From contig CAVFKJ010000046.1 of assembly GCA_963623125.1 (NCBI GenBank), forward strand, positions 41,253 through 103,304: 62,052 nt of DNA. The letters are read 5' to 3'. The DNA is from Clostridium sp. CAG:217. Lineage in GTDB: Bacteria; Bacillota_I; Bacilli_A; Erysipelotrichales; Erysipelotrichaceae. This document shows positions 1 to 62,052 of the stretch, in pieces. The translations under genes and the position numbers were made by a program. Position 1 is the first letter of the stretch; each line of letters begins with the position of its first letter. The notes under the pieces were generated by a model. It did not search any database. It was not told the DNA's origin and saw only the letters and a program-made list of their open reading frames with translations.

Positions 1-1
1 A

Positions 2-292
2 AAGGATCCTAACTTTGGTAATCTTTGGACTAATATTCCTTTAGATACTTTTAAAGAAATGGGCTTTAAGTTTGGTGATATTGTTAAGACTTCTATTTAT
101 CATAATGATAAGCTTTTATATAAGTGGGATCTTCCTTATTATGATTCATTTGGTAAGGCTAAAGATCATACGGTTATGATTTACAATAATGAGCTTAATA
201 AGATGGCTTTAGCTATGGTTGTTGATAACTTGTGTAAGACTTATGATTTAACTTTTGGTAAAGATTATAGAGTAGTATTTGAACATGAATAA
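2..292 (+). CDS. 3' end of an upstream DUF62 (S-adenosyl-L-methionine hydroxide adenosyltransferase family) paralog; 5' end lies outside the window
   Basis: Frame 2 is open from the window edge (KDPNFGNLWTNIPLDTFKEMGFKFGD...). This tail parallels the C-terminal ~90 aa of the next ORF (FGSLWTSIPYEDFKKCGFKFGD...). Confidence 0.6.
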   Translation, partial: KDPNFGNLWTNIPLDTFKEMGFKFGDIVKTSIYHNDKLLYKWDLPYYDSFGKAKDHTVMIYNNELNKMALAMVVDNLCKTYDLTFGKDYRVVFEHE

Positions 293-1130
293 TTTGCTGG
301 TTTTTCAAACTGATTTTGGCTTAGATGATGGTGCCATTAGTGCGATGGAGGGTGTAGCTTTTGGGGTAAGTCAAAGCCTTAATATTCGTCATCTAACGCA
401 TAATATTCCTCAATACAATATATTTGATGCCTCATATCGTTTGTATCAAGCTATTAATTATTGGCCAGAGGGTACCGTCTTTGTTTCGGTAGTTGATCCA
501 GGTGTAGGTAGTTCTAGAAAAAGCGTTGTAGCTAAGACTTCTACTAATCAATATATTGTTACCCCAAACAATGGTACTTTAACCCATATTGAGAAGTTTG
601 TAGGCATCGAGGAATTAAGGGAGATAGAAGAGAGTGTTAATCGTTTAAAGGATTCAGAACTTTCTTATACTTTCCATGGTCGTGATGTTTATGCCTATAC
701 TGGTGCTAGACTTGCGTCTAATACTATTGATATGAGTGGTGTAGGCCCTAAGCTTGATTTAAGTGAAATTGTAGAGCTTGAACTTTATGGTTGTCAGGAA
801 ATTGAAAATGGTGTTAAAGGTCAAATTGATATCTTAGATGTGCGTTTTGGTTCTTTATGGACATCTATTCCTTATGAAGATTTTAAGAAATGTGGTTTTA
901 AGTTTGGCGATAATATCTTAGTTAAAATCTTTAATAAGGATATTTGTGTTTACGCTAATACGGTAAATTATGGTAAATCTTTTGCGGATGTGCCTGTTTC
1001 TACGCCTATCATTTACATGAATAGCGCTTATCATATTGCCGTGGCAATAAATCAAGGCTCTTTTGCGAAAGCTTATAATATTGGGGTTGGTAGTGATTGG
1101 AAGATTACTATGCAAAAGGCCAGCATCTAA
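285..1130 (+). CDS. S-adenosyl-L-methionine hydroxide adenosyltransferase family protein (DUF62, SalL/FlA fold)
   Basis: N-terminal LLVFQTDFGLDDGAISAMEGV and VVDPGVGSSRK motifs are typical of DUF62. The ATG at 285 overlaps the stop (290-292) of the preceding paralog. The track start at 279 is a TTG. Confidence 0.75.
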   Translation: MNNLLVFQTDFGLDDGAISAMEGVAFGVSQSLNIRHLTHNIPQYNIFDASYRLYQAINYWPEGTVFVSVVDPGVGSSRKSVVAKTSTNQYIVTPNNGTLTHIEKFVGIEELREIEESVNRLKDSELSYTFHGRDVYAYTGARLASNTIDMSGVGPKLDLSEIVELELYGCQEIENGVKGQIDILDVRFGSLWTSIPYEDFKKCGFKFGDNILVKIFNKDICVYANTVNYGKSFADVPVSTPIIYMNSAYHIAVAINQGSFAKAYNIGVGSDWKITMQKASI

Positions 1131-1161
1131 ATAAATATAATATTTAAGTAATCTTAAAATG

Positions 1162-1188
1162 GCTTAAGTTTAACACTTAGGCTTTTTT
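1162..1188 (+). terminator. Rho-independent terminator candidate
   Basis: Imperfect hairpin gcttaagt/acttaggc followed by TTTTTT. Confidence 0.5.
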
Positions 1189-1233
1189 ATTTTTAAGGTT
1201 ATAATAAGAAAAAATAAGAAGGGAGTATTCTAT

Positions 1234-4200
1234 ATGAATAAATCGCTATTAGCCAAAGTCTTACGATGTGTGGTATTAAGCTTGTTGTTTATAACGATCA
1301 TGCCTTGTAATATCTTAGCCCAGGGGGAAAAAGCTTATGCCTATAGTGAAAGTGATGGTAAGAAGACTTATTATTATTCCATTCCTGAGGCGATGAATGG
1401 CTCAAGAAAAGGCGCTATTCATATGACAAGAGATTGGGATGTTGGTGCCCAAATCAATATTGTAGAGGGTACTACTTCTATCATTTATATGGATGGTTTT
1501 ACTATTTATAAAGCTAATGATACTGAGTCTGATCCTTATCTAGGCGGTTTGTTTACTACTCATCCTAATTCTAAGTTATATCTATATGGTTCAACTACTT
1601 CAAAAGAATTTATGGATAGTAATGGTAATAAGGTTATAAGTGGTGGTTTGCTTACTGGTGGTTATGCCCATGATGGCGGTGCCATTTATATGAGAAATAA
1701 TTCCAAAATATATTTAACTAATGTGGCAATTAGTGGAAATAAGGGCGAATATACCGGTGGTGGTATTCATGTTGGTGAGGATTGTGAGATTTGGATGGAT
1801 AATGGCCACATTGATCATAATTATTCTGGAACTAATGGCGGTGGTATTTATTCTAGTTCGGATGGTACCCGTATTCATATGAGCAATAACTCATCAATTA
1901 GTTATAATGATTCTCATTCAATAAGTGGCGGTGGTGCTGGCGTTTGTTTTAAAAAAACTTGGTTTTCAATCGAAGGTGATGGTACTGCCAAAATTAGCAA
2001 TAATACCCATCATGATAGTGATGGTAGTGGCGGCGGCATCTATGTTTGCCAAAATAATTTTCATACTAATAATGGTTTAATTAGCGGTGTTATTATTGAT
2101 GGCAATAAGGCTTCTAGAGGCGCTGGTGTTTGTATTGGTACAAGTAATATTGTTTTAAAAGATGTAACAATTGCAAATAATACCGTAAAAGTTGATGGTG
2201 ATAACACTGGCGGTGGTGGCGTTTATGTTGCGACTGATGTTGATGTTAATCTTCAAGGTAAAGTAGAAATAATCAATAACAAGCGAACTGATGGCGCTGA
2301 TGATGATTTATTATTAGATGCGTTTATCACAAAAGCTTATATAAGACTTAAGGGTTTAAGTTCTGATTCTTTGATTGGCATTCGAACAAGCACAACAGGT
2401 GATAGATTAGTAGTAAAAAACATTTCAGATTCTAAGCTTTATTCTTGTTTCTTTTTAAATCAAGCTTCAAGTTACCATCTAGGGATTGAATCTAAAGATA
2501 ATGAACTATGGCAAAGAAATGGCACTACAAGTTATACGGTTAAGGTAAATGGAAAGCCGGTTGGTAAATACGCAGAAGGTACAAAGAATGTTACGATTGT
2601 TGATAATAATACCGATACATCTAGAGTATTTGTTTCTTGGAAAGAAAATTCTCTGGTAAAGCTAACTAATGATCAATTAAAGTCAAAAACTATTTCTTTT
2701 ACAATGCCGGCATTCAATGTAAATATGGAGGCCAATTATCTTCCTTCTGTTAAAGAACTTTCTTTAGATATTGATGGCGCTATTACTGATGGTCAAAAGT
2801 TTCCTGTTAAGGGATCTCTTAATTGGACTTTTAACAATATCGAAAATAGCGAGACAGTTACTTTAAATTGGTATAAGAAACAAGATGATTCATTTATAAG
2901 TTGTGCAGAAAATGAAGTCGCAACAAGTGGTGGGGAATACATATTTGAAGTATATGCCGATGCAAAACAAGATGGTGTACATGTATTATCTAGCTCCATT
3001 ACAAAAGATAACATAAAGATAAATTATGAGGGTATAACAGTTAGTGAATTTTCTTTAAGCGATGAAGGAACATTAAATTTTAAGAGTGATAAGATTCTTA
3101 TAGGCAAAGATAAGATTAAATATGTTGATCCAATAGTTGTTTTAGTAAGAGAAGGTGATAGTAAAAGGAATGTTATAAAGGCTATCACTCAAGTAAACAA
3201 TAATACTAGAAAACTTATCGCTACTTCTTATAATGGCTATGAATATGAAGTTGAACTAAATACGATTGAAATTGGAACATTTAATATAGATGGCGTGTTT
3301 GATAAAGAAGGTGAAGATGGAAAAGTGGCAGAAAATGCCAAGGCTTATTATCAAACAAGTGTTGGTGTCTCTACTACAAATAGTAAGATTGATTTAAATG
3401 GTAACACTAGTGCTGATGTGGTCATTATGGTGTTACCTAATAATGATGGAGATGCTGATACAAAGCCAAGTAAGCCTGAATTATTAGATAATGAATCTTG
3501 GACATTTGGTGACACTTTGTCAAAGAAAATAAAAATAGAATATAACGATTATCAAAAAGCATATTTACTTTATTATGATAAAGATGATGATGGTATCTTA
3601 AAATGGAACCTTAAGAATGTATTTGAACAACAAATTGTAGCTAGTAAAAATTCTTATAAAGAAGTTAAGGCTTTTGCTTGGGTTGTTGAAAACGGTAATA
3701 TGTCCGATGTTGCAAGTAAGCTTTATATAATTGACAATAGAATTAAATTCACATCATTTATTTCTAAGGTAGATGTGACAATTGATAATCTTGTTTATGG
3801 CCAAAGTTTGCCAACAGTTGTTAAAAATGTTGATGTAACTTTATCTGGAAATAAAGTTGCTTTATATAAGGATGTGCCAATACAATCATGGAATACAAAT
3901 GGTGAAGAGGTAGCTTTAAATAACAAGGTATATCAAGCCAAGATAGAAATAACCAATACGGGTGATTATGATATTGAGTATTTGTCTTCTTTACATGTAG
4001 AAGTTAATAATAATTCTAATATTTATGCTTATATAAAAAATGAAGATGGTAAAGCTATGTTATATATTATTTTCCCAGAACTAGAAGGTAGTACTGGTGA
4101 TTATGATGAAGATATACCGTTAAGTTATACTTTAAATGATATTGAAATAGATGATTATACTAGTGAGATATCTTATGAGGAAGCATGTAAATTGAACAAC

Positions 4201-4584
4201 GAAGTAAGTAAACTTGATTTGCCTAATGTAATACTAAAGTCAATTAATAATAATGATGATTCTAAAGAGTACTTTAGGATATATAAGGATGATATAGACT
4301 ATAGGATTATTACACCATTTGACTTAAACAATTATAATGCTCAAGAGATAGTAATAGAGGGCACTATTAACGAACCTTCATATTTAGAGTTTAATGGTTT
4401 AAGCAATAAGTTTACTTTAAGAATTAAAGTCAATTCAAAACAAGGTTATATACCTCAAGATGTTTTGGATAACTCAAGTAATAAGGCTATTACTTGTGAG
4501 GAATATATGAAATCAAAAGATTGGACTTGGTCTGAAAGTAAGAAGGCTTGTGTATATAAGGTAAGCAATACAAATAGTAAATAA
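1234..4584 (+). CDS. Large secreted surface protein with polymorphic-membrane-protein (PMP)-type beta-helix repeats
   Basis: N-terminal signal peptide (VVLSLLFITIMPCNILAQG). It has repeated GGAIY / GGGIH / GGGIY / GGGAGV / GGGVYV motifs spaced 20-30 aa apart. The long beta-rich C-terminal part looks Ig-like. No LPXTG is present. Confidence 0.7.
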   Translation: MNKSLLAKVLRCVVLSLLFITIMPCNILAQGEKAYAYSESDGKKTYYYSIPEAMNGSRKGAIHMTRDWDVGAQINIVEGTTSIIYMDGFTIYKANDTESDPYLGGLFTTHPNSKLYLYGSTTSKEFMDSNGNKVISGGLLTGGYAHDGGAIYMRNNSKIYLTNVAISGNKGEYTGGGIHVGEDCEIWMDNGHIDHNYSGTNGGGIYSSSDGTRIHMSNNSSISYNDSHSISGGGAGVCFKKTWFSIEGDGTAKISNNTHHDSDGSGGGIYVCQNNFHTNNGLISGVIIDGNKASRGAGVCIGTSNIVLKDVTIANNTVKVDGDNTGGGGVYVATDVDVNLQGKVEIINNKRTDGADDDLLLDAFITKAYIRLKGLSSDSLIGIRTSTTGDRLVVKNISDSKLYSCFFLNQASSYHLGIESKDNELWQRNGTTSYTVKVNGKPVGKYAEGTKNVTIVDNNTDTSRVFVSWKENSLVKLTNDQLKSKTISFTMPAFNVNMEANYLPSVKELSLDIDGAITDGQKFPVKGSLNWTFNNIENSETVTLNWYKKQDDSFISCAENEVATSGGEYIFEVYADAKQDGVHVLSSSITKDNIKINYEGITVSEFSLSDEGTLNFKSDKILIGKDKIKYVDPIVVLVREGDSKRNVIKAITQVNNNTRKLIATSYNGYEYEVELNTIEIGTFNIDGVFDKEGEDGKVAENAKAYYQTSVGVSTTNSKIDLNGNTSADVVIMVLPNNDGDADTKPSKPELLDNESWTFGDTLSKKIKIEYNDYQKAYLLYYDKDDDGILKWNLKNVFEQQIVASKNSYKEVKAFAWVVENGNMSDVASKLYIIDNRIKFTSFISKVDVTIDNLVYGQSLPTVVKNVDVTLSGNKVALYKDVPIQSWNTNGEEVALNNKVYQAKIEITNTGDYDIEYLSSLHVEVNNNSNIYAYIKNEDGKAMLYIIFPELEGSTGDYDEDIPLSYTLNDIEIDDYTSEISYEEACKLNNEVSKLDLPNVILKSINNNDDSKEYFRIYKDDIDYRIITPFDLNNYNAQEIVIEGTINEPSYLEFNGLSNKFTLRIKVNSKQGYIPQDVLDNSSNKAITCEEYMKSKDWTWSESKKACVYKVSNTNSK

Positions 4585-4589
4585 TCAAC

Positions 4590-4619
4590 AAGGTTTGGGT
4601 GTATGCTCAAGCCTTTTTT
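4590..4619 (+). terminator. Rho-independent terminator
   Basis: Stem aaggtttggg/ctcaagcctt (with G-U pairs) followed by a T-run. Confidence 0.6.
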
Positions 4620-4620
4620 A

Positions 4621-4720
4621 TAAAACATGTAATTTTAGACTTAAAAAACATCATAAAACTTGTAATATTTGCTTTAAAAAATAGCTTAAAACTTGTAATG
4701 AAAAAACTGTGATTGTAAAA
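4621..4720. repeat. Degenerate 33-bp tandem repeat, about 3 units
   Basis: TAAAAC(A/T)TGTAAT occurs at 4621, 4654 and 4687 (exact 33-bp spacing). Each copy is followed by a TTAAAAAA-like A-run. Confidence 0.7.
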
Positions 4721-4760
4721 TACGCCTTAAATAAAGGGCATTTCGTTAATGTTTGCTACA

Positions 4761-4824
4761 ACTAGACAAGACTAGATAAGTTTTGTCTAGTCACTAGACA
4801 AAATATTGTCGAGTAACTAGACAA
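4761..4824. repeat. ACTAGACAA word array: two direct copies plus two 9-1-9 palindromes
   Basis: actagacaa at 4761 and actagataa at 4771. Perfect palindrome ttgtctagt-c-actagacaa at 4783-4801. Near-palindrome ttgtcgagt-a-actagacaa at 4806-4824. Confidence 0.75.
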
Positions 4825-4858
4825 ATATGCGCGCAGGATATTGCTTTTGCATTTTTAA

Positions 4859-5854
4859 TCAAAGAGTTTCAAACATATCTAATGCATAAGAGTGAATATC
4901 ACTTGGCTTTACCATGTTGTATTTTTCTTTTATTGCTTTAAAATATGCTCCAATAGATTCGTTTGAAATAATCTTTTCAGATGGAGATTCTAACGGTAAA
5001 TCACTTCTGGCCTCAAGCCAAGGTGTTTCGCTATGCGTGAATTTTTCAAGTACTTTTCCACTGTAACAGCAAAAATTATCTATAACGCTATCAAAGATTG
5101 CTTTTTCTGCTGTGCTTAAGCACGAATCATCAAAGCTTGTATTCTTGGCAATAGGATCAAAATGATAATCACGATATTTAAAATAGACTTCTCGATAAAC
5201 AGGGCCATGTGTCCATGCTTCGCATTCTTCTTTAAAAAGGAAAGTATCACAAAAGGCAAAGTAAAACCCTTGGATATAATATAAAGCCTTTTGTAGTGCT
5301 AAAGGTGTGACATCTTCACATTTATTTAAAAGATATTTGATTGCAATATCGATTTTTGAAGATGAGGTTGTAGATTCATTTATTAATGCATCTACTGCTT
5401 TACGGCTTTTTTTATACGCATTCAATGACTTTAAATTGCCTTTTCTAGATTCTAGTAATTTTGCATAATAATGTGGGTCTTCATATATTTTGGCAAGAAT
5501 TTCTGAATATTGTTTTGTAGGAATATCACCTTCACAATATCTAGAAAAAGTAAGTTCTCCCCATCCCAATAAAAGTGAAAGCGGTCTTTTACCAATTGCA
5601 TATTTTTTAGGGATTGCCAAAATTGTTTCTAATGAAAGAATACCGTTTTTTTCGCGATATGTATCATATAAAGCTTTTAGATTAAAGTCGTTGATTTCTC
5701 TAACATAAACTTTCGAATTGCACTTAGTACATCTAGCAATCTTTCCAATATAACTATACTTTGTGCCCTTAATGGTTCCCTCCATCGATTCTTTATTTAC
5801 TTCATATTCTTCATCAAGACGACAATTTTCACAAAAAATCATTTTTTTATTCAT
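4859..5854 (-). CDS. Antitoxin candidate: MqsA-like zinc ribbon + XRE-type HTH fused to a DUF4065 (SocA/Panacea) domain
   Basis: CENC...CTKC zinc ribbon at the N-terminus. HTH-like segment LSLLLGWGELTFSRYCEGDIPTKQYSEIL. DUF4065-like segment LALQKALYYIQGFYFAF...WTHGPVYREVY. Its start overlaps the upstream ORF by 8 nt. Confidence 0.65.
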   Translation of the reverse strand: MNKKMIFCENCRLDEEYEVNKESMEGTIKGTKYSYIGKIARCTKCNSKVYVREINDFNLKALYDTYREKNGILSLETILAIPKKYAIGKRPLSLLLGWGELTFSRYCEGDIPTKQYSEILAKIYEDPHYYAKLLESRKGNLKSLNAYKKSRKAVDALINESTTSSSKIDIAIKYLLNKCEDVTPLALQKALYYIQGFYFAFCDTFLFKEECEAWTHGPVYREVYFKYRDYHFDPIAKNTSFDDSCLSTAEKAIFDSVIDNFCCYSGKVLEKFTHSETPWLEARSDLPLESPSEKIISNESIGAYFKAIKEKYNMVKPSDIHSYALDMFETL

Positions 5855-6287
5855 TATGATTCTCCTTTTCTATATCTTGTCTAAATAGATACTCTATTGG
5901 TTTATTTTTCTTATGAAAGGAAATTACAATAGTTCTACTTCCAGATGGCAAGTCAATAATATTGAATTTCGTATATACATCTATCGTTTCTTCTTTACCA
6001 TCAGCGTTAAAAAGTTTAATTTGAGGGACAAAGACATAAAGTATTTCGTATTCATAGCCAATATGTGTGTTTTGTAAAGAATGACAGAAATCTTCAACTT
6101 TTATTCCCATTAGAATAGCCTTTTGTTTATCACTGCGAATATTATATTCGTTGATAAAATCAATATTTTCTTGACGATTATCATTCATGGAAATTACATA
6201 TTGGTCTAAAGATATACATGTTTTAATTTTGCTTAGAACATCTTCTATTTCCTTACGTGAATAGTTTTGATTATAATACGAATTCAT
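5847..6287 (-). CDS. MqsR-like toxin candidate
   Basis: The C-terminal IDVYTKFNIID...RTIVISFHKKNK resembles the MqsR end (QVYLKITVIHDVLIVSFKEK). VEDFCHS resembles MqsR SESDFYKS. The gene is toxin-first and overlaps the antitoxin. GAGGG RBS lies upstream of the ATG. Confidence 0.5.
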   Translation of the reverse strand: MNSYYNQNYSRKEIEDVLSKIKTCISLDQYVISMNDNRQENIDFINEYNIRSDKQKAILMGIKVEDFCHSLQNTHIGYEYEILYVFVPQIKLFNADGKEETIDVYTKFNIIDLPSGSRTIVISFHKKNKPIEYLFRQDIEKENHNE

Positions 6288-6343
6288 TAGTCCCTCTTCA
6301 ATGATTATGATACATTAATTGCCTAATTGTGTCTAGATAAAGT

Positions 6344-6357
6344 GTATCAATTGATAC
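6344..6357. promoter_or_regulatory. Palindromic operator candidate in the promoter region of the toxin-antitoxin operon
   Basis: Perfect 14-bp palindrome GTATCAATTGATAC about 60 bp upstream of the toxin start. An extra TGATACA half-site lies at 6307-6313. Confidence 0.4.
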
Positions 6358-6440
6358 ATATTTTAAATTTGCCAACCGAAACACTTTATGAACAAAAGTC
6401 ATTTATTGAGGTTACAATAGAAATAACTAAGAGGTATGAT

Positions 6441-7724
6441 ATGTCAAAGTATGTTTTAACTAATTGTTTTGTTTTAGATGGTACAAAGGACATGAAGGCT
6501 AATAAAGGTAGCGTTTATGTTGAAAATGATAAGATCGTTAAAGTAAGTGATGATGATAAGCTAATTGAAGGTTATGAAGTGATTGATTTAAAGGGTAAAT
6601 ATTTAATGCCTGGTTTAATCAATATGCATGTTCATTTGGCTGGCAATGGTAAGCCCCAAAAGAAACAAAGAGATAATGAGAAGCTAGTTAAGCAAGTTTT
6701 CGCTACAGCTGCTGGACGTTATGTGGCTAGAAAGCTTGTAGAAGATTATGCCAAGATTGAGCTTATGTCTGGAGTTACAACCATTAGAACAGTAGGGGGC
6801 CTAAAAGATTTAGATTCTAAGACAAGAGATAAGATTAATGCTGGTAAGATGGTTGGGCCTAGAATCTTGTGTTCTAATACCGCAATTTCTGTAAAGGGTG
6901 GTCATATGGCGGGTAGTGTTGCCAAGGCTTGCGATAGTATTGATGAAGCTTTAGCTTTTATTGACGAGCTTAATAAAGAAGGTGTTGATTTAATTAAGCT
7001 GATGATTACTGGCGGTGTAATGGATGCTAAGGAAAAGGGTGTTCCTGGCCAATTAAAGATGAAACCGGAGATGGTTAAGGCGTGTTGTAAGAGGGCACAC
7101 GAGCTTGGTTTTATTGTTTCAGCCCATGTAGAAAGCCCTGAGGGTGTTAAGGTAGCCTTGGAAAATGGTGTTGATTCTATTGAGCATGGTGCTGTTTTAG
7201 ATGATGAATGTGTCAAATTATTCAAGGAAAAGAAGGCTTTCTTGATTTGTACAGTTTCACCTGGCATTCCATATGCTTTATTTGATAGAGAAGTAGCTCA
7301 TACAAGTGAAGTTGAAAAGTATAATGGCGAAATTGTCTTAAATGGTTTTATCGAAGGCGCTAAGAAGGCTTTGGAAAATAATATTCCGGTAGGGCTTGGC
7401 AATGATGTAGGCTGTCCTTGGATTAGCCAATATGACTTCTATAGAGAGCTTGTTTATTTCCATAAATATGTTGGCGTAAGTAACGCTTTTGCCTTATATA
7501 CCGCAACGCTTAATAACGCTAGATTAGCGGGCGTAGAAAAAGAAACCGGTTCAATTGAAGCTAATAAGTGTGCAGATATGATTGTTACTAGTAAAAATCC
7601 TTTAGATAATCTTAATAATTTGCGTAATGTGGATATGGTTATTAAATCGGGTAAGATTATCTATAATCCAAAGGTTAAGCGTAAGGCTTATGTTGATTCT
7701 TATTTGGATGAATATTGTAAATAA
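6441..7724 (+). CDS. Metal-dependent amidohydrolase family protein
   Basis: LMPGLINMHVHL (HxH metal motif), SAHV and SIEHG motifs. AAGAGG RBS lies 7 nt before the ATG at 6441. The track start at 6327 would run through the divergent promoter. Confidence 0.75.
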   Translation: MSKYVLTNCFVLDGTKDMKANKGSVYVENDKIVKVSDDDKLIEGYEVIDLKGKYLMPGLINMHVHLAGNGKPQKKQRDNEKLVKQVFATAAGRYVARKLVEDYAKIELMSGVTTIRTVGGLKDLDSKTRDKINAGKMVGPRILCSNTAISVKGGHMAGSVAKACDSIDEALAFIDELNKEGVDLIKLMITGGVMDAKEKGVPGQLKMKPEMVKACCKRAHELGFIVSAHVESPEGVKVALENGVDSIEHGAVLDDECVKLFKEKKAFLICTVSPGIPYALFDREVAHTSEVEKYNGEIVLNGFIEGAKKALENNIPVGLGNDVGCPWISQYDFYRELVYFHKYVGVSNAFALYTATLNNARLAGVEKETGSIEANKCADMIVTSKNPLDNLNNLRNVDMVIKSGKIIYNPKVKRKAYVDSYLDEYCK

Positions 7725-7754
7725 TATAGAGATTTTATCGTTATAATAAATATC

Positions 7755-8609
7755 GTGAAAAAAGAAGTTCGTGATTATTTATTTATTATCTTTTGGTCAT
7801 TTATTTTCGCATTAAGTTGTAATCTTTTTATTGTCCCCTTTGGACTTTATAATGGTGGCATTATTGGGGTTGCCCAACTTATTAGAACTTTGATAGTTAA
7901 TGTATTTAAAGTAAATGTTAACTTTGATTTAACGGGTATTGCGAATCTATTAATTAATATTCCGCTTTTAATTATTTCTTTAAAAGTATTAAATAAGAAC
8001 TTTGTCTATAAGACTATTGTTTCCGTAATTTTTCAAACAATAGCCTTTTCTATTGTCTTTAAGGCTTCACCTATTAATGATGAACTAGTAAGCATTATCG
8101 TTGGTGGAGCAATATCAGGTTATGCTATCTCAAGAATTTTGGTTTATAAGGCCTCGGGTGGCGGCAATGATATCTTGGGATTGTTTGTTACTTTAAAACA
8201 TCCAACAATTTCTGTTGGTAGATATTGTTTTATCTTTAACTGTATTTTATATGGACTTTGTGCTATATTGTTTAATTTTGAGACAGCTGTTTATTCAATC
8301 ATTCAAGCTTTTGTTTATTCAACCGTAATTGATAAGGGACATTTAGAGAATATTGATGTAGCTTTGATGATTTTTACTAAGAATGAAGAAGTAAAGAAGA
8401 TGATTATGAAAGATAATCGTCGTGGTGTTACTACTTGGTCAGGTAAGGGCGCTTATACTAATAAGGATACTGAAGTACTAGTTTCGGTTGTATCAAAGTA
8501 TGAGGTTTATGAATTAAAAAGAAAGATTAGAAATTTGGATAAGGATGCGTTTATCATTATTACAAATGTTGAGGATGTATCTGGCGGTTATGATAAGAGG
8601 TTGGTATGA
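7755..8609 (+). CDS. YitT-family membrane protein with C-terminal DUF2179
   Basis: Multi-TM N-terminal part (FGLYNGGIIGVAQL) plus a DUF2179-like tail (VALMIFTKNEE...AFIIITNVEDVSGGY). GTG start. Confidence 0.75.
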   Translation: MKKEVRDYLFIIFWSFIFALSCNLFIVPFGLYNGGIIGVAQLIRTLIVNVFKVNVNFDLTGIANLLINIPLLIISLKVLNKNFVYKTIVSVIFQTIAFSIVFKASPINDELVSIIVGGAISGYAISRILVYKASGGGNDILGLFVTLKHPTISVGRYCFIFNCILYGLCAILFNFETAVYSIIQAFVYSTVIDKGHLENIDVALMIFTKNEEVKKMIMKDNRRGVTTWSGKGAYTNKDTEVLVSVVSKYEVYELKRKIRNLDKDAFIIITNVEDVSGGYDKRLV

Positions 8610-9304
8610 GTAAGGAAGAATTTTTAAGGGCATTAAGTGATAATGGTTTGACTTTAGATGATAAGCAAATTGAGCAATTGGATGATTATGCAGCCTTTTT
8701 GAAGGAATATAATCAAAAGATTAATCTAACAGGCATTGATGAATATGAGGATGTTTTGGATAAACATTTCTATGATTCCTTATTATTGAGTTTTAATTTT
8801 AAGCTTGAAGGTTGTTTTGTGGATGTTGGAACCGGTGCGGGTTTTCCTGGTGTAGTCTTAAAGATATGTTATCCAAATTTAAGAGTTATTTTACTAGAGC
8901 CCTTAAAGAAAAGATGTGTATTTTTAAATGAACTAATTGAAAAGCTTGCTTTAAAAGATATTGAAGTAGTTAATACTAGGGGTGAAGAATATACCGCCTT
9001 ACATCGAGAAGAATTTGATTATGTTAGCGCTAGAGCTGTTAGTAATATGAATATGCTTATTGAAGTATGTGGGGGCTTAGTTAAAAAAGATGGTTATTTC
9101 ATTGCCCTAAGAGGTTTAAATGGCCAAGAAGAGTTAAAGAGTGCTAGTAGAGCGATTAAGGAAATGGGCTTTGTTAAGGAAAGTGAGAAAGAATGCTTCT
9201 TGTTTGAGGGGTCAAAAAGATATATCGCTTATTTAAGAAAGAAGAGCCTTACTCCTAAAAAGTATCCAAGAAATTATAGTATAATTGTGAAGAAACCGTT
9301 ATGA
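8606..9304 (+). CDS. rsmG: 16S rRNA (guanine527-N7)-methyltransferase RsmG
   Basis: INLTGI...HFYDSL...DVGTGAGFPGVVLKI SAM-binding motifs. Conserved position upstream of noc/soj/spo0J. Confidence 0.9.
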   Translation: MSKEEFLRALSDNGLTLDDKQIEQLDDYAAFLKEYNQKINLTGIDEYEDVLDKHFYDSLLLSFNFKLEGCFVDVGTGAGFPGVVLKICYPNLRVILLEPLKKRCVFLNELIEKLALKDIEVVNTRGEEYTALHREEFDYVSARAVSNMNMLIEVCGGLVKKDGYFIALRGLNGQEELKSASRAIKEMGFVKESEKECFLFEGSKRYIAYLRKKSLTPKKYPRNYSIIVKKPL

Positions 9305-10050
9305 GTGAAGTAGTAAATATTGATGTAAATAAGATTGTGCCTAATAAGAGTCAACCTAGACTTGATTTTTATGATGATTCAATAAAATCTTTGGCCGAAA
9401 GTATTAAGGAAAATGGCCTATTACAGCCTGTTTCTGTAAGAAAAATGGGTGATGAGTATGAGCTTATTGCTGGAGAGAGACGTTTTAGGGCTTGTAAGTA
9501 TTTAGGATTTAAAGAAGTTAAGGCTATTGTTTATGATATGTCAGATAAAGAGAGTGCTGCCTTATCTTTAATTGAGAATATTCAAAGAGAAGATTTAAAT
9601 GCGATTGAGACAGCCATGGCTATGCAAAGAATCATGGATGATGAGGGTATTACCCAAAACGAGTTAGCTAAAAGACTTGGTTATAAACAAAGTACAGTGG
9701 CTAATAAGATTAGACTTTTAAAGCTTCCTGATTATGTAAAGAACGCTGTTAGTATTGGTACGATTACTGAAAGACATGCGCGTGCTTTGCTTAAGGTGCC
9801 AAGTGAGATGCTTGAGGAAGTTTTCCTTACAATTACTAATCGTAATTATACGGTTAGTAAAACAGAAGAATATATTGATTCTTTACTTAATAAGAATAAA
9901 CATACTAAGGGTGTTTCTTATGGTAGTCAGATTGCGGTTAATTCTTTAAAACAAACTTATGATATGGTAAGAAATGCGGGTATTGATGCGGATTTTCAGG
10001 TTAGTGAATATTCGGATATTACTAAAATAGTAATTAAAATAAAGAAATAG
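9301..10050 (+). CDS. noc: ParB-family protein, Noc-like by position
   Basis: ParB N-terminal box (LLQPVSVRK...ELIAGERRFRAC) and HTH (TQNELAKRLGYKQSTVANKIRLLKLP). It sits between rsmG and soj, as noc does in Bacillus. Confidence 0.6.
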   Translation: MSEVVNIDVNKIVPNKSQPRLDFYDDSIKSLAESIKENGLLQPVSVRKMGDEYELIAGERRFRACKYLGFKEVKAIVYDMSDKESAALSLIENIQREDLNAIETAMAMQRIMDDEGITQNELAKRLGYKQSTVANKIRLLKLPDYVKNAVSIGTITERHARALLKVPSEMLEEVFLTITNRNYTVSKTEEYIDSLLNKNKHTKGVSYGSQIAVNSLKQTYDMVRNAGIDADFQVSEYSDITKIVIKIKK

Positions 10051-10058
10051 GAGGAAGT

Positions 10059-10844
10059 ATGGCGAAAGTTATTGCGATTGCGAATCAAAAAGGTGGTGTT
10101 GGTAAGACTACCACTTCTATAAATTTGGCTGCTGGGTTAGCCTATCTTTCTAAGAAAGTATTATTGATTGACTTTGATCCTCAGGGCAACGCCACTCAGG
10201 GCATTGGTTATGAGGTTAGAGTTGATGATTTAACCGTATATGATGCTTTACTTGGGGATAATGATATTAAAGATTGTATTAAGAGCTTAAAGAAGCCTCC
10301 TTTAGATATTCTTCCAGCTAACATTACTTTGGCTGGTGCTGATTTGGAGATTGCGCAAATTGAGGAAAATCGTGAACAAATCCTTAAGAGTAAACTAGAT
10401 ACAATTAAAGATAATTATGATTTTGTCATTATTGATTGTCCTCCTAGTTTAGGTTTACTTAATACTAATGCCCTTACGGCAGCAGATTCAATTATTATTC
10501 CAGTACAGTGTGAATATTATGCTTTAGAGGGTGTTACGCAACTTTTACAAACTATTAGACTTGTTCAAAAGTTGTTTAATCCTAAGTTAAAGATTGAGGG
10601 TGTTCTTCTTACAATGTTTGATGCGCGTACTAATTTAAGTAGTGAAGTGTCTAGTGAAGTTAGAAAGCACTTTAAGGAAAAAACATATCGTACTAATATT
10701 CCAAGAAATATTAAGTTATCAGAGGCTCCAAGTGTTGGTAAATCGATTTTTGATTATGATATGTCTTGTGAGGGCGCTAGAGCTTATGTAGCTTTAACTA
10801 AGGAAGTTATTGAGACAAATAAAGAAGGTGAAAACAATGGCTAA
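10059..10844 (+). CDS. soj: Chromosome partitioning ATPase ParA/Soj
   Basis: Deviant Walker A NQKGGVGKTTT and the DCPPSLG motif. Confidence 0.9.
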   Translation: MAKVIAIANQKGGVGKTTTSINLAAGLAYLSKKVLLIDFDPQGNATQGIGYEVRVDDLTVYDALLGDNDIKDCIKSLKKPPLDILPANITLAGADLEIAQIEENREQILKSKLDTIKDNYDFVIIDCPPSLGLLNTNALTAADSIIIPVQCEYYALEGVTQLLQTIRLVQKLFNPKLKIEGVLLTMFDARTNLSSEVSSEVRKHFKEKTYRTNIPRNIKLSEAPSVGKSIFDYDMSCEGARAYVALTKEVIETNKEGENNG

Positions 10845-11697
10845 GAAATTAGGCAAGGGTTTAGGTGCTATCTTTGGTGATGATATTGATTCGGTTTTAG
10901 ATGAAATATCTAATGGTGATAGCGAAATAAAGGGTGAGAAGGTTGGTCTTAAGATTAGTGAGATCAGGCCTAATCCTTATCAACCACGTAAAATCTTTGA
11001 TGAGGAAGCTTTAAAGGATTTAAGTGCTTCAATCAAAGAAAGAGGTGTTTTTCAACCAATTTTGGTTAGAAAGTCTTTAAAGGGTTATGAACTTATTGCG
11101 GGAGAGCGTCGTTTAAAGGCTAGTAAGATGGCTGGTTTAAAAGATATTCCAGCTATTATATTAGATTTTGATGATACCGATATGATGGAAGTTTCTTTAC
11201 TTGAGAATGTTCAAAGAGAGAACTTAACGCCAATAGAGGAGGCTGAGGCTTACGATAATATCATCAAGAAATTAAATTATACTCAAGATGAACTTTCTAA
11301 GAAGGTTGGTAAATCAAGAGCTTATATTACTAATAGTTTAAGACTATTAAAACTTCCTAGTAGTGTAAGGGATTTGGTTAATAAGGGTAAGATTAGCCAA
11401 GGTCATGCCAAGGCTTTATTAGCTTTTGATGATGAAGATAAGATTATCGAGGTAGCAAATCGTATCGTTAAAGAGGATTTAACCGTTAGAGATGTTGAAA
11501 AGTTAAGTAAACAAAAGATAGTTAAAAAAGAAGCTAAGAAGGAAGATGACCCATATCTTGTGAATGTTAGAAATAATCTTGAGTCAAAATTAATGACTAA
11601 GGTTGATGTTGATAAAAGTAAGGTCACTATTCATTACACTAGTAATGATGAATTAAATAGAATTTTGGAATTGTTAGACTGTTTAGATCAAAATTAG
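10837..11697 (+). CDS. spo0J: Chromosome partitioning protein ParB/Spo0J
   Basis: MAKKLGKGLGAIFG N-terminus, PNPYQPRK, ELIAGERRLKAS, and HTH TQDELSKKVGKSRAYITNSLRLLKLP. The ATG at 10837 is preceded by GAAGGTG and overlaps the soj stop by 8 nt. Confidence 0.9.
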   Translation: MAKKLGKGLGAIFGDDIDSVLDEISNGDSEIKGEKVGLKISEIRPNPYQPRKIFDEEALKDLSASIKERGVFQPILVRKSLKGYELIAGERRLKASKMAGLKDIPAIILDFDDTDMMEVSLLENVQRENLTPIEEAEAYDNIIKKLNYTQDELSKKVGKSRAYITNSLRLLKLPSSVRDLVNKGKISQGHAKALLAFDDEDKIIEVANRIVKEDLTVRDVEKLSKQKIVKKEAKKEDDPYLVNVRNNLESKLMTKVDVDKSKVTIHYTSNDELNRILELLDCLDQN

Positions 11698-11705
11698 GAG
11701 GGAAC

Positions 11706-12866
11706 ATGCCAGAGAAACAAGAAGAGAAGATCGTTTTATCATTGAATGATGAACCAGTTCAAGAGGAAAAGAGTGAAGAGAAGGTAGAAATTAGCGAAGA
11801 AGAGGTTAAGGAAGCTAGAGTTGATGATTCTTCTTTATCTGCTGAGGAGAAGGCTCAAGTTGAGGAATTTTCTAAGCAAATCGATATTAATAAGGCTAAT
11901 GCGATTTTACAATATGGTGCTAGTGCTCAAAATAAGGTTGCGGATTTCTCTGAACAAACTTTAAAGAATGTTCGTACTAAGGATTTGGATTCAGTTGGTG
12001 ATACTTTAGAGGATTTAGTAAAACAACTTAAGAGTTTTGATGTCAATGAGAAGGAAGATGGTTTCTTTGATAAGCTTTTTAAGAAATCAGCCAATTCTGT
12101 TCAAAGCTTAAAGGTTAAGTATGATAGTGCTTCTAGTAATGTTGATAAGATTGTTAAGATTTTAGAGGATCATCAAGTTACTTTATTAAAGGATATCAAC
12201 TTACTTGATCAATTATATGAGAAGAACCTGGTTAATCAAAAAGAACTTACAATGTATATTCTTGCTGGGTACAAGAAGCTTGATGAAGTAAAAAATAATG
12301 AACTTCCTGTTTTATTAGCTAAGGCTAAGGAAACAGGTGATCCTGAGGATGCCCAAAAGGCTAATGATTTAAGTAATGCGATTAATCGTTTTGAGAAAAA
12401 GCTTCATGATTTAGAGCTAACTAGAATTGTTTCTATTCAAACTGGTCCGCAAATTAGACTTGTTCAAAACAATGATACTTTGATGGTGGAGAAGATTCAG
12501 TCTACTTTAGTTAATACTATTCCTTTATGGAAGTCACAGATGCTTATTGCCTTAGGTATCTCGCATTCTAAGGAGGCTGCAAAGGCTTCTAATGAAGTTA
12601 CTGAGATGACTAATAGAATGCTTAAGGAGAATGCTGAGAATCTTAAGATGGCTACGATTGAGACAGCTAAGGAATCAGAAAGAGGCATTGTTGATATTGA
12701 GACTTTAACAGAGACTAATAAGAAGCTTATTGAGACTCTTGAGGAAGTTCAAAGAATTCAAACTGAGGGTAGAGAAAAAAGAGCTGCTGCTCAAGTTGAG
12801 CTTAGAAAGATTGAAACGGAACTTTCTAATAAACTTACCGATGTTAAGGGAACGATTGAACAATAA
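11706..12866 (+). CDS. TelA/YaaN-family toxic anion resistance-like protein
   Basis: Acidic N-terminal tail followed by a long helical domain with a TelA-like pattern (ILQYGASAQNKVADFSEQTL...IVSIQTGPQIRLVQNND). Confidence 0.7.
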   Translation: MPEKQEEKIVLSLNDEPVQEEKSEEKVEISEEEVKEARVDDSSLSAEEKAQVEEFSKQIDINKANAILQYGASAQNKVADFSEQTLKNVRTKDLDSVGDTLEDLVKQLKSFDVNEKEDGFFDKLFKKSANSVQSLKVKYDSASSNVDKIVKILEDHQVTLLKDINLLDQLYEKNLVNQKELTMYILAGYKKLDEVKNNELPVLLAKAKETGDPEDAQKANDLSNAINRFEKKLHDLELTRIVSIQTGPQIRLVQNNDTLMVEKIQSTLVNTIPLWKSQMLIALGISHSKEAAKASNEVTEMTNRMLKENAENLKMATIETAKESERGIVDIETLTETNKKLIETLEEVQRIQTEGREKRAAAQVELRKIETELSNKLTDVKGTIEQ

Positions 12867-13423
12867 TGAAGTGGATGGTTGTAAGCGATATTCATGGTAG
12901 TGAATTATACGCTAAGAAACTTGTTGAATTATATAAAAAAGAGGGTGCTACTAAGTTATTACTTTTAGGAGATATCTTATATCATGGACCTAGGAATGAT
13001 TTACCCGAAGGTTATCGTCCAAAGGGTGTAATTGAACTTTTGAATCCTTTAAAGAAAGATATTGTTTGTGTTAGAGGCAATTGTGAAGCAGAAGTTGATC
13101 AAATGGTACTAGAGTTTCCAGTATTGACTGATCATGTGCTTATTGAAAGTGATTATTTTACTTTATATCTTACGCATGGCCATCATGAGTGTGATAATAA
13201 TCCACCTTTAATGAATAAGGACTTTATTCTATTGTGTGGTCACAGCCATGTACCTAAACTTAGCATTCATGATGATTATATTTATATGAATCCAGGTTCA
13301 ATTACTATTCCTAAGGAAAATTCTTGGCATGGTTATATGCTTATAGAGGATGATAAATTTACTTGGAAGGATATAGAAGGGGACATTAAAAAGGAGTACA
13401 CTTATAAACAAAGGAGTGTTTAA
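12866..13423 (+). CDS. yfcE: YfcE-like metallophosphoesterase (MJ0936 family)
   Basis: Near-collinear with E. coli YfcE: SDIHGS, LGDILYHGPRNDLPEGY, VRGNCEAEVDQM, THGH, GHSH. Confidence 0.8.
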   Translation: MKWMVVSDIHGSELYAKKLVELYKKEGATKLLLLGDILYHGPRNDLPEGYRPKGVIELLNPLKKDIVCVRGNCEAEVDQMVLEFPVLTDHVLIESDYFTLYLTHGHHECDNNPPLMNKDFILLCGHSHVPKLSIHDDYIYMNPGSITIPKENSWHGYMLIEDDKFTWKDIEGDIKKEYTYKQRSV

Positions 13424-13872
13424 TGTTTAACGACTTTTTAAGTAATAGAGTGATTATTGTGGCGATATTGTCTTGGCTAATAGCGCAAGTATCTAAGACA
13501 ATTACGCATGCGATAGTATATAAAAAAATTGACCTTAAAAGGTTAATGGGTGATGGTGGTATGCCTAGTTGTCACTCGGCTGTTGTAACAAGTGTTGCCT
13601 TATCAATTGGTATTACAGAGGGCTTTAATACTTCTATCTTTGACTTAGCTTTGGTATTTGCGATTGTGGTAATGCATGATGCCTCAGGCGTTAGATACGA
13701 GACTGGTAAGCAAGCTTTAGTTATTAAGAGTATTACCCAAATCATTGAGGAGATGGCTAATACCCATATCGATGATGAAAAACTTAAGGAATTTGTTGGC
13801 CATACTCATTTGCAAGTTTTTATGGGAGCTTTGACTGGTATTATTGTTACTCTTGTTTATTTTATGTTTTAG
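13423..13872 (+). CDS. Divergent PAP2 / DUF212 (YuiD-like) membrane protein
   Basis: GGMPSCHSA, HDASGVR and GHTHLQV motifs within a 4-TM protein. Confidence 0.75.
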   Translation: MFNDFLSNRVIIVAILSWLIAQVSKTITHAIVYKKIDLKRLMGDGGMPSCHSAVVTSVALSIGITEGFNTSIFDLALVFAIVVMHDASGVRYETGKQALVIKSITQIIEEMANTHIDDEKLKEFVGHTHLQVFMGALTGIIVTLVYFMF

Positions 13873-13904
13873 AAAGATCAAGAAATTGGTCTTTTCTTTT
13901 TGGT

Positions 13905-13986
13905 AAGATGTAAATAGATGTAAAAGAAAATAAAACATGTAAAGAGATGTAAAAAGATGTAAAAGAAATTAAAAGATGTAAAAGAA
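13905..13986. repeat. Phased array of six (G/C)ATGTAAA(A/G) words
   Basis: ATGTAAA starts at 13908, 13918, 13937, 13947, 13957 and 13976, giving spacings of 10/19/10/10/19 bp. Confidence 0.8.
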
Positions 13987-14079
13987 GCAAATTTACGAAA
14001 TATAATTTGGCGTGATAGAATTTTCTTTGCCTAGATTTGGTGAATTTATAGCGTTTTTACAATATGAGTAGGGGGTAAT

Positions 14080-14994
14080 ATGTTTATTTCAACTTTAAAT
14101 CAGATGTTGTTTCTGTTTCTTTGTATCTTAATTGGTTATTTTTTAAAGAAGAAGAAATTACTTCCCGAAGGTAGTGAAACAGTTATTTCTAAGCTTGAGA
14201 ATCTTATTTTGATTCCTGCTTTATTAATTAAGTCTTTTTCTAGTAATTGTAATATTACTAGTTTGACTAATAATATGAACTTACTTTTATATGGCCTATT
14301 TTTTGTATTATTACAGATTGGAATAGCTTATCTTTTGACACCATTATTTAAGCCTACTAAACAAGAGAAGGGCATCTTTGTTTATTCTTTGACAGTAGTA
14401 AACTTTTCTTTTATGGGTAATTCTTTAGTGCTTTCTTTATATGGTGATGAAATGTTATACAAGTATTTAATTTTTTCTTTGCCACTTAATATTGTGGCTT
14501 TTTCAATTGGTTATATTTGGCTTACTGCTGGCAAAGAAAAGTTTTCTTTTAAAAGATTAATTAATCCTATTGTTGTTTCAATGGTTATTGGTATGATAAT
14601 TGGCTTAAGCGGTATTACATTACCTTCTTTTATTAGTAACACTTTAAATAGTTTAGCAAATTGTTTCTCACCAATGGCTATGCTTCTAACGGGTATTGTA
14701 ATAGGCGGCTATGATATTAAATCGTTACTTACTAATAAGCGTGTTTATTTGCTTACTTTTATTAGATGCTTAATTTTACCTTTTGTGTTATTGTATGGTG
14801 CTAAGTTGTGTGGTTTAGATAGTACGGTAATTACCTTATTAATCTTTATTTGCGCTATGCCTTTAGGCCTTAATACTATCGTTATTCCATCAGCCTTTGG
14901 CTATGATACAAGTCTTGGTGCTAGTATGGCGGTCATCTCTAATATTTTAGGTATCGTGTCAGTGCCTTTGTTTCTAATGATCTTTGCATTGTGA
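14080..14994 (+). CDS. AEC (auxin efflux carrier) family transporter
   Basis: A roughly 10-TM protein of 304 aa with the two-halves membrane topology typical of AEC/malate permease-like carriers. Confidence 0.65.
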   Translation: MFISTLNQMLFLFLCILIGYFLKKKKLLPEGSETVISKLENLILIPALLIKSFSSNCNITSLTNNMNLLLYGLFFVLLQIGIAYLLTPLFKPTKQEKGIFVYSLTVVNFSFMGNSLVLSLYGDEMLYKYLIFSLPLNIVAFSIGYIWLTAGKEKFSFKRLINPIVVSMVIGMIIGLSGITLPSFISNTLNSLANCFSPMAMLLTGIVIGGYDIKSLLTNKRVYLLTFIRCLILPFVLLYGAKLCGLDSTVITLLIFICAMPLGLNTIVIPSAFGYDTSLGASMAVISNILGIVSVPLFLMIFAL

Positions 14995-15006
14995 TAAACT
15001 AATTAT

Positions 15007-16110
15007 ATGAGTTTAACTGCAGGAATTATTGGACTACCAAATGTTGGTAAGTCAACATTATTTAACGCTATTACAAATTCAAGGGTTGAGGCTGCTAACT
15101 ATCCTTTTGCAACAATTGAGCCTAATGTGGGTATTGTTGAGGTTAAGGATGAAAGACTTATTAACTTAGCAGAAATATTTAAACCAGAAAGGACTATTTT
15201 CACAACTTTTGAATTTACCGATATCGCTGGTCTTGTAAAAGGGGCTAGTACTGGTGAGGGACTTGGTAACAAGTTCTTGGCTAATATTAGGGAAGTTGAT
15301 GCGATTTGTCATGTTGTAAGATGTTTTGAGGATAATGATATTCAACATGTTTATAATCGTATTGATCCGGTTGACGATATTGAGATTATTAATTATGAAT
15401 TAATTATGGCTGATATGGCTACTTGTGAAAATCGAATTTCAAAGGTAGAGAAAAAGGCTTTGACTACTAAGGACAAGGAGGCTGTTTTTGAATATAATAT
15501 TCTTAAGCGTATTCATGAGGCCTTAGGCAAGTCTGTTTTAGTTCGTAATTTGGATTTTAATGAGGAAGAAAAGGCTTATATTAAACAATTTTGTTTCTTA
15601 ACGGGTAAGCCAGTTATTTATATTGGTAATATCAAGGAAGAAGAGATTAACAATCCTGATAGTAATCCGCACTTTGTTGCTTTAAAAGAATATGCGGCTA
15701 AAGAAGGCAGTGAGGTTGTAGCTATTAGTGCCCATATTGAAGAAGAATTATCGGATTTAAGTAAGGAAGATAAACTAGCTTTCTTAGAGGATTTGGGTAT
15801 TAATCATTCTGGTCTTGATGAACTTATTTTAAAAGCTTATAAGACACTTGGTCTAAAGACTTTCTTTACGGTTGGGAAAGATGAATGTCGTGGTTGGACC
15901 TTTATAGATGGTATGAAGGCTCCTGATTGTGCTGGTGTTATCCATACTGATTTTAAAAGAGGTTTTATTAAGGCGGAAGTTTACGCTTATGATGATATGA
16001 TGGTTTATAAGTCGGAGGCTAAATTAAAGGAAGCCGGTAAGGTAAGACAAGAAGGTAAAGAATATCTGGTTAAAGATGGGGATGTTATCTTCTTTAAGTT
16101 TAATGTTTAA
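15007..16110 (+). CDS. ychF: Ribosome-binding ATPase YchF
   Basis: GIIGLPNVGKSTLFNA, FTDIAGLVKGAS, and the C-terminal TGS-like IHTDFKRGFIKAEV. Confidence 0.95.
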   Translation: MSLTAGIIGLPNVGKSTLFNAITNSRVEAANYPFATIEPNVGIVEVKDERLINLAEIFKPERTIFTTFEFTDIAGLVKGASTGEGLGNKFLANIREVDAICHVVRCFEDNDIQHVYNRIDPVDDIEIINYELIMADMATCENRISKVEKKALTTKDKEAVFEYNILKRIHEALGKSVLVRNLDFNEEEKAYIKQFCFLTGKPVIYIGNIKEEEINNPDSNPHFVALKEYAAKEGSEVVAISAHIEEELSDLSKEDKLAFLEDLGINHSGLDELILKAYKTLGLKTFFTVGKDECRGWTFIDGMKAPDCAGVIHTDFKRGFIKAEVYAYDDMMVYKSEAKLKEAGKVRQEGKEYLVKDGDVIFFKFNV

Positions 16111-16115
16111 TGTTT

Positions 16116-16140
16116 AGGCTTGATTTTTCAAGCCTTTTTA
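16116..16140 (+). terminator. Rho-independent terminator after ychF
   Basis: aggcttga-tttt-tcaagcct hairpin followed by TTTT. It lies inside the 5' extension of the track ORF for tilS. Confidence 0.65.
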
Positions 16141-16145
16141 AAATT

Positions 16146-17327
16146 ATGAGTGATGTTAAAAAGAAAGTACTAGTGGCGGTATCTGGTGGGCCTGATTCAA
16201 TGGCTCTTTTAGACATGGTTAAAGATAAATATGAGTGTTATGTAGCTCATGTTAATTATCATCATCGTGATAGTGCTTTAAGAGATGAAAACATCGTAAG
16301 AGATTTTTGTTTAAAATATAATATTCCTTTTTTTAAGGAAGATTATGTTGAAAGTTCAGGTAACTTTCAAGAAAGAGCCCGTATTTTTCGTTATGAATTC
16401 TTTAAAGATTTAGTTAATGAATATCATTTAGATTGTGTTTTAATTGCCCGTCAAAAGGATGATTTGATTGAAACTTATCTTATGCAAGAAAAACGTAATA
16501 GCCAAGTTTATTATTATGGCCTTAAAAGTAGTGTAGAAATATTTGGGATTAAGGTTAAAAGGCCTTTACTTTCTAAGACTAAAAAAGAATTGGAAGATTA
16601 TTGTAAGAAAAATAATATTGAATATGGAATCGATGAGTCTAATTTAGGGGATGATTTTACGCGCAATAAGATAAGGCATGAAGTAATTGATAGGATGTCA
16701 ATTAAGGAAAAGAATGCTTTAGTTAGAAAGATAAGGGATCTTAATAAAGAGAATGAATTGTTAAATAAGAAGGCCAAGTCTTTTATTGATGGTAGAGATA
16801 AGATTCCTGTTGAACAATTTCTTGAATATGATGATAAGATTAGGCTTCTTAGATATTTTGTTGGGATTGGTATTTCTAAAAAAGAGGCTAATGAATTAAT
16901 TAGACAAATAAAAGAGTCAAAGGGTTTTGAAGTTTTAATTGGTGATACTTATTTTTGTAAGGAATATGGTTATCTTTTAGCTTATAAAAAGGAAGAAGAC
17001 TATTGTTTTGTTTTAGATAAGATTGAATATTTTAAGACTAAACATTTTAAGATTTCTAAAAAAGGTAGTAGCGTTGAGGCTGTTTGTTTAAAAGAAAGTG
17101 ATTTTCCTATTACTATTAGAAACTATAAAACAGGAGATAGTATTAAGTTGCGTTATGGTACTAAGAAAATCAATCGTTTCTTTATCGATCGCAAGATTTC
17201 TAGCAAGGATAGGAAGATGTGGCCAATTATGTTTAATAAAGATGGTAGTGCTATTCTTGTGCCAAAAATAGGCTGTGATATACATCATTATGCACAAAAT
17301 GATATATTGTATATGATAAAATTATAA
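16146..17327 (+). CDS. tilS: tRNA(Ile)-lysidine synthase TilS
   Basis: PP-loop VAVSGGPDSMAL. Conserved tilS-hpt-ftsH order. The start is moved to ATG 16146, downstream of the ychF terminator. Confidence 0.85.
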   Translation: MSDVKKKVLVAVSGGPDSMALLDMVKDKYECYVAHVNYHHRDSALRDENIVRDFCLKYNIPFFKEDYVESSGNFQERARIFRYEFFKDLVNEYHLDCVLIARQKDDLIETYLMQEKRNSQVYYYGLKSSVEIFGIKVKRPLLSKTKKELEDYCKKNNIEYGIDESNLGDDFTRNKIRHEVIDRMSIKEKNALVRKIRDLNKENELLNKKAKSFIDGRDKIPVEQFLEYDDKIRLLRYFVGIGISKKEANELIRQIKESKGFEVLIGDTYFCKEYGYLLAYKKEEDYCFVLDKIEYFKTKHFKISKKGSSVEAVCLKESDFPITIRNYKTGDSIKLRYGTKKINRFFIDRKISSKDRKMWPIMFNKDGSAILVPKIGCDIHHYAQNDILYMIKL

Positions 17328-17346
17328 AGTTAAACGAGGTGGCATT

Positions 17347-17880
17347 ATGCATAAGGATGTTAAAAAGATATTAATTAGTGAAGAAGAAATAGAAAAAAGA
17401 AGTAGTGAGATTGCCAAGGAAATAGATGAATATTATCGTAAGCGTAATACTGTTCCGATGGTAGTAGGTTTACTAAAGGGTTCTGTTCCTTTTATGATGA
17501 ATCTTGTTATGAAGATGGAAGTTGATTTGGAGATTGATTTCATGGATGTTTCTAGTTATAGTGGAACAAATTCTATGGAGGTTAAGATAATTAAGGATGT
17601 TGAATCTCCAGTTATTGATAGAGATGTACTTATTGTCGAAGATATTATTGATACAGGTAAGACTCTTGATAAAGTTATTGAAATGTTTAAGGCCAAGGGG
17701 GCTAAAGATATTAAAATTGTGACTCTATTAGATAAGCCATCAAGAAGAGAAAAGAGTATTAAAGGTGATTATATTGGTTTTGAAGTACCAGATGAATTCG
17801 TTATTGGGTATGGACTAGACTATAATCAAAAATACCGTAATCTTCCTTTTGTAGGCGTTATTAAAGAGGAAGCAATCTAG
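17347..17880 (+). CDS. hpt: Hypoxanthine phosphoribosyltransferase
   Basis: PRPP-binding motif VLIVEDIIDTGKT plus FVIGYGLDY. Confidence 0.9.
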   Translation: MHKDVKKILISEEEIEKRSSEIAKEIDEYYRKRNTVPMVVGLLKGSVPFMMNLVMKMEVDLEIDFMDVSSYSGTNSMEVKIIKDVESPVIDRDVLIVEDIIDTGKTLDKVIEMFKAKGAKDIKIVTLLDKPSRREKSIKGDYIGFEVPDEFVIGYGLDYNQKYRNLPFVGVIKEEAI

Positions 17881-17893
17881 TTGGAGGTTATTG

Positions 17894-19822
17894 ATGAATA
17901 AAACAAAAAATAAAAAACCTAATCCTGGTTCTTTTATTCCTTATCTTATTGCAGTAGCATTTCTTATTGCGTTATTTTTTACAAATCCTATTTCACAAAG
18001 TGCTACTACAACGATAAACTATACTGAACTTAACAAATTATTAGATTCACAGGTTATTAGAGAAGCTGATTTAACGGTTAATGATAACATTGTTTCAGTT
18101 GTAGGTACTTATGAAGAAAATGGTGTGGTTAAGACTTTTAGAAGTGATGTAGCTAAGACGGATATGAGTGTTGATGACTTATTGTCTAAGCTTGATAAGT
18201 CTGAGGCTTCTGTTACAATTGAGGACGCTAATCAAAGCAGCATTGTTTTAACTTTATTAAGTTCTATCTTACCAATTGTCATCTTTGCTGGACTTGGCAT
18301 GTTGATGATTTCTAAGATGGGGGCTGTCAATGGCAATAATAAGGCCTTTGAATTTTCTAAGTCAAGAGCTCGTAAAGAAGATAATGTTAAGGTTAGATTT
18401 AAGGACGTTGCCGGTTGTGATGAAGAAAAACAAGAAATGGCTGAAATTATTGAGTATCTAAAGACACCTAAAAAGTTTGCGGCTATGGGCGCTAGAATTC
18501 CAAAGGGTATCTTAATGGTTGGTTCCCCTGGTACTGGTAAGACATTACTTGCTAAGGCGGTAGCTGGTGAGGCTGATGTACCTTTCTATTCAATAAGTGG
18601 CTCTGATTTCGTGGAAATGTTTGTTGGCGTTGGTGCTAGTAGAGTTAGAGATATGTTTAAACAAGCTAAGGCTACTGCTCCTTGTATGATTTTTATTGAT
18701 GAAATTGATGCGGTAGGTAGACAACGTGGTGCCGGTATGGGTGGTGGCCACGATGAAAGAGAACAAACTCTTAACCAAATGTTAGTTGAGATGGATGGTA
18801 TGTCAGATAATAGCGGTGTCGTTGTTATTGCGGCTACAAATAGACCAGATGTACTAGATCCAGCTCTTTTAAGACCAGGTCGATTTGATAGACAAATTAC
18901 GGTTTCTTTACCTGATTTAAAGGGCAGAGAGGCTATCTTAAAGGTTCATGCACGTAATAAGAAGATCGCTAGTGATGTTGACTTAGAGGCTTTAGCTAGA
19001 CGTACTCCAGGTTTCTCTGGTGCTGATCTTGAAAATGTTTTAAATGAAGCTGCTATCTTGAGCGTAAGAGAAAAGAAGAATATTATTGAGACACCACAAA
19101 TTGATGAAGCTATTGATAGAGTTATGATGGGCCCTGCTAAAAAGAGTAGAACTTATGATGAACATACTAAGAAGTTAGTGGCATATCATGAGGCAGGTCA
19201 TGCGATTGTTGGTTTAAATTTACCAGATGGTGCTATTGTTCAAAAGGTTACCATTATTCCTCGTGGTAATGCGGGTGGTTATAACTTAATTACGCCTCGT
19301 AAGGAAAAGATTTTAAATTCTAAGAAAGAACTAGTGGATACTATTACTTCTTATATGGGTGGTAGAGCTGCTGAAGAAATCTTCTTTGATGATATTACTA
19401 CTGGTGCAAGTAACGATATTCAACAGGCTACTAGAATTGCTAAGGACATGGTTACAACATATGGCATGTCTGATTTAGGTCCTGTTCAATATAATAGTGA
19501 TAATTCGACGGTATTCTTAGGCAGAGATTATAATTCACCTGCTAATGCAAGTAGTCAGGTTGCCTATGAAATTGATATTGAGGTTAGAAAGATTATTGAT
19601 TCTTGTCATGAACTTGCTAAGAAGATTATCAATGAACATAAGGACGATTTAATTAAGATTGCTGAGGCTTTAATTGCTCAAGAGACAATTACGGCTGAGG
19701 AAATTGAGAAAGTATTAAGTGGTGATTTAATTGTAAAGGATGGTAAACTTATTAAGAAGGAAGAAGATGAAAAGGTCATTGACGTAAATGCCGAAGATTC
19801 TTCTGATAAGGAAAATGCGTAA
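17894..19822 (+). CDS. ftsH: ATP-dependent zinc metalloprotease FtsH
   Basis: Walker [14 protein letters not shown], Walker B IFIDEID, the SRH, and zinc motif HEAGHA. GGAGG RBS lies 7 nt before ATG 17894. Confidence 0.95.
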
Positions 19823-20091
19823 TGGATGAACTTACTACTTTAAATAAGCAGATTGATTATTTGGTTAAGCATGATGTAAAGTACAATTCTTATGAGTTTC
19901 TTTGTTTCTATGGAAATATGGATAACTATTTAAAGAAGACTTATGGTAAGGATTCGCCTTTATATAAGGAATTTAAGGAGATTAAGTTTGCAAGCAATCT
20001 TTATGAAAATGATGATAATACTATCATTAATGTTGAGGCTTGCTTAAATGGTTTACTTAAGGCAAAGGAATTGTTGAAGGGTACTGTTTAG
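19822..20091 (+). CDS. Hypothetical 89-aa protein, start overlapping the ftsH stop (TAATG)
   Basis: An ORF only, with no recognisable motif. The 1-nt overlap with ftsH and a following terminator support expression. Confidence 0.4.
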   Translation: MDELTTLNKQIDYLVKHDVKYNSYEFLCFYGNMDNYLKKTYGKDSPLYKEFKEIKFASNLYENDDNTIINVEACLNGLLKAKELLKGTV

Positions 20092-20106
20092 TACTCTTCT
20101 TTTTTT
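20076..20106 (+). terminator. Rho-independent terminator
   Basis: gaagggtac/gtactcttc stem (one G-U pair) followed by TTTTTTT. Confidence 0.6.
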
Positions 20107-20179
20107 AAAAAAGTAAGGAATTTTAAGAAAAATTAGTAATAATAATATATACAAAGATTCTTGTATAGGAAGGAGAAAT

Positions 20180-20710
20180 ATGGAAAAACAAGTAAAGAGA
20201 AATGAAATTTATAATGGTAAGATCATTCATGTTGTATGTGATGATGTAATGATTGATGATGGTACAATGTCTAAAAGAGAGGTTGTTTACCATAATGGCG
20301 GTGTTTGTATTGCCTTAAAGGATAAAGATGGTAAGTTTTTTATGGTTAAACAATATCGTTATGCTTTAGAAAAAGAAATGATTGAATTTTGTGCTGGTAA
20401 GATTGAAAAGGGTGAGGATCCCGATATTGCCATCATAAGAGAATGTGAAGAAGAATTAGGTTATAAGGCAGTTAATGTTCAAAAGTTTGGTTATGTTATT
20501 CCAACTTGTGGATATTGTTCGGAGAAGATTTACTTATATTATGGTGAAGTAGGCGAAATGGTTGGCACGCATTTTGATAAGGATGAGCGTATTGAACCGT
20601 TGAAGTATTCAGCTAAGGAAATCAAGGATATGATTAAGTCTGGTGTTATTGATGATGGCAAGACAATCGCGCTTATGATGCACATGGAAATGGCAGGTTT
20701 AAATGTATAG
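20180..20710 (+). CDS. NUDIX hydrolase, ADP-ribose pyrophosphatase-like
   Basis: Nudix box GKIEKGEDPDIAIIRECEEELGY. GGAAGGAG RBS. Confidence 0.8.
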   Translation: MEKQVKRNEIYNGKIIHVVCDDVMIDDGTMSKREVVYHNGGVCIALKDKDGKFFMVKQYRYALEKEMIEFCAGKIEKGEDPDIAIIRECEEELGYKAVNVQKFGYVIPTCGYCSEKIYLYYGEVGEMVGTHFDKDERIEPLKYSAKEIKDMIKSGVIDDGKTIALMMHMEMAGLNV

Positions 20711-21500
20711 TTTTGAACAATTAGTTTTTGATACTGCGAATAAAAAAAGAGAAGAGTGCCGAATTTATTTCAATGATTTTTTCAAGGAATATAACAGTAC
20801 AACTTATATTTTTGATCCTTCGATGCCCGATGATGATAAACAATCTGTTTATGATATGTTTAGTGGTATTGATGAAATTGATGATAGGGCGTTAAGTGTA
20901 CTTGAACAAAATCCATATTGTGTAGAAGCGTTTTATGTTTCTTATAAGTTATCTAATGATGTAACTTTACAATATTACTTCAATAAGATGCTTAATGCGA
21001 CGGTTGGTTTTAATGAACTATCAAAGTATCATCAAAATGCCTTATTGTTTATTTTGAATTGTTATTGTGATTTCTTGTCTTCTATTCATAATTATACAAA
21101 GGCTATAAAGGTGGCAGATGTTTTACTTGACTTAGACAAAAATGCGATTAATAAATATATAGATATGAAAGTATTCTATTATAGTCAAATTGAGGATTTG
21201 GATCATTTATATGATTTGTATTTAAATGATAGTTTTAAAGATCCAGCTTGTTATATCTTCCTTATTGTGACTTGCTTAAAGCATGAGGATGAGATTAAGG
21301 CAAAAGAAGTTCTTTCGACTTTTATTTCTACTTATCCTAAGGCTAATTATATTGATCATATTTGGGAGATGGATTCTGATAAAAGCCCAGAGGCTAATCA
21401 AATGCGTAGTGCGATATCTTATTGTTATCCTAGCATTTGTGCAATTCCTTTCTTCTTCTCTTGGTGTGGTAAAAACAAGGAAGAACAATTGCTTTCTTAA
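20703..21500 (+). CDS. Hypothetical 265-aa protein
   Basis: An ORF overlapping the NUDIX gene stop by 8 nt. It looks helical and Cys-rich, and I recognise no family. Confidence 0.4.
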   Translation: MYSFEQLVFDTANKKREECRIYFNDFFKEYNSTTYIFDPSMPDDDKQSVYDMFSGIDEIDDRALSVLEQNPYCVEAFYVSYKLSNDVTLQYYFNKMLNATVGFNELSKYHQNALLFILNCYCDFLSSIHNYTKAIKVADVLLDLDKNAINKYIDMKVFYYSQIEDLDHLYDLYLNDSFKDPACYIFLIVTCLKHEDEIKAKEVLSTFISTYPKANYIDHIWEMDSDKSPEANQMRSAISYCYPSICAIPFFFSWCGKNKEEQLLS

Positions 21501-21509
21501 TTAGATAAT

Positions 21510-21752
21510 ATGATAAAGATTAATTATTGTGATTTAAAAGATAACATGAAGGCATATATGGATATGGCTGTGTATAAACAAGAGACCATACTTGTTAAAA
21601 GAAAAGAAAATAAGAATGTAGTTATGTTATCTAAGGATGCTTATAACAATTTAATTGAAAATTTGTATGTAATGGGTAATAAGGCTAATTTTGATTGGCT
21701 TATGGAGTCTAAAAGACAACTAGAAAATAGTAATATTAAGGTAATCAATTAG
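21510..21752 (+). CDS. Phd/YefM-family antitoxin-like protein
   Basis: The pattern ETILVKRKENKNVVMLSKDAYNNLIENL matches the Phd/YefM N-terminal fold signature. Confidence 0.6.
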   Translation: MIKINYCDLKDNMKAYMDMAVYKQETILVKRKENKNVVMLSKDAYNNLIENLYVMGNKANFDWLMESKRQLENSNIKVIN

Positions 21753-21813
21753 TTGTAAATTTAGCACTCAATTAATTTGTACTAAATTGTTTTGTATATA
21801 TAATAAATGTGTT

Positions 21814-22110
21814 ATGGAAATAGATATTAAAAAATTAGATGGCATTAAAAATGAATTAGCTAGTATAGATAAGGACGATACTTTATATATCATGGAAAAT
21901 GGCAGTGCTAAGTATGCACTTTTGCCTATTGATATTTATGATGCATTAATGGAAGAAGATGAGGATGAATTTAATTTGTCTTCTCCTTCTATTAAAGTTA
22001 TCGCTCCTGGTAATATTGAGCTAAGCTATGACGAATATGAGGCAGTTAAAAAGCGCATTATTGACGCTTTTGATAAGACCTTTAAGCCAAAAAGAGAGAA
22101 ATTGAATTAA
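21814..22110 (+). CDS. Second Phd/YefM-like small protein with an acidic tail
   Basis: TLYIMENGSAKYALLPIDIYDALMEE resembles the Phd/YefM core. The ATG at 21814 lies about 10 nt after a TATAAT (21799-21804), so the mRNA may be near-leaderless. The track start at 21787 is a TTG. Confidence 0.4.
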   Translation: MEIDIKKLDGIKNELASIDKDDTLYIMENGSAKYALLPIDIYDALMEEDEDEFNLSSPSIKVIAPGNIELSYDEYEAVKKRIIDAFDKTFKPKREKLN

Positions 22111-22733
22111 TGAATAAGGGAAAATTTATCGTATTTGAGGGTCCGGATGGTTCTGGTAAGACCACGGTTGCCTTAAGAGTATGTGAACTTTTAAAAGAGA
22201 AGGGCTTTGATATTGTTCATACTAGGGAGCCTGGTGGCATTGATATTGCGGAACAAATTCGTAATGTAATTTTAGATCCTAAAAATACTGCCATGGATGC
22301 TAGAACGGAAGCTTTACTTTATGCGGCTAGCAGAAGGCAGCATCTTGTACAAAAGGTTTTGCCAGCTATAAATGAGGGCAAGATTGTTATTTGTGAGCGT
22401 TTCTTATTTTCTTCTTTAGCTTATCAAGGTAAGGCTAGAGGAATTGGTTATGATGGCATTTTAGATATTAATAACTTTGCGATTGAAAGCCATATGCCTG
22501 ATTTAACTATTTATTTAGATATTGATGAACAGCTTGGTCAAAAGCGTATTAATCAAAGAAGCAGTAAGGATAGACTTGATAGCGAGTCCATTAATTTCCA
22601 TCATTTAGTTAATGAGGGCTATAAAGAGGTTCTTGATAAGTTTAAGGATACCAAGATTGTTGATGCGTCTAATGATGTAGAAAAGGTTGTAAGTGATTGT
22701 TTATCTATTATAATGGATTTAATAGATGATTAA
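22110..22733 (+). CDS. tmk: Thymidylate kinase
   Basis: P-loop FEGPDGSGKTT plus the TREPGG motif. Confidence 0.95.
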   Translation: MNKGKFIVFEGPDGSGKTTVALRVCELLKEKGFDIVHTREPGGIDIAEQIRNVILDPKNTAMDARTEALLYAASRRQHLVQKVLPAINEGKIVICERFLFSSLAYQGKARGIGYDGILDINNFAIESHMPDLTIYLDIDEQLGQKRINQRSSKDRLDSESINFHHLVNEGYKEVLDKFKDTKIVDASNDVEKVVSDCLSIIMDLIDD

Positions 22734-23682
22734 GGATGTTTTAAAAGAAAAAGAGGCTATAGCTTATCTTAGTTTAAAGAATGATTTAAATAGTGGCCAT
22801 ATTGCCCATAGTTATTTGTTTTATGGCGATTTAAATCCTTTTAAGAAAGATGTAGCTTTTTTGTTGGCTCAAAGTATAGTTGAGGGCAAGAATGATTTTG
22901 CGTGTGAGACTTGCAACACTTGTAGAAGAATAAAGAATAATCTTTATTTTGATGTTATCTATATCGATGGTTATAAGGGTTCAATTAAAAAAGAGGATAT
23001 TGAAAATATTATGTCTGAATTTTCAAGAACTTCTTTAGAGTCTAGTGGTAAGAAAGTTTATATTATCGATAATATTAATAATATTAGTGCCAAGGGCATT
23101 AATATGCTTCTTAAGTTTATGGAAGAGCCTAGTAATGATCATACCTATGGCATTTTTATAAGTGATAACATTGATACTTTACTTGAAACAATTATTAGTC
23201 GATGTGAGAAGATTCCTTTTGTGACTAAAGATTTTTCTTATTTGATTAAAGAATATGAGAATAAGGGCTTTGATTATATTGATGCTTATTTACTAAGTGA
23301 TATTAAACATGAGCTTGTGGATATTGATGTCAATGATGAGGCTTATTTAAATGGTAAGGAATACGCTTATAAGCTAATTGATAATTTAAACAATAAAGAG
23401 TATATTCCAGTACTATTTTCTAGAGATTTTTATAGTTGTGTTAGTAAAGAGAATTTTAAACAATGTAGCGATTATTTTCTTTCTATTATGCTTAAGATGA
23501 TTCATGATGGTTTAAATGATTGCAAAGTTGATGATAAACAATATAATGAGTACTTAGCTATTTTAAGAAATAGTGATATTAATAAGTTATTGGATATCTT
23601 TTTAAGGGCCAAGGATAAGACTAGTTTGCCGATAAATCGAAACTTATTGTTTGACCAAATCGCGTTTGAAATACTATCATAA
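22726..23682 (+). CDS. holB: DNA polymerase III subunit delta'
   Basis: HSYLFYG, zinc module CETCNTCRR, and the conserved tmk-holB-ricT order. Confidence 0.8.
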   Translation: MIKDVLKEKEAIAYLSLKNDLNSGHIAHSYLFYGDLNPFKKDVAFLLAQSIVEGKNDFACETCNTCRRIKNNLYFDVIYIDGYKGSIKKEDIENIMSEFSRTSLESSGKKVYIIDNINNISAKGINMLLKFMEEPSNDHTYGIFISDNIDTLLETIISRCEKIPFVTKDFSYLIKEYENKGFDYIDAYLLSDIKHELVDIDVNDEAYLNGKEYAYKLIDNLNNKEYIPVLFSRDFYSCVSKENFKQCSDYFLSIMLKMIHDGLNDCKVDDKQYNEYLAILRNSDINKLLDIFLRAKDKTSLPINRNLLFDQIAFEILS

Positions 23683-23686
23683 ATAT

Positions 23687-24544
23687 ATGAGTGAAAATAT
23701 TAAATATCTATCCGTTCGTTTTCAAGCTACGAACAAAACATATACTTTTTCAACCACTGATCCTACTATTAAGATGGATGATGGAGTTGTTGTTGAGACC
23801 CAAAGAGGCGTGGAGTATGCTAAGGTCATAGCTGAGCCTTTTGATAAACCAAATGTTTCAATGGAAATTAAGCCTATTGTTAGAAAGGCTAATAACGAGG
23901 ATTTAAAACATTACAATCAAAATATCGAAGATTGTAAAGAGGCTAAGGAAAAGTGTCAAAAAGAGGCTGATAAGCTTAATTTGGGTATGAATGTTATTTC
24001 GGCTGAGTATACACTAGATCGAAACAAGATTACTTTTACTTATGTAGCTGATGATCGTGTTGATTTTAGAGAACTACTTAAAGTATTGGCTTATATGTTT
24101 AAGTGTCGTATTGATTTAAGACAAGTTGGCACAAGAGATAAGGCTAAGATTGTATCAGGTATTGGCACTTGCGGTAGAGAACTTTGTTGTGCTAAATATC
24201 TAAGCGAATTTGATCGCATTTCAATCAATATGGCCAAGAATCAACTTTTAGCTTTAAATGTTTCTAAATTATCTGGACAATGTGGCAATTTAATGTGCTG
24301 TTTAAAATATGAAGATGAAGCTTATAAGGATTTAAGAAAAGACTTACCGAAGATGAATTCCAATATTGAATATGAAAACGAAAGATATAAGCTTACTTCA
24401 ATGAATGTTATTGCGCGTAATTGCAAACTTGAGAATGCTAACCATGCGATTTTCATTAGCTTGGATGAGTTAATGAAAAAAGGTAAAGTGCTAAAGCCTA
24501 TGGCAAATAATAAGAAAAAGGAAGAGGAAAGTGTCAGTGAATAA
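23687..24544 (+). CDS. ricT: PSP1-domain regulator RicT (YaaT)
   Basis: PSP1 C-terminal cysteine cluster GTCGRELCCAKYL...GQCGNLMCCLKYE. The ATG at 23687 comes just after the holB stop. Confidence 0.85.
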   Translation: MSENIKYLSVRFQATNKTYTFSTTDPTIKMDDGVVVETQRGVEYAKVIAEPFDKPNVSMEIKPIVRKANNEDLKHYNQNIEDCKEAKEKCQKEADKLNLGMNVISAEYTLDRNKITFTYVADDRVDFRELLKVLAYMFKCRIDLRQVGTRDKAKIVSGIGTCGRELCCAKYLSEFDRISINMAKNQLLALNVSKLSGQCGNLMCCLKYEDEAYKDLRKDLPKMNSNIEYENERYKLTSMNVIARNCKLENANHAIFISLDELMKKGKVLKPMANNKKKEEESVSE

Positions 24545-25355
24545 GGTGACACTTTTTTTGGTTGCAACGCCCATTGGCAATTTAAATGAGGCTTCTCCTA
24601 GAGTGATTGAAACACTTAAAAGTGTTAAGCTTATTGCGTGTGAAGATACGCGTAATACGATTAAACTATTAAGTCATTTTGATATTCATACTAAGATGAT
24701 TGCTTATCATAATTTTAATGAAGAAAAGGCTTGTATAGATATCTTAAATTGTTTAGACAATGGTGATGATGTGGCTTTAGTAAGTGATGCAGGATACCCG
24801 TTATTATCCGATCCTGGTTATGTTTTAGTTAATGAAGTAATTAAAAAAGGTTATAGCATCAATACGGTAAGTGGACCTAATGCTGCAATTAACGCCTTGG
24901 TGGCCAGTGGCCTTCCTACTAATCATTATCTATTCTATGGTTTTTTAAATGCTAAAAGTTCTAGCGCTAGAAAAGAACTAGAGGAATTAAAAGAGTTTCC
25001 GTATACCATTATTTTCTATGAGGCTCCTCATCGCATTAATAAGACCCTTAAATTAGTGTTAGAAGTGTTTGGCGATCGAAAGGCTGTTGTGGCAAGAGAA
25101 CTTACTAAGATTCATGAGGAATATCTAAGGGGAAATCTAAGTGATCTTTGTAAGGTTGAAGAATTTAAGGGTGAACTAGTTTTGATTGTTGAAGGTTTTA
25201 AAAAGGAAGAAGAGGAAGTTGATTTTTCTATATTAAAAAAAGAAGTTGATAAACTAGTTGATGATAATATCAAAACAAAAGAAGCTATTAAGCTTGTAAG
25301 TGAAAAGTATCATGTTTCTAAAAATGAGTTATATGATTACTATCATAAGAAATAA
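24531..25355 (+). CDS. rsmI: 16S rRNA (cytidine1402-2'-O)-methyltransferase RsmI
   Basis: LFLVATPIGNL, CEDTRNT, SDAGYPLLSDPG and FYEAPHR motifs. Confidence 0.9.
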   Translation: MSVNKVTLFLVATPIGNLNEASPRVIETLKSVKLIACEDTRNTIKLLSHFDIHTKMIAYHNFNEEKACIDILNCLDNGDDVALVSDAGYPLLSDPGYVLVNEVIKKGYSINTVSGPNAAINALVASGLPTNHYLFYGFLNAKSSSARKELEELKEFPYTIIFYEAPHRINKTLKLVLEVFGDRKAVVARELTKIHEEYLRGNLSDLCKVEEFKGELVLIVEGFKKEEEEVDFSILKKEVDKLVDDNIKTKEAIKLVSEKYHVSKNELYDYYHKK

Positions 25356-25487
25356 AAACGGATAATACGTTGATAATTTCTAAAAATGGCCAAAAAAGGT
25401 GAAAAATGGAAAATAACTACTGAAAATCCGTTTTTATTTTCTAAACCATAATTTTTTGTTTTAAAAACTATATAGCGTGTATATAAT

Positions 25488-25598
25488 AAAGACAGTTTTC
25501 TAGGGCAGGGTGCGATTCCCGATCGGTGGTATACCCCACGAGCGTAAGCTGAACTTGTGAAATTCAAGTGGCGACAGTAAAGTCTGGATGGAAGGAGA
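25488..25598 (+). promoter_or_regulatory. FMN riboswitch (RFN element)
   Basis: Conserved core AGGGCAGGGTGCGATTCCCGATCGGTGGT...CCACGAGCG...GTGAAATTCAAGTGGCGACAGTAAAGTCTGGATGGAAGGAG. It lies directly upstream of a RibU-like gene. Its 3' end contains the GGAAGGAG Shine-Dalgarno sequence. Confidence 0.9.
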
Positions 25599-25610
25599 TT
25601 TTTTTATTTT

Positions 25611-26204
25611 ATGAAAACTAATTCAACTATTCGTCTTGTTTGTGTAGTGGCCATACTTGGGGCACTAGCTGGTGTTTTGATGTTGCTGGAGTTTCCACTT
25701 CCCATTGCACCACCATTTTACAAAGTTGATTTATCACTTGTGGCACCACTTTTAGCTGGCTATGCGCTAGGGCCTATTGCAGGTATCTTAGTGTGTCTTG
25801 TAAAGGTTTTGATTTCCATTATTCTAAATGGTACAACGACAGCTTTTGTGGGCGAGTTTGCGGCTTTTATCATGGATGGTAGTTTTACTTTATGTGCATG
25901 TCTTATTTATAAGAAGGAACATACTAAAAAGGGTGCCATTAAATCACTTATTTGTGCTACTTTGACTTTAATGCTTGTAGGTGGCCTTACTAATTACTTT
26001 ATTCTAGTGCCAGCTTATGTTAAATTTATGAACATTCCTTTAGAAGCGATTGTTTCAATGGGCAATGCCATATTTAAGAGTGTAAACTCTTTGCTTACAC
26101 TTATCTTATTTTGTACGGTACCGTTTAATTTCTGTAAGGGTGTAATAATCAGTGTTATTACTTACTTGCTTTATAAACGTGTTTCACCAATTCTAAGAGG
26201 ATAA
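25611..26204 (+). CDS. ribU: ECF-type riboflavin transporter S component RibU
   Basis: A 6-TM protein collinear by eye with B. subtilis RibU/YpaA (LMLLEFPLP..., ILVPAY, PFNFCKGVIISV). It sits under FMN riboswitch control. Confidence 0.85.
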   Translation: MKTNSTIRLVCVVAILGALAGVLMLLEFPLPIAPPFYKVDLSLVAPLLAGYALGPIAGILVCLVKVLISIILNGTTTAFVGEFAAFIMDGSFTLCACLIYKKEHTKKGAIKSLICATLTLMLVGGLTNYFILVPAYVKFMNIPLEAIVSMGNAIFKSVNSLLTLILFCTVPFNFCKGVIISVITYLLYKRVSPILRG

Positions 26205-26232
26205 AAAATCAGGATTATTATTCCTGATTTTT
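26204..26232. terminator. Bidirectional terminator between convergent genes
   Basis: aatcagga/tcctgatt stem flanked by an A-run and a T-run. It overlaps the stop of the minus-strand ORF. Confidence 0.65.
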
Positions 26233-26784
26233 GTTTTCACTATTTGAATTATCTAGGGCTTCCTTAGCTTTATCAAGTGCTTTGATTAAAGTATCAAGTC
26301 CTTTATCAGCTACATTAATGGCGCTCTTTTTAACATTTTCAATAGCTTCCTTAGTTTCTTCCTTATTCATAAATTCCATAAAGCTATCTTTTAAGCTATT
26401 GGCCATATTTACAGCGCTCTTAACATTTTCATTGTCTAAGAATTTTTCCATAGTGCTCTTTGTATCGTCTTCTACTTTGACTTTTTCTTCTTTTACGGTA
26501 GGAAGAATTTCATCAAATTTGTAGTATGCATACTTTGCAGCCTTATCGCATTTCTCTAAAACTCTATCTAAGAATTTGCTTAGTTCTTCTTCATCAGAGA
26601 TTTTATCAACCACACCTTTAAGCTTTACACTAGCCTCATTGATTGTATCAATTGTTTTGTTTGAAACAGATTTTAGTTTCTCAGCTGTTTCGCTATCAGC
26701 TTCTTTTAGTTTTTTATCACAGGCATCTTGAATGTTGTTGATGATGTCTTGCATCTTTTTAATCGTATTATCAAAAGTGTTCAT
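26218..26784 (-). CDS. Hypothetical 188-aa helical, lysine/glutamate-rich protein
   Basis: An ORF with a GGAGG RBS and no TM segment. It has repeated K/E/D-rich helical heptad-like segments, and I recognise no family. Confidence 0.5.
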   Translation of the reverse strand: MNTFDNTIKKMQDIINNIQDACDKKLKEADSETAEKLKSVSNKTIDTINEASVKLKGVVDKISDEEELSKFLDRVLEKCDKAAKYAYYKFDEILPTVKEEKVKVEDDTKSTMEKFLDNENVKSAVNMANSLKDSFMEFMNKEETKEAIENVKKSAINVADKGLDTLIKALDKAKEALDNSNSENKNQE

Positions 26785-26835
26785 AATTTACCTCCGCTTT
26801 CATTATAACTCATAAATTATTGTATAATAACTCAT

Positions 26836-27777
26836 ATGAGAAGAGGTCGATTTGATGTGGGAGGAGGGTTATTCTTCCTAATTCTATTTTTTGCGTTTTT
26901 TGGTGAAATATTAACTGGTGTGTTTTCCCTTTTAGTTTTTCTTTTGCCTGTTGGTGTAGCAGGATATTTGATTTATAAGTTTGCGAAAAAGGGTGATAAT
27001 ACAAATTCTTATAATGGAACGCGCGTTACAAAGCAAAGTAATGAGGGTACTTATGTAAGTAAAATGTCAGTACCTGAACTTAATAAGATTGATAAGAAAC
27101 TTAATAGTTATTTTAAGAATAATGTATCTTTGCCGGTAATTGATGGTGTTACTTTAACTACCAATGGTAAGTTTACGACAGCTGATCAATTATTTTTGGC
27201 TTATAAGGATGAGAAGATTTGTAAGTTATCAGAATTTAAGTATAACTATCCTGATGTCTATAATAAGATTATGGACTTATTGTTGGTATTTTCTACTAAG
27301 TCTGATGATGTATTAAAGACAAGTGTTGAGACTGTTGAGATTAAAAAAGAGGAAAAGCTATCGGATGCCAACAAGTATATTGATAAGATTGATGAATTAA
27401 ATAGAGCTATCCCTCAAGAAGAGATTACTAATGGTTTGTATCAAACTTGTGATTTGCTTAAGCAAATTGATATTTTAAGCGAAACGCATAGTGATGATAC
27501 TAAGGTTTCTAAATTATATGATTACTATTTGCCTATTTTAACTAGTGCTTTAGAGAAATATAAGAAGCTACAGGATGCACCAGTTCATGGTGAGGACTTT
27601 AGTAAGTGCGAGGCTCAACTTATTAAGACAATTGTTTTGATTAATGAGGCTTTAAAGACTATTTGTTCTAGTATGCAAGAAGATGATTATATGAATATCA
27701 ATGCGGATATGAATACTTTACAGAGTTTGCTAAAAAAGGATGGCTATGGTGAGAATCCTTTTGGAGGTAAAAAGTAG
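26836..27777 (+). CDS. XpaC-like (5-bromo-4-chloroindolyl phosphate hydrolysis family) membrane protein
   Basis: Two N-terminal TM helices. The C-terminal helical region (LYDYYLPILTSALEKYKKLQ...) resembles the XpaC family, which normally partners with TelA. Confidence 0.45.
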   Translation: MRRGRFDVGGGLFFLILFFAFFGEILTGVFSLLVFLLPVGVAGYLIYKFAKKGDNTNSYNGTRVTKQSNEGTYVSKMSVPELNKIDKKLNSYFKNNVSLPVIDGVTLTTNGKFTTADQLFLAYKDEKICKLSEFKYNYPDVYNKIMDLLLVFSTKSDDVLKTSVETVEIKKEEKLSDANKYIDKIDELNRAIPQEEITNGLYQTCDLLKQIDILSETHSDDTKVSKLYDYYLPILTSALEKYKKLQDAPVHGEDFSKCEAQLIKTIVLINEALKTICSSMQEDDYMNINADMNTLQSLLKKDGYGENPFGGKK

Positions 27778-28343
27778 TGGCTGATCAAGATATTTATAAG
27801 TTAGTTGAGCAGTTAAATAAGAATAAGATTTCGGATAATTCTAAAATTGAGGAAATCTATAATATTCTTGATTCAATTGATAAAGAAGATAAAAGCGATA
27901 TTAATTTACATGTTGAAGATAACGGTAAGAGTGTTAATACTAGTAAGCGTAATGTTAATTTAGCTGATTTAAAAAATAAGATTAGGCCAGTTTCTAAGCC
28001 TAGTTTTCCTAAGGAAATAAGACCGTTTGATAATCGTAGCGATTGTTTCTTTAATATCTTAGCGGAAGTTGATTATGGTAGTAATAATAATGAGGATTAC
28101 GAAAAGGGTCATAAAGATGCTTTAAGTAAGTATTATATGATTGTTAAGAATAACGCTAAGGATTTATATGTTGTTGAGGGACAAGTAAATGATGAGCTTA
28201 ACAATCGTTTAGCTAATAAGACTAGTGATTATTATGCAAATGGTTATTATGATGGTTTAGAGTATGTTTCTAAGGCTTTATTTAAATCAAAGGAACTTAT
28301 TAGTAAGAAGATTTATCAAGAATTATTGAAAGAGTTGGGTTAA
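27777..28343 (+). CDS. Hypothetical 188-aa protein, translationally coupled on both sides
   Basis: Its GTG start overlaps the upstream TAG, and its stop overlaps the downstream ATG (TAATG). No recognisable motif. Confidence 0.45.
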   Translation: MADQDIYKLVEQLNKNKISDNSKIEEIYNILDSIDKEDKSDINLHVEDNGKSVNTSKRNVNLADLKNKIRPVSKPSFPKEIRPFDNRSDCFFNILAEVDYGSNNNEDYEKGHKDALSKYYMIVKNNAKDLYVVEGQVNDELNNRLANKTSDYYANGYYDGLEYVSKALFKSKELISKKIYQELLKELG

Positions 28344-30319
28344 TGAATAGGGACGAGAGAGAAAAACTTTTAGATGAAGTTTTAAATAGACGTAGAAATG
28401 TTAATGTGCAGGATTCTTTAAAGATTATTAATGAGACTGAGGCACAATTAAATAAGCTAATGAATGAGAATAAGAAGGGTATTGATGACCTTCTTAAAGA
28501 TAATAATACTTATAGTGATGATTATTTGGCTGGTGTTAAAAGCCAAATGGAAAAGGATTTTGATACTAAGATAGAAGTACCTGATACTGTTGTAGTAGGT
28601 AAGGGCTCTAAAGAAGTTTTTGATAAGATTGAAGCTGATTTAAAGGGTAAGATAATCGGTCAAGATGATGCTTGTGAAAAACTTACAATGGCTTTTAGAA
28701 GACCTTATGTAGTAGGTAGTAATCCTAAGCTTATTAAAAATTCTATTGTTGTCTATGGTTCTAATGGTACTGGACGCCATCTTTTAGTTTCTAGTATTGG
28801 GGAACTTTTACACAAGTATGGTTTAACTACGTCGTGTGAAGTAGCTACTTTGGATATGAAAAGATATCAATCTAGTAGCCAAGAGATATTGTTTTTACAA
28901 GACTTGTATGTTGCCTTAAGTGGAAGAAATCCAATTATTTTAGTAGAAAACTTTAAAGAGAGTTCACCTGTTTTTAATATGATGTTAAGTGAGCTTGTAT
29001 TAAATGGTAAGGTTGTTTTAAATCAAAGATACACTTTTGTGAACAATCAACTTCAAGAAGCTACTAGCAAGCTTAGTAAGGATGTTATTGACCACTTAGA
29101 TGGTAATGGCAAGATTTTGGTTTTCCTTACAAGCGATAGTCCAAGTAAGTTAATGGATGTCTTTGGTAAGTCTTTTGTAGATAAGGTTGAGGATAAAATT
29201 GAAACCGTTAAATTATCTGATGAGGCTGTTGGTAAGATTATTGATAATTTGCTTAATGATTTAGAAAAAAGAAGTGAAACCCAATTCGAACTTGATTTAG
29301 TTATTGATAAGAGTATTAAAGATTATTTGTTAAGCAAGTACGAGCCAAATGATGGAGTTGATTCTTTAACTCCTATAATTGATCGTATTTATACTAATTT
29401 AGTTAATATTACTTTAGCTAATAATGATATTGATGTTTTAACTATTAAATATGATGATACTATCAAGGCCATCTTTAATGAAAAGACTTTTGATTTAGAG
29501 ATTAGTGATGATTCTTCTAAAGAGCGAGAAGAGATTCAAAAGGAACTTGATGAAATAGTAGGACTTAAGAGTGTTAAGGATTACTTATTGTCTTTAGAAA
29601 ATCATATTAAGATTACACAAATTAGAAAACAAAAGGGTCTTAAGACTTCAGAAGTAAGCAAGCATATGATTTTTACGGGTAATCCTGGTACTGGTAAGAC
29701 AACTATTGCCCGTATTGTTTCGCGTATGATGAAGGCTTGTGGCATTTTAAAACAAGGCCAATTAGTTGAAGTAACACGTGCTGATTTAGTTGGTAAATAT
29801 GTTGGCCATACGGCTCCTTTAACCATGGATGTGATTAATAGTGCTTTGGGTGGTGTCTTATTTATTGATGAGGCTTATTCATTATATAGAGGTAAAGATG
29901 ATTCTTTTGGACTAGAAGCAATTGATACTTTAGTAAAAGGTATGGAAGATCATCGTGATGATTTAATCGTTATATTAGCTGGCTATTCTAAGGAAATGGA
30001 AGAGTTTTTGACGGCTAATAGTGGTTTAAAGAGCAGATTTGCCAATATTATTCATTTTGATGATTATAGTGGTGAGGAAATGACTTTAATTTCTAAAAGC
30101 ATCGCCAAGTCTAAGGGTTATGTAATAAGTGATGAGGCTATTAAGCCTTTAACTGATTACTATACAATTATTCAGGGCAAGGATGATCCAAATAGCGGCA
30201 ATGGTCGACTTGCTAGAAACAAGGTTGAGGAAGCCATCTTAAAACAAGCTAATAGATTATTGGATAATCCTGATGATGATATCAGTGAACTTAAGCTTGA
30301 GGATTTTAATTTAGCGTAG
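28343..30319 (+). CDS. Two-module AAA+ protein: degenerate ClpB-D2-like module plus SpoVK/CbbX-type AAA+ module
   Basis: N-terminal half: GQDDACEKLTMAFRR...VVYGSNGTGRHLL...IILVENF, where the Walker A Lys and Walker B Asp-Glu are not conserved. C-terminal half: canonical FTGNPGTGKTTIARIV, LFIDEAYSL and VILAGY. Confidence 0.7.
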   Translation: MNRDEREKLLDEVLNRRRNVNVQDSLKIINETEAQLNKLMNENKKGIDDLLKDNNTYSDDYLAGVKSQMEKDFDTKIEVPDTVVVGKGSKEVFDKIEADLKGKIIGQDDACEKLTMAFRRPYVVGSNPKLIKNSIVVYGSNGTGRHLLVSSIGELLHKYGLTTSCEVATLDMKRYQSSSQEILFLQDLYVALSGRNPIILVENFKESSPVFNMMLSELVLNGKVVLNQRYTFVNNQLQEATSKLSKDVIDHLDGNGKILVFLTSDSPSKLMDVFGKSFVDKVEDKIETVKLSDEAVGKIIDNLLNDLEKRSETQFELDLVIDKSIKDYLLSKYEPNDGVDSLTPIIDRIYTNLVNITLANNDIDVLTIKYDDTIKAIFNEKTFDLEISDDSSKEREEIQKELDEIVGLKSVKDYLLSLENHIKITQIRKQKGLKTSEVSKHMIFTGNPGTGKTTIARIVSRMMKACGILKQGQLVEVTRADLVGKYVGHTAPLTMDVINSALGGVLFIDEAYSLYRGKDDSFGLEAIDTLVKGMEDHRDDLIVILAGYSKEMEEFLTANSGLKSRFANIIHFDDYSGEEMTLISKSIAKSKGYVISDEAIKPLTDYYTIIQGKDDPNSGNGRLARNKVEEAILKQANRLLDNPDDDISELKLEDFNLA

Positions 30320-30339
30320 CGATCAAATGATCGCTTTTT
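30318..30339 (+). terminator. Rho-independent terminator
   Basis: agcgatc-aaat-gatcgct hairpin followed by TTTTT. Confidence 0.7.
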
Positions 30340-30344
30340 AAATG

Positions 30345-30389
30345 GTAGACTTTGAAAGTAGACTTTAAGTAGACTTTATAGTATACTTT
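30345..30389 (+). repeat. Four GTAGACTTT-type iterons immediately upstream of the AlbA_2 gene
   Basis: gtagacttt at 30345, 30358 and 30369, and gtatacttt at 30381, giving spacings of 13/11/12 bp. The first 34 bp are repeated exactly at 31714-31747. Confidence 0.85.
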
Positions 30390-30412
30390 AAGTGGTTAAA
30401 GTAGGTGATAAT

Positions 30413-31717
30413 ATGTTAAATCTTGGAATGGAAAATGAAAATCAAGAGTTTAAAGAGGGTTTGGGTCAACTAGATAAGGGGCTTAAGTCGATTACGGCAA
30501 TGCTTAATAAAAGTGGCAGTGGAACAGTTTATTTTGGTGTAAATGATGATGGTGATATCTGTGGACTTTCTATTGGCAAGAATACTTTGATGGACATTCG
30601 CAATAGAATCAGAGATAAGATTGAGCCTAGAATTTATGCTGATATCGAAGAATTAAGAGATGATGATAAAAAGTATATAAAGGTTTCGGCAACCGGTTTT
30701 GATGCACCTTATTCTTTTGATGGAAGATATTATATTCGCAATGTTTCTTCGGATGAACAAGCCTCTAACGATGTTTTAAGAAAAATGTTGGCTTCTTCTG
30801 ATAGCGATATTATTCGTCAAAAAACTTCGCCTAAGCAGAATTTATCCTTTAAAGCCTTTTTTGCGATATTAGCTGGAAGTGGCATCCATCCTAAGGCTAA
30901 TAAGGAATTTTATAATAACTATGGTTTGTTAAATAGAGATGGTAAATTTAATATAAATGCCTATTTATTGTCTGATGAAAATGAGGTTTCCATTAAAGTT
31001 GTTACTTTTGATGGTTTAGATAAAACCGTCATGTCAAGAAGAACGGAATATGGTGGAAAGTGTTTATTGGTTTCAATATCGGAGGTTATGAGTTATTTTG
31101 AATCAATTAATACAACTAATGTTGATTTAAATAGCAGTTTAAGAAAAGAAGAATATTTATTTGATTTTTCTAGTTTTAGAGAAGCGTGGATTAATGCTTG
31201 TTTACATAATGATTGGAATAACGCTATTCCGCCTTCAATACACTTATTTGATGATCGTATTGAGATTATTTCTTATGGTGGTTTACCATTTGCTTTGTCA
31301 AAAGAAGGTTTCTTTAATGGCACAAGTATGCCTATTAATAAAAGCCTTCTTACTATCTTTATTGCAGCGCATTTCGCTGAACAAAGTGGACATGGTGTTC
31401 CAACGATTGTTGAAAAATATGGTCGTGATGTCTTTTCTTTTGATGATGGAATGTTAAAGGTTACTTTGCCTTTAGCCTTTGATAGACCGGAAATTATTGC
31501 GCGTAAGAAGCTTGCTTTGCAAAAAAAGGGACTAAATGAAAATCAAAAGAAAGTTTATGATGCCTTAGCAAATGATGGCAAGGCTTCACTTGAGGATGTT
31601 TCAAAAATCGTTGGTCTAAGTCTTGGTGGTGTCAAAAAGATTTGTGCTAAACTTCAAGATTATCATTTACTTGAAAGAAAAGGCTCTAAGCGTGATGGCA
31701 TTTGGATTGTAATGTAG
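30413..31717 (+). CDS. AlbA_2 (Schlafen-like) + HATPase_c_4 + C-terminal winged-helix protein
   Basis: ENQEFKEG...GTVYFGVNDDGDICG matches AlbA_2. FREAWINACLHNDW...DDRIEIISYGGLP matches HATPase_c_4. NQKKVYDALANDGKASLEDVSKIVGLSLGGVKKICAKL is wHTH-like. The ATG at 30413 follows AGGTGA; the track start is an upstream GTG. Confidence 0.7.
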   Translation: MLNLGMENENQEFKEGLGQLDKGLKSITAMLNKSGSGTVYFGVNDDGDICGLSIGKNTLMDIRNRIRDKIEPRIYADIEELRDDDKKYIKVSATGFDAPYSFDGRYYIRNVSSDEQASNDVLRKMLASSDSDIIRQKTSPKQNLSFKAFFAILAGSGIHPKANKEFYNNYGLLNRDGKFNINAYLLSDENEVSIKVVTFDGLDKTVMSRRTEYGGKCLLVSISEVMSYFESINTTNVDLNSSLRKEEYLFDFSSFREAWINACLHNDWNNAIPPSIHLFDDRIEIISYGGLPFALSKEGFFNGTSMPINKSLLTIFIAAHFAEQSGHGVPTIVEKYGRDVFSFDDGMLKVTLPLAFDRPEIIARKKLALQKKGLNENQKKVYDALANDGKASLEDVSKIVGLSLGGVKKICAKLQDYHLLERKGSKRDGIWIVM

Positions 31718-31747
31718 ACTTTGAAAGTAGACTTTAAGTAGACTTTA
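31714..31747 (+). repeat. Exact 34-bp copy of the upstream iteron block, overlapping the stop codon
   Basis: gtagactttgaaagtagactttaagtagacttta is identical to 30345-30378. Confidence 0.9.
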
Positions 31748-31750
31748 AAA

Positions 31751-31777
31751 AAAGATGAGTTTTTTATGCTCATCTTT
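31751..31777. terminator. Bidirectional terminator between convergent genes
   Basis: aaagatgag/ctcatcttt stem with A/T-rich flanks. Confidence 0.6.
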
Positions 31778-32705
31778 ATTGTTTTTTAACCGCTGTTGCA
31801 TTATAGCTTAAAGGTAAGAAAATAAATCCTTGATTTGATAGTTCATCTATCATTTCCCCAAGGCAAGCGGCTGTATTAGCGCTATAGTCATGCATAAGGA
31901 CAATTAGCGTATTGAACTTACTGGAATAGTCGATGACGTTATGCAAGAATTCATCGGGTTCTAATACTGAATCACCATCACCAGTAGTAAGCGTCCAATC
32001 AACATAGCCATAGTGCATATCAACTAGTTCTTGTACAATCTTACTTTTATCAAGTCCTGAATAAGTAGCTTGTGGCGAGCCACCAGGGAAGCGCATTACT
32101 TCAGTAGTATAGCCTAGTAGGTTTTGAATAAATTCTCTATTTTCTTTTATATCATTAATAAAGTTTTCTTCGCTTGAATAAGTATAACCAGATATGGCAT
32201 GACTGGCTGTATGATTTCCTAGTGTATGACAACTATACATTTCTCTAAAGTATAAATCATCTACTCCTTCTTTTTCTAATAGGAAGAAGGTTGCTAAGAC
32301 ATCTTTTTCATCCAATATATCTAAGAAAGTTGGTGTGGTCTTGCGATATGGTCCATCATCAAAAGTTAGATAACATACTTTAAAGTCGGCTTCACCACTT
32401 TTAGCTAAGCTTTCAGCTTCAACGGCATATTTAAAGTATTCTTCTTTTACAGCGTTAATTGATTCATCAATGTTGTTGATGGAATCTAGCTTTTCTTGTA
32501 AAGTAGCTACTTCACTATTTTTGTTTTCAATTTGATTATCTAAGGAAGCGATTCTATCTTGCAAAGCTTGATTGTTATTTTTTAAAGTATTTGTATCTTT
32601 ATAGAACTTATAGGCAACAAGGGTAACAATAATGCATAATACTGCAAGAATACAAATACCTAATAGCCAAGTAGTGCTTTTAGCTTGTCTTTGTGTCTTA
32701 TCCAT
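31776..32705 (-). CDS. Membrane-anchored polysaccharide deacetylase (NodB homology domain) with coiled-coil linker
   Basis: N-terminal TM, then a coiled coil (NNNQALQDRIASLDNQIENKN...), then NodB motifs LTFDDGP and GNHTASH. AAGGAG RBS. Confidence 0.85.
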   Translation of the reverse strand: MDKTQRQAKSTTWLLGICILAVLCIIVTLVAYKFYKDTNTLKNNNQALQDRIASLDNQIENKNSEVATLQEKLDSINNIDESINAVKEEYFKYAVEAESLAKSGEADFKVCYLTFDDGPYRKTTPTFLDILDEKDVLATFFLLEKEGVDDLYFREMYSCHTLGNHTASHAISGYTYSSEENFINDIKENREFIQNLLGYTTEVMRFPGGSPQATYSGLDKSKIVQELVDMHYGYVDWTLTTGDGDSVLEPDEFLHNVIDYSSKFNTLIVLMHDYSANTAACLGEMIDELSNQGFIFLPLSYNATAVKKQ

Positions 32706-32938
32706 TTTTCATACTCCTTGACTTTATCTTCATTATTTTTAGAACTCTCTTCTATTTGTGTATTAATATCACTAACTTTAGTTTCACTATTACTTAATTC
32801 TAGTTCTAGACTATTTACTTGACTATTTAAGGAAGCATTAGTTTCTTTAATATTTTTATAATTATAGCCAATGTAGCCAGTAGCACTTACTAGTAATATT
32901 AATAGAATTATTTCAAATATAATAAATCCTTTTTTCAT
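32660..32938 (-). CDS. Small membrane-anchored coiled-coil protein
   Basis: N-terminal TM (IIFEIILLILLVSATGYIGY) plus a coiled coil resembling the linker of the downstream deacetylase. GAGGT RBS. The 3' end overlaps the next gene by 46 nt. Confidence 0.5.
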   Translation of the reverse strand: MKKGFIIFEIILLILLVSATGYIGYNYKNIKETNASLNSQVNSLELELSNSETKVSDINTQIEESSKNNEDKVKEYEKWIRHKDKLKALLGY

Positions 32939-33021
32939 ATTTAACCTCTACTACTTAGTTTAGCATTTTTACTAATTATTAAAGCTCTTTTATTCTATAA
33001 TTAAAGTTAATAGTAATAGTA

Positions 33022-35994
33022 ATGCCTAATTTTCAAGATTTTTATCAAAATACTCTTTCAAAAAATAAAAGAAGAGACATCATTATCATACTTGTATGTT
33101 TACAAGTAGTTTTGGCTTTCTCTTATTTTGGTTATATTATGGTTGAGCCTATTTCAATCACAACCTTACATATCTTAGTTATAGTGGCAGCTATGTTATT
33201 TGGCTATAAGGGTGCTATTCCAGTTTCTATAGTATTTGCCCTAACTTCTATTTGGAAGGCTTCAGTTTCAGCTTTTCAATACCAAGATATTATTTTTTCA
33301 CCTTTTAGAAGTGGTGATCCTTTTTCTTCAATCTTATTAATTATTCCTAAGATTTTGTTTGCATTATTTGCCTCATGGTTATTTTCTTTATATTTTAAAA
33401 GAAATCCTAAAAAGCCTATTATTGGTATTTTCTTTATATCTATCATATCTACTTTATTTCATGCCCTAACTTTAGCCTTATTTATTAAGATGTTATTTTA
33501 TGATGTAGAATATGGTGTTTCAAGTAATATCTTAGAATTTATTATTGTTTATTTATTAACAGGAATAGTAGTTTATTTAAATTACTTATTCTTTAATAGT
33601 GATACTATTAGAAATACTTTTAAGACTATTGATAACTATAAGACTAATGTTAAATGGTATTATCAAGTTATTTGTGGTGGCTTCTTTTTATTTCTAATCG
33701 CATCAATTATTTTTCATTTCTTAAGTCGATTATTTAATTATCATAGTGTTTCTATTGACCCTCTTAGTTATTTAATTTATGAAGAAGAGGGTGAATTAAT
33801 ACTACAGTTTATTTTTGCGTTTATTGCGGTAGCTGTTATCTTTTTCATTATTATTTCCTGGGCCAACGAATATTATCTTCATTCAGCTATAACAGTAAGG
33901 GAGAAGGAAAAGGAATTAGAGTTTGAAAGAGAGCTCAATGATAGTCTTAAGGATGATCATGAGAAATTATTGACTTCTAATAATAAGCTTGAAGAGGCTA
34001 TGAATGAGCTTAAAATTAATTATGAGATTATTTCGGCTATTTCTACTTTATATACGATTATTTTCCGTATTGATTTAGTTAGTATGGAGTATGAACAAAT
34101 CAAGGGCTACGATGCACTTACTTCAGTTATTGGTAAACAAGGTGTGGCTGATTATCATTTTGGGGAGCATTTTAAGAATTTTGTAAGTGAAGATTTTAAG
34201 GATAGCTTTATTAAGTTTCTTGATTTAAATACGGTTAATCAAAGGCTTAAGAATAACAATGTTATTTCTTTACAATATAAGTCTATTAATGATAAGTGGA
34301 AAGAGATGTCTTTTATTGTTAAGGTTAGAAATGATTTGGGTGATGTTACTAATGTATTATTATTAGTTAATGATATTGATAAACAAAAGCGTCTTGAGCT
34401 TGATTATTATATGGCTATAGAAGCTTTATCAAGGGATTATTCAGCTGTTTATATTTGTGATTTACTAAAGGATACAATTACACCTTTTTCGGCTAAGAAG
34501 GGTTCTTTCTCTTATGATTTACAACATAATAAGAATATCGATTGTTATAAGAGTTTTACTACTTGGGTTAAATTTGATTATGAGCATTTTGTGATTCATG
34601 ATAGCATTCCTGATTATTTTAATAAGATGGATAGAAACAATCTAATGGACTCTCTTAAAAGGGATGGGATGTTTGTCATAAGATATGATACAATTACTAG
34701 CCCTATTGGTTTATCAAAGTTTGAGACTCGTTTTATTAAGATTAGTGAGAGTAAGGATAGTTTTAAGGCGATTATTGCTTATCGTTTTATTGATGATGTC
34801 ATAAAGAAGGAACAAGAGCGTAATAGAGAGCTCAAGCAAATCAATGAAGAGCTTAAGAAACAAAAACATGAGGCTGATTTAGCTAATAGTGCTAAGGCTA
34901 ATTTCTTAAGGAGAATGTCTCATGATATTAGAACGCCTATTAATGGTATTAGGGGTATTACTGAGATTGCAAGTCATTTTCCTAATGATTTAGAAAAACA
35001 AAATGAATATCGTCAAAAGGTTTTAACTTCTTCTGATTATCTATTGGCTTTAGTTAACAATATCTTGGATATGTCTAAGCTTGAATCTGGTGAGGTAAAA
35101 CTAGTTAATACACCATTTAATTTAGATGATACTTTAAATCAATGCGTTGAGGTAGCTAAGATGTATGGTGCGGAAAGTTGTATTAATATTCATACTGATT
35201 TTGATGACATTAAGCATGTTCATTTAATTGGTTCTAGTGTACATTTTAGACAAGTATTAAATAATATTGTTTCTAATGCGATTAAATATAATCGTCAAAA
35301 TGGCGATATCTATTTGTCTTGTAAAGAAGATAGTTTTGAGGATGATACAGCCTATTTTACAATTACTTGTAAAGATACGGGACTTGGCATGTCTAAAGAG
35401 TTTCAGGAGCATCTTTTTGAGCCTTTCTCTCAAGAAGATGATGGTGCAAGAACTAATTATAAGGGATCAGGTCTTGGTATGAGTATTGCTAAGGAACTTT
35501 GTGAGCTTATGGGTGGTAGTTTATCTTTTGAGAGTGAACTTAATAAGGGTAGTACTTTTGTGATTAAGATTCCTTTTAAGATTGATGAAAAACAGAATGT
35601 TTCTTTAGTTAAAGAAGATAATGATAATTTAAATGGCATTAGAATTCTTTTGGTTGAGGATAATAAGCTTAATATGGAAATTGCTGAATTTATGCTTAAA
35701 GAAAAGGGTGCTATTTTAGATAAGGCATATGATGGATTAGAGGCTATAGAAAAATATGAAAAGGGTAAATATGATCTAATTTTAATGGATATTATGATGC
35801 CTAATATGGATGGTTATGAGGCTACAAAGAAAATAAGAGAAAAAGATAAAGATATTCCAATTATTGCGATGAGCGCTAATGCCTTCTTGGATGATATTGA
35901 AAAGAGTAAGAAGATGGGCATGAATGATCATGTGACTAAGCCTTTGGATATTAATAAGCTAGTTAAGAAGATTAATGAATTAATTGAAAACTAG
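33022..35994 (+). CDS. Hybrid sensor histidine kinase (multi-TM sensor, HisKA, HATPase_c, C-terminal receiver)
   Basis: About 8 N-terminal TM helices followed by a coiled coil. H-box FLRRMSHDIRTPINGI, N-box NAIKYN, G-boxes DTGLGM/GSGLGMSI, and receiver ILLVEDNKLN...DLILMDIMMPNMDG...KP. Confidence 0.9.
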   Translation: MPNFQDFYQNTLSKNKRRDIIIILVCLQVVLAFSYFGYIMVEPISITTLHILVIVAAMLFGYKGAIPVSIVFALTSIWKASVSAFQYQDIIFSPFRSGDPFSSILLIIPKILFALFASWLFSLYFKRNPKKPIIGIFFISIISTLFHALTLALFIKMLFYDVEYGVSSNILEFIIVYLLTGIVVYLNYLFFNSDTIRNTFKTIDNYKTNVKWYYQVICGGFFLFLIASIIFHFLSRLFNYHSVSIDPLSYLIYEEEGELILQFIFAFIAVAVIFFIIISWANEYYLHSAITVREKEKELEFERELNDSLKDDHEKLLTSNNKLEEAMNELKINYEIISAISTLYTIIFRIDLVSMEYEQIKGYDALTSVIGKQGVADYHFGEHFKNFVSEDFKDSFIKFLDLNTVNQRLKNNNVISLQYKSINDKWKEMSFIVKVRNDLGDVTNVLLLVNDIDKQKRLELDYYMAIEALSRDYSAVYICDLLKDTITPFSAKKGSFSYDLQHNKNIDCYKSFTTWVKFDYEHFVIHDSIPDYFNKMDRNNLMDSLKRDGMFVIRYDTITSPIGLSKFETRFIKISESKDSFKAIIAYRFIDDVIKKEQERNRELKQINEELKKQKHEADLANSAKANFLRRMSHDIRTPINGIRGITEIASHFPNDLEKQNEYRQKVLTSSDYLLALVNNILDMSKLESGEVKLVNTPFNLDDTLNQCVEVAKMYGAESCINIHTDFDDIKHVHLIGSSVHFRQVLNNIVSNAIKYNRQNGDIYLSCKEDSFEDDTAYFTITCKDTGLGMSKEFQEHLFEPFSQEDDGARTNYKGSGLGMSIAKELCELMGGSLSFESELNKGSTFVIKIPFKIDEKQNVSLVKEDNDNLNGIRILLVEDNKLNMEIAEFMLKEKGAILDKAYDGLEAIEKYEKGKYDLILMDIMMPNMDGYEATKKIREKDKDIPIIAMSANAFLDDIEKSKKMGMNDHVTKPLDINKLVKKINELIEN

Positions 35995-36066
35995 TCATTT
36001 TATAACCGAAATATAACCATGGATTACTACAATAATATTGTCTAAGGATTTATTAGTGGAGTTTTT

Positions 36067-36561
36067 ATGAAGAAATTATTGATTGTACTTAGTATTGCAT
36101 TCAGTTTACTTGTTTGTCCAATTAGTGCATTTTGTGAGGATACTACAACAATAACTGATGAGCAAACACCTACTGCTGCAGCTAAAAAAGCGAACAATTT
36201 AACGCTTATTTATTCTGTTTCAATTACAGGGGCTGTTGTTTTAGCGTATGTTTATTATTCTTGCAAGAAAAGTGGCAAACTAAGTTTACAAGTAAATGAA
36301 GTTAGCGAAAATGATGATGGCACGCTAACGGTTAACTTTGGTTATAACAACAAAACTAATAAAAATATTGATGTCGACTATAACAACCTTAATGTTACAA
36401 GTGGTACGGCTATTATTCTAAAAAGTGATAGTTCTAAGAAGATGATGCCTGGCAAACACGAGGATGTTCTTACAGCAGTTATTGAACCGAATACAAGTTT
36501 AAACTGGTGTGTTAATGATTTAAGTATTGGTGTCGAAGGTAAAAAGGTAATAAGACACTAG
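36067..36561 (+). CDS. Small bitopic membrane protein immediately upstream of the SRR adhesin
   Basis: Signal peptide, then the short segment ITDEQTPTAAA, then a TM helix (LTLIYSVSITGAVVLAYVYY), then a ~95-aa beta-rich domain. Confidence 0.55.
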   Translation: MKKLLIVLSIAFSLLVCPISAFCEDTTTITDEQTPTAAAKKANNLTLIYSVSITGAVVLAYVYYSCKKSGKLSLQVNEVSENDDGTLTVNFGYNNKTNKNIDVDYNNLNVTSGTAIILKSDSSKKMMPGKHEDVLTAVIEPNTSLNWCVNDLSIGVEGKKVIRH

Positions 36562-36576
36562 AAGGAGAGACTATCC

Positions 36577-39500
36577 ATGAAGGAAGAAATCAAAAAGAAA
36601 AAAAGAAAAGGTGGTTTATTAAAGGGTGCTGCAACAGTTACAGGTGCAGCCTTTGTTGGAGCATTGACTGTTGAAAACCAAGCAGTTTATGCCGAAGAAG
36701 ACAGTCAGATGTCTCAAAGCGAGTCACAAAACATCGCAGAAAGTCAGCTAGTTGAGGAATCTAATAGTGCTTCAGACTCCGATGAAACTTCTCTTTCACA
36801 AGTTGGCGAAAACTCAGAAGCTGCTTCTGAATCATTAAAGAGTGAAGAAAGTCAAATCAAATCTACAAGCGAAGAAAAAAGTGCAAGTGCAGCTAGTAGC
36901 TTAAGTGATGCGACTAAAGAAAGTGAAACTAATTCTGCTAAGGCAAGTGAGAATGTAGTTAAGTCTACTGAAAATTCCGCTTTAGCAAGTACTTCATTTT
37001 CACTTGAAAATAGTGTTTCAACAACAAATTCTGCTTCAGCAAACACTTCAGCAGTTGAAGTTGAAGATAAATCAGAAAGTACTTCAGTACAATTATCTAA
37101 TTCTAATAGTGATGCAAAGAGTGAATCAACATCAGATAAAACAAGCGATGAAACTTCTTTAAGTAATGCAACAAGAGTTAGCACAGAAGCTTCTACAGCC
37201 GCATCAGATTCAGCATCAGATGTAGAAAGTACTTCAGAAGCTAATAGTACTTTAGATAAAAACACTTCAACAACTGGTAGTGCTGTTTTATCACAAGAGG
37301 AGTCAACTTATGAAAGTCAATCAAATCTATACGCTTCATTAAGTAACTCAGAATCGACTGCTAAGTCAGCTTATGAAAGTACAAGTGCATCAGAATCTGT
37401 AAAAGTGTCTGAGTTTGTAGCTGATAGTATGACATATAAAGATGGTGTTGAAGAAAATACTATCTTATCAGCATTAAATGCAGCTCAAATAGCTTATAAA
37501 GAAAATGCATCAGAAGAAAATAAAGAAAGCCTAGTTAGAGCTATCTTGGCTTATAAGATGTATACTGGTGAGATTTCTCACGTTAATAGTAAGAATGAAG
37601 ATTTCAAGAATGATGGCATACAAGAATATACTATCGTTAAGAATGAAGATGGAACATATGATGTAACATACCATACTAGCTATGGTTATCAAATTGATGA
37701 GTTAGGAAATAAGTTACCTAACGCTGAATATGTAAGGGAAACAATGACTTTACATGTTAAGCAAGAAGAAGGTAAGGTAACTTTATTTGAAAAACAATAT
37801 ACTTGGGGCGAAGAAACTACTCAAGAATATAAAAACGATAAACCTACAAAGGACATTGAATCCTCAACGTTTAATCAAAACTATCATCTAGTAATACGCA
37901 AGATTGAAGCCGGCTATTATGAAGAAGAGGCTGAAGAAGGCGGAAAAGAAGACATTAAGTACACTTGGGTGACAGAGAAGAGTGACACTTACTATCTTAA
38001 AGATTCTGGCGAAAAAGTTGTTGAAAAACTAAACAAGAACCAGGTTTCGTATGATAAAGCAAACGATTCTTATACTGTGTCTAAATACGAAAAGCCAAAA
38101 AAAGTTGAAACTAATGCGGGCAATGAATTAAAAGAATTCGAAATCCATATAGCTCCTAGTGGCCAAAAGTATATGGTCGTAAGAGAAGGTGAGACTAATT
38201 ATGTTTGTGTTCAAACAGGAAATGATGGTAAATATCAAAAAATATGGTTGGGTTGGAATGCCGGCCTTCTTACCGCGAATGATTATAAAAATCCAACTGA
38301 GTTCAGCATAACTTACTCATATATTTATAAGAGAATAGTAACATTTAAAACTACTGATAAAGCAACCATTGATATACAAATCAAAAATAATAGGATAGTT
38401 ATTAGTGGCGATTATAACTATGAAAAAAGAAAGCCTTTATCAAATCAACTTATAGATAAAAAGCATTATGACAGTTATTCACAATCCTTTAAAATAGCTA
38501 CTCAACCAGATGAAATCTATAGTACCCTAGCAGACAAGACAACAACTAAGTTTAACGAGAGTGATAAAGAACTTAAAGATGATAGCAGCGTAGTCAACTC
38601 TTATTCAACTGCGATAAGTGAATCTAATGCGGCTTCTGAAGTATCATCTAAGCTTTCTTCTGAATCTGTTAGCCAAGCTAAGGAATCAATGGAAATAGCG
38701 CAAAGTGTTGCTAAAAGTACTTCAATTTCAAATGAAAGTACAAGTACTTCAACTTCAACTGTTAGATCACAGTCTTATAAAGATGCACAAAGTACGAGTT
38801 TAAAGACTAGTGAGGAAGCAAAGAATTCTCAAAGTGATGTTGAAAGTACAAGTGCTGTAAATAGTAAAGCAGCTGATAGTGTAAGTGCAGCTCATTCAAC
38901 TAATAGTGATTCTAATAGTAAGAGTGCTGCTGATTCATTAAGTAAAGCTAGCGAAAATAGTGGTTCAAATTCTCTTTCTGCTTCTATAAGTTATAGTGAG
39001 GCAATCAGTAGAAGCCTTAAAAATAGTGAGTCAGATAGTACAAGTCATAAAGAAGTTAGTGAGAGCAATTCTAGTGTAAAGAGTGCTTCTCTTTCTGCTT
39101 CTACAAGTGCAGAAGATAGCCTAAATAAGAGTGCTAGTACTAGTGAAAGTAGAGATGCAAGCTTAAAGGATTCTGAGTCTACATCAAAAGCTGGTTCCGT
39201 TTCTGCTTCTAATAGCAAGTCAACAAGCTTAAGCGATTATGTTTCTAGATCTACTTCCGTTTCACTAAGCAATTCAATTAGTGACGCTAATAAAGATAGC
39301 ATTTCGACTAGTACTTCATTATCTACTTCAATTAGTACTGATGTATCTAATTCAGATGCTACATCTAAGAGTTTATCTGAGTCATTAAGTATAGCTAATA
39401 GTGAAAGTGCTGAAAAATCTGAAAGCTTATCTAACTCTATCGCAAGTGATATTAAGAGCGAAAGTGAAGCTAAAGATAGCTTATCTAAGTCATTAAGTGA

Positions 39501-41193
39501 TGAAAAGAGTACAAGCATTTCTAATAGTGTTAGACATAGTGAACAAGTAAGTACTGAAGCTTCTAAATCAACAAGTTTAAGTACTAAAGATAGTGAAAGT
39601 GGTTTAACTAGTGAAGAGTTATCTAACAGTGCTAGCCAAGAGGCTTCTAAGTCTATTAGTAATTCACTTTCTCAAAGTGATTCTGCTAAACAAGAAACTA
39701 TTAAGTCAGAATCTTCTAGCTTAAGTGCAAGTACTTCATTAAGTGAAGCTGTAAAGAAATCTGAATCTGCTTCCGAAAGTGCTAAAGATTCTACTTCAAC
39801 TGTTAAGTCTAATTCTGAGTCAACAAGTACCAGCCTAAAAGATAGCGCAAGTATTGCTGAATCATTAAGTAAGAAACATTCAGAAAGCGAATCTAATTCT
39901 AAGTCAATCGCTGATTCAATGAGTGCTTCTCAAGCAAAGAGAAGTGATTTGGATAGTGAATCATTAAGTAATAGTGCTGCAATCGCTGAAAGCTTAAGTA
40001 ATTCTAATAAAGATTCTGCTTCTACTTCTAAGTCAATCGCTGATAGCTTAAGCAGTTCTAATTCAACAAGTGCTTATAACTCTAAGTCGACTGCTGAAAG
40101 CTTAAGTGCTAGAAACTCTGAAAGTTTAAGCAATAGTTCTAAAGATGTAGAAAGTAAGTCTGAAGAAAATTCAAAGAGTGCAGAAAACTCTAGATCATCT
40201 GCAGAAAGCACAAGCAAGTCTAATTCAACAAGTGATAGCGATAGCCATGTTGATGGAGATAAATTCAGTACATCTATTAGTGAATCATTGAGTGAGTCTA
40301 CTAAGACATCAGAGAGTGTTAGTGCTTCAACAAAAGAAAGTGAAAAGGTATCTGAAGAAGTTTCTCAATCAGTAAGTCAAAGTACTAATGTTTCTACTTC
40401 AGCTTCTACTGTTGCCAGTCAAGAAAAGAGTGCTAGCGAATCTACTGTAGCTAGTACTATTGCTAGCCAAGAGAAATCTACTAGTCTAAGTGATTCAACT
40501 AGTACAAGCGATAGTGTTAAGAAATCTCAAGAGGCTTCTAAGTCAAATAGTGAAAGCTTATCTGCTAGTGTTAGTGCTAGTGAAGATGCTTCAAGAAAGG
40601 CTAGTGAAAGCTTAAGTAAGTCATCTTCATTAAGTCTAAGCACAAGTGTTTCAGATAGTACTAGCAAGTCATTAAGTACTTCTAGTTCAATTAGTGGTTC
40701 TCTAAGCACTTCTGAAAGTAATTCGGCTAGTGCATCTACTTCAACTAGTGGTTCTAATAGTACAAGCCTAAGCACTTCAATTAGCGCAAGCTTATCTGCT
40801 AGTATTAGTGCTAGTATTGCTGCAAGTAATAGTGGTAATGCTGAAACTTCTGAGACTAGTACAAGTGAGACTAATACAAGTGAAGTACCTGATAGTACTT
40901 CAACTAGAAGATATGTTGATTATGCAAGTCTAAGTAGAAGTGCTTCAGCAAGTCTTTCTGAATCAATTAGTATTAGTGAGTCTTTGAGTCAATCAGAGTT
41001 CGATAGTGCTCCACTTAATATCGATAGTACAAGCCAGACGACTAAGATCGATGATGAAGAGACACCAGAGGTTCTTGGTGTAGCTTCTCCTTGGTGGACT
41101 TGGATTCCTGGTTTAGGTGGTGTATTAAGCATCTACGATGGTCTTAAAAACAAGAAGAAGGACAAAGATAAAAAAGATTCTGAAGAAGAATAA
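36577..41193 (+). CDS. Serine-rich repeat (SRR) adhesin, predicted accessory Sec substrate
   Basis: Gly-rich signal peptide (KKKRKGGLLKGAATVTGAAFVGALTV). The layout is SRR1, a non-repeat basic region of ~360 aa, a very long SRR2, and a C-terminal hydrophobic segment with a KNKKKDKDKK tail. It is followed by secY2-asp1-3-secA2-gtfAB. Confidence 0.85.
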   Translation: MKEEIKKKKRKGGLLKGAATVTGAAFVGALTVENQAVYAEEDSQMSQSESQNIAESQLVEESNSASDSDETSLSQVGENSEAASESLKSEESQIKSTSEEKSASAASSLSDATKESETNSAKASENVVKSTENSALASTSFSLENSVSTTNSASANTSAVEVEDKSESTSVQLSNSNSDAKSESTSDKTSDETSLSNATRVSTEASTAASDSASDVESTSEANSTLDKNTSTTGSAVLSQEESTYESQSNLYASLSNSESTAKSAYESTSASESVKVSEFVADSMTYKDGVEENTILSALNAAQIAYKENASEENKESLVRAILAYKMYTGEISHVNSKNEDFKNDGIQEYTIVKNEDGTYDVTYHTSYGYQIDELGNKLPNAEYVRETMTLHVKQEEGKVTLFEKQYTWGEETTQEYKNDKPTKDIESSTFNQNYHLVIRKIEAGYYEEEAEEGGKEDIKYTWVTEKSDTYYLKDSGEKVVEKLNKNQVSYDKANDSYTVSKYEKPKKVETNAGNELKEFEIHIAPSGQKYMVVREGETNYVCVQTGNDGKYQKIWLGWNAGLLTANDYKNPTEFSITYSYIYKRIVTFKTTDKATIDIQIKNNRIVISGDYNYEKRKPLSNQLIDKKHYDSYSQSFKIATQPDEIYSTLADKTTTKFNESDKELKDDSSVVNSYSTAISESNAASEVSSKLSSESVSQAKESMEIAQSVAKSTSISNESTSTSTSTVRSQSYKDAQSTSLKTSEEAKNSQSDVESTSAVNSKAADSVSAAHSTNSDSNSKSAADSLSKASENSGSNSLSASISYSEAISRSLKNSESDSTSHKEVSESNSSVKSASLSASTSAEDSLNKSASTSESRDASLKDSESTSKAGSVSASNSKSTSLSDYVSRSTSVSLSNSISDANKDSISTSTSLSTSISTDVSNSDATSKSLSESLSIANSESAEKSESLSNSIASDIKSESEAKDSLSKSLSDEKSTSISNSVRHSEQVSTEASKSTSLSTKDSESGLTSEELSNSASQEASKSISNSLSQSDSAKQETIKSESSSLSASTSLSEAVKKSESASESAKDSTSTVKSNSESTSTSLKDSASIAESLSKKHSESESNSKSIADSMSASQAKRSDLDSESLSNSAAIAESLSNSNKDSASTSKSIADSLSSSNSTSAYNSKSTAESLSARNSESLSNSSKDVESKSEENSKSAENSRSSAESTSKSNSTSDSDSHVDGDKFSTSISESLSESTKTSESVSASTKESEKVSEEVSQSVSQSTNVSTSASTVASQEKSASESTVASTIASQEKSTSLSDSTSTSDSVKKSQEASKSNSESLSASVSASEDASRKASESLSKSSSLSLSTSVSDSTSKSLSTSSSISGSLSTSESNSASASTSTSGSNSTSLSTSISASLSASISASIAASNSGNAETSETSTSETNTSEVPDSTSTRRYVDYASLSRSASASLSESISISESLSQSEFDSAPLNIDSTSQTTKIDDEETPEVLGVASPWWTWIPGLGGVLSIYDGLKNKKKDKDKKDSEEE
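36700..37430 (+). repeat. SRR1 serine-rich low-complexity coding repeat
   Basis: Alternating Ser-x codons (SESQ, SASD, SESTS...) in the translation. Confidence 0.7.
38590..41000 (+). repeat. SRR2 serine-rich low-complexity coding repeat
   Basis: About 800 aa of S-x-S-x repeats (SKSxSxSLSxS...). It produces spurious Leu/Glu-rich antisense ORFs. Confidence 0.8.
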
Positions 41194-41204
41194 TTAATAT
41201 TTGG

Positions 41205-41240
41205 ACATGCACAGTTTATAATAAAGCTGTGCATGTTTTT
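41205..41240 (+). terminator. Terminator or attenuator hairpin between the SRR adhesin gene and secY2
   Basis: Perfect 10-bp stem acatgcacag/ctgtgcatgt with a 12-nt loop, followed by TTTT. Confidence 0.6.
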
Positions 41241-41257
41241 ATAAGTGGGAGATAATT

Positions 41258-42457
41258 TTGATTAATTTTTTTAAAACACATGAATTACCTAGAAGATTAT
41301 TATGCATGATTTTAGTGCTTGGGGTTTTTGTGTTGGGTAGAAATATCATTTTATATAATGTCGATATCGCTTCTTTAGTTGATAATAATAATGCTGAAAA
41401 TATCTTACTTAGTGCTGTAAGTGGTGACTTGAATCGTTATTCTATTTTTGCACTAGGTATTATGCCTTATATGAGCGCTTCTATTCTTGTACAGTTTGTT
41501 TTACTTGTTTTGCCTAAGGAAAGTAAGAAGCGCATTTCTAAAAGTAAGATGGATACCATTTCTTTGATTTTAGCTATCATCTTTTCTTTGTTTTTGGGCT
41601 ACTCAAGAGCTAATGAATTAGTTTATTTAACCAGTCCTTTAAGCAAGCTTGCTTTGATGATTATTTCGATTGTGGAGATGGTGATTGGTTCTTTGATTAT
41701 CATTTTTATTTGTAAGTTTAATAAGGATCATGGTTTGGGTGGGCAAACACCAATTATTTTAATTAATGTAGCTGAAAGCTTTTATACAACCATTAAGGAT
41801 AATTTATATGATATTACGGTTCTTTTGGTTTTGATTTGTTTGGCGGTATTTTTTATTACTTTATTAATCGAAAATGTTGAACTACATATTCCCGTACAAA
41901 GAGTTTCTATCAATAATATGTATGCGGATAAAAACTATATTGCGTTTAAATTAAATCCAATTGGTATTATGCCAGTTATGTTTTCTTCTTCAATCTTTAT
42001 TCTTGTTAAGTATATACTTTATGCCTTGGGTGGCATCTTTGAGGAAGATAAGACTTTGCTTAATATTAATGCGAATATGGATTTGACTAGTAAGATTGGG
42101 GTTAATACTTATCTTATTATTGTTTTCTTATTTACGGTTATCTTTTCTTTTGCGATGTTAGCTCCTAGAGATATGGCTGATAACTTACAAAAAGGTGGAG
42201 ATAGTATTGTGGGCGTTTATGCTGGTAAGCCTACTAGACGTTATTTTTCTTTTGCGATATTAATGCTTTCACTTATTAGTGGGGTTGTGTTGTCTAGTTG
42301 TATGGCTTTGTCTTTATATTTAGCTTTAAATGGTAATTTAACCAGTGAATTAGCGATGCTTCCTTCATCGATTATGATGTTAGTAAGTATCTTTAGTAAT
42401 GTGATAGCTGAAGCTTATAGTTACTATAAGCTTGATATGTATAAATTCTTTATTTAG
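41258..42457 (+). CDS. secY2: Accessory Sec translocase subunit SecY2
   Basis: A 10-TM SecY-like protein of 399 aa (GIMPYMSASILVQF). Position in the aSec locus. TTG start after a GGGAGA RBS. Confidence 0.85.
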   Translation: MINFFKTHELPRRLLCMILVLGVFVLGRNIILYNVDIASLVDNNNAENILLSAVSGDLNRYSIFALGIMPYMSASILVQFVLLVLPKESKKRISKSKMDTISLILAIIFSLFLGYSRANELVYLTSPLSKLALMIISIVEMVIGSLIIIFICKFNKDHGLGGQTPIILINVAESFYTTIKDNLYDITVLLVLICLAVFFITLLIENVELHIPVQRVSINNMYADKNYIAFKLNPIGIMPVMFSSSIFILVKYILYALGGIFEEDKTLLNINANMDLTSKIGVNTYLIIVFLFTVIFSFAMLAPRDMADNLQKGGDSIVGVYAGKPTRRYFSFAILMLSLISGVVLSSCMALSLYLALNGNLTSELAMLPSSIMMLVSIFSNVIAEAYSYYKLDMYKFFI

Positions 42458-42465
42458 GTGAGTGT

Positions 42466-44040
42466 ATGCTTTATTTTATTCCGGCTTGGTATAGTGAAAA
42501 TAGTTTTAAGGAAAATAGCCAACAATGGTATCAAAGAAGACTGCGTTCAGAGGTTGATGATAGTGTTAAACAGCTTCAACTTTTTGATCGTAAGAAGATT
42601 GCTGATACATGTGCTATTGTTTTAAATCATGCACCAAACTATCGTCATTTCTTACATCGTCAGGGTCTTTTAAATAGTAACTATTTTAATGTGTTTGATA
42701 GTATTCAAAATATTAAATCAAAAAAGGCAGCTGTTTTTTCTTATCGTGATTTAAGCTGGCCAGAGGGTATTGATTTTATCTATTCACCATTTTGTATTAT
42801 TGCGTATTTTAAGGGGATTAAATATGCTCAAATAGAATTTGGTGAAGATGGCAATATGATTCTAATTGATATGTTTAAGGATAATGTATTAAGTAGAAGG
42901 AATATTTATGATGATCGTGGTTTTTTAAGTTTAACTATTGTTTATAAAGATGGAAAGATGGTTTATGAACAATATCTAAATGATAAAGGAACTTGGATGA
43001 TTTGTATTTATAGTGATGGTCATGTTTTAGTTAATGAAAAAGAGAATAAATATCTTATTGGCGATAATTATTTTGTTTATTTAAAGAAAGAATATTCTAA
43101 TGTAAGTGATTTAATTAAGGAAGTTTTAACAAGTTACTTGAGCAGTGTTAATAGTTTGGATATTTTTGTGGTAGCTATGCATAAGTTACATAGTTCTTTA
43201 TTACTTGATTGCTTAGGTGATAAAAAAATAATTTTATCTTTATTTAGAGATAGATGTATTGTGGATGATAAGGCTTCTATTAAGTTATGTGATTTAGCTA
43301 AGGCGATTGTAACCGATAGTAAGGATACTTATCATAAAAGTGGCTTGGATAAGCTTGATTGTCAATATAAGATTACGGATATTACACCATTTGATACTAG
43401 AGTTGATTTTGGCATTAGTAGGCAACTTAAACAACAAAATATTCTTTTGTCAGTTGATTTAATAGATGATTGTACTTTTGAAAAGTGTATTGTTATCTTG
43501 ATGAACTATATGCTTAAAAATAAGGACGCTAGAGTTAGCTTATTTACGCGAAATAGTGTCTATGATATAGAAGAGCGTTTATTGTCTAAAGTACGTAATA
43601 TCCTAGCTAAAAATGGCTTTAGTGAAGACTATGCTGTTAATAAGAAGAATATTGTGACTGAGAATAATTTAGATGAAGAACTTCCTTGTCTTTTCTTTGT
43701 TAAACAATGCGTTACCGAACTTAGTTTAAGCAAGTGTCTAAAGGAACAAAGGCTTGTTATTGACTTTGGTGATGAGATTGATTTGTTCTTACAAATTGGT
43801 TCAATTAGTATGGGTATTCCTTTAATTGTTAGTAAAAGAAGTGAATATGTAGAAAATGGTGAAAATGGTTTTGTTTTAGCTAATGTAGATAGATTAAATG
43901 ATGTATTAGTTTATTATCTTGATACTTTGGATAATTGGAATAAGGCAATGATTGCTTCCTATAAGATAGGCAAGAAGTTTTCTAGTGATAATTTAGTTAA
44001 ATGGTGGAAGGGAGTAATAGATTATGTTTTACAAAATTAA
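42466..44040 (+). CDS. asp1: Accessory Sec system protein Asp1
   Basis: Characteristic MLYFIPAWY N-terminus, a size of ~520 aa, and its position after secY2. Confidence 0.8.
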   Translation: MLYFIPAWYSENSFKENSQQWYQRRLRSEVDDSVKQLQLFDRKKIADTCAIVLNHAPNYRHFLHRQGLLNSNYFNVFDSIQNIKSKKAAVFSYRDLSWPEGIDFIYSPFCIIAYFKGIKYAQIEFGEDGNMILIDMFKDNVLSRRNIYDDRGFLSLTIVYKDGKMVYEQYLNDKGTWMICIYSDGHVLVNEKENKYLIGDNYFVYLKKEYSNVSDLIKEVLTSYLSSVNSLDIFVVAMHKLHSSLLLDCLGDKKIILSLFRDRCIVDDKASIKLCDLAKAIVTDSKDTYHKSGLDKLDCQYKITDITPFDTRVDFGISRQLKQQNILLSVDLIDDCTFEKCIVILMNYMLKNKDARVSLFTRNSVYDIEERLLSKVRNILAKNGFSEDYAVNKKNIVTENNLDEELPCLFFVKQCVTELSLSKCLKEQRLVIDFGDEIDLFLQIGSISMGIPLIVSKRSEYVENGENGFVLANVDRLNDVLVYYLDTLDNWNKAMIASYKIGKKFSSDNLVKWWKGVIDYVLQN

Positions 44041-45523
44041 TGTATTACAACTTGGCAAAACCGATTTTAGTAAAATTTATACCATACATGAAGCTGTTAC
44101 ATGGCATTTCGAGAGTGATTTAGAAGATAGTAAACTAAAGTCTTTTGATGTAGTTATTTTGGATCGTAATATTAATGATTCAGAGAGAAAACAATTGTTT
44201 AAGTTAACTAAGGCTTATTGTTTATTTATCTTAGATGATTTTGTATACGAAAAGAATATTTCTTGGTTAATTGAAACTAAAGTAGGGAAGATAATTAATA
44301 AAGATAAACTTAATGTTTTATTAAAAGATGAGATTATTGATTATTTTGGTAAACCCTATGGTGAAAAATTTAGTCCAGTTAATTTAACCGTTAATGATGG
44401 CTTTAAAGGAAAAGTGTCATATGAAGGGTATAATGGCTTAAATTTAAGCGGTGACTTTGGAAGTGATTTTAGACAAATTGCCTATTGGCGAAATAATATT
44501 CCGGTTTTTAAAGGCCAATCAATTGATTTTTGGCTAGAATATGAAAAAAGTAGTGATGTAAGTATTAAATTATCAATTGTCCAGTTTGTATCTGGTTCTT
44601 TAAGTACTATTTTAAATAGTTGGCTTTTTGATGAAGAGGATATGAAAGAAATTGTTTATATCACTAATAATAAGGCTACTGGTCCTGTTTTTGTATCTAT
44701 TTTAGCTAAAGGAAAAGGCGATTTAAAAATAATTGCCTTACATGATCGCTATTCACGAAGAGGTAAGGGTAACTTTCTTGTGGGTGGTCAAAGAGCGGTT
44801 ACAAGTAAAAGAGAGGAGATTTTCTTTTACTTTGATCCAGGGGATAAAAAACCACCTTTAAATGTTTACTTTTCTGGTTATAAGACCCAAGAGGGCTTTG
44901 AGGGCTACAACATGATGCGTAAGATGGGTTCACCATTCTTACTTATAAGCGAGTCAAGACTTGAAGGTGGCGCTTTCTATTTGGGTGATGAAGAATATGA
45001 GAAGATGATGGTTGATGGAATTAAGTGTTATTTAGATAAGCTTGGTTTTTCTAATAAACAAATGATTATGTCTGGCCTTTCAATGGGTACTTTTGGGGCT
45101 ATGTATTATGCGTGTGACTTTAATCCTTTTGCGGTAGTACTTGGTAAGCCTTTATGTAATTTAGGTGATGTCGCAAACAATGAGCGTATCAATCGTCCTT
45201 ATGCTTTCCCTACTTCCTTGGATGTACTATATAAGCAATATGGTAATCTAGATGATTTTGATAAATTAAATAAGCGTTTTTGGGATAAGTTTGATAAGGC
45301 TTGTTTTGATGATATCAAGTTTGTTGTTTCTTATATGATTGAAGATGACTATGATTGTAATGCCTATAATGATTTATTGTCACATATTAATAATGATTCT
45401 ATTGAAGTATATGGCAAAGGCATTCATGGCCGTCATAATGATAATACAGCTGGTATTGTTGGTTGGTTTGTTGGCCAATACTATAATTTATTAAATGGTT
45501 TCTTTAATAGGAGATTAAGATGA
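44024..45523 (+). CDS. asp2: Accessory Sec system protein Asp2 (esterase/acetyltransferase fold)
   Basis: N-terminal VLQLGK. The Ser-hydrolase nucleophile motif GLSMG sits in the C-terminal half. Its position fits the locus. Confidence 0.8.
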   Translation: MFYKINVLQLGKTDFSKIYTIHEAVTWHFESDLEDSKLKSFDVVILDRNINDSERKQLFKLTKAYCLFILDDFVYEKNISWLIETKVGKIINKDKLNVLLKDEIIDYFGKPYGEKFSPVNLTVNDGFKGKVSYEGYNGLNLSGDFGSDFRQIAYWRNNIPVFKGQSIDFWLEYEKSSDVSIKLSIVQFVSGSLSTILNSWLFDEEDMKEIVYITNNKATGPVFVSILAKGKGDLKIIALHDRYSRRGKGNFLVGGQRAVTSKREEIFFYFDPGDKKPPLNVYFSGYKTQEGFEGYNMMRKMGSPFLLISESRLEGGAFYLGDEEYEKMMVDGIKCYLDKLGFSNKQMIMSGLSMGTFGAMYYACDFNPFAVVLGKPLCNLGDVANNERINRPYAFPTSLDVLYKQYGNLDDFDKLNKRFWDKFDKACFDDIKFVVSYMIEDDYDCNAYNDLLSHINNDSIEVYGKGIHGRHNDNTAGIVGWFVGQYYNLLNGFFNRRLR

Positions 45524-45957
45524 ATACTTGGAATATATATTGGAATGATTATTCTTTTAATTCTTATTTATATGGTTCAAAGATTGAATTTGATAAAAAA
45601 GATGTTAAGTTTTCAAATAGTTTAATGTCGCCTGGTTCAATTATTAAGACTTGGTATTCTAAGGTAAAATTTCAAGAAAAGAGAGTTGAACCAACTTTGC
45701 CGATGATTGATGGTGAAAACAGTTATAATTTAAGTAGAGATATTGAGTGTTTGAATAAAGAAGATATAATCATTCGCATTGTCTTTTTTGATCGATATGA
45801 AAATGAAGTTGATAGTTTGATAATTAGAGAAGAGAGTGTTGACTTTACTTGTCCAATTAAGACTTATAGTTATCAAATTGAACTTATTAATGGTGGAAAA
45901 TGTGACTTTGTTTTCCATAAGTTAGTGTTAAAAGAGTATGAGGGCAAACAAATTTAA
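45520..45957 (+). CDS. asp3: Accessory Sec system protein Asp3
   Basis: A 145-aa protein between asp2 and secA2, with overlapping starts and stops. Confidence 0.7.
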   Translation: MNTWNIYWNDYSFNSYLYGSKIEFDKKDVKFSNSLMSPGSIIKTWYSKVKFQEKRVEPTLPMIDGENSYNLSRDIECLNKEDIIIRIVFFDRYENEVDSLIIREESVDFTCPIKTYSYQIELINGGKCDFVFHKLVLKEYEGKQI

Positions 45958-48253
45958 TAAGGATGTTAGAAGAATAAGGGAACTTGAGAGTCTTTATGAG
46001 AAGTTAAATGATAAAGAAATCAAAGAAAAGACTATTGAGTTTAAAAAGCGTTACCAAAAGGGTGAAAGCCTCGACTTTTTAATGTGTGAGGCTTATGGTG
46101 TTTGTATTGAAGCTTGTAAGCGTGTTTTAAAACAAAGGCCTTATGATGTACAAATTATGGGGGCCATTGGTTTACATAAGGGTTTGCTTGTAGAGATGAA
46201 TACTGGTGAGGGTAAGACTTTAACGGCCGTTATGCCTTTATATTTAAATGCTTTAAGTGGCAAAAGTTCTATCCTTGTTACAGCTAATGGTTATTTGGCG
46301 TATCGTGATGGAATACAAATGGGCGAGGTCTATAAGTTTCTGGGCTTAACTTGTAGGGCTGGTGTTAGTGAAACTGACGATAAACAGTTAAGCAATGAAG
46401 AGAAAAAGGAAATATATAGTGCGGATATTGTTTATACAACCCATGGTACTTTAGGTTTTGATTATTTACTTAATAATTTGGTTAGTAAAAAAGAAGATCG
46501 TTTTCTTTGCGATTTTAATTATGTCATTATTGATGAAGCGGATTTAGTTTTACTTGATGCAGCTCAAATGCCTTTAGTTATCTCTGGGGCACCTAGAGTT
46601 ACTAGTAATTTATATAAGATATGTGATTTCTTTGTTAGAACGCTTAAGGAAGATATTGATTATGAAGTTGAGGATAATCAAATTTGGCTTACTAAAAAAG
46701 GTGTTAAGTATGCCGAAGAGTTCTTTGGGATAAAGGGATATTACGAAAGTAGTAACTTTGAGATTAATCGTCATGTGACCTTGGCTTTAAGGGCACATTA
46801 TCTAATGGAAAAGGGCAAGGATTATGTTGTGTCTGATAAAAATGAGATTGTTTTAATGGATAATGGTTCAGGTAGAACGGCTCCGGGTATGAAACTCAGG
46901 GGTGGTCAACATCAGGCTATTGAGATGAAGGAAAAGATTAATGTTTCAAATGAAAATAGATCAGTAGCTAGTATTACTTATCAAAACTTCTTCCTTTTAT
47001 TTCCTAAATTATCAGGCATGTCAGGTACTATTGCGGATGCCAAGAAGGAATTAAAGAGAGTCTACAACAAGGATGTCATGATTATTCCGCCTAATCGTAA
47101 ATTAAGAAGGGTGGATAATCCAGATTTATATTTTAAAGATAGTAAGTCCCAACATAAGGCAGCTATTGAGGATATTTTAAGAAGACATAAAAATGGCCAA
47201 CCTGTTTTAATTGTTACTTCGACAATTGAAGATAGTGAGGCTATTTCAAGAGTCTTAGTTAAAAATAAGATTCCTCATAATGTCTTAAATGCCAATAGTG
47301 CTTATTATGAGGCGCAAATAATTAAGGAAGCTGGTAAAAGAAATGCTGTTACTGTTTCTACAGGCATGGCTGGAAGAGGCACGGATATTAGACTTGAAAA
47401 GGGTGTTAAAAGTTTAGGTGGTTTGGCTATTATTGGCATTGGTCGAATGGATAACATTCGTCTTGAAAGGCAAGTTAGAGGCAGAAGCGGTAGACAAGGT
47501 GATCCAGGTGTTAGTCAATTTTATGTTTCTTTAGAAGATGGTGTAGTAGAGAATAGTCTTGGTGAAGATAAGGTTGAATACTTACTTAATAAAAAGCATA
47601 TCCCTTTATATAAATTAAAAAGATATATTGATGGCAGTAGAAGATTAAATGAAGACAATGGTTTTTCTAGTAGAGAGAGTGCTGTTGAATTCGATAAGGT
47701 AATGAAGGTTCAAAGAAATATTTTCTATGAGGCTAGAAATAGACTTCTTGATGGTGATAGCTTAGATAATAATGTTTTAAAGAAGGTTATTAATGAGAAT
47801 ATTAATAACTTTGTTAGAAAGAATAAATTAAATAAACAAAGTTTAAATCGTTTTGTTTTGGATAATATGTCCTATACTAATGATTTTGATTCTAATTTTA
47901 AGTTTTATACTTCTTTTAAGGTAAAAAGAGCTTTAAAGAAATATGCTAAAGAGCTTTTTGAAGATAAGATTGATTCTTTCTCTGATGAACAATTAAAAGA
48001 GTTTGTACGTTTATGTACACTACAAGCTATGGATAATGCTTGGATTGAGGAAGTAGACTATTTAGGGCAGTTACAGTATGTTATGGCGGGCAGGCAATCG
48101 GCTTTAAGAAATCCGATTTTTGAGTATCGTAATGAGGCTTATGAGGCTTTTAAGATAATGCAAAACAATGTTAAGAAAGACTTGATGCGTAATTTCTTAT
48201 TAGGTGAGGCAAGTTTTGATGAAGATGGGCATATGCTTATAATGTTCCCATAG
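45938..48253 (+). CDS. secA2: Accessory Sec translocase ATPase SecA2
   Basis: SecA motifs MNTGEGKTLTA, IIDEADLVLLD and TGMAGRGTDI. It is shorter than SecA1 (771 aa) and lacks the C-terminal zinc-binding tail. Confidence 0.9.
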   Translation: MRANKFNKDVRRIRELESLYEKLNDKEIKEKTIEFKKRYQKGESLDFLMCEAYGVCIEACKRVLKQRPYDVQIMGAIGLHKGLLVEMNTGEGKTLTAVMPLYLNALSGKSSILVTANGYLAYRDGIQMGEVYKFLGLTCRAGVSETDDKQLSNEEKKEIYSADIVYTTHGTLGFDYLLNNLVSKKEDRFLCDFNYVIIDEADLVLLDAAQMPLVISGAPRVTSNLYKICDFFVRTLKEDIDYEVEDNQIWLTKKGVKYAEEFFGIKGYYESSNFEINRHVTLALRAHYLMEKGKDYVVSDKNEIVLMDNGSGRTAPGMKLRGGQHQAIEMKEKINVSNENRSVASITYQNFFLLFPKLSGMSGTIADAKKELKRVYNKDVMIIPPNRKLRRVDNPDLYFKDSKSQHKAAIEDILRRHKNGQPVLIVTSTIEDSEAISRVLVKNKIPHNVLNANSAYYEAQIIKEAGKRNAVTVSTGMAGRGTDIRLEKGVKSLGGLAIIGIGRMDNIRLERQVRGRSGRQGDPGVSQFYVSLEDGVVENSLGEDKVEYLLNKKHIPLYKLKRYIDGSRRLNEDNGFSSRESAVEFDKVMKVQRNIFYEARNRLLDGDSLDNNVLKKVINENINNFVRKNKLNKQSLNRFVLDNMSYTNDFDSNFKFYTSFKVKRALKKYAKELFEDKIDSFSDEQLKEFVRLCTLQAMDNAWIEEVDYLGQLQYVMAGRQSALRNPIFEYRNEAYEAFKIMQNNVKKDLMRNFLLGEASFDEDGHMLIMFP

Positions 48254-48263
48254 AAAGGAAAGT

Positions 48264-49754
48264 ATGATATATAACATTAATTTAGGAATTGGTTGGGCAA
48301 GTAGTGGTGTTGAGTATGCTCAAAGTTATAGGGCTAGTGCTTTTAGAAATCTAGGGGTAGAAAGTAAATTTATTTTTACCGATATGATTACTTATGAACA
48401 TATTGAGCATATGACGAGAAATATCGGTTTTTTAGATAGTGAAGTTATTTGGCTTTATATGTATTTTACTGATTTTAAAATGACGCCCGTTACTTACACT
48501 GACGAAGACTTAGTTAAGACTTTTTCTTCCCTTGTTTATACTTATAAAAGAGAGGGTAAGATTGGTCGTTATACTTTTGAGGGTAATGGCAATTTTTATA
48601 CCGTTTACTATACTAATGAAAGTGATAATTTAATTCATCGAGTAGAGATTGTTTCTAATGGCTTTTTAATTAGAAAAGATTATTTTACTTATGCCCGTTT
48701 ATTTTCCGAATATTATGCACCACTTGATAATAAAGCTCATCTATATTTGAGAAGATTCTTTAATGAAGATGGCAGTGTAGCTTATGAAGAGGTTAATGAT
48801 GATGATAAGGTGATGTATCAATTTAAGGATCAAATTATTACTTCTAAGGAAGAGTTTGTAGCTTACTTTATCAAGTGTCTTAAATTGAAGGACGATGATG
48901 TGGTGATTGTTGATAGAACTACTGGTATTGGCCAAGCAGTTTTTATGGCCGCTAGTAATGCTCGAATTGGTATTGTGATTCATGCCGACCACTTTTCGGT
49001 TGGTAGCACTAATGATGATTATATTCTTTGGAATAATTATTATGAGTATCCTTTTATGATGCATAAGCATATCGCTTTCTATATTTGTGCAACACAGGGT
49101 CAAAGCGATTTATTTAAAGCTCAATTTGAAAAATATGTAGGTGTTACGCCTACTGTTTATACAATTCCAGTTGGTAGTTTAGATAAACTAAGATATCCAA
49201 AGAGTGAAAGAAGACCATATTCTATTATTACAGCTAGTAGACTCGCCAGTGAAAAGCATATCGATTGGCTAGTTGAGGCTGTGGCGATAGCTAAAAAAGA
49301 AGTAAAGGAACTTACTTTAGATATCTATGGTAAGGGTGGTGAAGAAGAACTTATTAGAAAGAAGATTGATGAATATAAGGCTAATGATTATATTCATTTA
49401 ATGGGTCAACAAAATCTTAAGGAAGTTTATCAAAATTATGAACTTTATTTAGCCGCTTCAACAAGTGAAGGTTTTGGTTTAACCCTAATGGAGGCAGTTG
49501 GAGGAGGACTTCCAATTGTGGGTTTTGATGTAAGATATGGTAATCCAACTTTTATTGATGATGGTGAAAATGGTTATCTAATTAAATATGATGAGAATGA
49601 TAGTATTAAAAATAAAGTAAATGATTTAGCTAAGGCGATTGTTAAAGTATTTAAGGAGGCTGATTTAGCTAAGTTTCATGAGCATTCTTATCTTGTGGCA
49701 AGTAAGTTTTTAAGCAGTGAAGTGGAAAGAAAGTGGGCAGAGGTAGTCAAATGA
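48264..49754 (+). CDS. gtfA: Accessory Sec glycosyltransferase GtfA
   Basis: MIYNINLGIGWASSGVEYAQSYRA N-terminus and the GT4 motif EGFGLTLMEA. Confidence 0.9.
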   Translation: MIYNINLGIGWASSGVEYAQSYRASAFRNLGVESKFIFTDMITYEHIEHMTRNIGFLDSEVIWLYMYFTDFKMTPVTYTDEDLVKTFSSLVYTYKREGKIGRYTFEGNGNFYTVYYTNESDNLIHRVEIVSNGFLIRKDYFTYARLFSEYYAPLDNKAHLYLRRFFNEDGSVAYEEVNDDDKVMYQFKDQIITSKEEFVAYFIKCLKLKDDDVVIVDRTTGIGQAVFMAASNARIGIVIHADHFSVGSTNDDYILWNNYYEYPFMMHKHIAFYICATQGQSDLFKAQFEKYVGVTPTVYTIPVGSLDKLRYPKSERRPYSIITASRLASEKHIDWLVEAVAIAKKEVKELTLDIYGKGGEEELIRKKIDEYKANDYIHLMGQQNLKEVYQNYELYLAASTSEGFGLTLMEAVGGGLPIVGFDVRYGNPTFIDDGENGYLIKYDENDSIKNKVNDLAKAIVKVFKEADLAKFHEHSYLVASKFLSSEVERKWAEVVK

Positions 49755-51079
49755 GCGATGTTCTTTTGTTAGATAATTTTAATGAAGATAGTATTATGCT
49801 TCATGAATCTTTTAAAGCTGCAGGCTTTAATGGTAAGACAATAGTGGTAGATGATAGTGGCTTTTTACCAGATGATGTCATTAGTTTATATCGCTTTTTC
49901 TGTGGCGCTTTTAAAAAAGGCAAGCCTCGTTATTTTAATCAAATTGATTTACCCGATTATTGGGAGATAGAAGCTAATAATACTTCTGGTAAGATTACTA
50001 ATTTATTTAGAAAAAGAGGCAGTATTTACTTTACTCTTCCTTTAAATAATCGTTTAGTAAGTAATGTTGATTGGTATGATGAAGAGGGTGTTGTTAGAAG
50101 TAGCGATCATTATGATGCGAATGGTTTTCTTTATGCTCGTACTACTTTTAATAAAAAGGGCGAAAGAGTTTGCAAGTCATATTATGATGAGGATAATAGA
50201 GAGATAATAGTTGAAAACTTTGTTACAAGAGATATTATTTTAAATTATGATGGTAAAGTATTTATCTTTAAAAATAAGGTAGATATGATAAAGAGATTGT
50301 TCGAATCAGGTAATATTAAATATGATCGCATTTTCTATAATTCTTTATCTACGCCTTTCTTTGTCTCGGAGTCTTTAAGTAGTATTGAAAAGAAGGATAT
50401 TCTTTTTTGGCAAGAGAATAAAAGAAATGATGTTCCAGGTAATATGCAAGTTATTCTAAGTGGTAATGCTTCGCGTACTAATTTAATTTATGTACAAAAA
50501 AGAGCTAGTTATGATAAATTGATGGAACTTACTAATAATAGTGATATTATTAAGCCTCTTGGCTATGTATATAACTTTGCAAAGCAAAACAAACATACCA
50601 ATAAGGCTTTAATTTGTACTAATTCTGATCAAATTGAACAATTAGAGTACCTGGTAAATAATTTGAAGGATGTTGAATTTCATATTGTGGCCATTACGGA
50701 GATGTCTAGTAAGCTTCTTAGTATGGGCAAGTATGACAATGTTCGTTTATATCCTGGGGCAAAGAGTTCAATTATTGAAGATTTGTTTGATGAGTGTGAC
50801 TTTTATTTAGATATCAATTATGCCAATGAGATTGTGGATTCTTTAAAAAGAGCTTTCTTACACAATCAATTGATATTGGCTTTTGAAAATACTGTTCATA
50901 ATCGTACTTATATTTGTGATAATCATATATGTAATAGTGGTGATAAAATGGTACAATTATTAAAACAAGTTATGGTTGATTATTCTTTGTTAGATGAACA
51001 TTTAAGTTTGCAAAGAAAAAAGGCCATGAGTGAAGATGTGAGTGCTTATGAGAATATTTTAAATTTGTGGGAGGTATAA
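49751..51079 (+). CDS. gtfB: Accessory Sec glycosylation chaperone GtfB
   Basis: ATGA overlap with gtfA, a size of ~440 aa, and its position. The track start at 49733 is an upstream GTG. Confidence 0.8.
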   Translation: MSDVLLLDNFNEDSIMLHESFKAAGFNGKTIVVDDSGFLPDDVISLYRFFCGAFKKGKPRYFNQIDLPDYWEIEANNTSGKITNLFRKRGSIYFTLPLNNRLVSNVDWYDEEGVVRSSDHYDANGFLYARTTFNKKGERVCKSYYDEDNREIIVENFVTRDIILNYDGKVFIFKNKVDMIKRLFESGNIKYDRIFYNSLSTPFFVSESLSSIEKKDILFWQENKRNDVPGNMQVILSGNASRTNLIYVQKRASYDKLMELTNNSDIIKPLGYVYNFAKQNKHTNKALICTNSDQIEQLEYLVNNLKDVEFHIVAITEMSSKLLSMGKYDNVRLYPGAKSSIIEDLFDECDFYLDINYANEIVDSLKRAFLHNQLILAFENTVHNRTYICDNHICNSGDKMVQLLKQVMVDYSLLDEHLSLQRKKAMSEDVSAYENILNLWEV

Positions 51080-51080
51080 A

Positions 51081-51272
51081 ATGTTTATTGGAAGTGCTAG
51101 TGGTGTTAGTTTAACGACGATTATTATTATTTTGGAACTTATTCTTTTGATTGATAGTGTAGCTTTAGTTATTCAATCTAAGGGTAAGGTAGTAAAGATT
51201 GTTAATGCGATATTAGCTGTTGCATGGCTAGTATGTATTATTGGCAATCTAGTTAATTTTGGAATTAAATAG
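51081..51272 (+). CDS. Small 2-TM membrane protein at the position occupied by asp4/asp5 in streptococcal aSec loci
   Basis: A 63-aa ORF starting 2 nt after the gtfB stop, with two hydrophobic helices. A hairpin with a T-run lies downstream. Confidence 0.4.
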   Translation: MFIGSASGVSLTTIIIILELILLIDSVALVIQSKGKVVKIVNAILAVAWLVCIIGNLVNFGIK

Positions 51273-51338
51273 TTAATCATTTTATTAGCTATTAAAGAGT
51301 ATTACCGGAGATATTTTTATCTTCGTTTTTTTAATATA

Positions 51339-52232
51339 ATGAATAATATGAGATGTCGCTTTTTTAAAATAGCCATAGTTTTAATATTGTTGATAAACGG
51401 TTTTGGTTGTGAAAAGAAAGTGGAGAATAAAGAGAGTCATAGTTATACTTTTGATGAAATATTATGGTGTTCTAGTGGTGATTTAGATTATGAGGATGAT
51501 AAAGTCTTAGTTGACTATTCTAATACTAATGAGGGCTATATCATGGCTAAAAGTAAGACTAGTGATCATAATCGTATCAAGATTATGCTTATTAAGGATG
51601 AAGAGAAGTATACTTATGATTTAAATAAGGATTTAGAGTTTGAGACTTATCCTTTAAATATGGGAAGTGGTACTTATACTATTAAAGTATATGAGAATAT
51701 AAATGATGATGAATATGGCCTATTATATTCATTTGATATAGATGTTAGTTTAGATAGTGAGTTTATACCTTTTTTATATCCTAATCAAATAGTTGATTAT
51801 AATAGTAGTACAAAGTGCATTGAAAAATCTTTTGAATTAGTTAAGGATGACAAAACTGATTTAGATAGAGTCGATCATATTTATCATTGGGTTTTAGATA
51901 ATGTAACCTATGATTGGGATAAGGTGGAAGAGGTACAGGGCAAGTATGTTTTGCCTATACTTGATGATATTTATGATGAAGGCAAGGGAATTTGTTTTGA
52001 CTATGCCGCTATTATGGCAGCTATGCTTAGAGTACAACACATTCCTACGAAGGTTGTAACAGGTATGGTATCAGAAGGTTATCATGCTTGGATTGAGGTT
52101 TATATTGAAAATATGGGCTGGATTAAGCCACATGTTTATTTTAATTCAGGAGAGTGGACCCAAATGGATCCAACTTATGATGCGATGGATAGAGAATATA
52201 ATGGCGATTATAGTATTAAATATACTTATTAG
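51339..52232 (+). CDS. Transglutaminase-like cysteine protease-fold protein, secreted or lipoprotein
   Basis: Signal peptide ending in INGFGC, which may be a lipobox. Catalytic-core pattern GKGICFDYAA...GYHAWIEVY...MDPT (Cys-His-Asp). Confidence 0.7.
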   Translation: MNNMRCRFFKIAIVLILLINGFGCEKKVENKESHSYTFDEILWCSSGDLDYEDDKVLVDYSNTNEGYIMAKSKTSDHNRIKIMLIKDEEKYTYDLNKDLEFETYPLNMGSGTYTIKVYENINDDEYGLLYSFDIDVSLDSEFIPFLYPNQIVDYNSSTKCIEKSFELVKDDKTDLDRVDHIYHWVLDNVTYDWDKVEEVQGKYVLPILDDIYDEGKGICFDYAAIMAAMLRVQHIPTKVVTGMVSEGYHAWIEVYIENMGWIKPHVYFNSGEWTQMDPTYDAMDREYNGDYSIKYTY

Positions 52233-52241
52233 GAGGCAAGC

Positions 52242-53270
52242 ATGAAGAATATTACAGAACTTGAGAAGGCACAATTTTTAAAGCAGATGGGTATGATTTT
52301 GGATAGTGGTTTATCTTTGGCTGATGGACTTGAGGCAATTGAGGGTCAAGTTGAGGATAAGGATTATGCTAGGGTTTTAAATAAGGCTAAGGAGAGCGTT
52401 AAACAAGGCGATACTTTTTCGAGTGCTTTAGATAAAACGGGTGTTTTTGATTCTTATATGATTAATATGCTTAGGGTTGGTGAAGAAAGCGGCTATCTTG
52501 ATAAGGTAGTAAAACAACTTTCAAGTTACTATTATCGTATGCATGATACTAGAAATAGAATTAAGGATGCCTTAAGTTATCCAACTATTTTGGTTGTGAT
52601 GATGTTAGTAGTAGTTATCATTTTAATCAATAATGTGCTTCCTTTATTTAAGATGGTGCTAGCTAATATGGGCATGGAAGTATCTAATACAGCTACGGTG
52701 ATGCTTGATATTGGTAAGAATTTAGCTATTATTGCCTTGGTAATAATATTCATCTTATTTGTAATTTTTATTTATACATTAATTTCTTTAAGGGGAAAAG
52801 ATTATAGTTATATAACATTATTACAAAAGTTTTTTATGACGAGAAAGTTTGCCAATGAATTGTCAGTTGTACAATTTGCCTATGGTTTATCTCTTTTATT
52901 AAGTAGTGGCATTAGTCAAATTGATGCCTTAAAACAAAGTAGTGAAATGTGTAATGATAAAGAATTAAAGAAGAGAATTGATAAGCTTATTGAAGATATT
53001 AATTCGGATAAGAGTATGTCCGATTGCATTATCGATAGTCATATCTTTAAGGAAATCTATAATCGTATGTTAGTGATTGGTTTAAAGAGTGGCCATTTTG
53101 AGGAGACCATGCACGAAGTAGCTTTGGCTTATGAAAACGATATTGATGAAAATATTAATAAGATGCTTGATGTTATTGAGCCAAGCCTTGTGGTTATTCT
53201 TTCAATTATTGTTGGTATTATTATTGTTTCGGTTATGCTTCCACTGGGTAGTATATTGGTGAATTTATGA
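52242..53270 (+). CDS. GspF/PilC/ComGB-family platform protein
   Basis: Two GspF-type repeats (LDSGLSLADGLEAI... and LLSSGISQIDALKQS...) and three TM segments in 342 aa. Confidence 0.75.
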   Translation: MKNITELEKAQFLKQMGMILDSGLSLADGLEAIEGQVEDKDYARVLNKAKESVKQGDTFSSALDKTGVFDSYMINMLRVGEESGYLDKVVKQLSSYYYRMHDTRNRIKDALSYPTILVVMMLVVVIILINNVLPLFKMVLANMGMEVSNTATVMLDIGKNLAIIALVIIFILFVIFIYTLISLRGKDYSYITLLQKFFMTRKFANELSVVQFAYGLSLLLSSGISQIDALKQSSEMCNDKELKKRIDKLIEDINSDKSMSDCIIDSHIFKEIYNRMLVIGLKSGHFEETMHEVALAYENDIDENINKMLDVIEPSLVVILSIIVGIIIVSVMLPLGSILVNL

Positions 53271-53563
53271 GAAAGTCGCAGATTTTAATTTTTATCTTAA
53301 GTATTGTCATCATGGCTTTGATTACTTCGGCTATCTTTAAAAGTGAGACTTACTATAAAGATAATCAACTAGATACAATTGAAGAAAGTATTCGTAAGGC
53401 TTTAGTAACCTGTTATGTTAGTGAGGGCTTTTATCCTGGTTCGCTTGATTATTTAAAACAAAATTATGGTTTGGTAATAAGTGATAAAGTTAACATCTTT
53501 TATCAAGCTGTTGGTAGTAATATCTTTCCAGACTTTATGGCTAGTTATAAGGAGAAACAATGA
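53267..53563 (+). CDS. Small N-terminally anchored protein (98 aa), pseudopilin/assembly-factor candidate
   Basis: MRKSQ followed by a single hydrophobic helix, with no Gly before the helix. ATGA overlap with the platform gene. Confidence 0.45.
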   Translation: MRKSQILIFILSIVIMALITSAIFKSETYYKDNQLDTIEESIRKALVTCYVSEGFYPGSLDYLKQNYGLVISDKVNIFYQAVGSNIFPDFMASYKEKQ

Positions 53564-53982
53564 AACACTCTAGTATTGCTCAAATTGGTTTTTCTTTGAT
53601 TATCTTTCTAATGTTTGTCTTTGGCAGTTTCTTTATGCTTTATTATGGTTCTAATGCCTATAAAAATGGTCTTGATAGCGAAGTTGAAAGAGAGGATATG
53701 CAGATTCCTTATGCTTATCTTTCAACTAAAATCTATATGGCCAAAAGTAAAGATAACATAACAATTAAGGATAATAGTTTAATCATTGATAATGATGGTT
53801 CTTTTACTTGTATCTATTTTAAAGACAATGGTTTATATGAACTAGTAGTAAAGGATGTTTCTTTAATTGATTATGCTGGTGGAAGTAAGATTTGTAATCT
53901 AGATTCTTTTAGTATTAGTCAAGAAGATAATTTATATACTATTAAATTTAATGATGTAAGTTTTAAGGTGGGTAAGCTATGA
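53560..53982 (+). CDS. Small N-terminally anchored protein (140 aa) with a degenerate prepilin-like leader
   Basis: MKHSSIAQIG|FSLIIFLMFV has Gly at -1 and Phe at +1 but Ile instead of Glu at +5. Overlaps the upstream gene by 4 nt. Confidence 0.45.
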   Translation: MKHSSIAQIGFSLIIFLMFVFGSFFMLYYGSNAYKNGLDSEVEREDMQIPYAYLSTKIYMAKSKDNITIKDNSLIIDNDGSFTCIYFKDNGLYELVVKDVSLIDYAGGSKICNLDSFSISQEDNLYTIKFNDVSFKVGKL

Positions 53983-54302
53983 AAAATACACATTCTTTTA
54001 ATTTTTTATTAGAAATTCTTATTTCCATTATCTTTTTTACTATTTGTTCAATGGTGTTTGTGGGCTTGTTTTATTTATCTAATAGAATGAATAAAGAGGC
54101 TTTGATTAAGTCTGAGTCTTTGGTTGAGGTAGAGTCAATTTACGAAGAGTTTAAGGCTAGTGGTAAATGTGAGGATTATACAGGTGATGATTTTATTGTT
54201 ACAACTAATATAGAAGATAATGTTTGTCATATTAAGGCAATAAGTGATAATAAGGTTCTTATTGAAGTAGATTCTATTTACTTGGGTGAAGCATATGAAT
54301 AA
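53979..54302 (+). CDS. Small N-terminally anchored protein (107 aa), the most pilin-like leader in the operon
   Basis: MKNTHSFNFLLEILISIIFF resembles K-G-F-T-L-L-E-x-L-I but has Ser for Gly and one extra residue before the Glu. Overlaps the upstream gene by 4 nt. Confidence 0.45.
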   Translation: MKNTHSFNFLLEILISIIFFTICSMVFVGLFYLSNRMNKEALIKSESLVEVESIYEEFKASGKCEDYTGDDFIVTTNIEDNVCHIKAISDNKVLIEVDSIYLGEAYE

Positions 54303-54696
54303 AAGAAGAAATAGTATCGGCGTTGGTTTATGTAGTCTTCTTATGATTTTTACTTGTCTTTGTCTTACTATTTTTGTCACCTTATCTTATCTACAGGCTA
54401 AGAGAAACCTTAATGATTCAAATAAGATTGTTGATTCTATTACTGATTATTATGAAGCTGATAATAAGGCTAGTCAGTTAGTTTTAGATTTAAAGGATAA
54501 TTATAATGATGAGTCCTTTTTAAATGAAAACAATATTGAATATAATAATGGAGTATATTGTTTTAGTATGGCTATTTCAAATAACAAGTATCTTGACGTG
54601 GAACTTAGTTTTGATCAAGATAAGCTAATTGTATATAAGTGGCAAGAAGTGTCTAAGGCAAGTGGCGAATATGATTATTCAGGTTTTGTGAACTAG
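54286..54696 (+). CDS. Small N-terminally anchored protein (136 aa), pseudopilin candidate
   Basis: MKHMNKRRNSIG|VGLCSLLMIF has a basic N-terminus, a Gly, then a hydrophobic helix with no Glu5. Overlaps the upstream gene by 17 nt. Confidence 0.45.
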   Translation: MKHMNKRRNSIGVGLCSLLMIFTCLCLTIFVTLSYLQAKRNLNDSNKIVDSITDYYEADNKASQLVLDLKDNYNDESFLNENNIEYNNGVYCFSMAISNNKYLDVELSFDQDKLIVYKWQEVSKASGEYDYSGFVN

Positions 54697-54704
54697 GAGA
54701 TTTT

Positions 54705-55763
54705 ATGGATATTAGAGAGATTTTAGAGTATGCGGTAAATAAGGAAGCTAGTGATATTTTTATTGTCGCTGGTACACAGATTGCGTATAAGATTAATGGT
54801 TCAATTGAGACGGTTGACGATGTTAGCCTTAAGCCGGATGATACTTATGATTTAGTAAAACAAATTTATGAAATTAGTAATAATACTAATGATATAGATA
54901 GATTAAAGGAAGATGATTTTTCTTTTTCTTTAAAAGATGTTGGACGTTTTAGAGTAAATATTTATCGTCAAAGAGGTTCTTTGGCAGCGGTACTTAGAGT
55001 TGTGCGTTTTACTTTACCCGATCCTAGCAAGCTTCATATATTACCTAGCATTTTAGATTTAGCCAAATTAACAAAGGGTTTAATCTTGGTTACTGGTAGT
55101 GCTGGCAGTGGCAAGTCTACAACTTTGGCTTGCATTGTAGATGAGATTAATAAAACGAGGAATGCCCATATTATCACTATTGAAGATCCAATTGAATATC
55201 TTCATAAGCATAATAAGTCTATTGTTTCTCAGCGTGAAATAGGTCATGATACTGATGATTATTTAAACGCTTTGCGTGCCGCTTTAAGAGAAGCACCTGA
55301 TGTGATTCTTGTGGGGGAGATGCGTGATTTAGAGACGGTAAGTGTGGCTCTTACAGCGGCTGAGACAGGGCACTTAGTATTAAGTACGCTTCATACTTCA
55401 GGGGCAAGTGATACGATTAGTAGAATTATTGATATTTTCCCTCCTGCCCAACAGGAACAAATTCGTATTCAATTAACAATGACTTTACAAGCGGTTATTT
55501 CTCAACAGCTTATCAAGGGAAAAGATGGCAAGATGTATCCAAGTTATGAAGTTATGAAGACTTGTCCAGCTATTTGTTCGCAAATTAGGGATAATAAGCT
55601 TCATCTTATCAACAATACAATTATGCTTAATCGTAACAATGGCATGATTACTAACGATGATAGTGTTTATGAATTATATAAGAAGGGTTTGATTGATAAG
55701 GAGAGTGCTTTAACCCATTCTTCGAATATGGAGGCAATGGCTAGTAAACTTAATCATTTTTGA
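54705..55763 (+). CDS. pilT: PilT-family (twitching-motility/retraction-type) secretion ATPase
   Basis: Collinear by eye with P. aeruginosa PilT: ASDIFI, DFSFSL..GRFRVN, Walker A GSAGSGKSTTLA, ITIEDPIEY, ALRAALREAPDVILVGEMRDLET and TAAETGHLVLSTLHT. It has no PilB-type N-terminal extension or tetracysteine motif. Confidence 0.85.
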   Translation: MDIREILEYAVNKEASDIFIVAGTQIAYKINGSIETVDDVSLKPDDTYDLVKQIYEISNNTNDIDRLKEDDFSFSLKDVGRFRVNIYRQRGSLAAVLRVVRFTLPDPSKLHILPSILDLAKLTKGLILVTGSAGSGKSTTLACIVDEINKTRNAHIITIEDPIEYLHKHNKSIVSQREIGHDTDDYLNALRAALREAPDVILVGEMRDLETVSVALTAAETGHLVLSTLHTSGASDTISRIIDIFPPAQQEQIRIQLTMTLQAVISQQLIKGKDGKMYPSYEVMKTCPAICSQIRDNKLHLINNTIMLNRNNGMITNDDSVYELYKKGLIDKESALTHSSNMEAMASKLNHF

Positions 55764-55785
55764 TGTTATACTTTAGGTAAGAAGT

Positions 55786-56904
55786 ATGGACGAAAAAATT
55801 TATGCCTTTAGTTTGTTTGGGGTATTTAGAGTATATACTCAAGACAAAGAAGTATTGTTAAGAGATAAGTTAGGTAAACAACTATCTAGTCTTTTTGCGT
55901 TTCTTTTACTAAATCATAATCATCCAGTTTTAAAAGATAAATTAATTGATACTTTTTGGAATGATAGCGATAATCCCGCTAACGCTTTAAAATACGCTAT
56001 TTTTAGATTAAGGGGTGCCCTAAAGGATATTGAGGAATTTAAGGATATTGATTTAATAGTTAGTGCTAATAATGCTTATCAAATTAATCCTGATTTAGAT
56101 ATAAATTTAGATGTTGAAGCTTTTGAGAGTGCTGTTTCTTATGGTAGGCAAAATAATGATATTGAGAGTTTAAGAAACGCTTTTGATATTTATTGTGGAA
56201 ATTATTTAGATGGTGTTAATCAAGAGTGGATTGATAGTGATAGAGGCTATTATCAAACTATTATGCTTGATATTTGTAATGAACTTGCCTTATGGGAAAT
56301 AAATAGCGGTAGTGGTAAGAAAGCTATTGAGTATGCTGAAAAAGGTTTAAGTTATGATTGTTTTGACGAAAAACTTATTTATGCTTATTTAAAGGCTTTA
56401 GTTTTAGATAAAAAATATAGTCAGGCTATGACTTATTACAAGAATATTTCTAAGCGTTATTTTGAACAAATGGGCTTTAAGTTAGAGAGTACCAATAAAG
56501 GTTTTAGTGAAATACTTTCTAATAATGGTGAAACTTATATTTCAAGTAAAAGTGTTGACGTTGATACTATAACCGGGCCAATGGTGGTGAATAGTGATAC
56601 TTTTAATAGTATTTGTGTTTATTCGATTAGAAATAATGGCCGATATGATACTACAGCTTATGTGCTTACTATCTCTTTAGATAAAGATGATGAACATCTT
56701 GATAGTATTATGAATAAATTTATGAGCATTTTTGAGGTTCTATTTAGAAAAAGTGATGTCATTTGTCGAATAAATGATAATGAATTTGCGATACTATTTA
56801 GGTTTAAGAATAAGGAGAATACTAAAATAATTGAAAATAGAATTAATTCTCGTTTAGCTAAGATTTATACAAAAAACATTAAATATACTTGGAAGACTTT
56901 GTAG
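55786..56904 (+). CDS. SARP-type winged-helix + BTAD regulator fused to a degenerate GGDEF-like domain
   Basis: N-terminus FSLFGVFRVY...LIDTFWNDSDNPANALKYAIFRLRGAL is an OmpR/SARP-type wHTH. BTAD helices follow (FDIYCGNYLDGVNQEWI...). The C-terminus has RINDNEFAILF where RxGGDEFxxL would be expected. Confidence 0.65.
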   Translation: MDEKIYAFSLFGVFRVYTQDKEVLLRDKLGKQLSSLFAFLLLNHNHPVLKDKLIDTFWNDSDNPANALKYAIFRLRGALKDIEEFKDIDLIVSANNAYQINPDLDINLDVEAFESAVSYGRQNNDIESLRNAFDIYCGNYLDGVNQEWIDSDRGYYQTIMLDICNELALWEINSGSGKKAIEYAEKGLSYDCFDEKLIYAYLKALVLDKKYSQAMTYYKNISKRYFEQMGFKLESTNKGFSEILSNNGETYISSKSVDVDTITGPMVVNSDTFNSICVYSIRNNGRYDTTAYVLTISLDKDDEHLDSIMNKFMSIFEVLFRKSDVICRINDNEFAILFRFKNKENTKIIENRINSRLAKIYTKNIKYTWKTL

Positions 56905-56956
56905 CTTTTGTTTTTTTGGTTATATGCGATAATTCAAGTGAATAAGGAGGGGCTTT

Positions 56957-57454
56957 ATGAAAAGAAAAATTATCACATGTTGTGCCATCTTGGCTTGTTT
57001 ACTAATTGGATGCAGTAAGAGCACCGTAAGTAAAGAATATGGAGTAGATTACAATTTAGGTGAAGACTGCTTTATTAGATTTTACTTAGATCCAAGTGAT
57101 TGCAAGAAAGTAAATGCGATTTATATTGTAGCTAATAAAGATAATAGACAATCAGGCTTTGATGGCGATTTCCCTAGCGACATTAAAGAAGATATTCCTA
57201 TTTCATATGCTTATACCGATGATCAAGAAGTAATTTACTTTAGGTTTTATAATAAGGACTTCGATTATACTAAGGCAGTCCCTTTATTTGAATATGCCGG
57301 TTTAGATAAATTTACAAATAGACCAAATTTAAAGGATATTGTTAAAAATGAGGAGTTTGCTTATAAGAATATAATTTTAAAGGGTACACTTACTACTAAT
57401 ATTTCATTCTCTGGCGATGGGGAAGATGTTGATATTAATAAGGCATTAAGCTAA
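56957..57454 (+). CDS. Lipoprotein, function unknown
   Basis: Signal peptide with lipobox LLIGC. AAGGAGG RBS. Confidence 0.6.
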   Translation: MKRKIITCCAILACLLIGCSKSTVSKEYGVDYNLGEDCFIRFYLDPSDCKKVNAIYIVANKDNRQSGFDGDFPSDIKEDIPISYAYTDDQEVIYFRFYNKDFDYTKAVPLFEYAGLDKFTNRPNLKDIVKNEEFAYKNIILKGTLTTNISFSGDGEDVDINKALS

Positions 57455-57460
57455 TTAAAA

Positions 57461-57494
57461 GGACCGTGATTTTCACGGTCCACGTTTTATTTTG
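57461..57494. terminator. Bidirectional terminator
   Basis: ggaccgtga-ttt-tcacggtcc perfect hairpin followed by a T-rich run, between convergent genes. Confidence 0.75.
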
Positions 57495-57505
57495 TATTAA
57501 ATAGA

Positions 57506-58651
57506 TTACATTAATGAACGATATAATTTTTCAATATCTTCTACTGTACATTCTCTTGGGTTACCAGGACGGCATGCATCATTGTAGGCATCAATTGATA
57601 ATTGGTGAAGATCTTCTTCTTTTACAACACCCTTTAATGTACATTCAATGCCAACATCCTTAGCTAGTTGTTTAACAGCGTCGATAGCAGCTTTTCTATA
57701 TTCTTCTTGGCTCATTTCATCAACACCTTTAACACCCATAGCACGTGCGATTTCTCTATACTTTTCACCACTTACAGGAGCGTTAAATTCCATTGAAGTA
57801 GGAAGTAAAGTAGCACAAGCCTTACCATGTGGCATATCGTAGTATGCGCTAAGTGTATGTGCCATTGCATGGTCAACACCTAAACCTACATTTGAGAAGC
57901 CCATACCAGCGATGTATTGGCCAAGGGCCATACCTTCTCTACCTTCTTTTTCATTATTTACAGCAGATCTTAAGCTCTTTGCGATAAGTTCGATAGCTTT
58001 GATATGGAACATATCAGATAATTCCCATGCGCCAGCAGTAGTATAACCTTCAATGGCGTGTGTTAGAGCATCCATACCTGTTGCGGCAGTTAAGCCCTTA
58101 GGCATTGAAGACATCATTTCTGGATCGACAACTGCACAAACTGGGATATCGTGTACATCTACACAAACGAATTTTCTCTTCTTTTCAACATCAGTAATTA
58201 CATAGTTGATAGTTACTTCAGCAGCAGTACCAGCAGTAGTAGGCACGGCGATAATTGGCACACATGGTTTCTTAGTAGGAGCTACACCTTCAAGAGATCT
58301 TACATCTTCAAATTCTGGGTTGTTGATAATAATACCGATAGCCTTTGAAGTATCCATTGAAGAACCACCGCCAATGGCGATAATGCAATCAGCACCACAT
58401 TCTTTGAATGTTTTAACGCCTTCTTTTACATTTTCAATAGTTGGGTTTGGTTTGATGTTTGAATACAAATGATAAGGAATATTTGCCTTATCTAGTAAGT
58501 CAGTTACTTTAGCTGTTACGCCAAATTTTACAAGATCTGGGTCAGATGCGACAAATGCTTTTTTAAAGCCTCTGTTTTTGAATTCCTCAGGAATTACACT
58601 GATGCATCCTGCACCATGATAAGATGTTTCATTTAATACGAATCTATTCAT
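57506..58651 (-). CDS. fucO: Iron-containing alcohol dehydrogenase, lactaldehyde reductase (FucO)-like
   Basis: Near-collinear with E. coli FucO: LNETSYHGAG, IAIGGGS, NNPEFEDVRSLEG, PTTAGTAAEVTINYVITD..KRKFVCVD, ALTHAIEGY, and GMGFSNVGLG. Confidence 0.85.
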   Translation of the reverse strand: MNRFVLNETSYHGAGCISVIPEEFKNRGFKKAFVASDPDLVKFGVTAKVTDLLDKANIPYHLYSNIKPNPTIENVKEGVKTFKECGADCIIAIGGGSSMDTSKAIGIIINNPEFEDVRSLEGVAPTKKPCVPIIAVPTTAGTAAEVTINYVITDVEKKRKFVCVDVHDIPVCAVVDPEMMSSMPKGLTAATGMDALTHAIEGYTTAGAWELSDMFHIKAIELIAKSLRSAVNNEKEGREGMALGQYIAGMGFSNVGLGVDHAMAHTLSAYYDMPHGKACATLLPTSMEFNAPVSGEKYREIARAMGVKGVDEMSQEEYRKAAIDAVKQLAKDVGIECTLKGVVKEEDLHQLSIDAYNDACRPGNPRECTVEDIEKLYRSLM

Positions 58652-58704
58652 TTTTTGATTCCTCCTGTATTCAATTATAACGCTATTTGTGAAAACTGTA
58701 ACAA

Positions 58705-60144
58705 TTATTGCAAGATGATGGAACTGTGATTGGTCTTATATACCTTTGTTTTACCATCTGATTTTATTAATAAATCTTGTTTTACTAAGTTATTAATAAT
58801 GGTATTTCTTAAGTAACTTGAATCACTAATATTTAAATTAGCAGCAATCTCTTTGATGCTTCTTGCCTGCGCGTAACAATACGATAGAATTTGTTTATCA
58901 TATTTGCTTTCCTTTTCGATTGGAGGATAAATTAAATTTGTTGTTTCATTACTTTCTATGCCTTCAAGATAGGTTAAATCGGGAAGGACTAGAGTAAAAT
59001 GGTCGCTTGTTGAAAAGATGTAAGGTCTATGTTTAAGATCACAATCTTTATAGTCTTCAAGTATTTTATCAAAGTCAGTACCAGCTGCTTCCATAACGTT
59101 ACATAAAACAAGTACTCCACATATAATGTTGTTTCTTCTTTTAGAAATAATATGCGATAAGTCATATGTTTTAGCTATTGTTTCGCCATTATAAAAGCTT
59201 CCTGGTGAGGATATTTCTAGTCGATCTTTAAAAATATCGAATTGAATCTGGCTACCATCGATAAAGTAGTCCCTATGGGCAAAAGTGTTTACTACGCCCT
59301 CAAATAATGCACGTTTAGGGTAAGAGTCAATATTTATTCTATAATCATCTTTTTTGATGATAGAGTGGTTCATTCTGCTTGTAATAAAGTCCATCACATA
59401 GGAAATTGAATCAGTGATATTACCTTTATATTTATTAATACTGACAATTCTTTGACTACCTTTATTAAAGCCGGAATATAGTGAACACTGAACAAGTGTT
59501 TTATCACCATCATAATCATCTTTAAATAATAGAGCACCATTACTCAAATTATTATCATTATCATAAAAGCCTAAAGAGCTTAGAACTTTATTTGATAATT
59601 GTTTATTGTCATTGTGAAGAGAATAGAAGGCGAATAATTTTTTAAAATCATTTTGACTATATTTAATATCGCTATAAAGAGAATCATATTGTACTTTCTT
59701 ACTAGAAATGGACATATTTATTATTTCTTCATATGTGGCACCATTAGTGAAACCATCTCTTCGCATGTATATTGATGGAATGTCATTGTATTTTAGGATA
59801 ATGGGTTTAATAGCTGATTCATAAACATTTACTTTGATAATAAACAATTCTTTTCCTCTAATCTCATATCTTAAAAACTCTATGTTTATATTTGGTCTTG
59901 GCGTTAAATGCTCATTTATTTGACTATTGAAGTAATTTCTTTCTTTGTCTGCTTGCGTTTTATCAAAACCGACTAGTTTATTTGTCTTGTCTTCTACACC
60001 AATATAAAAGACGCCACCTTTATTATTAGAAAAACCTGCGATTGTTTTTAACCAAGATATTGGATCTTGTGCGTTTAATTTGCTTTTGCATTCAAAAAAT
60101 TCATTTTCAGTATAATGAGTGTTATCTATTTCTTCTAAAAACAT
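58705..60144 (-). CDS. AlbA_2 (Schlafen-like) + HATPase_c_4 + C-terminal winged-helix protein, paralog of 30413-31717
   Basis: ENEFFECKS...GGVFYIGVEDKTNKLVG matches AlbA_2. LFEGVVNTFAHRDY...KDRLEISSPGSF matches HATPase_c_4. The C-terminal SIKEIAANLNISDSSYLRNTIINNLVKQ is a wHTH. The ATG at 60144 follows a GGGAGA RBS; the track start is an upstream GTG. Confidence 0.7.
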   Translation of the reverse strand: MFLEEIDNTHYTENEFFECKSKLNAQDPISWLKTIAGFSNNKGGVFYIGVEDKTNKLVGFDKTQADKERNYFNSQINEHLTPRPNINIEFLRYEIRGKELFIIKVNVYESAIKPIILKYNDIPSIYMRRDGFTNGATYEEIINMSISSKKVQYDSLYSDIKYSQNDFKKLFAFYSLHNDNKQLSNKVLSSLGFYDNDNNLSNGALLFKDDYDGDKTLVQCSLYSGFNKGSQRIVSINKYKGNITDSISYVMDFITSRMNHSIIKKDDYRINIDSYPKRALFEGVVNTFAHRDYFIDGSQIQFDIFKDRLEISSPGSFYNGETIAKTYDLSHIISKRRNNIICGVLVLCNVMEAAGTDFDKILEDYKDCDLKHRPYIFSTSDHFTLVLPDLTYLEGIESNETTNLIYPPIEKESKYDKQILSYCYAQARSIKEIAANLNISDSSYLRNTIINNLVKQDLLIKSDGKTKVYKTNHSSIILQ

Positions 60145-60157
60145 AATATTTTCTCCC

Positions 60158-60241
60158 ACTTCAATTTTACTTCAAAGCTACTTCAATATAACTTCAATAA
60201 ATACTTCAATGCTACTTCAATGAATTATTGAAGTACTTCAA
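60158..60241 (-). repeat. Seven ACTTCAA (gene-sense TTGAAGT) iterons plus one inverted copy, directly upstream of the AlbA_2 paralog
   Basis: ACTTCAA starts at 60158, 60169, 60180, 60191, 60203, 60214 and 60235, giving spacings of 11/11/11/12/11/21 bp. Inverted repeat tacttcaat-gaatt-attgaagta at 60213-60235. Confidence 0.85.
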
Positions 60242-60282
60242 AATAGGGATGATATAATTTAAAAAATAATTTAGGAGCATTT

Positions 60283-61863
60283 ATGAAGAATATAGGAAAA
60301 GTTTTGCTTAGTGTTTTATTGTTAATTGTAATGGTAGGATGTTCATCTGATAATAAGGTTACAATGGATGATGTCGATAGTATTAAGGCTTATATAGATG
60401 AAACATTTTATGGAGCGGGTGTAAAACAAATTGAAGTGACTTATAAAAGTGGTAGTAATTTATCTTGTATTGATAAAGAAAGCTACATTATTGAAGATAG
60501 AGGCAGTTTAAATCCTGATTTTGGTAGACTTGATATTGAAAGTGTAGAAGTAAAAGATAATGTTGTTACACTAAATATTCATAGAGGTTTTGATGCGAGT
60601 GAAAATAATGCACTTATTTATACGGGCGATGATGCAGGTGTAAGAGAAAGGAACAGCTTTGGCGTACTTGTTTCTGTTGGCTGGTATAGAGATGTTGATG
60701 GAGCTATCCATTATGGTGATAATAATCCTGATAATATTGGTTATCAAGTAAGACCTAGTTTAGAATTAAGGCTTCGTCATGCTTGGGAAGATGAAAGTAA
60801 GAATGAATGTCTAGCTAATGAAGATGGCCAATATAACAATAATGGTAAATGGCTTGACAGTGTTAATAGACAGCTTGATAAGTTTAATAATTTGTATGAT
60901 TTAAAGATTGAAAGTAGTGCAAGTAATGTGGCTGATAATACAGCTGATAAGTATGTAAGAGGCTATTACTATATCCCTGAAGATTATAATCCAGATAATG
61001 GCATCATCTTTACTTTACAAGGTCAAGCTATTTCTTATTGGCGACTAGAAGATGGAACAGATAATGAAGGAACTGGCTTATTGTTTGATAGCGCTACTTC
61101 TTCTTGGATAAATACTGGGGCAATCGTGGTAAATATCCAAGATAGGTCAAGCTATGGCAAAGACTATGGAAGCTTTTGGGAAAGCTATGATTTTGTATTA
61201 GATGATGTAAATGTTATGAAATATTTCATCGATAAATATAACATTACAGGCAATATTGTCTTACAAGGCAATTCAAGAGGTACTATGGCTAGCGCTATGA
61301 TAATTAAAGCTTTAGCAGGACAAGAATATAATCCTAAGAATCAAATAAAAGATGGGACATATGAAGAAACTTTCTTATTAGATAAAGATAAGTATAACTT
61401 CAATGTGAATGCCTATATTTGTCAAAACGGTATGTTTGGCTATGAATATGATGAAGAAGACTACAAAGCGGTATGTGCTACTAATTTAAAAGTATGGGCC
61501 TTTAATGGTGAACAAGATACTGATGATTATGCTGATATTACTAAATATAAAGAAATGATGATTAATATAAATGGTGAAGAGTGGTCTAATGAAAATATTC
61601 GTTTAACGGCATATCCAAGCGAATTATTCTATCCATTTGGTGAAAGTGATCATTCAGTTACCCGTATTAATGGCTGGTTCTTTGCGGATAAGGGCTATTT
61701 AGGTCCTGATTTAGAAATTAATGATGATGGCGAAATTGTTTATTCTAATAAACTAAATGATGGTGATGCTTATTCTTTAAGGGGTAGAGGCAATGGTTCT
61801 TTAAAAAAGGATTATATATATCAAATTTATGATGAATCCTTCCATTTGTGGGCACTTAAATAA
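60283..61863 (+). CDS. Lipoprotein with a C-terminal alpha/beta-hydrolase (esterase-like) domain
   Basis: Lipobox VMVGC. Nucleophile elbow QGNSRGT (G-x-S-x-G). A late Asp and His (GESDHSV) are consistent with a catalytic triad. Confidence 0.6.
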   Translation: MKNIGKVLLSVLLLIVMVGCSSDNKVTMDDVDSIKAYIDETFYGAGVKQIEVTYKSGSNLSCIDKESYIIEDRGSLNPDFGRLDIESVEVKDNVVTLNIHRGFDASENNALIYTGDDAGVRERNSFGVLVSVGWYRDVDGAIHYGDNNPDNIGYQVRPSLELRLRHAWEDESKNECLANEDGQYNNNGKWLDSVNRQLDKFNNLYDLKIESSASNVADNTADKYVRGYYYIPEDYNPDNGIIFTLQGQAISYWRLEDGTDNEGTGLLFDSATSSWINTGAIVVNIQDRSSYGKDYGSFWESYDFVLDDVNVMKYFIDKYNITGNIVLQGNSRGTMASAMIIKALAGQEYNPKNQIKDGTYEETFLLDKDKYNFNVNAYICQNGMFGYEYDEEDYKAVCATNLKVWAFNGEQDTDDYADITKYKEMMININGEEWSNENIRLTAYPSELFYPFGESDHSVTRINGWFFADKGYLGPDLEINDDGEIVYSNKLNDGDAYSLRGRGNGSLKKDYIYQIYDESFHLWALK

Positions 61864-61865
61864 TT

Positions 61866-61928
61866 AAAAAAAGCTATCGAATATCCTAGAGGGGAAAGTT
61901 AGAATTTCTAGGTATTCAATAGCTTTTT
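61866..61928. terminator. Long bidirectional terminator hairpin
   Basis: A stem of about 21 bp, aaaaagctatcgaatatcctaga / tctaggtattcaatagcttttt, with one mismatch and one bulge. It has A-run and T-run flanks. Confidence 0.65.
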
Positions 61929-61930
61929 AT

Positions 61931-62050
61931 TTATTTTTTAGAAGATTTTTTACTAGGAGCCTTTTCTTCCTTGGCTTCTTTTTCTTCTTCTAAACTCTTA
62001 TATGTTCCATAATATGAATCAGTTAAGATTTGTTCAATATCCTTAATCAT
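61931..62050 (-). CDS. Possible small ORF or 3' end of a gene that extends beyond the window
   Basis: The reverse strand reads MIKDIEQILTDSYYGTYKSLEEEKEAKEEKAPSKKSSKK-stop. The frame stays open to the window edge, so the Met may be internal. Confidence 0.3.
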   Translation of the reverse strand: MIKDIEQILTDSYYGTYKSLEEEKEAKEEKAPSKKSSKK

Positions 62051-62052
62051 TG

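What the first reader, a model, noticed from the sequence alone, without database searches (positions are those of the whole stretch)
58705..60241. Second AlbA_2/HATPase_c_4/wHTH gene with seven 11-bp-phased iterons that share the core word of the first paralog
Seen in sequence: directly upstream of the minus-strand gene, ACTTCAA (gene-sense TTGAAGT) occurs seven times at 11/11/11/12/11/21-bp spacing (60158-60241). The most distal pair forms a 9-5-9 inverted repeat (60213-60235). The proximal copy reads, in gene sense, ATTGAAGTGG followed by GAGA and the ATG. That arrangement mirrors the paralog at 30413, which reads CTTTAAGTGG followed by the RBS. Gene-sense words are TTGAAGTA(G) here and TT(G/T)A(A)AGTAG(A) at 30345-30389. 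The array fills most of the divergent region shared with the esterase-like lipoprotein gene at 60283. Inference: these are two paralogous regulators or effectors that have co-diverged with their own binding arrays. The protein probably oligomerises cooperatively along one face of the DNA across its own promoter. Whether these proteins are just autoregulated transcription factors or nucleic-acid-sensing defence modules is open.
Basis: partly seen in the sequence, partly recalled or inferred. Interest (0 to 1): 0.6.

Follow-up and report, generated by a model that had tools for sequence, protein, structure and literature searches.

The report
Self-operator repeat array of bacterial Schlafen gene
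A bacterial Schlafen-type nuclease/ATPase gene carries, inside its own promoter, a row of short DNA words that change together with the protein's DNA-reading helix across many species, which suggests that the DNA-binding tail of this abundant but uncharacterised protein class recognises its own promoter.

Summary
Seven ACTTCAA words lie at 60158-60241, spaced 11/11/11/12/11/21 bp, with an eighth inverted copy. This is the only such cluster in the 1.25-Mb assembly.

The gene (58705-60144, minus strand) encodes a Schlafen (AlbA_2) nuclease-like domain, a GHKL ATPase domain and a C-terminal winged helix. This is the commonest, functionally uncharacterised class of prokaryotic Schlafens.

- About 30 orthologues (46-82% identity, several phyla) keep (A)TTGAAGT at 11-12 bp phasing while the spacers vary.
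- Orthologues with a changed recognition helix have changed words (GTGAAGT, AAGAAGT, A/CTGAAGT).
- In this genome, 6 of 7 evaluable paralogues have their own distinct array, against 17 of 853 other genes.
- A sigma-70-like promoter sits in phase inside the array in 25 of 32 orthologues.

Best reading: a cognate operator array bound head-to-tail by the protein's own winged helix, giving tight autorepression. Binding is well supported but inferred; the sign of regulation is less certain.

The claimed shared core word with paralogue 1 reduces to AAGT. Two 2026 Schlafen papers that I read do not mention such arrays.

The parts
58705..60144 (-). Gene for a 479-aa Schlafen(AlbA_2)-GHKL(HATPase_c_4)-winged-helix protein ('Schlatpase-HTH', pSlfn-HisKinase-HTH class)
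   Evidence: Pfam hits SLFN_AlbA_2 3e-17 and HATPase_c_4 2e-16. AF2 model with a confident wHTH at residues 416-471. Foldseek matches 3LMM over the full length, SLFN5/11/13/14 and the SAMD9 tRNase for the N-domain, and ArsR/SmtB/MarR for the C-domain. The E13-x4-E18-x-K20, D52 and GHKL residues E282/N286/D292 are conserved.
60152..60157 (-). Ribosome-binding site GGGAGA, 7 nt before the ATG at 60144
   Evidence: Read from the sequence.
60158..60241 (-). Array of seven direct TTGAAGT words (gene sense) at 11/11/11/12/11/21-bp spacing plus one inverted copy; the putative cognate operator array
   Evidence: The same word and phasing occur in about 30 orthologous loci.
60228..60241 (.). Distal perfect palindrome TTGAAGTACTTCAA (inverted copy plus the seventh direct copy). 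It recurs at the distal end of the array in L035, L043 and L329, and with a 1-nt gap in L036 and L038.
60213..60235 (.). 9-5-9 inverted repeat TACTTCAAT-GAATT-ATTGAAGTA
   Evidence: also I3.
60164..60169 (-). Putative -10 hexamer TAAAAT of the Schlafen gene. Its first T is the last base of repeat 2 and its last T is the first base of repeat 1.
   Evidence: Phase analysis: the -10 starts 6 nt after a core start, as in 25 of 32 orthologues. There are no transcript data.
60187..60192 (-). Weak putative -35 (GTTATA, 3 of 6) 17 nt upstream of the -10. Orthologues have TTGACA, TTGATA or TTGACT at this place.
   Evidence: The consensus scan finds no strong promoter in this window's copy.
60250..60258 (+). 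Extended -10 (TGaTATAAT) of the divergent promoter, about 10 nt from the palindrome. The same element sits at the same place in L043 and L329 in front of a different gene.
60283..61863 (+). Divergent gene for a 526-aa lipoprotein with no Pfam or NCBIfam match. A homologue sits in the same position in the 80%-identical locus L035.
30345..30393 (+). Array of paralogue 1 (GTAGACTTT x4; conserved word AAGTAGACT), directly after the upstream terminator
30413..31717 (+). Paralogue 1 (434 aa; AlbA_2, HATPase_c_4, HTH_24/TrmB-type wHTH)
31716..31749 (+). Exact second copy of the first 34 bp of the paralogue-1 array. It overlaps the stop codon and is followed by a terminator.

Best explanation
The array is the cognate operator of the protein encoded next to it. 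The C-terminal winged helix (recognition helix S440-D-S-S-Y-L-R446) reads the 7-8-bp word (A)TTGAAGT. Copies spaced 11-12 bp apart would let protomers bind head-to-tail on roughly one face of the DNA, with the distal palindrome as a possible dimeric nucleation site. The gene's own sigma-70-type promoter is built into the array: the -35 and -10 hexamers are made from the last T of a word plus the following spacer, and the 23 bp from -35 to -10 equals 11 + 12. An occupied array should therefore exclude RNA polymerase. This would hold a potentially toxic Schlafen nuclease/GHKL ATPase at a low, buffered level (negative autoregulation). In this window it would probably also control the divergent promoter that abuts the palindrome. 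Each paralogue has an orthogonal word, so the many copies in one genome would not cross-regulate. Shown here: the repeats, their uniqueness in the genome, their conservation, the covariation with the helix, the promoter phase and the domain content. Inferred: binding, cooperativity and the sign of regulation.
For: 1. Conservation. Orthologues at 46-82% identity from Bacillota, Spirochaetota and Bacteroidota MAGs keep 3-10 copies of TTGAAGT directly upstream, and the spacers differ. Across 15 loci the spacings are 11 bp (36 times), 12 bp (15 times) or multiples of these.
2. Covariation. At least 25 loci with helix S-(D/N)-S-(S/T)-(Y/F)-x-(R/K) have TTGAAGT. L037 (SYSTYLK) has A/CTGAAGT; L041, L042 and L048 (SNSTHLK) have AAGAAGT; P0015 (SNSSHLR), chosen prospectively from the alignment, has GTGAAGT; L059 (KPSTYFR) has G/ATGAAGT. 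In the paralogue-1 lineage, LSLGGVKKI goes with AAGTAGACT at 50% identity, and LSLSSIKKG goes with TTGAACTTT.
3. Reverse test. Arrays found by DNA pattern alone in metagenomes, with variable spacers and at least 4 copies, lie 16-95 nt upstream of an orthologue in 12-14 cases against 4 orphans. All complete adjacent genes carry SDS(S/T)Y(L/F)RK.
4. Family-wide pattern. In this genome, 6 of 7 evaluable paralogues have at least 3 copies of a private 7-mer in the 120 nt upstream, against 17 of 853 other ORFs (Fisher p = 1e-9). In 13 other genomes, 13 of 38 family genes pass the same strict test and many more have 2 long repeats. Members without an HTH have none.
5. Promoter. In 25 of 32 orthologues the best sigma-70-like pair starts 6 nt after a word in both hexamers, with a 17-nt spacer. 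Arrays begin right after upstream terminators, so the promoter must lie inside them.
6. Fold. The C-terminal domain is a confident wHTH that matches ArsR/SmtB/MarR repressors at about 2 A.
7. Specificity. No second TTGAAGT array exists in the assembly.
Against: No binding, footprint, transcription-start or expression data exist. The window's own promoter is weak (-35 of 3/6), and the consensus scan finds nothing there. Most copies lie upstream of the -35, which would also suit an activator. The phase-locked promoter is partly a consequence of periodicity: permuting spacer order lowers the best promoter score only slightly (7.8 against 7.3, p = 0.065). The covariation cases are few independent lineages (4-5), and relatives are not independent. 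R446K alone (P0008) did not change the word, so the residue-to-base assignment is not resolved. Four orphan arrays show that the array can exist without an adjacent gene. The assembly is only 67% complete, so other targets may be missing.
Confidence: 0.7

Rival explanations
1. The array is an activator site. The wHTH binds head-to-tail as PhoB does on pho boxes and recruits RNA polymerase, giving positive autoregulation or a switch-like burst, perhaps with repression only at high occupancy.
For: The 7-bp word plus 4-bp spacer at 11-bp phasing matches pho-box geometry (established knowledge). In the window 4-5 of the 7 copies lie upstream of the -35, and the -35 is poor (GTTATA), as in activator-dependent promoters.
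Against: Many orthologues have near-consensus -35/-10 pairs (TTGACA, TTGATA / TATAAT) that need no activator. Words also fill the -35/-10 spacer, overlap the -10 and sit at the expected start site. The wHTH resembles ArsR/MarR-type repressors, not OmpR/PhoB (no Trans_reg_C hit).
Confidence: 0.12
2. The array is mainly a docking or sequestration platform, or a sensing platform. The Schlafen-GHKL protein is stored on it as an inactive DNA-bound oligomer or filament and is released or activated by a trigger such as phage infection or loss of DNA integrity. Regulation of transcription would be secondary.
For: The nuclease triad and ATP-binding residues are conserved. In SLFN-pAgo the same supradomain tetramerises with ATP and is held inactive in filaments (10.64898/2026.05.29.728809). 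Up to 10 sites per gene is more than simple repression needs. The gene is a stand-alone, horizontally moving, multi-paralogue module.
Against: A single array of 3-10 sites per chromosome can hold only a few molecules. The in-phase promoter points to transcriptional control. Tested HisKinase-type pSlfns gave no phage defence in E. coli (PMC13056530).
Confidence: 0.1
3. The repeats are recombination or mobility sites (cassette ends, or substrates for duplication and deletion of the gene) rather than operators.
For: Paralogue 1 is bracketed by an exact 34-bp copy of its array. The orthologue in L019 is bracketed by an 89-bp copy of terminator plus array. L045 and L046 show tandem duplication with breakpoints inside the array. 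Copy number differs between close relatives: 3+1 in L035 against 7+1 here. Orphan arrays exist.
Against: The gene studied here has no downstream copy, and most orthologues have none. Covariation with the recognition helix and the embedded promoter are not explained by this reading. No recombinase is linked. Flanking copies are better read as by-products of unequal crossing-over between arrays.
Confidence: 0.05

Closest known systems
Prokaryotic Schlafens of the HisKinase/GHKL-HTH class ('pSlfn-HisKinase-HTH', PMC13056530; 'Schlatpase' supradomain with C-terminal HTH, bioRxiv 10.64898/2026.05.29.728809); solved example 3LMM (DIP2311, Corynebacterium diphtheriae)
   Same: Same three-domain architecture, the Ex4ExK nuclease motif, an AGFSN/SAFAN-like box, the GHKL motifs, and a full-length structural match to 3LMM.
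   Different: In the passages I read or term-searched, those papers describe domain content, defence-island linkage and, for other fusions (pAgo, Ig-like, DUF262), tRNA cleavage. I found no DNA target named for the HTH, no upstream arrays and no autoregulation. The HisKinase fusions they tested showed no defence phenotype.
PhoB/OmpR-type winged-helix binding to pho boxes (7-bp direct repeats, 4-bp spacers, 11-bp period, head-to-tail)
   Same: The geometry of word, spacer and period is the same, and tandem boxes sit at the promoter (established knowledge).
   Different: A different wHTH family (no Trans_reg_C hit, no receiver domain). Here the words also cover the -10 and the start site, there are up to 10 copies, and the only clear target is the protein's own gene.
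Centromere-like iteron arrays bound by small DNA-binding proteins that also autoregulate (ParR-parC of plasmid R1: 11-bp repeats flanking the promoter; TubR-tubC: wHTH on 12-bp iterons)
   Same: Many short direct repeats at about one helical turn, cooperative coating of the DNA, the promoter embedded in the array, and autorepression (established knowledge).
   Different: No partner segregation NTPase is adjacent (the neighbours are an alcohol dehydrogenase and a lipoprotein). The locus is chromosomal and sits in many contexts. The binding domain is fused to nuclease and ATPase domains.
Tight autorepression of toxic stand-alone modules (toxin-antitoxin operators, C-proteins of restriction-modification systems)
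   Same: A self-contained, horizontally mobile module whose only specific DNA target is its own promoter, with orthogonal specificities among paralogues.
   Different: A single polypeptide carries both effector and repressor. The operator is a long direct-repeat array rather than one or two palindromes.

Membership tests
Prokaryotic Schlafen, GHKL/HisKinase-HTH class (Schlatpase-HTH) | N-terminal SLFN_AlbA_2 domain above the Pfam threshold | tested here: met
   PF04326, 63.6 bits against a cut-off of 25.3, residues 13-131. Foldseek matches SLFN5/11/12/13/14 and the SAMD9 tRNase.
Prokaryotic Schlafen, GHKL/HisKinase-HTH class (Schlatpase-HTH) | Catalytic Ex4(E/D)xK motif plus a third acidic residue | tested here: met
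   E13-NEFF-E18-C-K20 and D52, conserved in 54-55 of 55 orthologues. The motif definition comes from PMC13056530 and 10.64898/2026.05.29.728809.
Prokaryotic Schlafen, GHKL/HisKinase-HTH class (Schlatpase-HTH) | GHKL ATPase domain (PF13749) with the Mg/ATP-binding N-box and glycine boxes | tested here: met
   PF13749, 59.9 bits against a cut-off of 26. E282, N286, H290, D292, G315 and N338 are invariant, and A353-G357 are nearly invariant (90% or more). The AF2 confidence is low in the lid regions.
Prokaryotic Schlafen, GHKL/HisKinase-HTH class (Schlatpase-HTH) | C-terminal helix-turn-helix domain | tested here: met
   AF2 helices at 416-422, 430-437 and 443-455 plus a two-strand wing, pLDDT about 88-94. 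Matches HlyU, CzrA, SmtB and ZitR at about 2 A.
Prokaryotic Schlafen, GHKL/HisKinase-HTH class (Schlatpase-HTH) | tRNA nuclease activity, ATP-driven oligomerisation | not testable with these tools
   Known only for other fusions (RzAgo, RorSlfn5); biochemistry is needed.
OmpR/PhoB-type response regulators on 11-bp-phased direct repeats | Trans_reg_C winged helix and a receiver domain | tested here: not met
   Neither domain is hit in Pfam, and the fold matches the ArsR/MarR type. Only the site geometry is alike.
Plasmid or phage replication iterons with a Rep initiator | Rep-family protein, adjacent AT-rich unwinding element or DnaA boxes, location on a replicon | tested here: not met
   There is no Rep domain. 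The locus sits on a 103-kb chromosomal contig between housekeeping-type genes. Orthologues lie in many different chromosomal contexts. The genome's DnaA-box cluster is elsewhere (C28).
Type II/III partition centromeres (parC/ParR, tubC/TubR) | Adjacent actin-like or tubulin-like segregation NTPase | tested here: not met
   The neighbours are an iron-type alcohol dehydrogenase and a lipoprotein, and no such gene appears in the orthologous loci.

The most novel reading that the evidence does not exclude
The array is more than a repressor site. It is the resting platform of a one-protein immune or stress sensor. The Schlafen-GHKL-HTH protein would polymerise on its private iteron array as an inactive, ATP-dependent filament. 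Events that displace it (phage-induced DNA degradation, competing DNA, supercoiling or ATP changes) would at once de-repress its synthesis and free active tetramers that cleave tRNA. The dozen orthogonal paralogues per small genome would then form a bank of independently tuned sensors.
Probability: 0.12. Interest if true: 0.85.

Novelty: new variant of a known kind. Interest (0 to 1): 0.62.

Why it matters
Schlafen-GHKL(-HTH) proteins make up roughly half or more of prokaryotic Schlafen-domain proteins in two surveys: 60,692 of 103,533 in one and 53% in the other. Their function is unknown, and the members tested so far showed no phage defence. This analysis gives a concrete, testable answer to what the HTH tail recognises: a private repeat array inside the gene's own promoter. 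A partial helix-to-word code can also be read from natural variants.

- It argues that the HTH is a self-regulation device, not a sensor of foreign DNA.
- It explains how many paralogues can coexist without cross-talk.
- It provides ready-made orthogonal protein/operator pairs.
- It warns that tests under 'native promoters' of 100-150 bp may carry a strong autorepressor site.

The same kind of array occurs upstream of AAA ATPase_2-type ATPase genes in this genome, which hints at a wider rule for stand-alone ATPase modules.

Tried and rejected
- **Chance or low complexity:** rejected by shuffles and by uniqueness in the genome.
- **General promoter architecture of this genome:** rejected. Only 23 of 860 ORFs have at least 3 private 7-mers upstream, and these are dominated by this family, its divergent neighbours and two AAA+ ATPase genes.
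- **Known RNA element:** the Rfam scan gave only a sub-threshold hit (18 bits against a gathering score of 76).
- **Sequence match to solved structures:** none. The fold search was needed.
- **PADLOC and NCBIfam:** only weak partial hits (Aga PNTD, CasR/Csa3 HTH), so the gene cannot be assigned to a defence system.
- **DNA-pattern scans:** most raw matches were unrelated, being 6- or 12-bp coding repeats or perfect 11-mer microsatellites. Only arrays with variable spacers were counted. No viral contig among the 120 returned had an adjacent orthologue.
- **Spacer-permutation control for promoter order:** inconclusive (p = 0.065).
- **R446K as the specificity determinant:** rejected by P0008.
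- **More orthologues of paralogue 1:** I used L072 and L073 from the earlier survey instead.
Full report
**1. What is in the sequence**

- The minus-strand gene runs from 58705 to 60144. Its ATG is at 60144 and the RBS GGGAGA is at 60152-60157.
- There is also an inverted copy at 60228-60234. With the distal direct copy it forms the perfect palindrome TTGAAGTACTTCAA (60228-60241). With the sixth copy it forms the 9-5-9 inverted repeat at 60213-60235.
- Tandem Repeats Finder reports periods of 11 and 23.
- The word occurs 37 times in the window against 16.6 +/- 4.5 in shuffles. Eight copies in 84 bp is far beyond chance.
- In the whole 1.25-Mb, 104-contig, 67%-complete assembly (31.6% G+C) this is the only cluster of four or more copies.

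**2. The protein**

- Pfam finds SLFN_AlbA_2 (residues 13-131) and HATPase_c_4 (residues 297-387).
- An AlphaFold2 model built on 56 homologues (mean pLDDT 77) adds a confident C-terminal winged helix: helices at 416-422, 430-437 and 443-455, plus a wing.
- Foldseek matches the uncharacterised structural-genomics entry 3LMM over the full length. The N-domain matches mammalian Schlafen nuclease domains and the SAMD9 tRNase. The C-domain matches ArsR/SmtB/MarR-type repressors at about 2 A.
- The Schlafen nuclease motif Ex4ExK (E13, E18, K20), D52 and the GHKL residues (E282, N286, D292, the glycine boxes) are conserved in the orthologue group.
- Two 2026 papers cover this architecture. One calls it pSlfn-HisKinase-HTH; the HisKinase fusions with and without an HTH together make up 53% of prokaryotic Schlafens (PMC13056530). 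The other calls it the 'Schlatpase' supradomain with a C-terminal HTH (60,692 proteins; 10.64898/2026.05.29.728809).
- In the passages I read or term-searched, neither paper names a DNA target or upstream repeats. The HisKinase fusions tested in the first paper gave no defence.
- Full-text searches for the Pfam accessions, the older names and repeats or autoregulation turned up nothing on such arrays.

**3. A property of the family in this genome**

- The assembly holds about ten members.
- Printing 260 nt upstream of each showed a different private repeat for nearly every full-length copy:
  - TTAGACCAA (C104; the contig starts in the array)
  - GTAGACTTT (paralogue 1)
  - ATGCAACGAAA (C87)
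  - a perfect TTATCGGTGACA x4 (C75)
  - TTGAAGT (this gene)
  - TTAGTCGTGAG (C61)
  - ATTACACAATAAA palindromes (C6)
  - a weak TGTCGC set (C27)
- With a blind score (at least 3 non-overlapping copies of one non-AT-only 7-mer in the 120 nt upstream), 6 of 7 evaluable paralogues pass against 17 of 853 other ORFs of at least 150 aa (Fisher p = 1.3e-9).
- Several of the 17 are divergent neighbours of these genes, or two AAA ATPase_2-type genes.
- In a class-level sample (40 family genes from 13 other genomes), 13 of 38 pass the same strict score. Many more have two long or degenerate repeats. Copies that lack the HTH have none.

**4. Conservation in orthologues**

- Relatives at 58-62% identity in five other genomes all carry 6-9 copies of TTGAAGT at 11-12 bp directly upstream, with different spacers.
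- A scan of 185,579 species genomes found 14 loci at 46-80% identity in MAGs labelled Agathobacter, Treponema, Solobacterium, Oscillospiraceae, Paludibacteraceae, Stomatobaculum and others. The gene therefore moves between phyla. Eight of the 13 loci examined again carry at least three TTGAAGT copies; L039 is cut at its contig start and shows one.
- Across 15 loci the 82 extractable copies share an invariant TTGAAGT, usually preceded by A. The four following bases vary.
- The spacings are 11 bp (36), 12 bp (15), 21-23 bp (9) and 32-33 bp (3).
- At these protein distances neutral DNA would be randomised, so the word and its phase are under selection.

**5. Covariation with the recognition helix**

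- All loci with helix S-(D/N)-S-(S/T)-(Y/F)-x-(R/K) have TTGAAGT.
- The variants are listed below.

| Locus | Helix | Word |
|---|---|---|
| L037 | SYSTYLK | A/CTGAAGT |
| L041, L042, L048 | SNSTHLK | AAGAAGT |
| L059 | KPSTYFR | G/ATGAAGT |

- As a prospective test I picked the two alignment members with deviant helices and fetched their contigs. P0015 (SNSSHLR) has GTGAAGT. P0008 (SNSSYLK) keeps TTGAAGT.
- So positions 441 and 444 track the first two bases of the word, while R446K does not.
- In the paralogue-1 lineage, L072 (50% identity) keeps the helix LSLGGVKKI and the word AAGTAGACT. L073 (42% identity) has LSLSSIKKG and TTGAACTTT.

**6. Reverse test from DNA alone**

- The pattern TTGAAGT-N4/5-TTGAAGT-N4/5-TTGAAGT was scanned in metagenome and viral contigs.
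- Most hits were hexamer or 12-mer coding repeats, or perfect 11-mer microsatellites.
- Among arrays with variable spacers and at least 4 copies, 12-14 lie 16-95 nt upstream of an orthologue and 4 are orphans.
- Every complete adjacent gene has SDS(S/T)Y(L/F)RK.
- None of the 120 viral loci had an adjacent orthologue.

**7. Relation to the promoter**

- In several loci the array starts immediately after the upstream gene's terminator, so the promoter must lie within it.
- A simple search for the best TTGACA-N16-18-TATAAT pair in 32 orthologous upstream regions gives the same result in 25 of them. Both hexamers start 6 nt after a word start (that is, at its last T) and the spacer is 17 nt. Examples are TTGACA/TATACT, TTGATA/TATAAT and TTGACT/TAAAAT.
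- The 23 bp from -35 to -10 equals 11 + 12, which accounts for the frequent 11/12 alternation.
- One word fills the spacer. In the loci that have a further proximal copy, that word begins at the last base of the -10.
- In the window the -10 is TAAAAT (60164-60169) and the in-phase -35 is poor (GTTATA). The stricter consensus scan finds nothing there.
- Permuting spacer order lowers promoter scores only slightly (p = 0.065). I therefore claim the phase relation, not a proven promoter.

**8. The divergent side**

- The palindrome is about 10 nt from an extended -10 (TGaTATAAT, 60250-60258) that reads towards the lipoprotein gene at 60283.
- The same element, at the same distance from the same palindrome, precedes an unrelated Band_7-type gene in L043 and L329.
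- The 80%-identical locus L035 is syntenic (lipoprotein homologue, alcohol dehydrogenase) but has only 3+1 words.

**9. Interpretation**

- The most economical reading is a cognate operator array read by the protein's own winged helix, with head-to-tail occupancy of words one helical turn apart and occlusion of the embedded promoter. I give this a probability of about 0.7.
- It works like PhoB on pho boxes in geometry. It works like ParR/parC, TubR/tubC, toxin-antitoxin operators or C-protein operators in logic. It fails the membership tests of all of those.
- The intact nuclease and ATPase motifs, the stand-alone and horizontally mobile gene, and the many orthogonal paralogues argue that the protein is an effector kept under tight self-control rather than an ordinary regulator. 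That part remains open.
- Rivals, in order: activation (0.12), a sequestration or sensing platform (0.10), and recombination sites (0.05).
- The recombination reading rests on flanking array copies at paralogue 1, L019 and L045/L046. I read these as by-products of unequal crossing-over.

**10. Limits**

- All functional statements are inferred from comparative sequence analysis.
- The assembly is incomplete.
- The look-up of sequencing runs and the genome search were closed, so neither transcript mapping nor a wider orthologue set for paralogue 1 could be obtained.
- Earlier notes of this scan recorded the same TTGAAGT array with an embedded promoter in another genome (e1-2691948). That agrees with my independent results.

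Noticed in passing
window 30345-30378 and 31716-31749: Paralogue 1 is bracketed by an exact 34-bp direct repeat made of its own array words, and the downstream copy overlaps the stop codon. Similar brackets occur elsewhere: an 89-bp copy of terminator plus array flanks the orthologue in L019 (1415-1503 and 2979-3067), and L045 and L046 show tandem duplication with breakpoints in the array. This suggests that arrays act as substrates for unequal crossing-over.
   Followed up: partly
G000 C9:10465-11511 (-) with array C9:11540-11620; C47:8521-9939 (-) with array C47:10089-10140: Two AAA ATPase_2-type genes of the same genome carry 10-bp-phased arrays directly upstream (TTTTTAGAAC about 8 times; TTTTATACYT about 5 times). 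The 'private array upstream of a stand-alone ATPase gene' pattern is therefore not confined to the Schlafen family.
   Followed up: partly
window 13905-13985: An orphan array of about 8 AAGATGTAA(A) words at 10-bp spacing lies between two plus-strand genes, upstream of a membrane transporter-like ORF. No gene of either ATPase family is adjacent.
   Followed up: no
L107 (2344-2408), L136 (7371-7412), L142 (5386-5437), L168 (209-250): These metagenome contigs carry TTGAAGT arrays with variable spacers (4-6 copies, some ending in a TTGAAGTAACTTCAA-like palindrome) but have no Schlafen gene in the DNA held for each locus. Instead they sit upstream of small unrelated ORFs (a membrane protein, a TfoX-like protein). 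They may be trans targets or relics.
   Followed up: partly
window 60250-60258; L043 and L329 upstream regions: A conserved outward-facing extended -10 promoter (TGATATAAT) sits about 10 nt from the distal palindrome and drives different genes in different genomes (a lipoprotein here, a Band_7/SPFH-like gene in L043 and L329). It looks as if the module carries its own divergent promoter.
   Followed up: partly
G000 C63:12420-12526: About ten GTGAAGTAGT words at 10-12 bp spacing lie just downstream of a DDE_Tnp_1 transposase gene (C63:12676-14289) and upstream of a diacylglycerol-kinase-like gene. They may be subterminal repeats of an insertion sequence.
   Followed up: no
G000 C73:21336-21397 and C104:1-29; C87:1-50; C26 end / C83 start: Several contigs break inside repeat arrays. 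C73 ends and C104 begins in TTAGACCAA words, and C87 starts with AATGGCGATATA x4, which may be coding (NGDI repeats before a wHTH-like tail). C26 and C83 overlap end to end next to two further arrays (TTGAAAAATTG; AAATCGGAAAT x6, upstream of a translational GTPase-like ORF).
   Followed up: no
L020 and L023 downstream regions; L022 upstream: Family members often sit in tandem or in clusters, each with a different array. CGACATTT x6 follows the orthologue in L020 and AAACCACGGAGT x3 follows L023. Another member's wHTH tail ends just before the array in L022. G026 has four members within 8 kb.
   Followed up: no
G000 C28:9770-9847: A cluster of TTATCCACA DnaA boxes lies upstream of a likely dnaA gene (C28:9972-11324). 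This is the likely chromosomal origin, and it served as a positive control that the repeat scan finds true protein-binding arrays.
   Followed up: no
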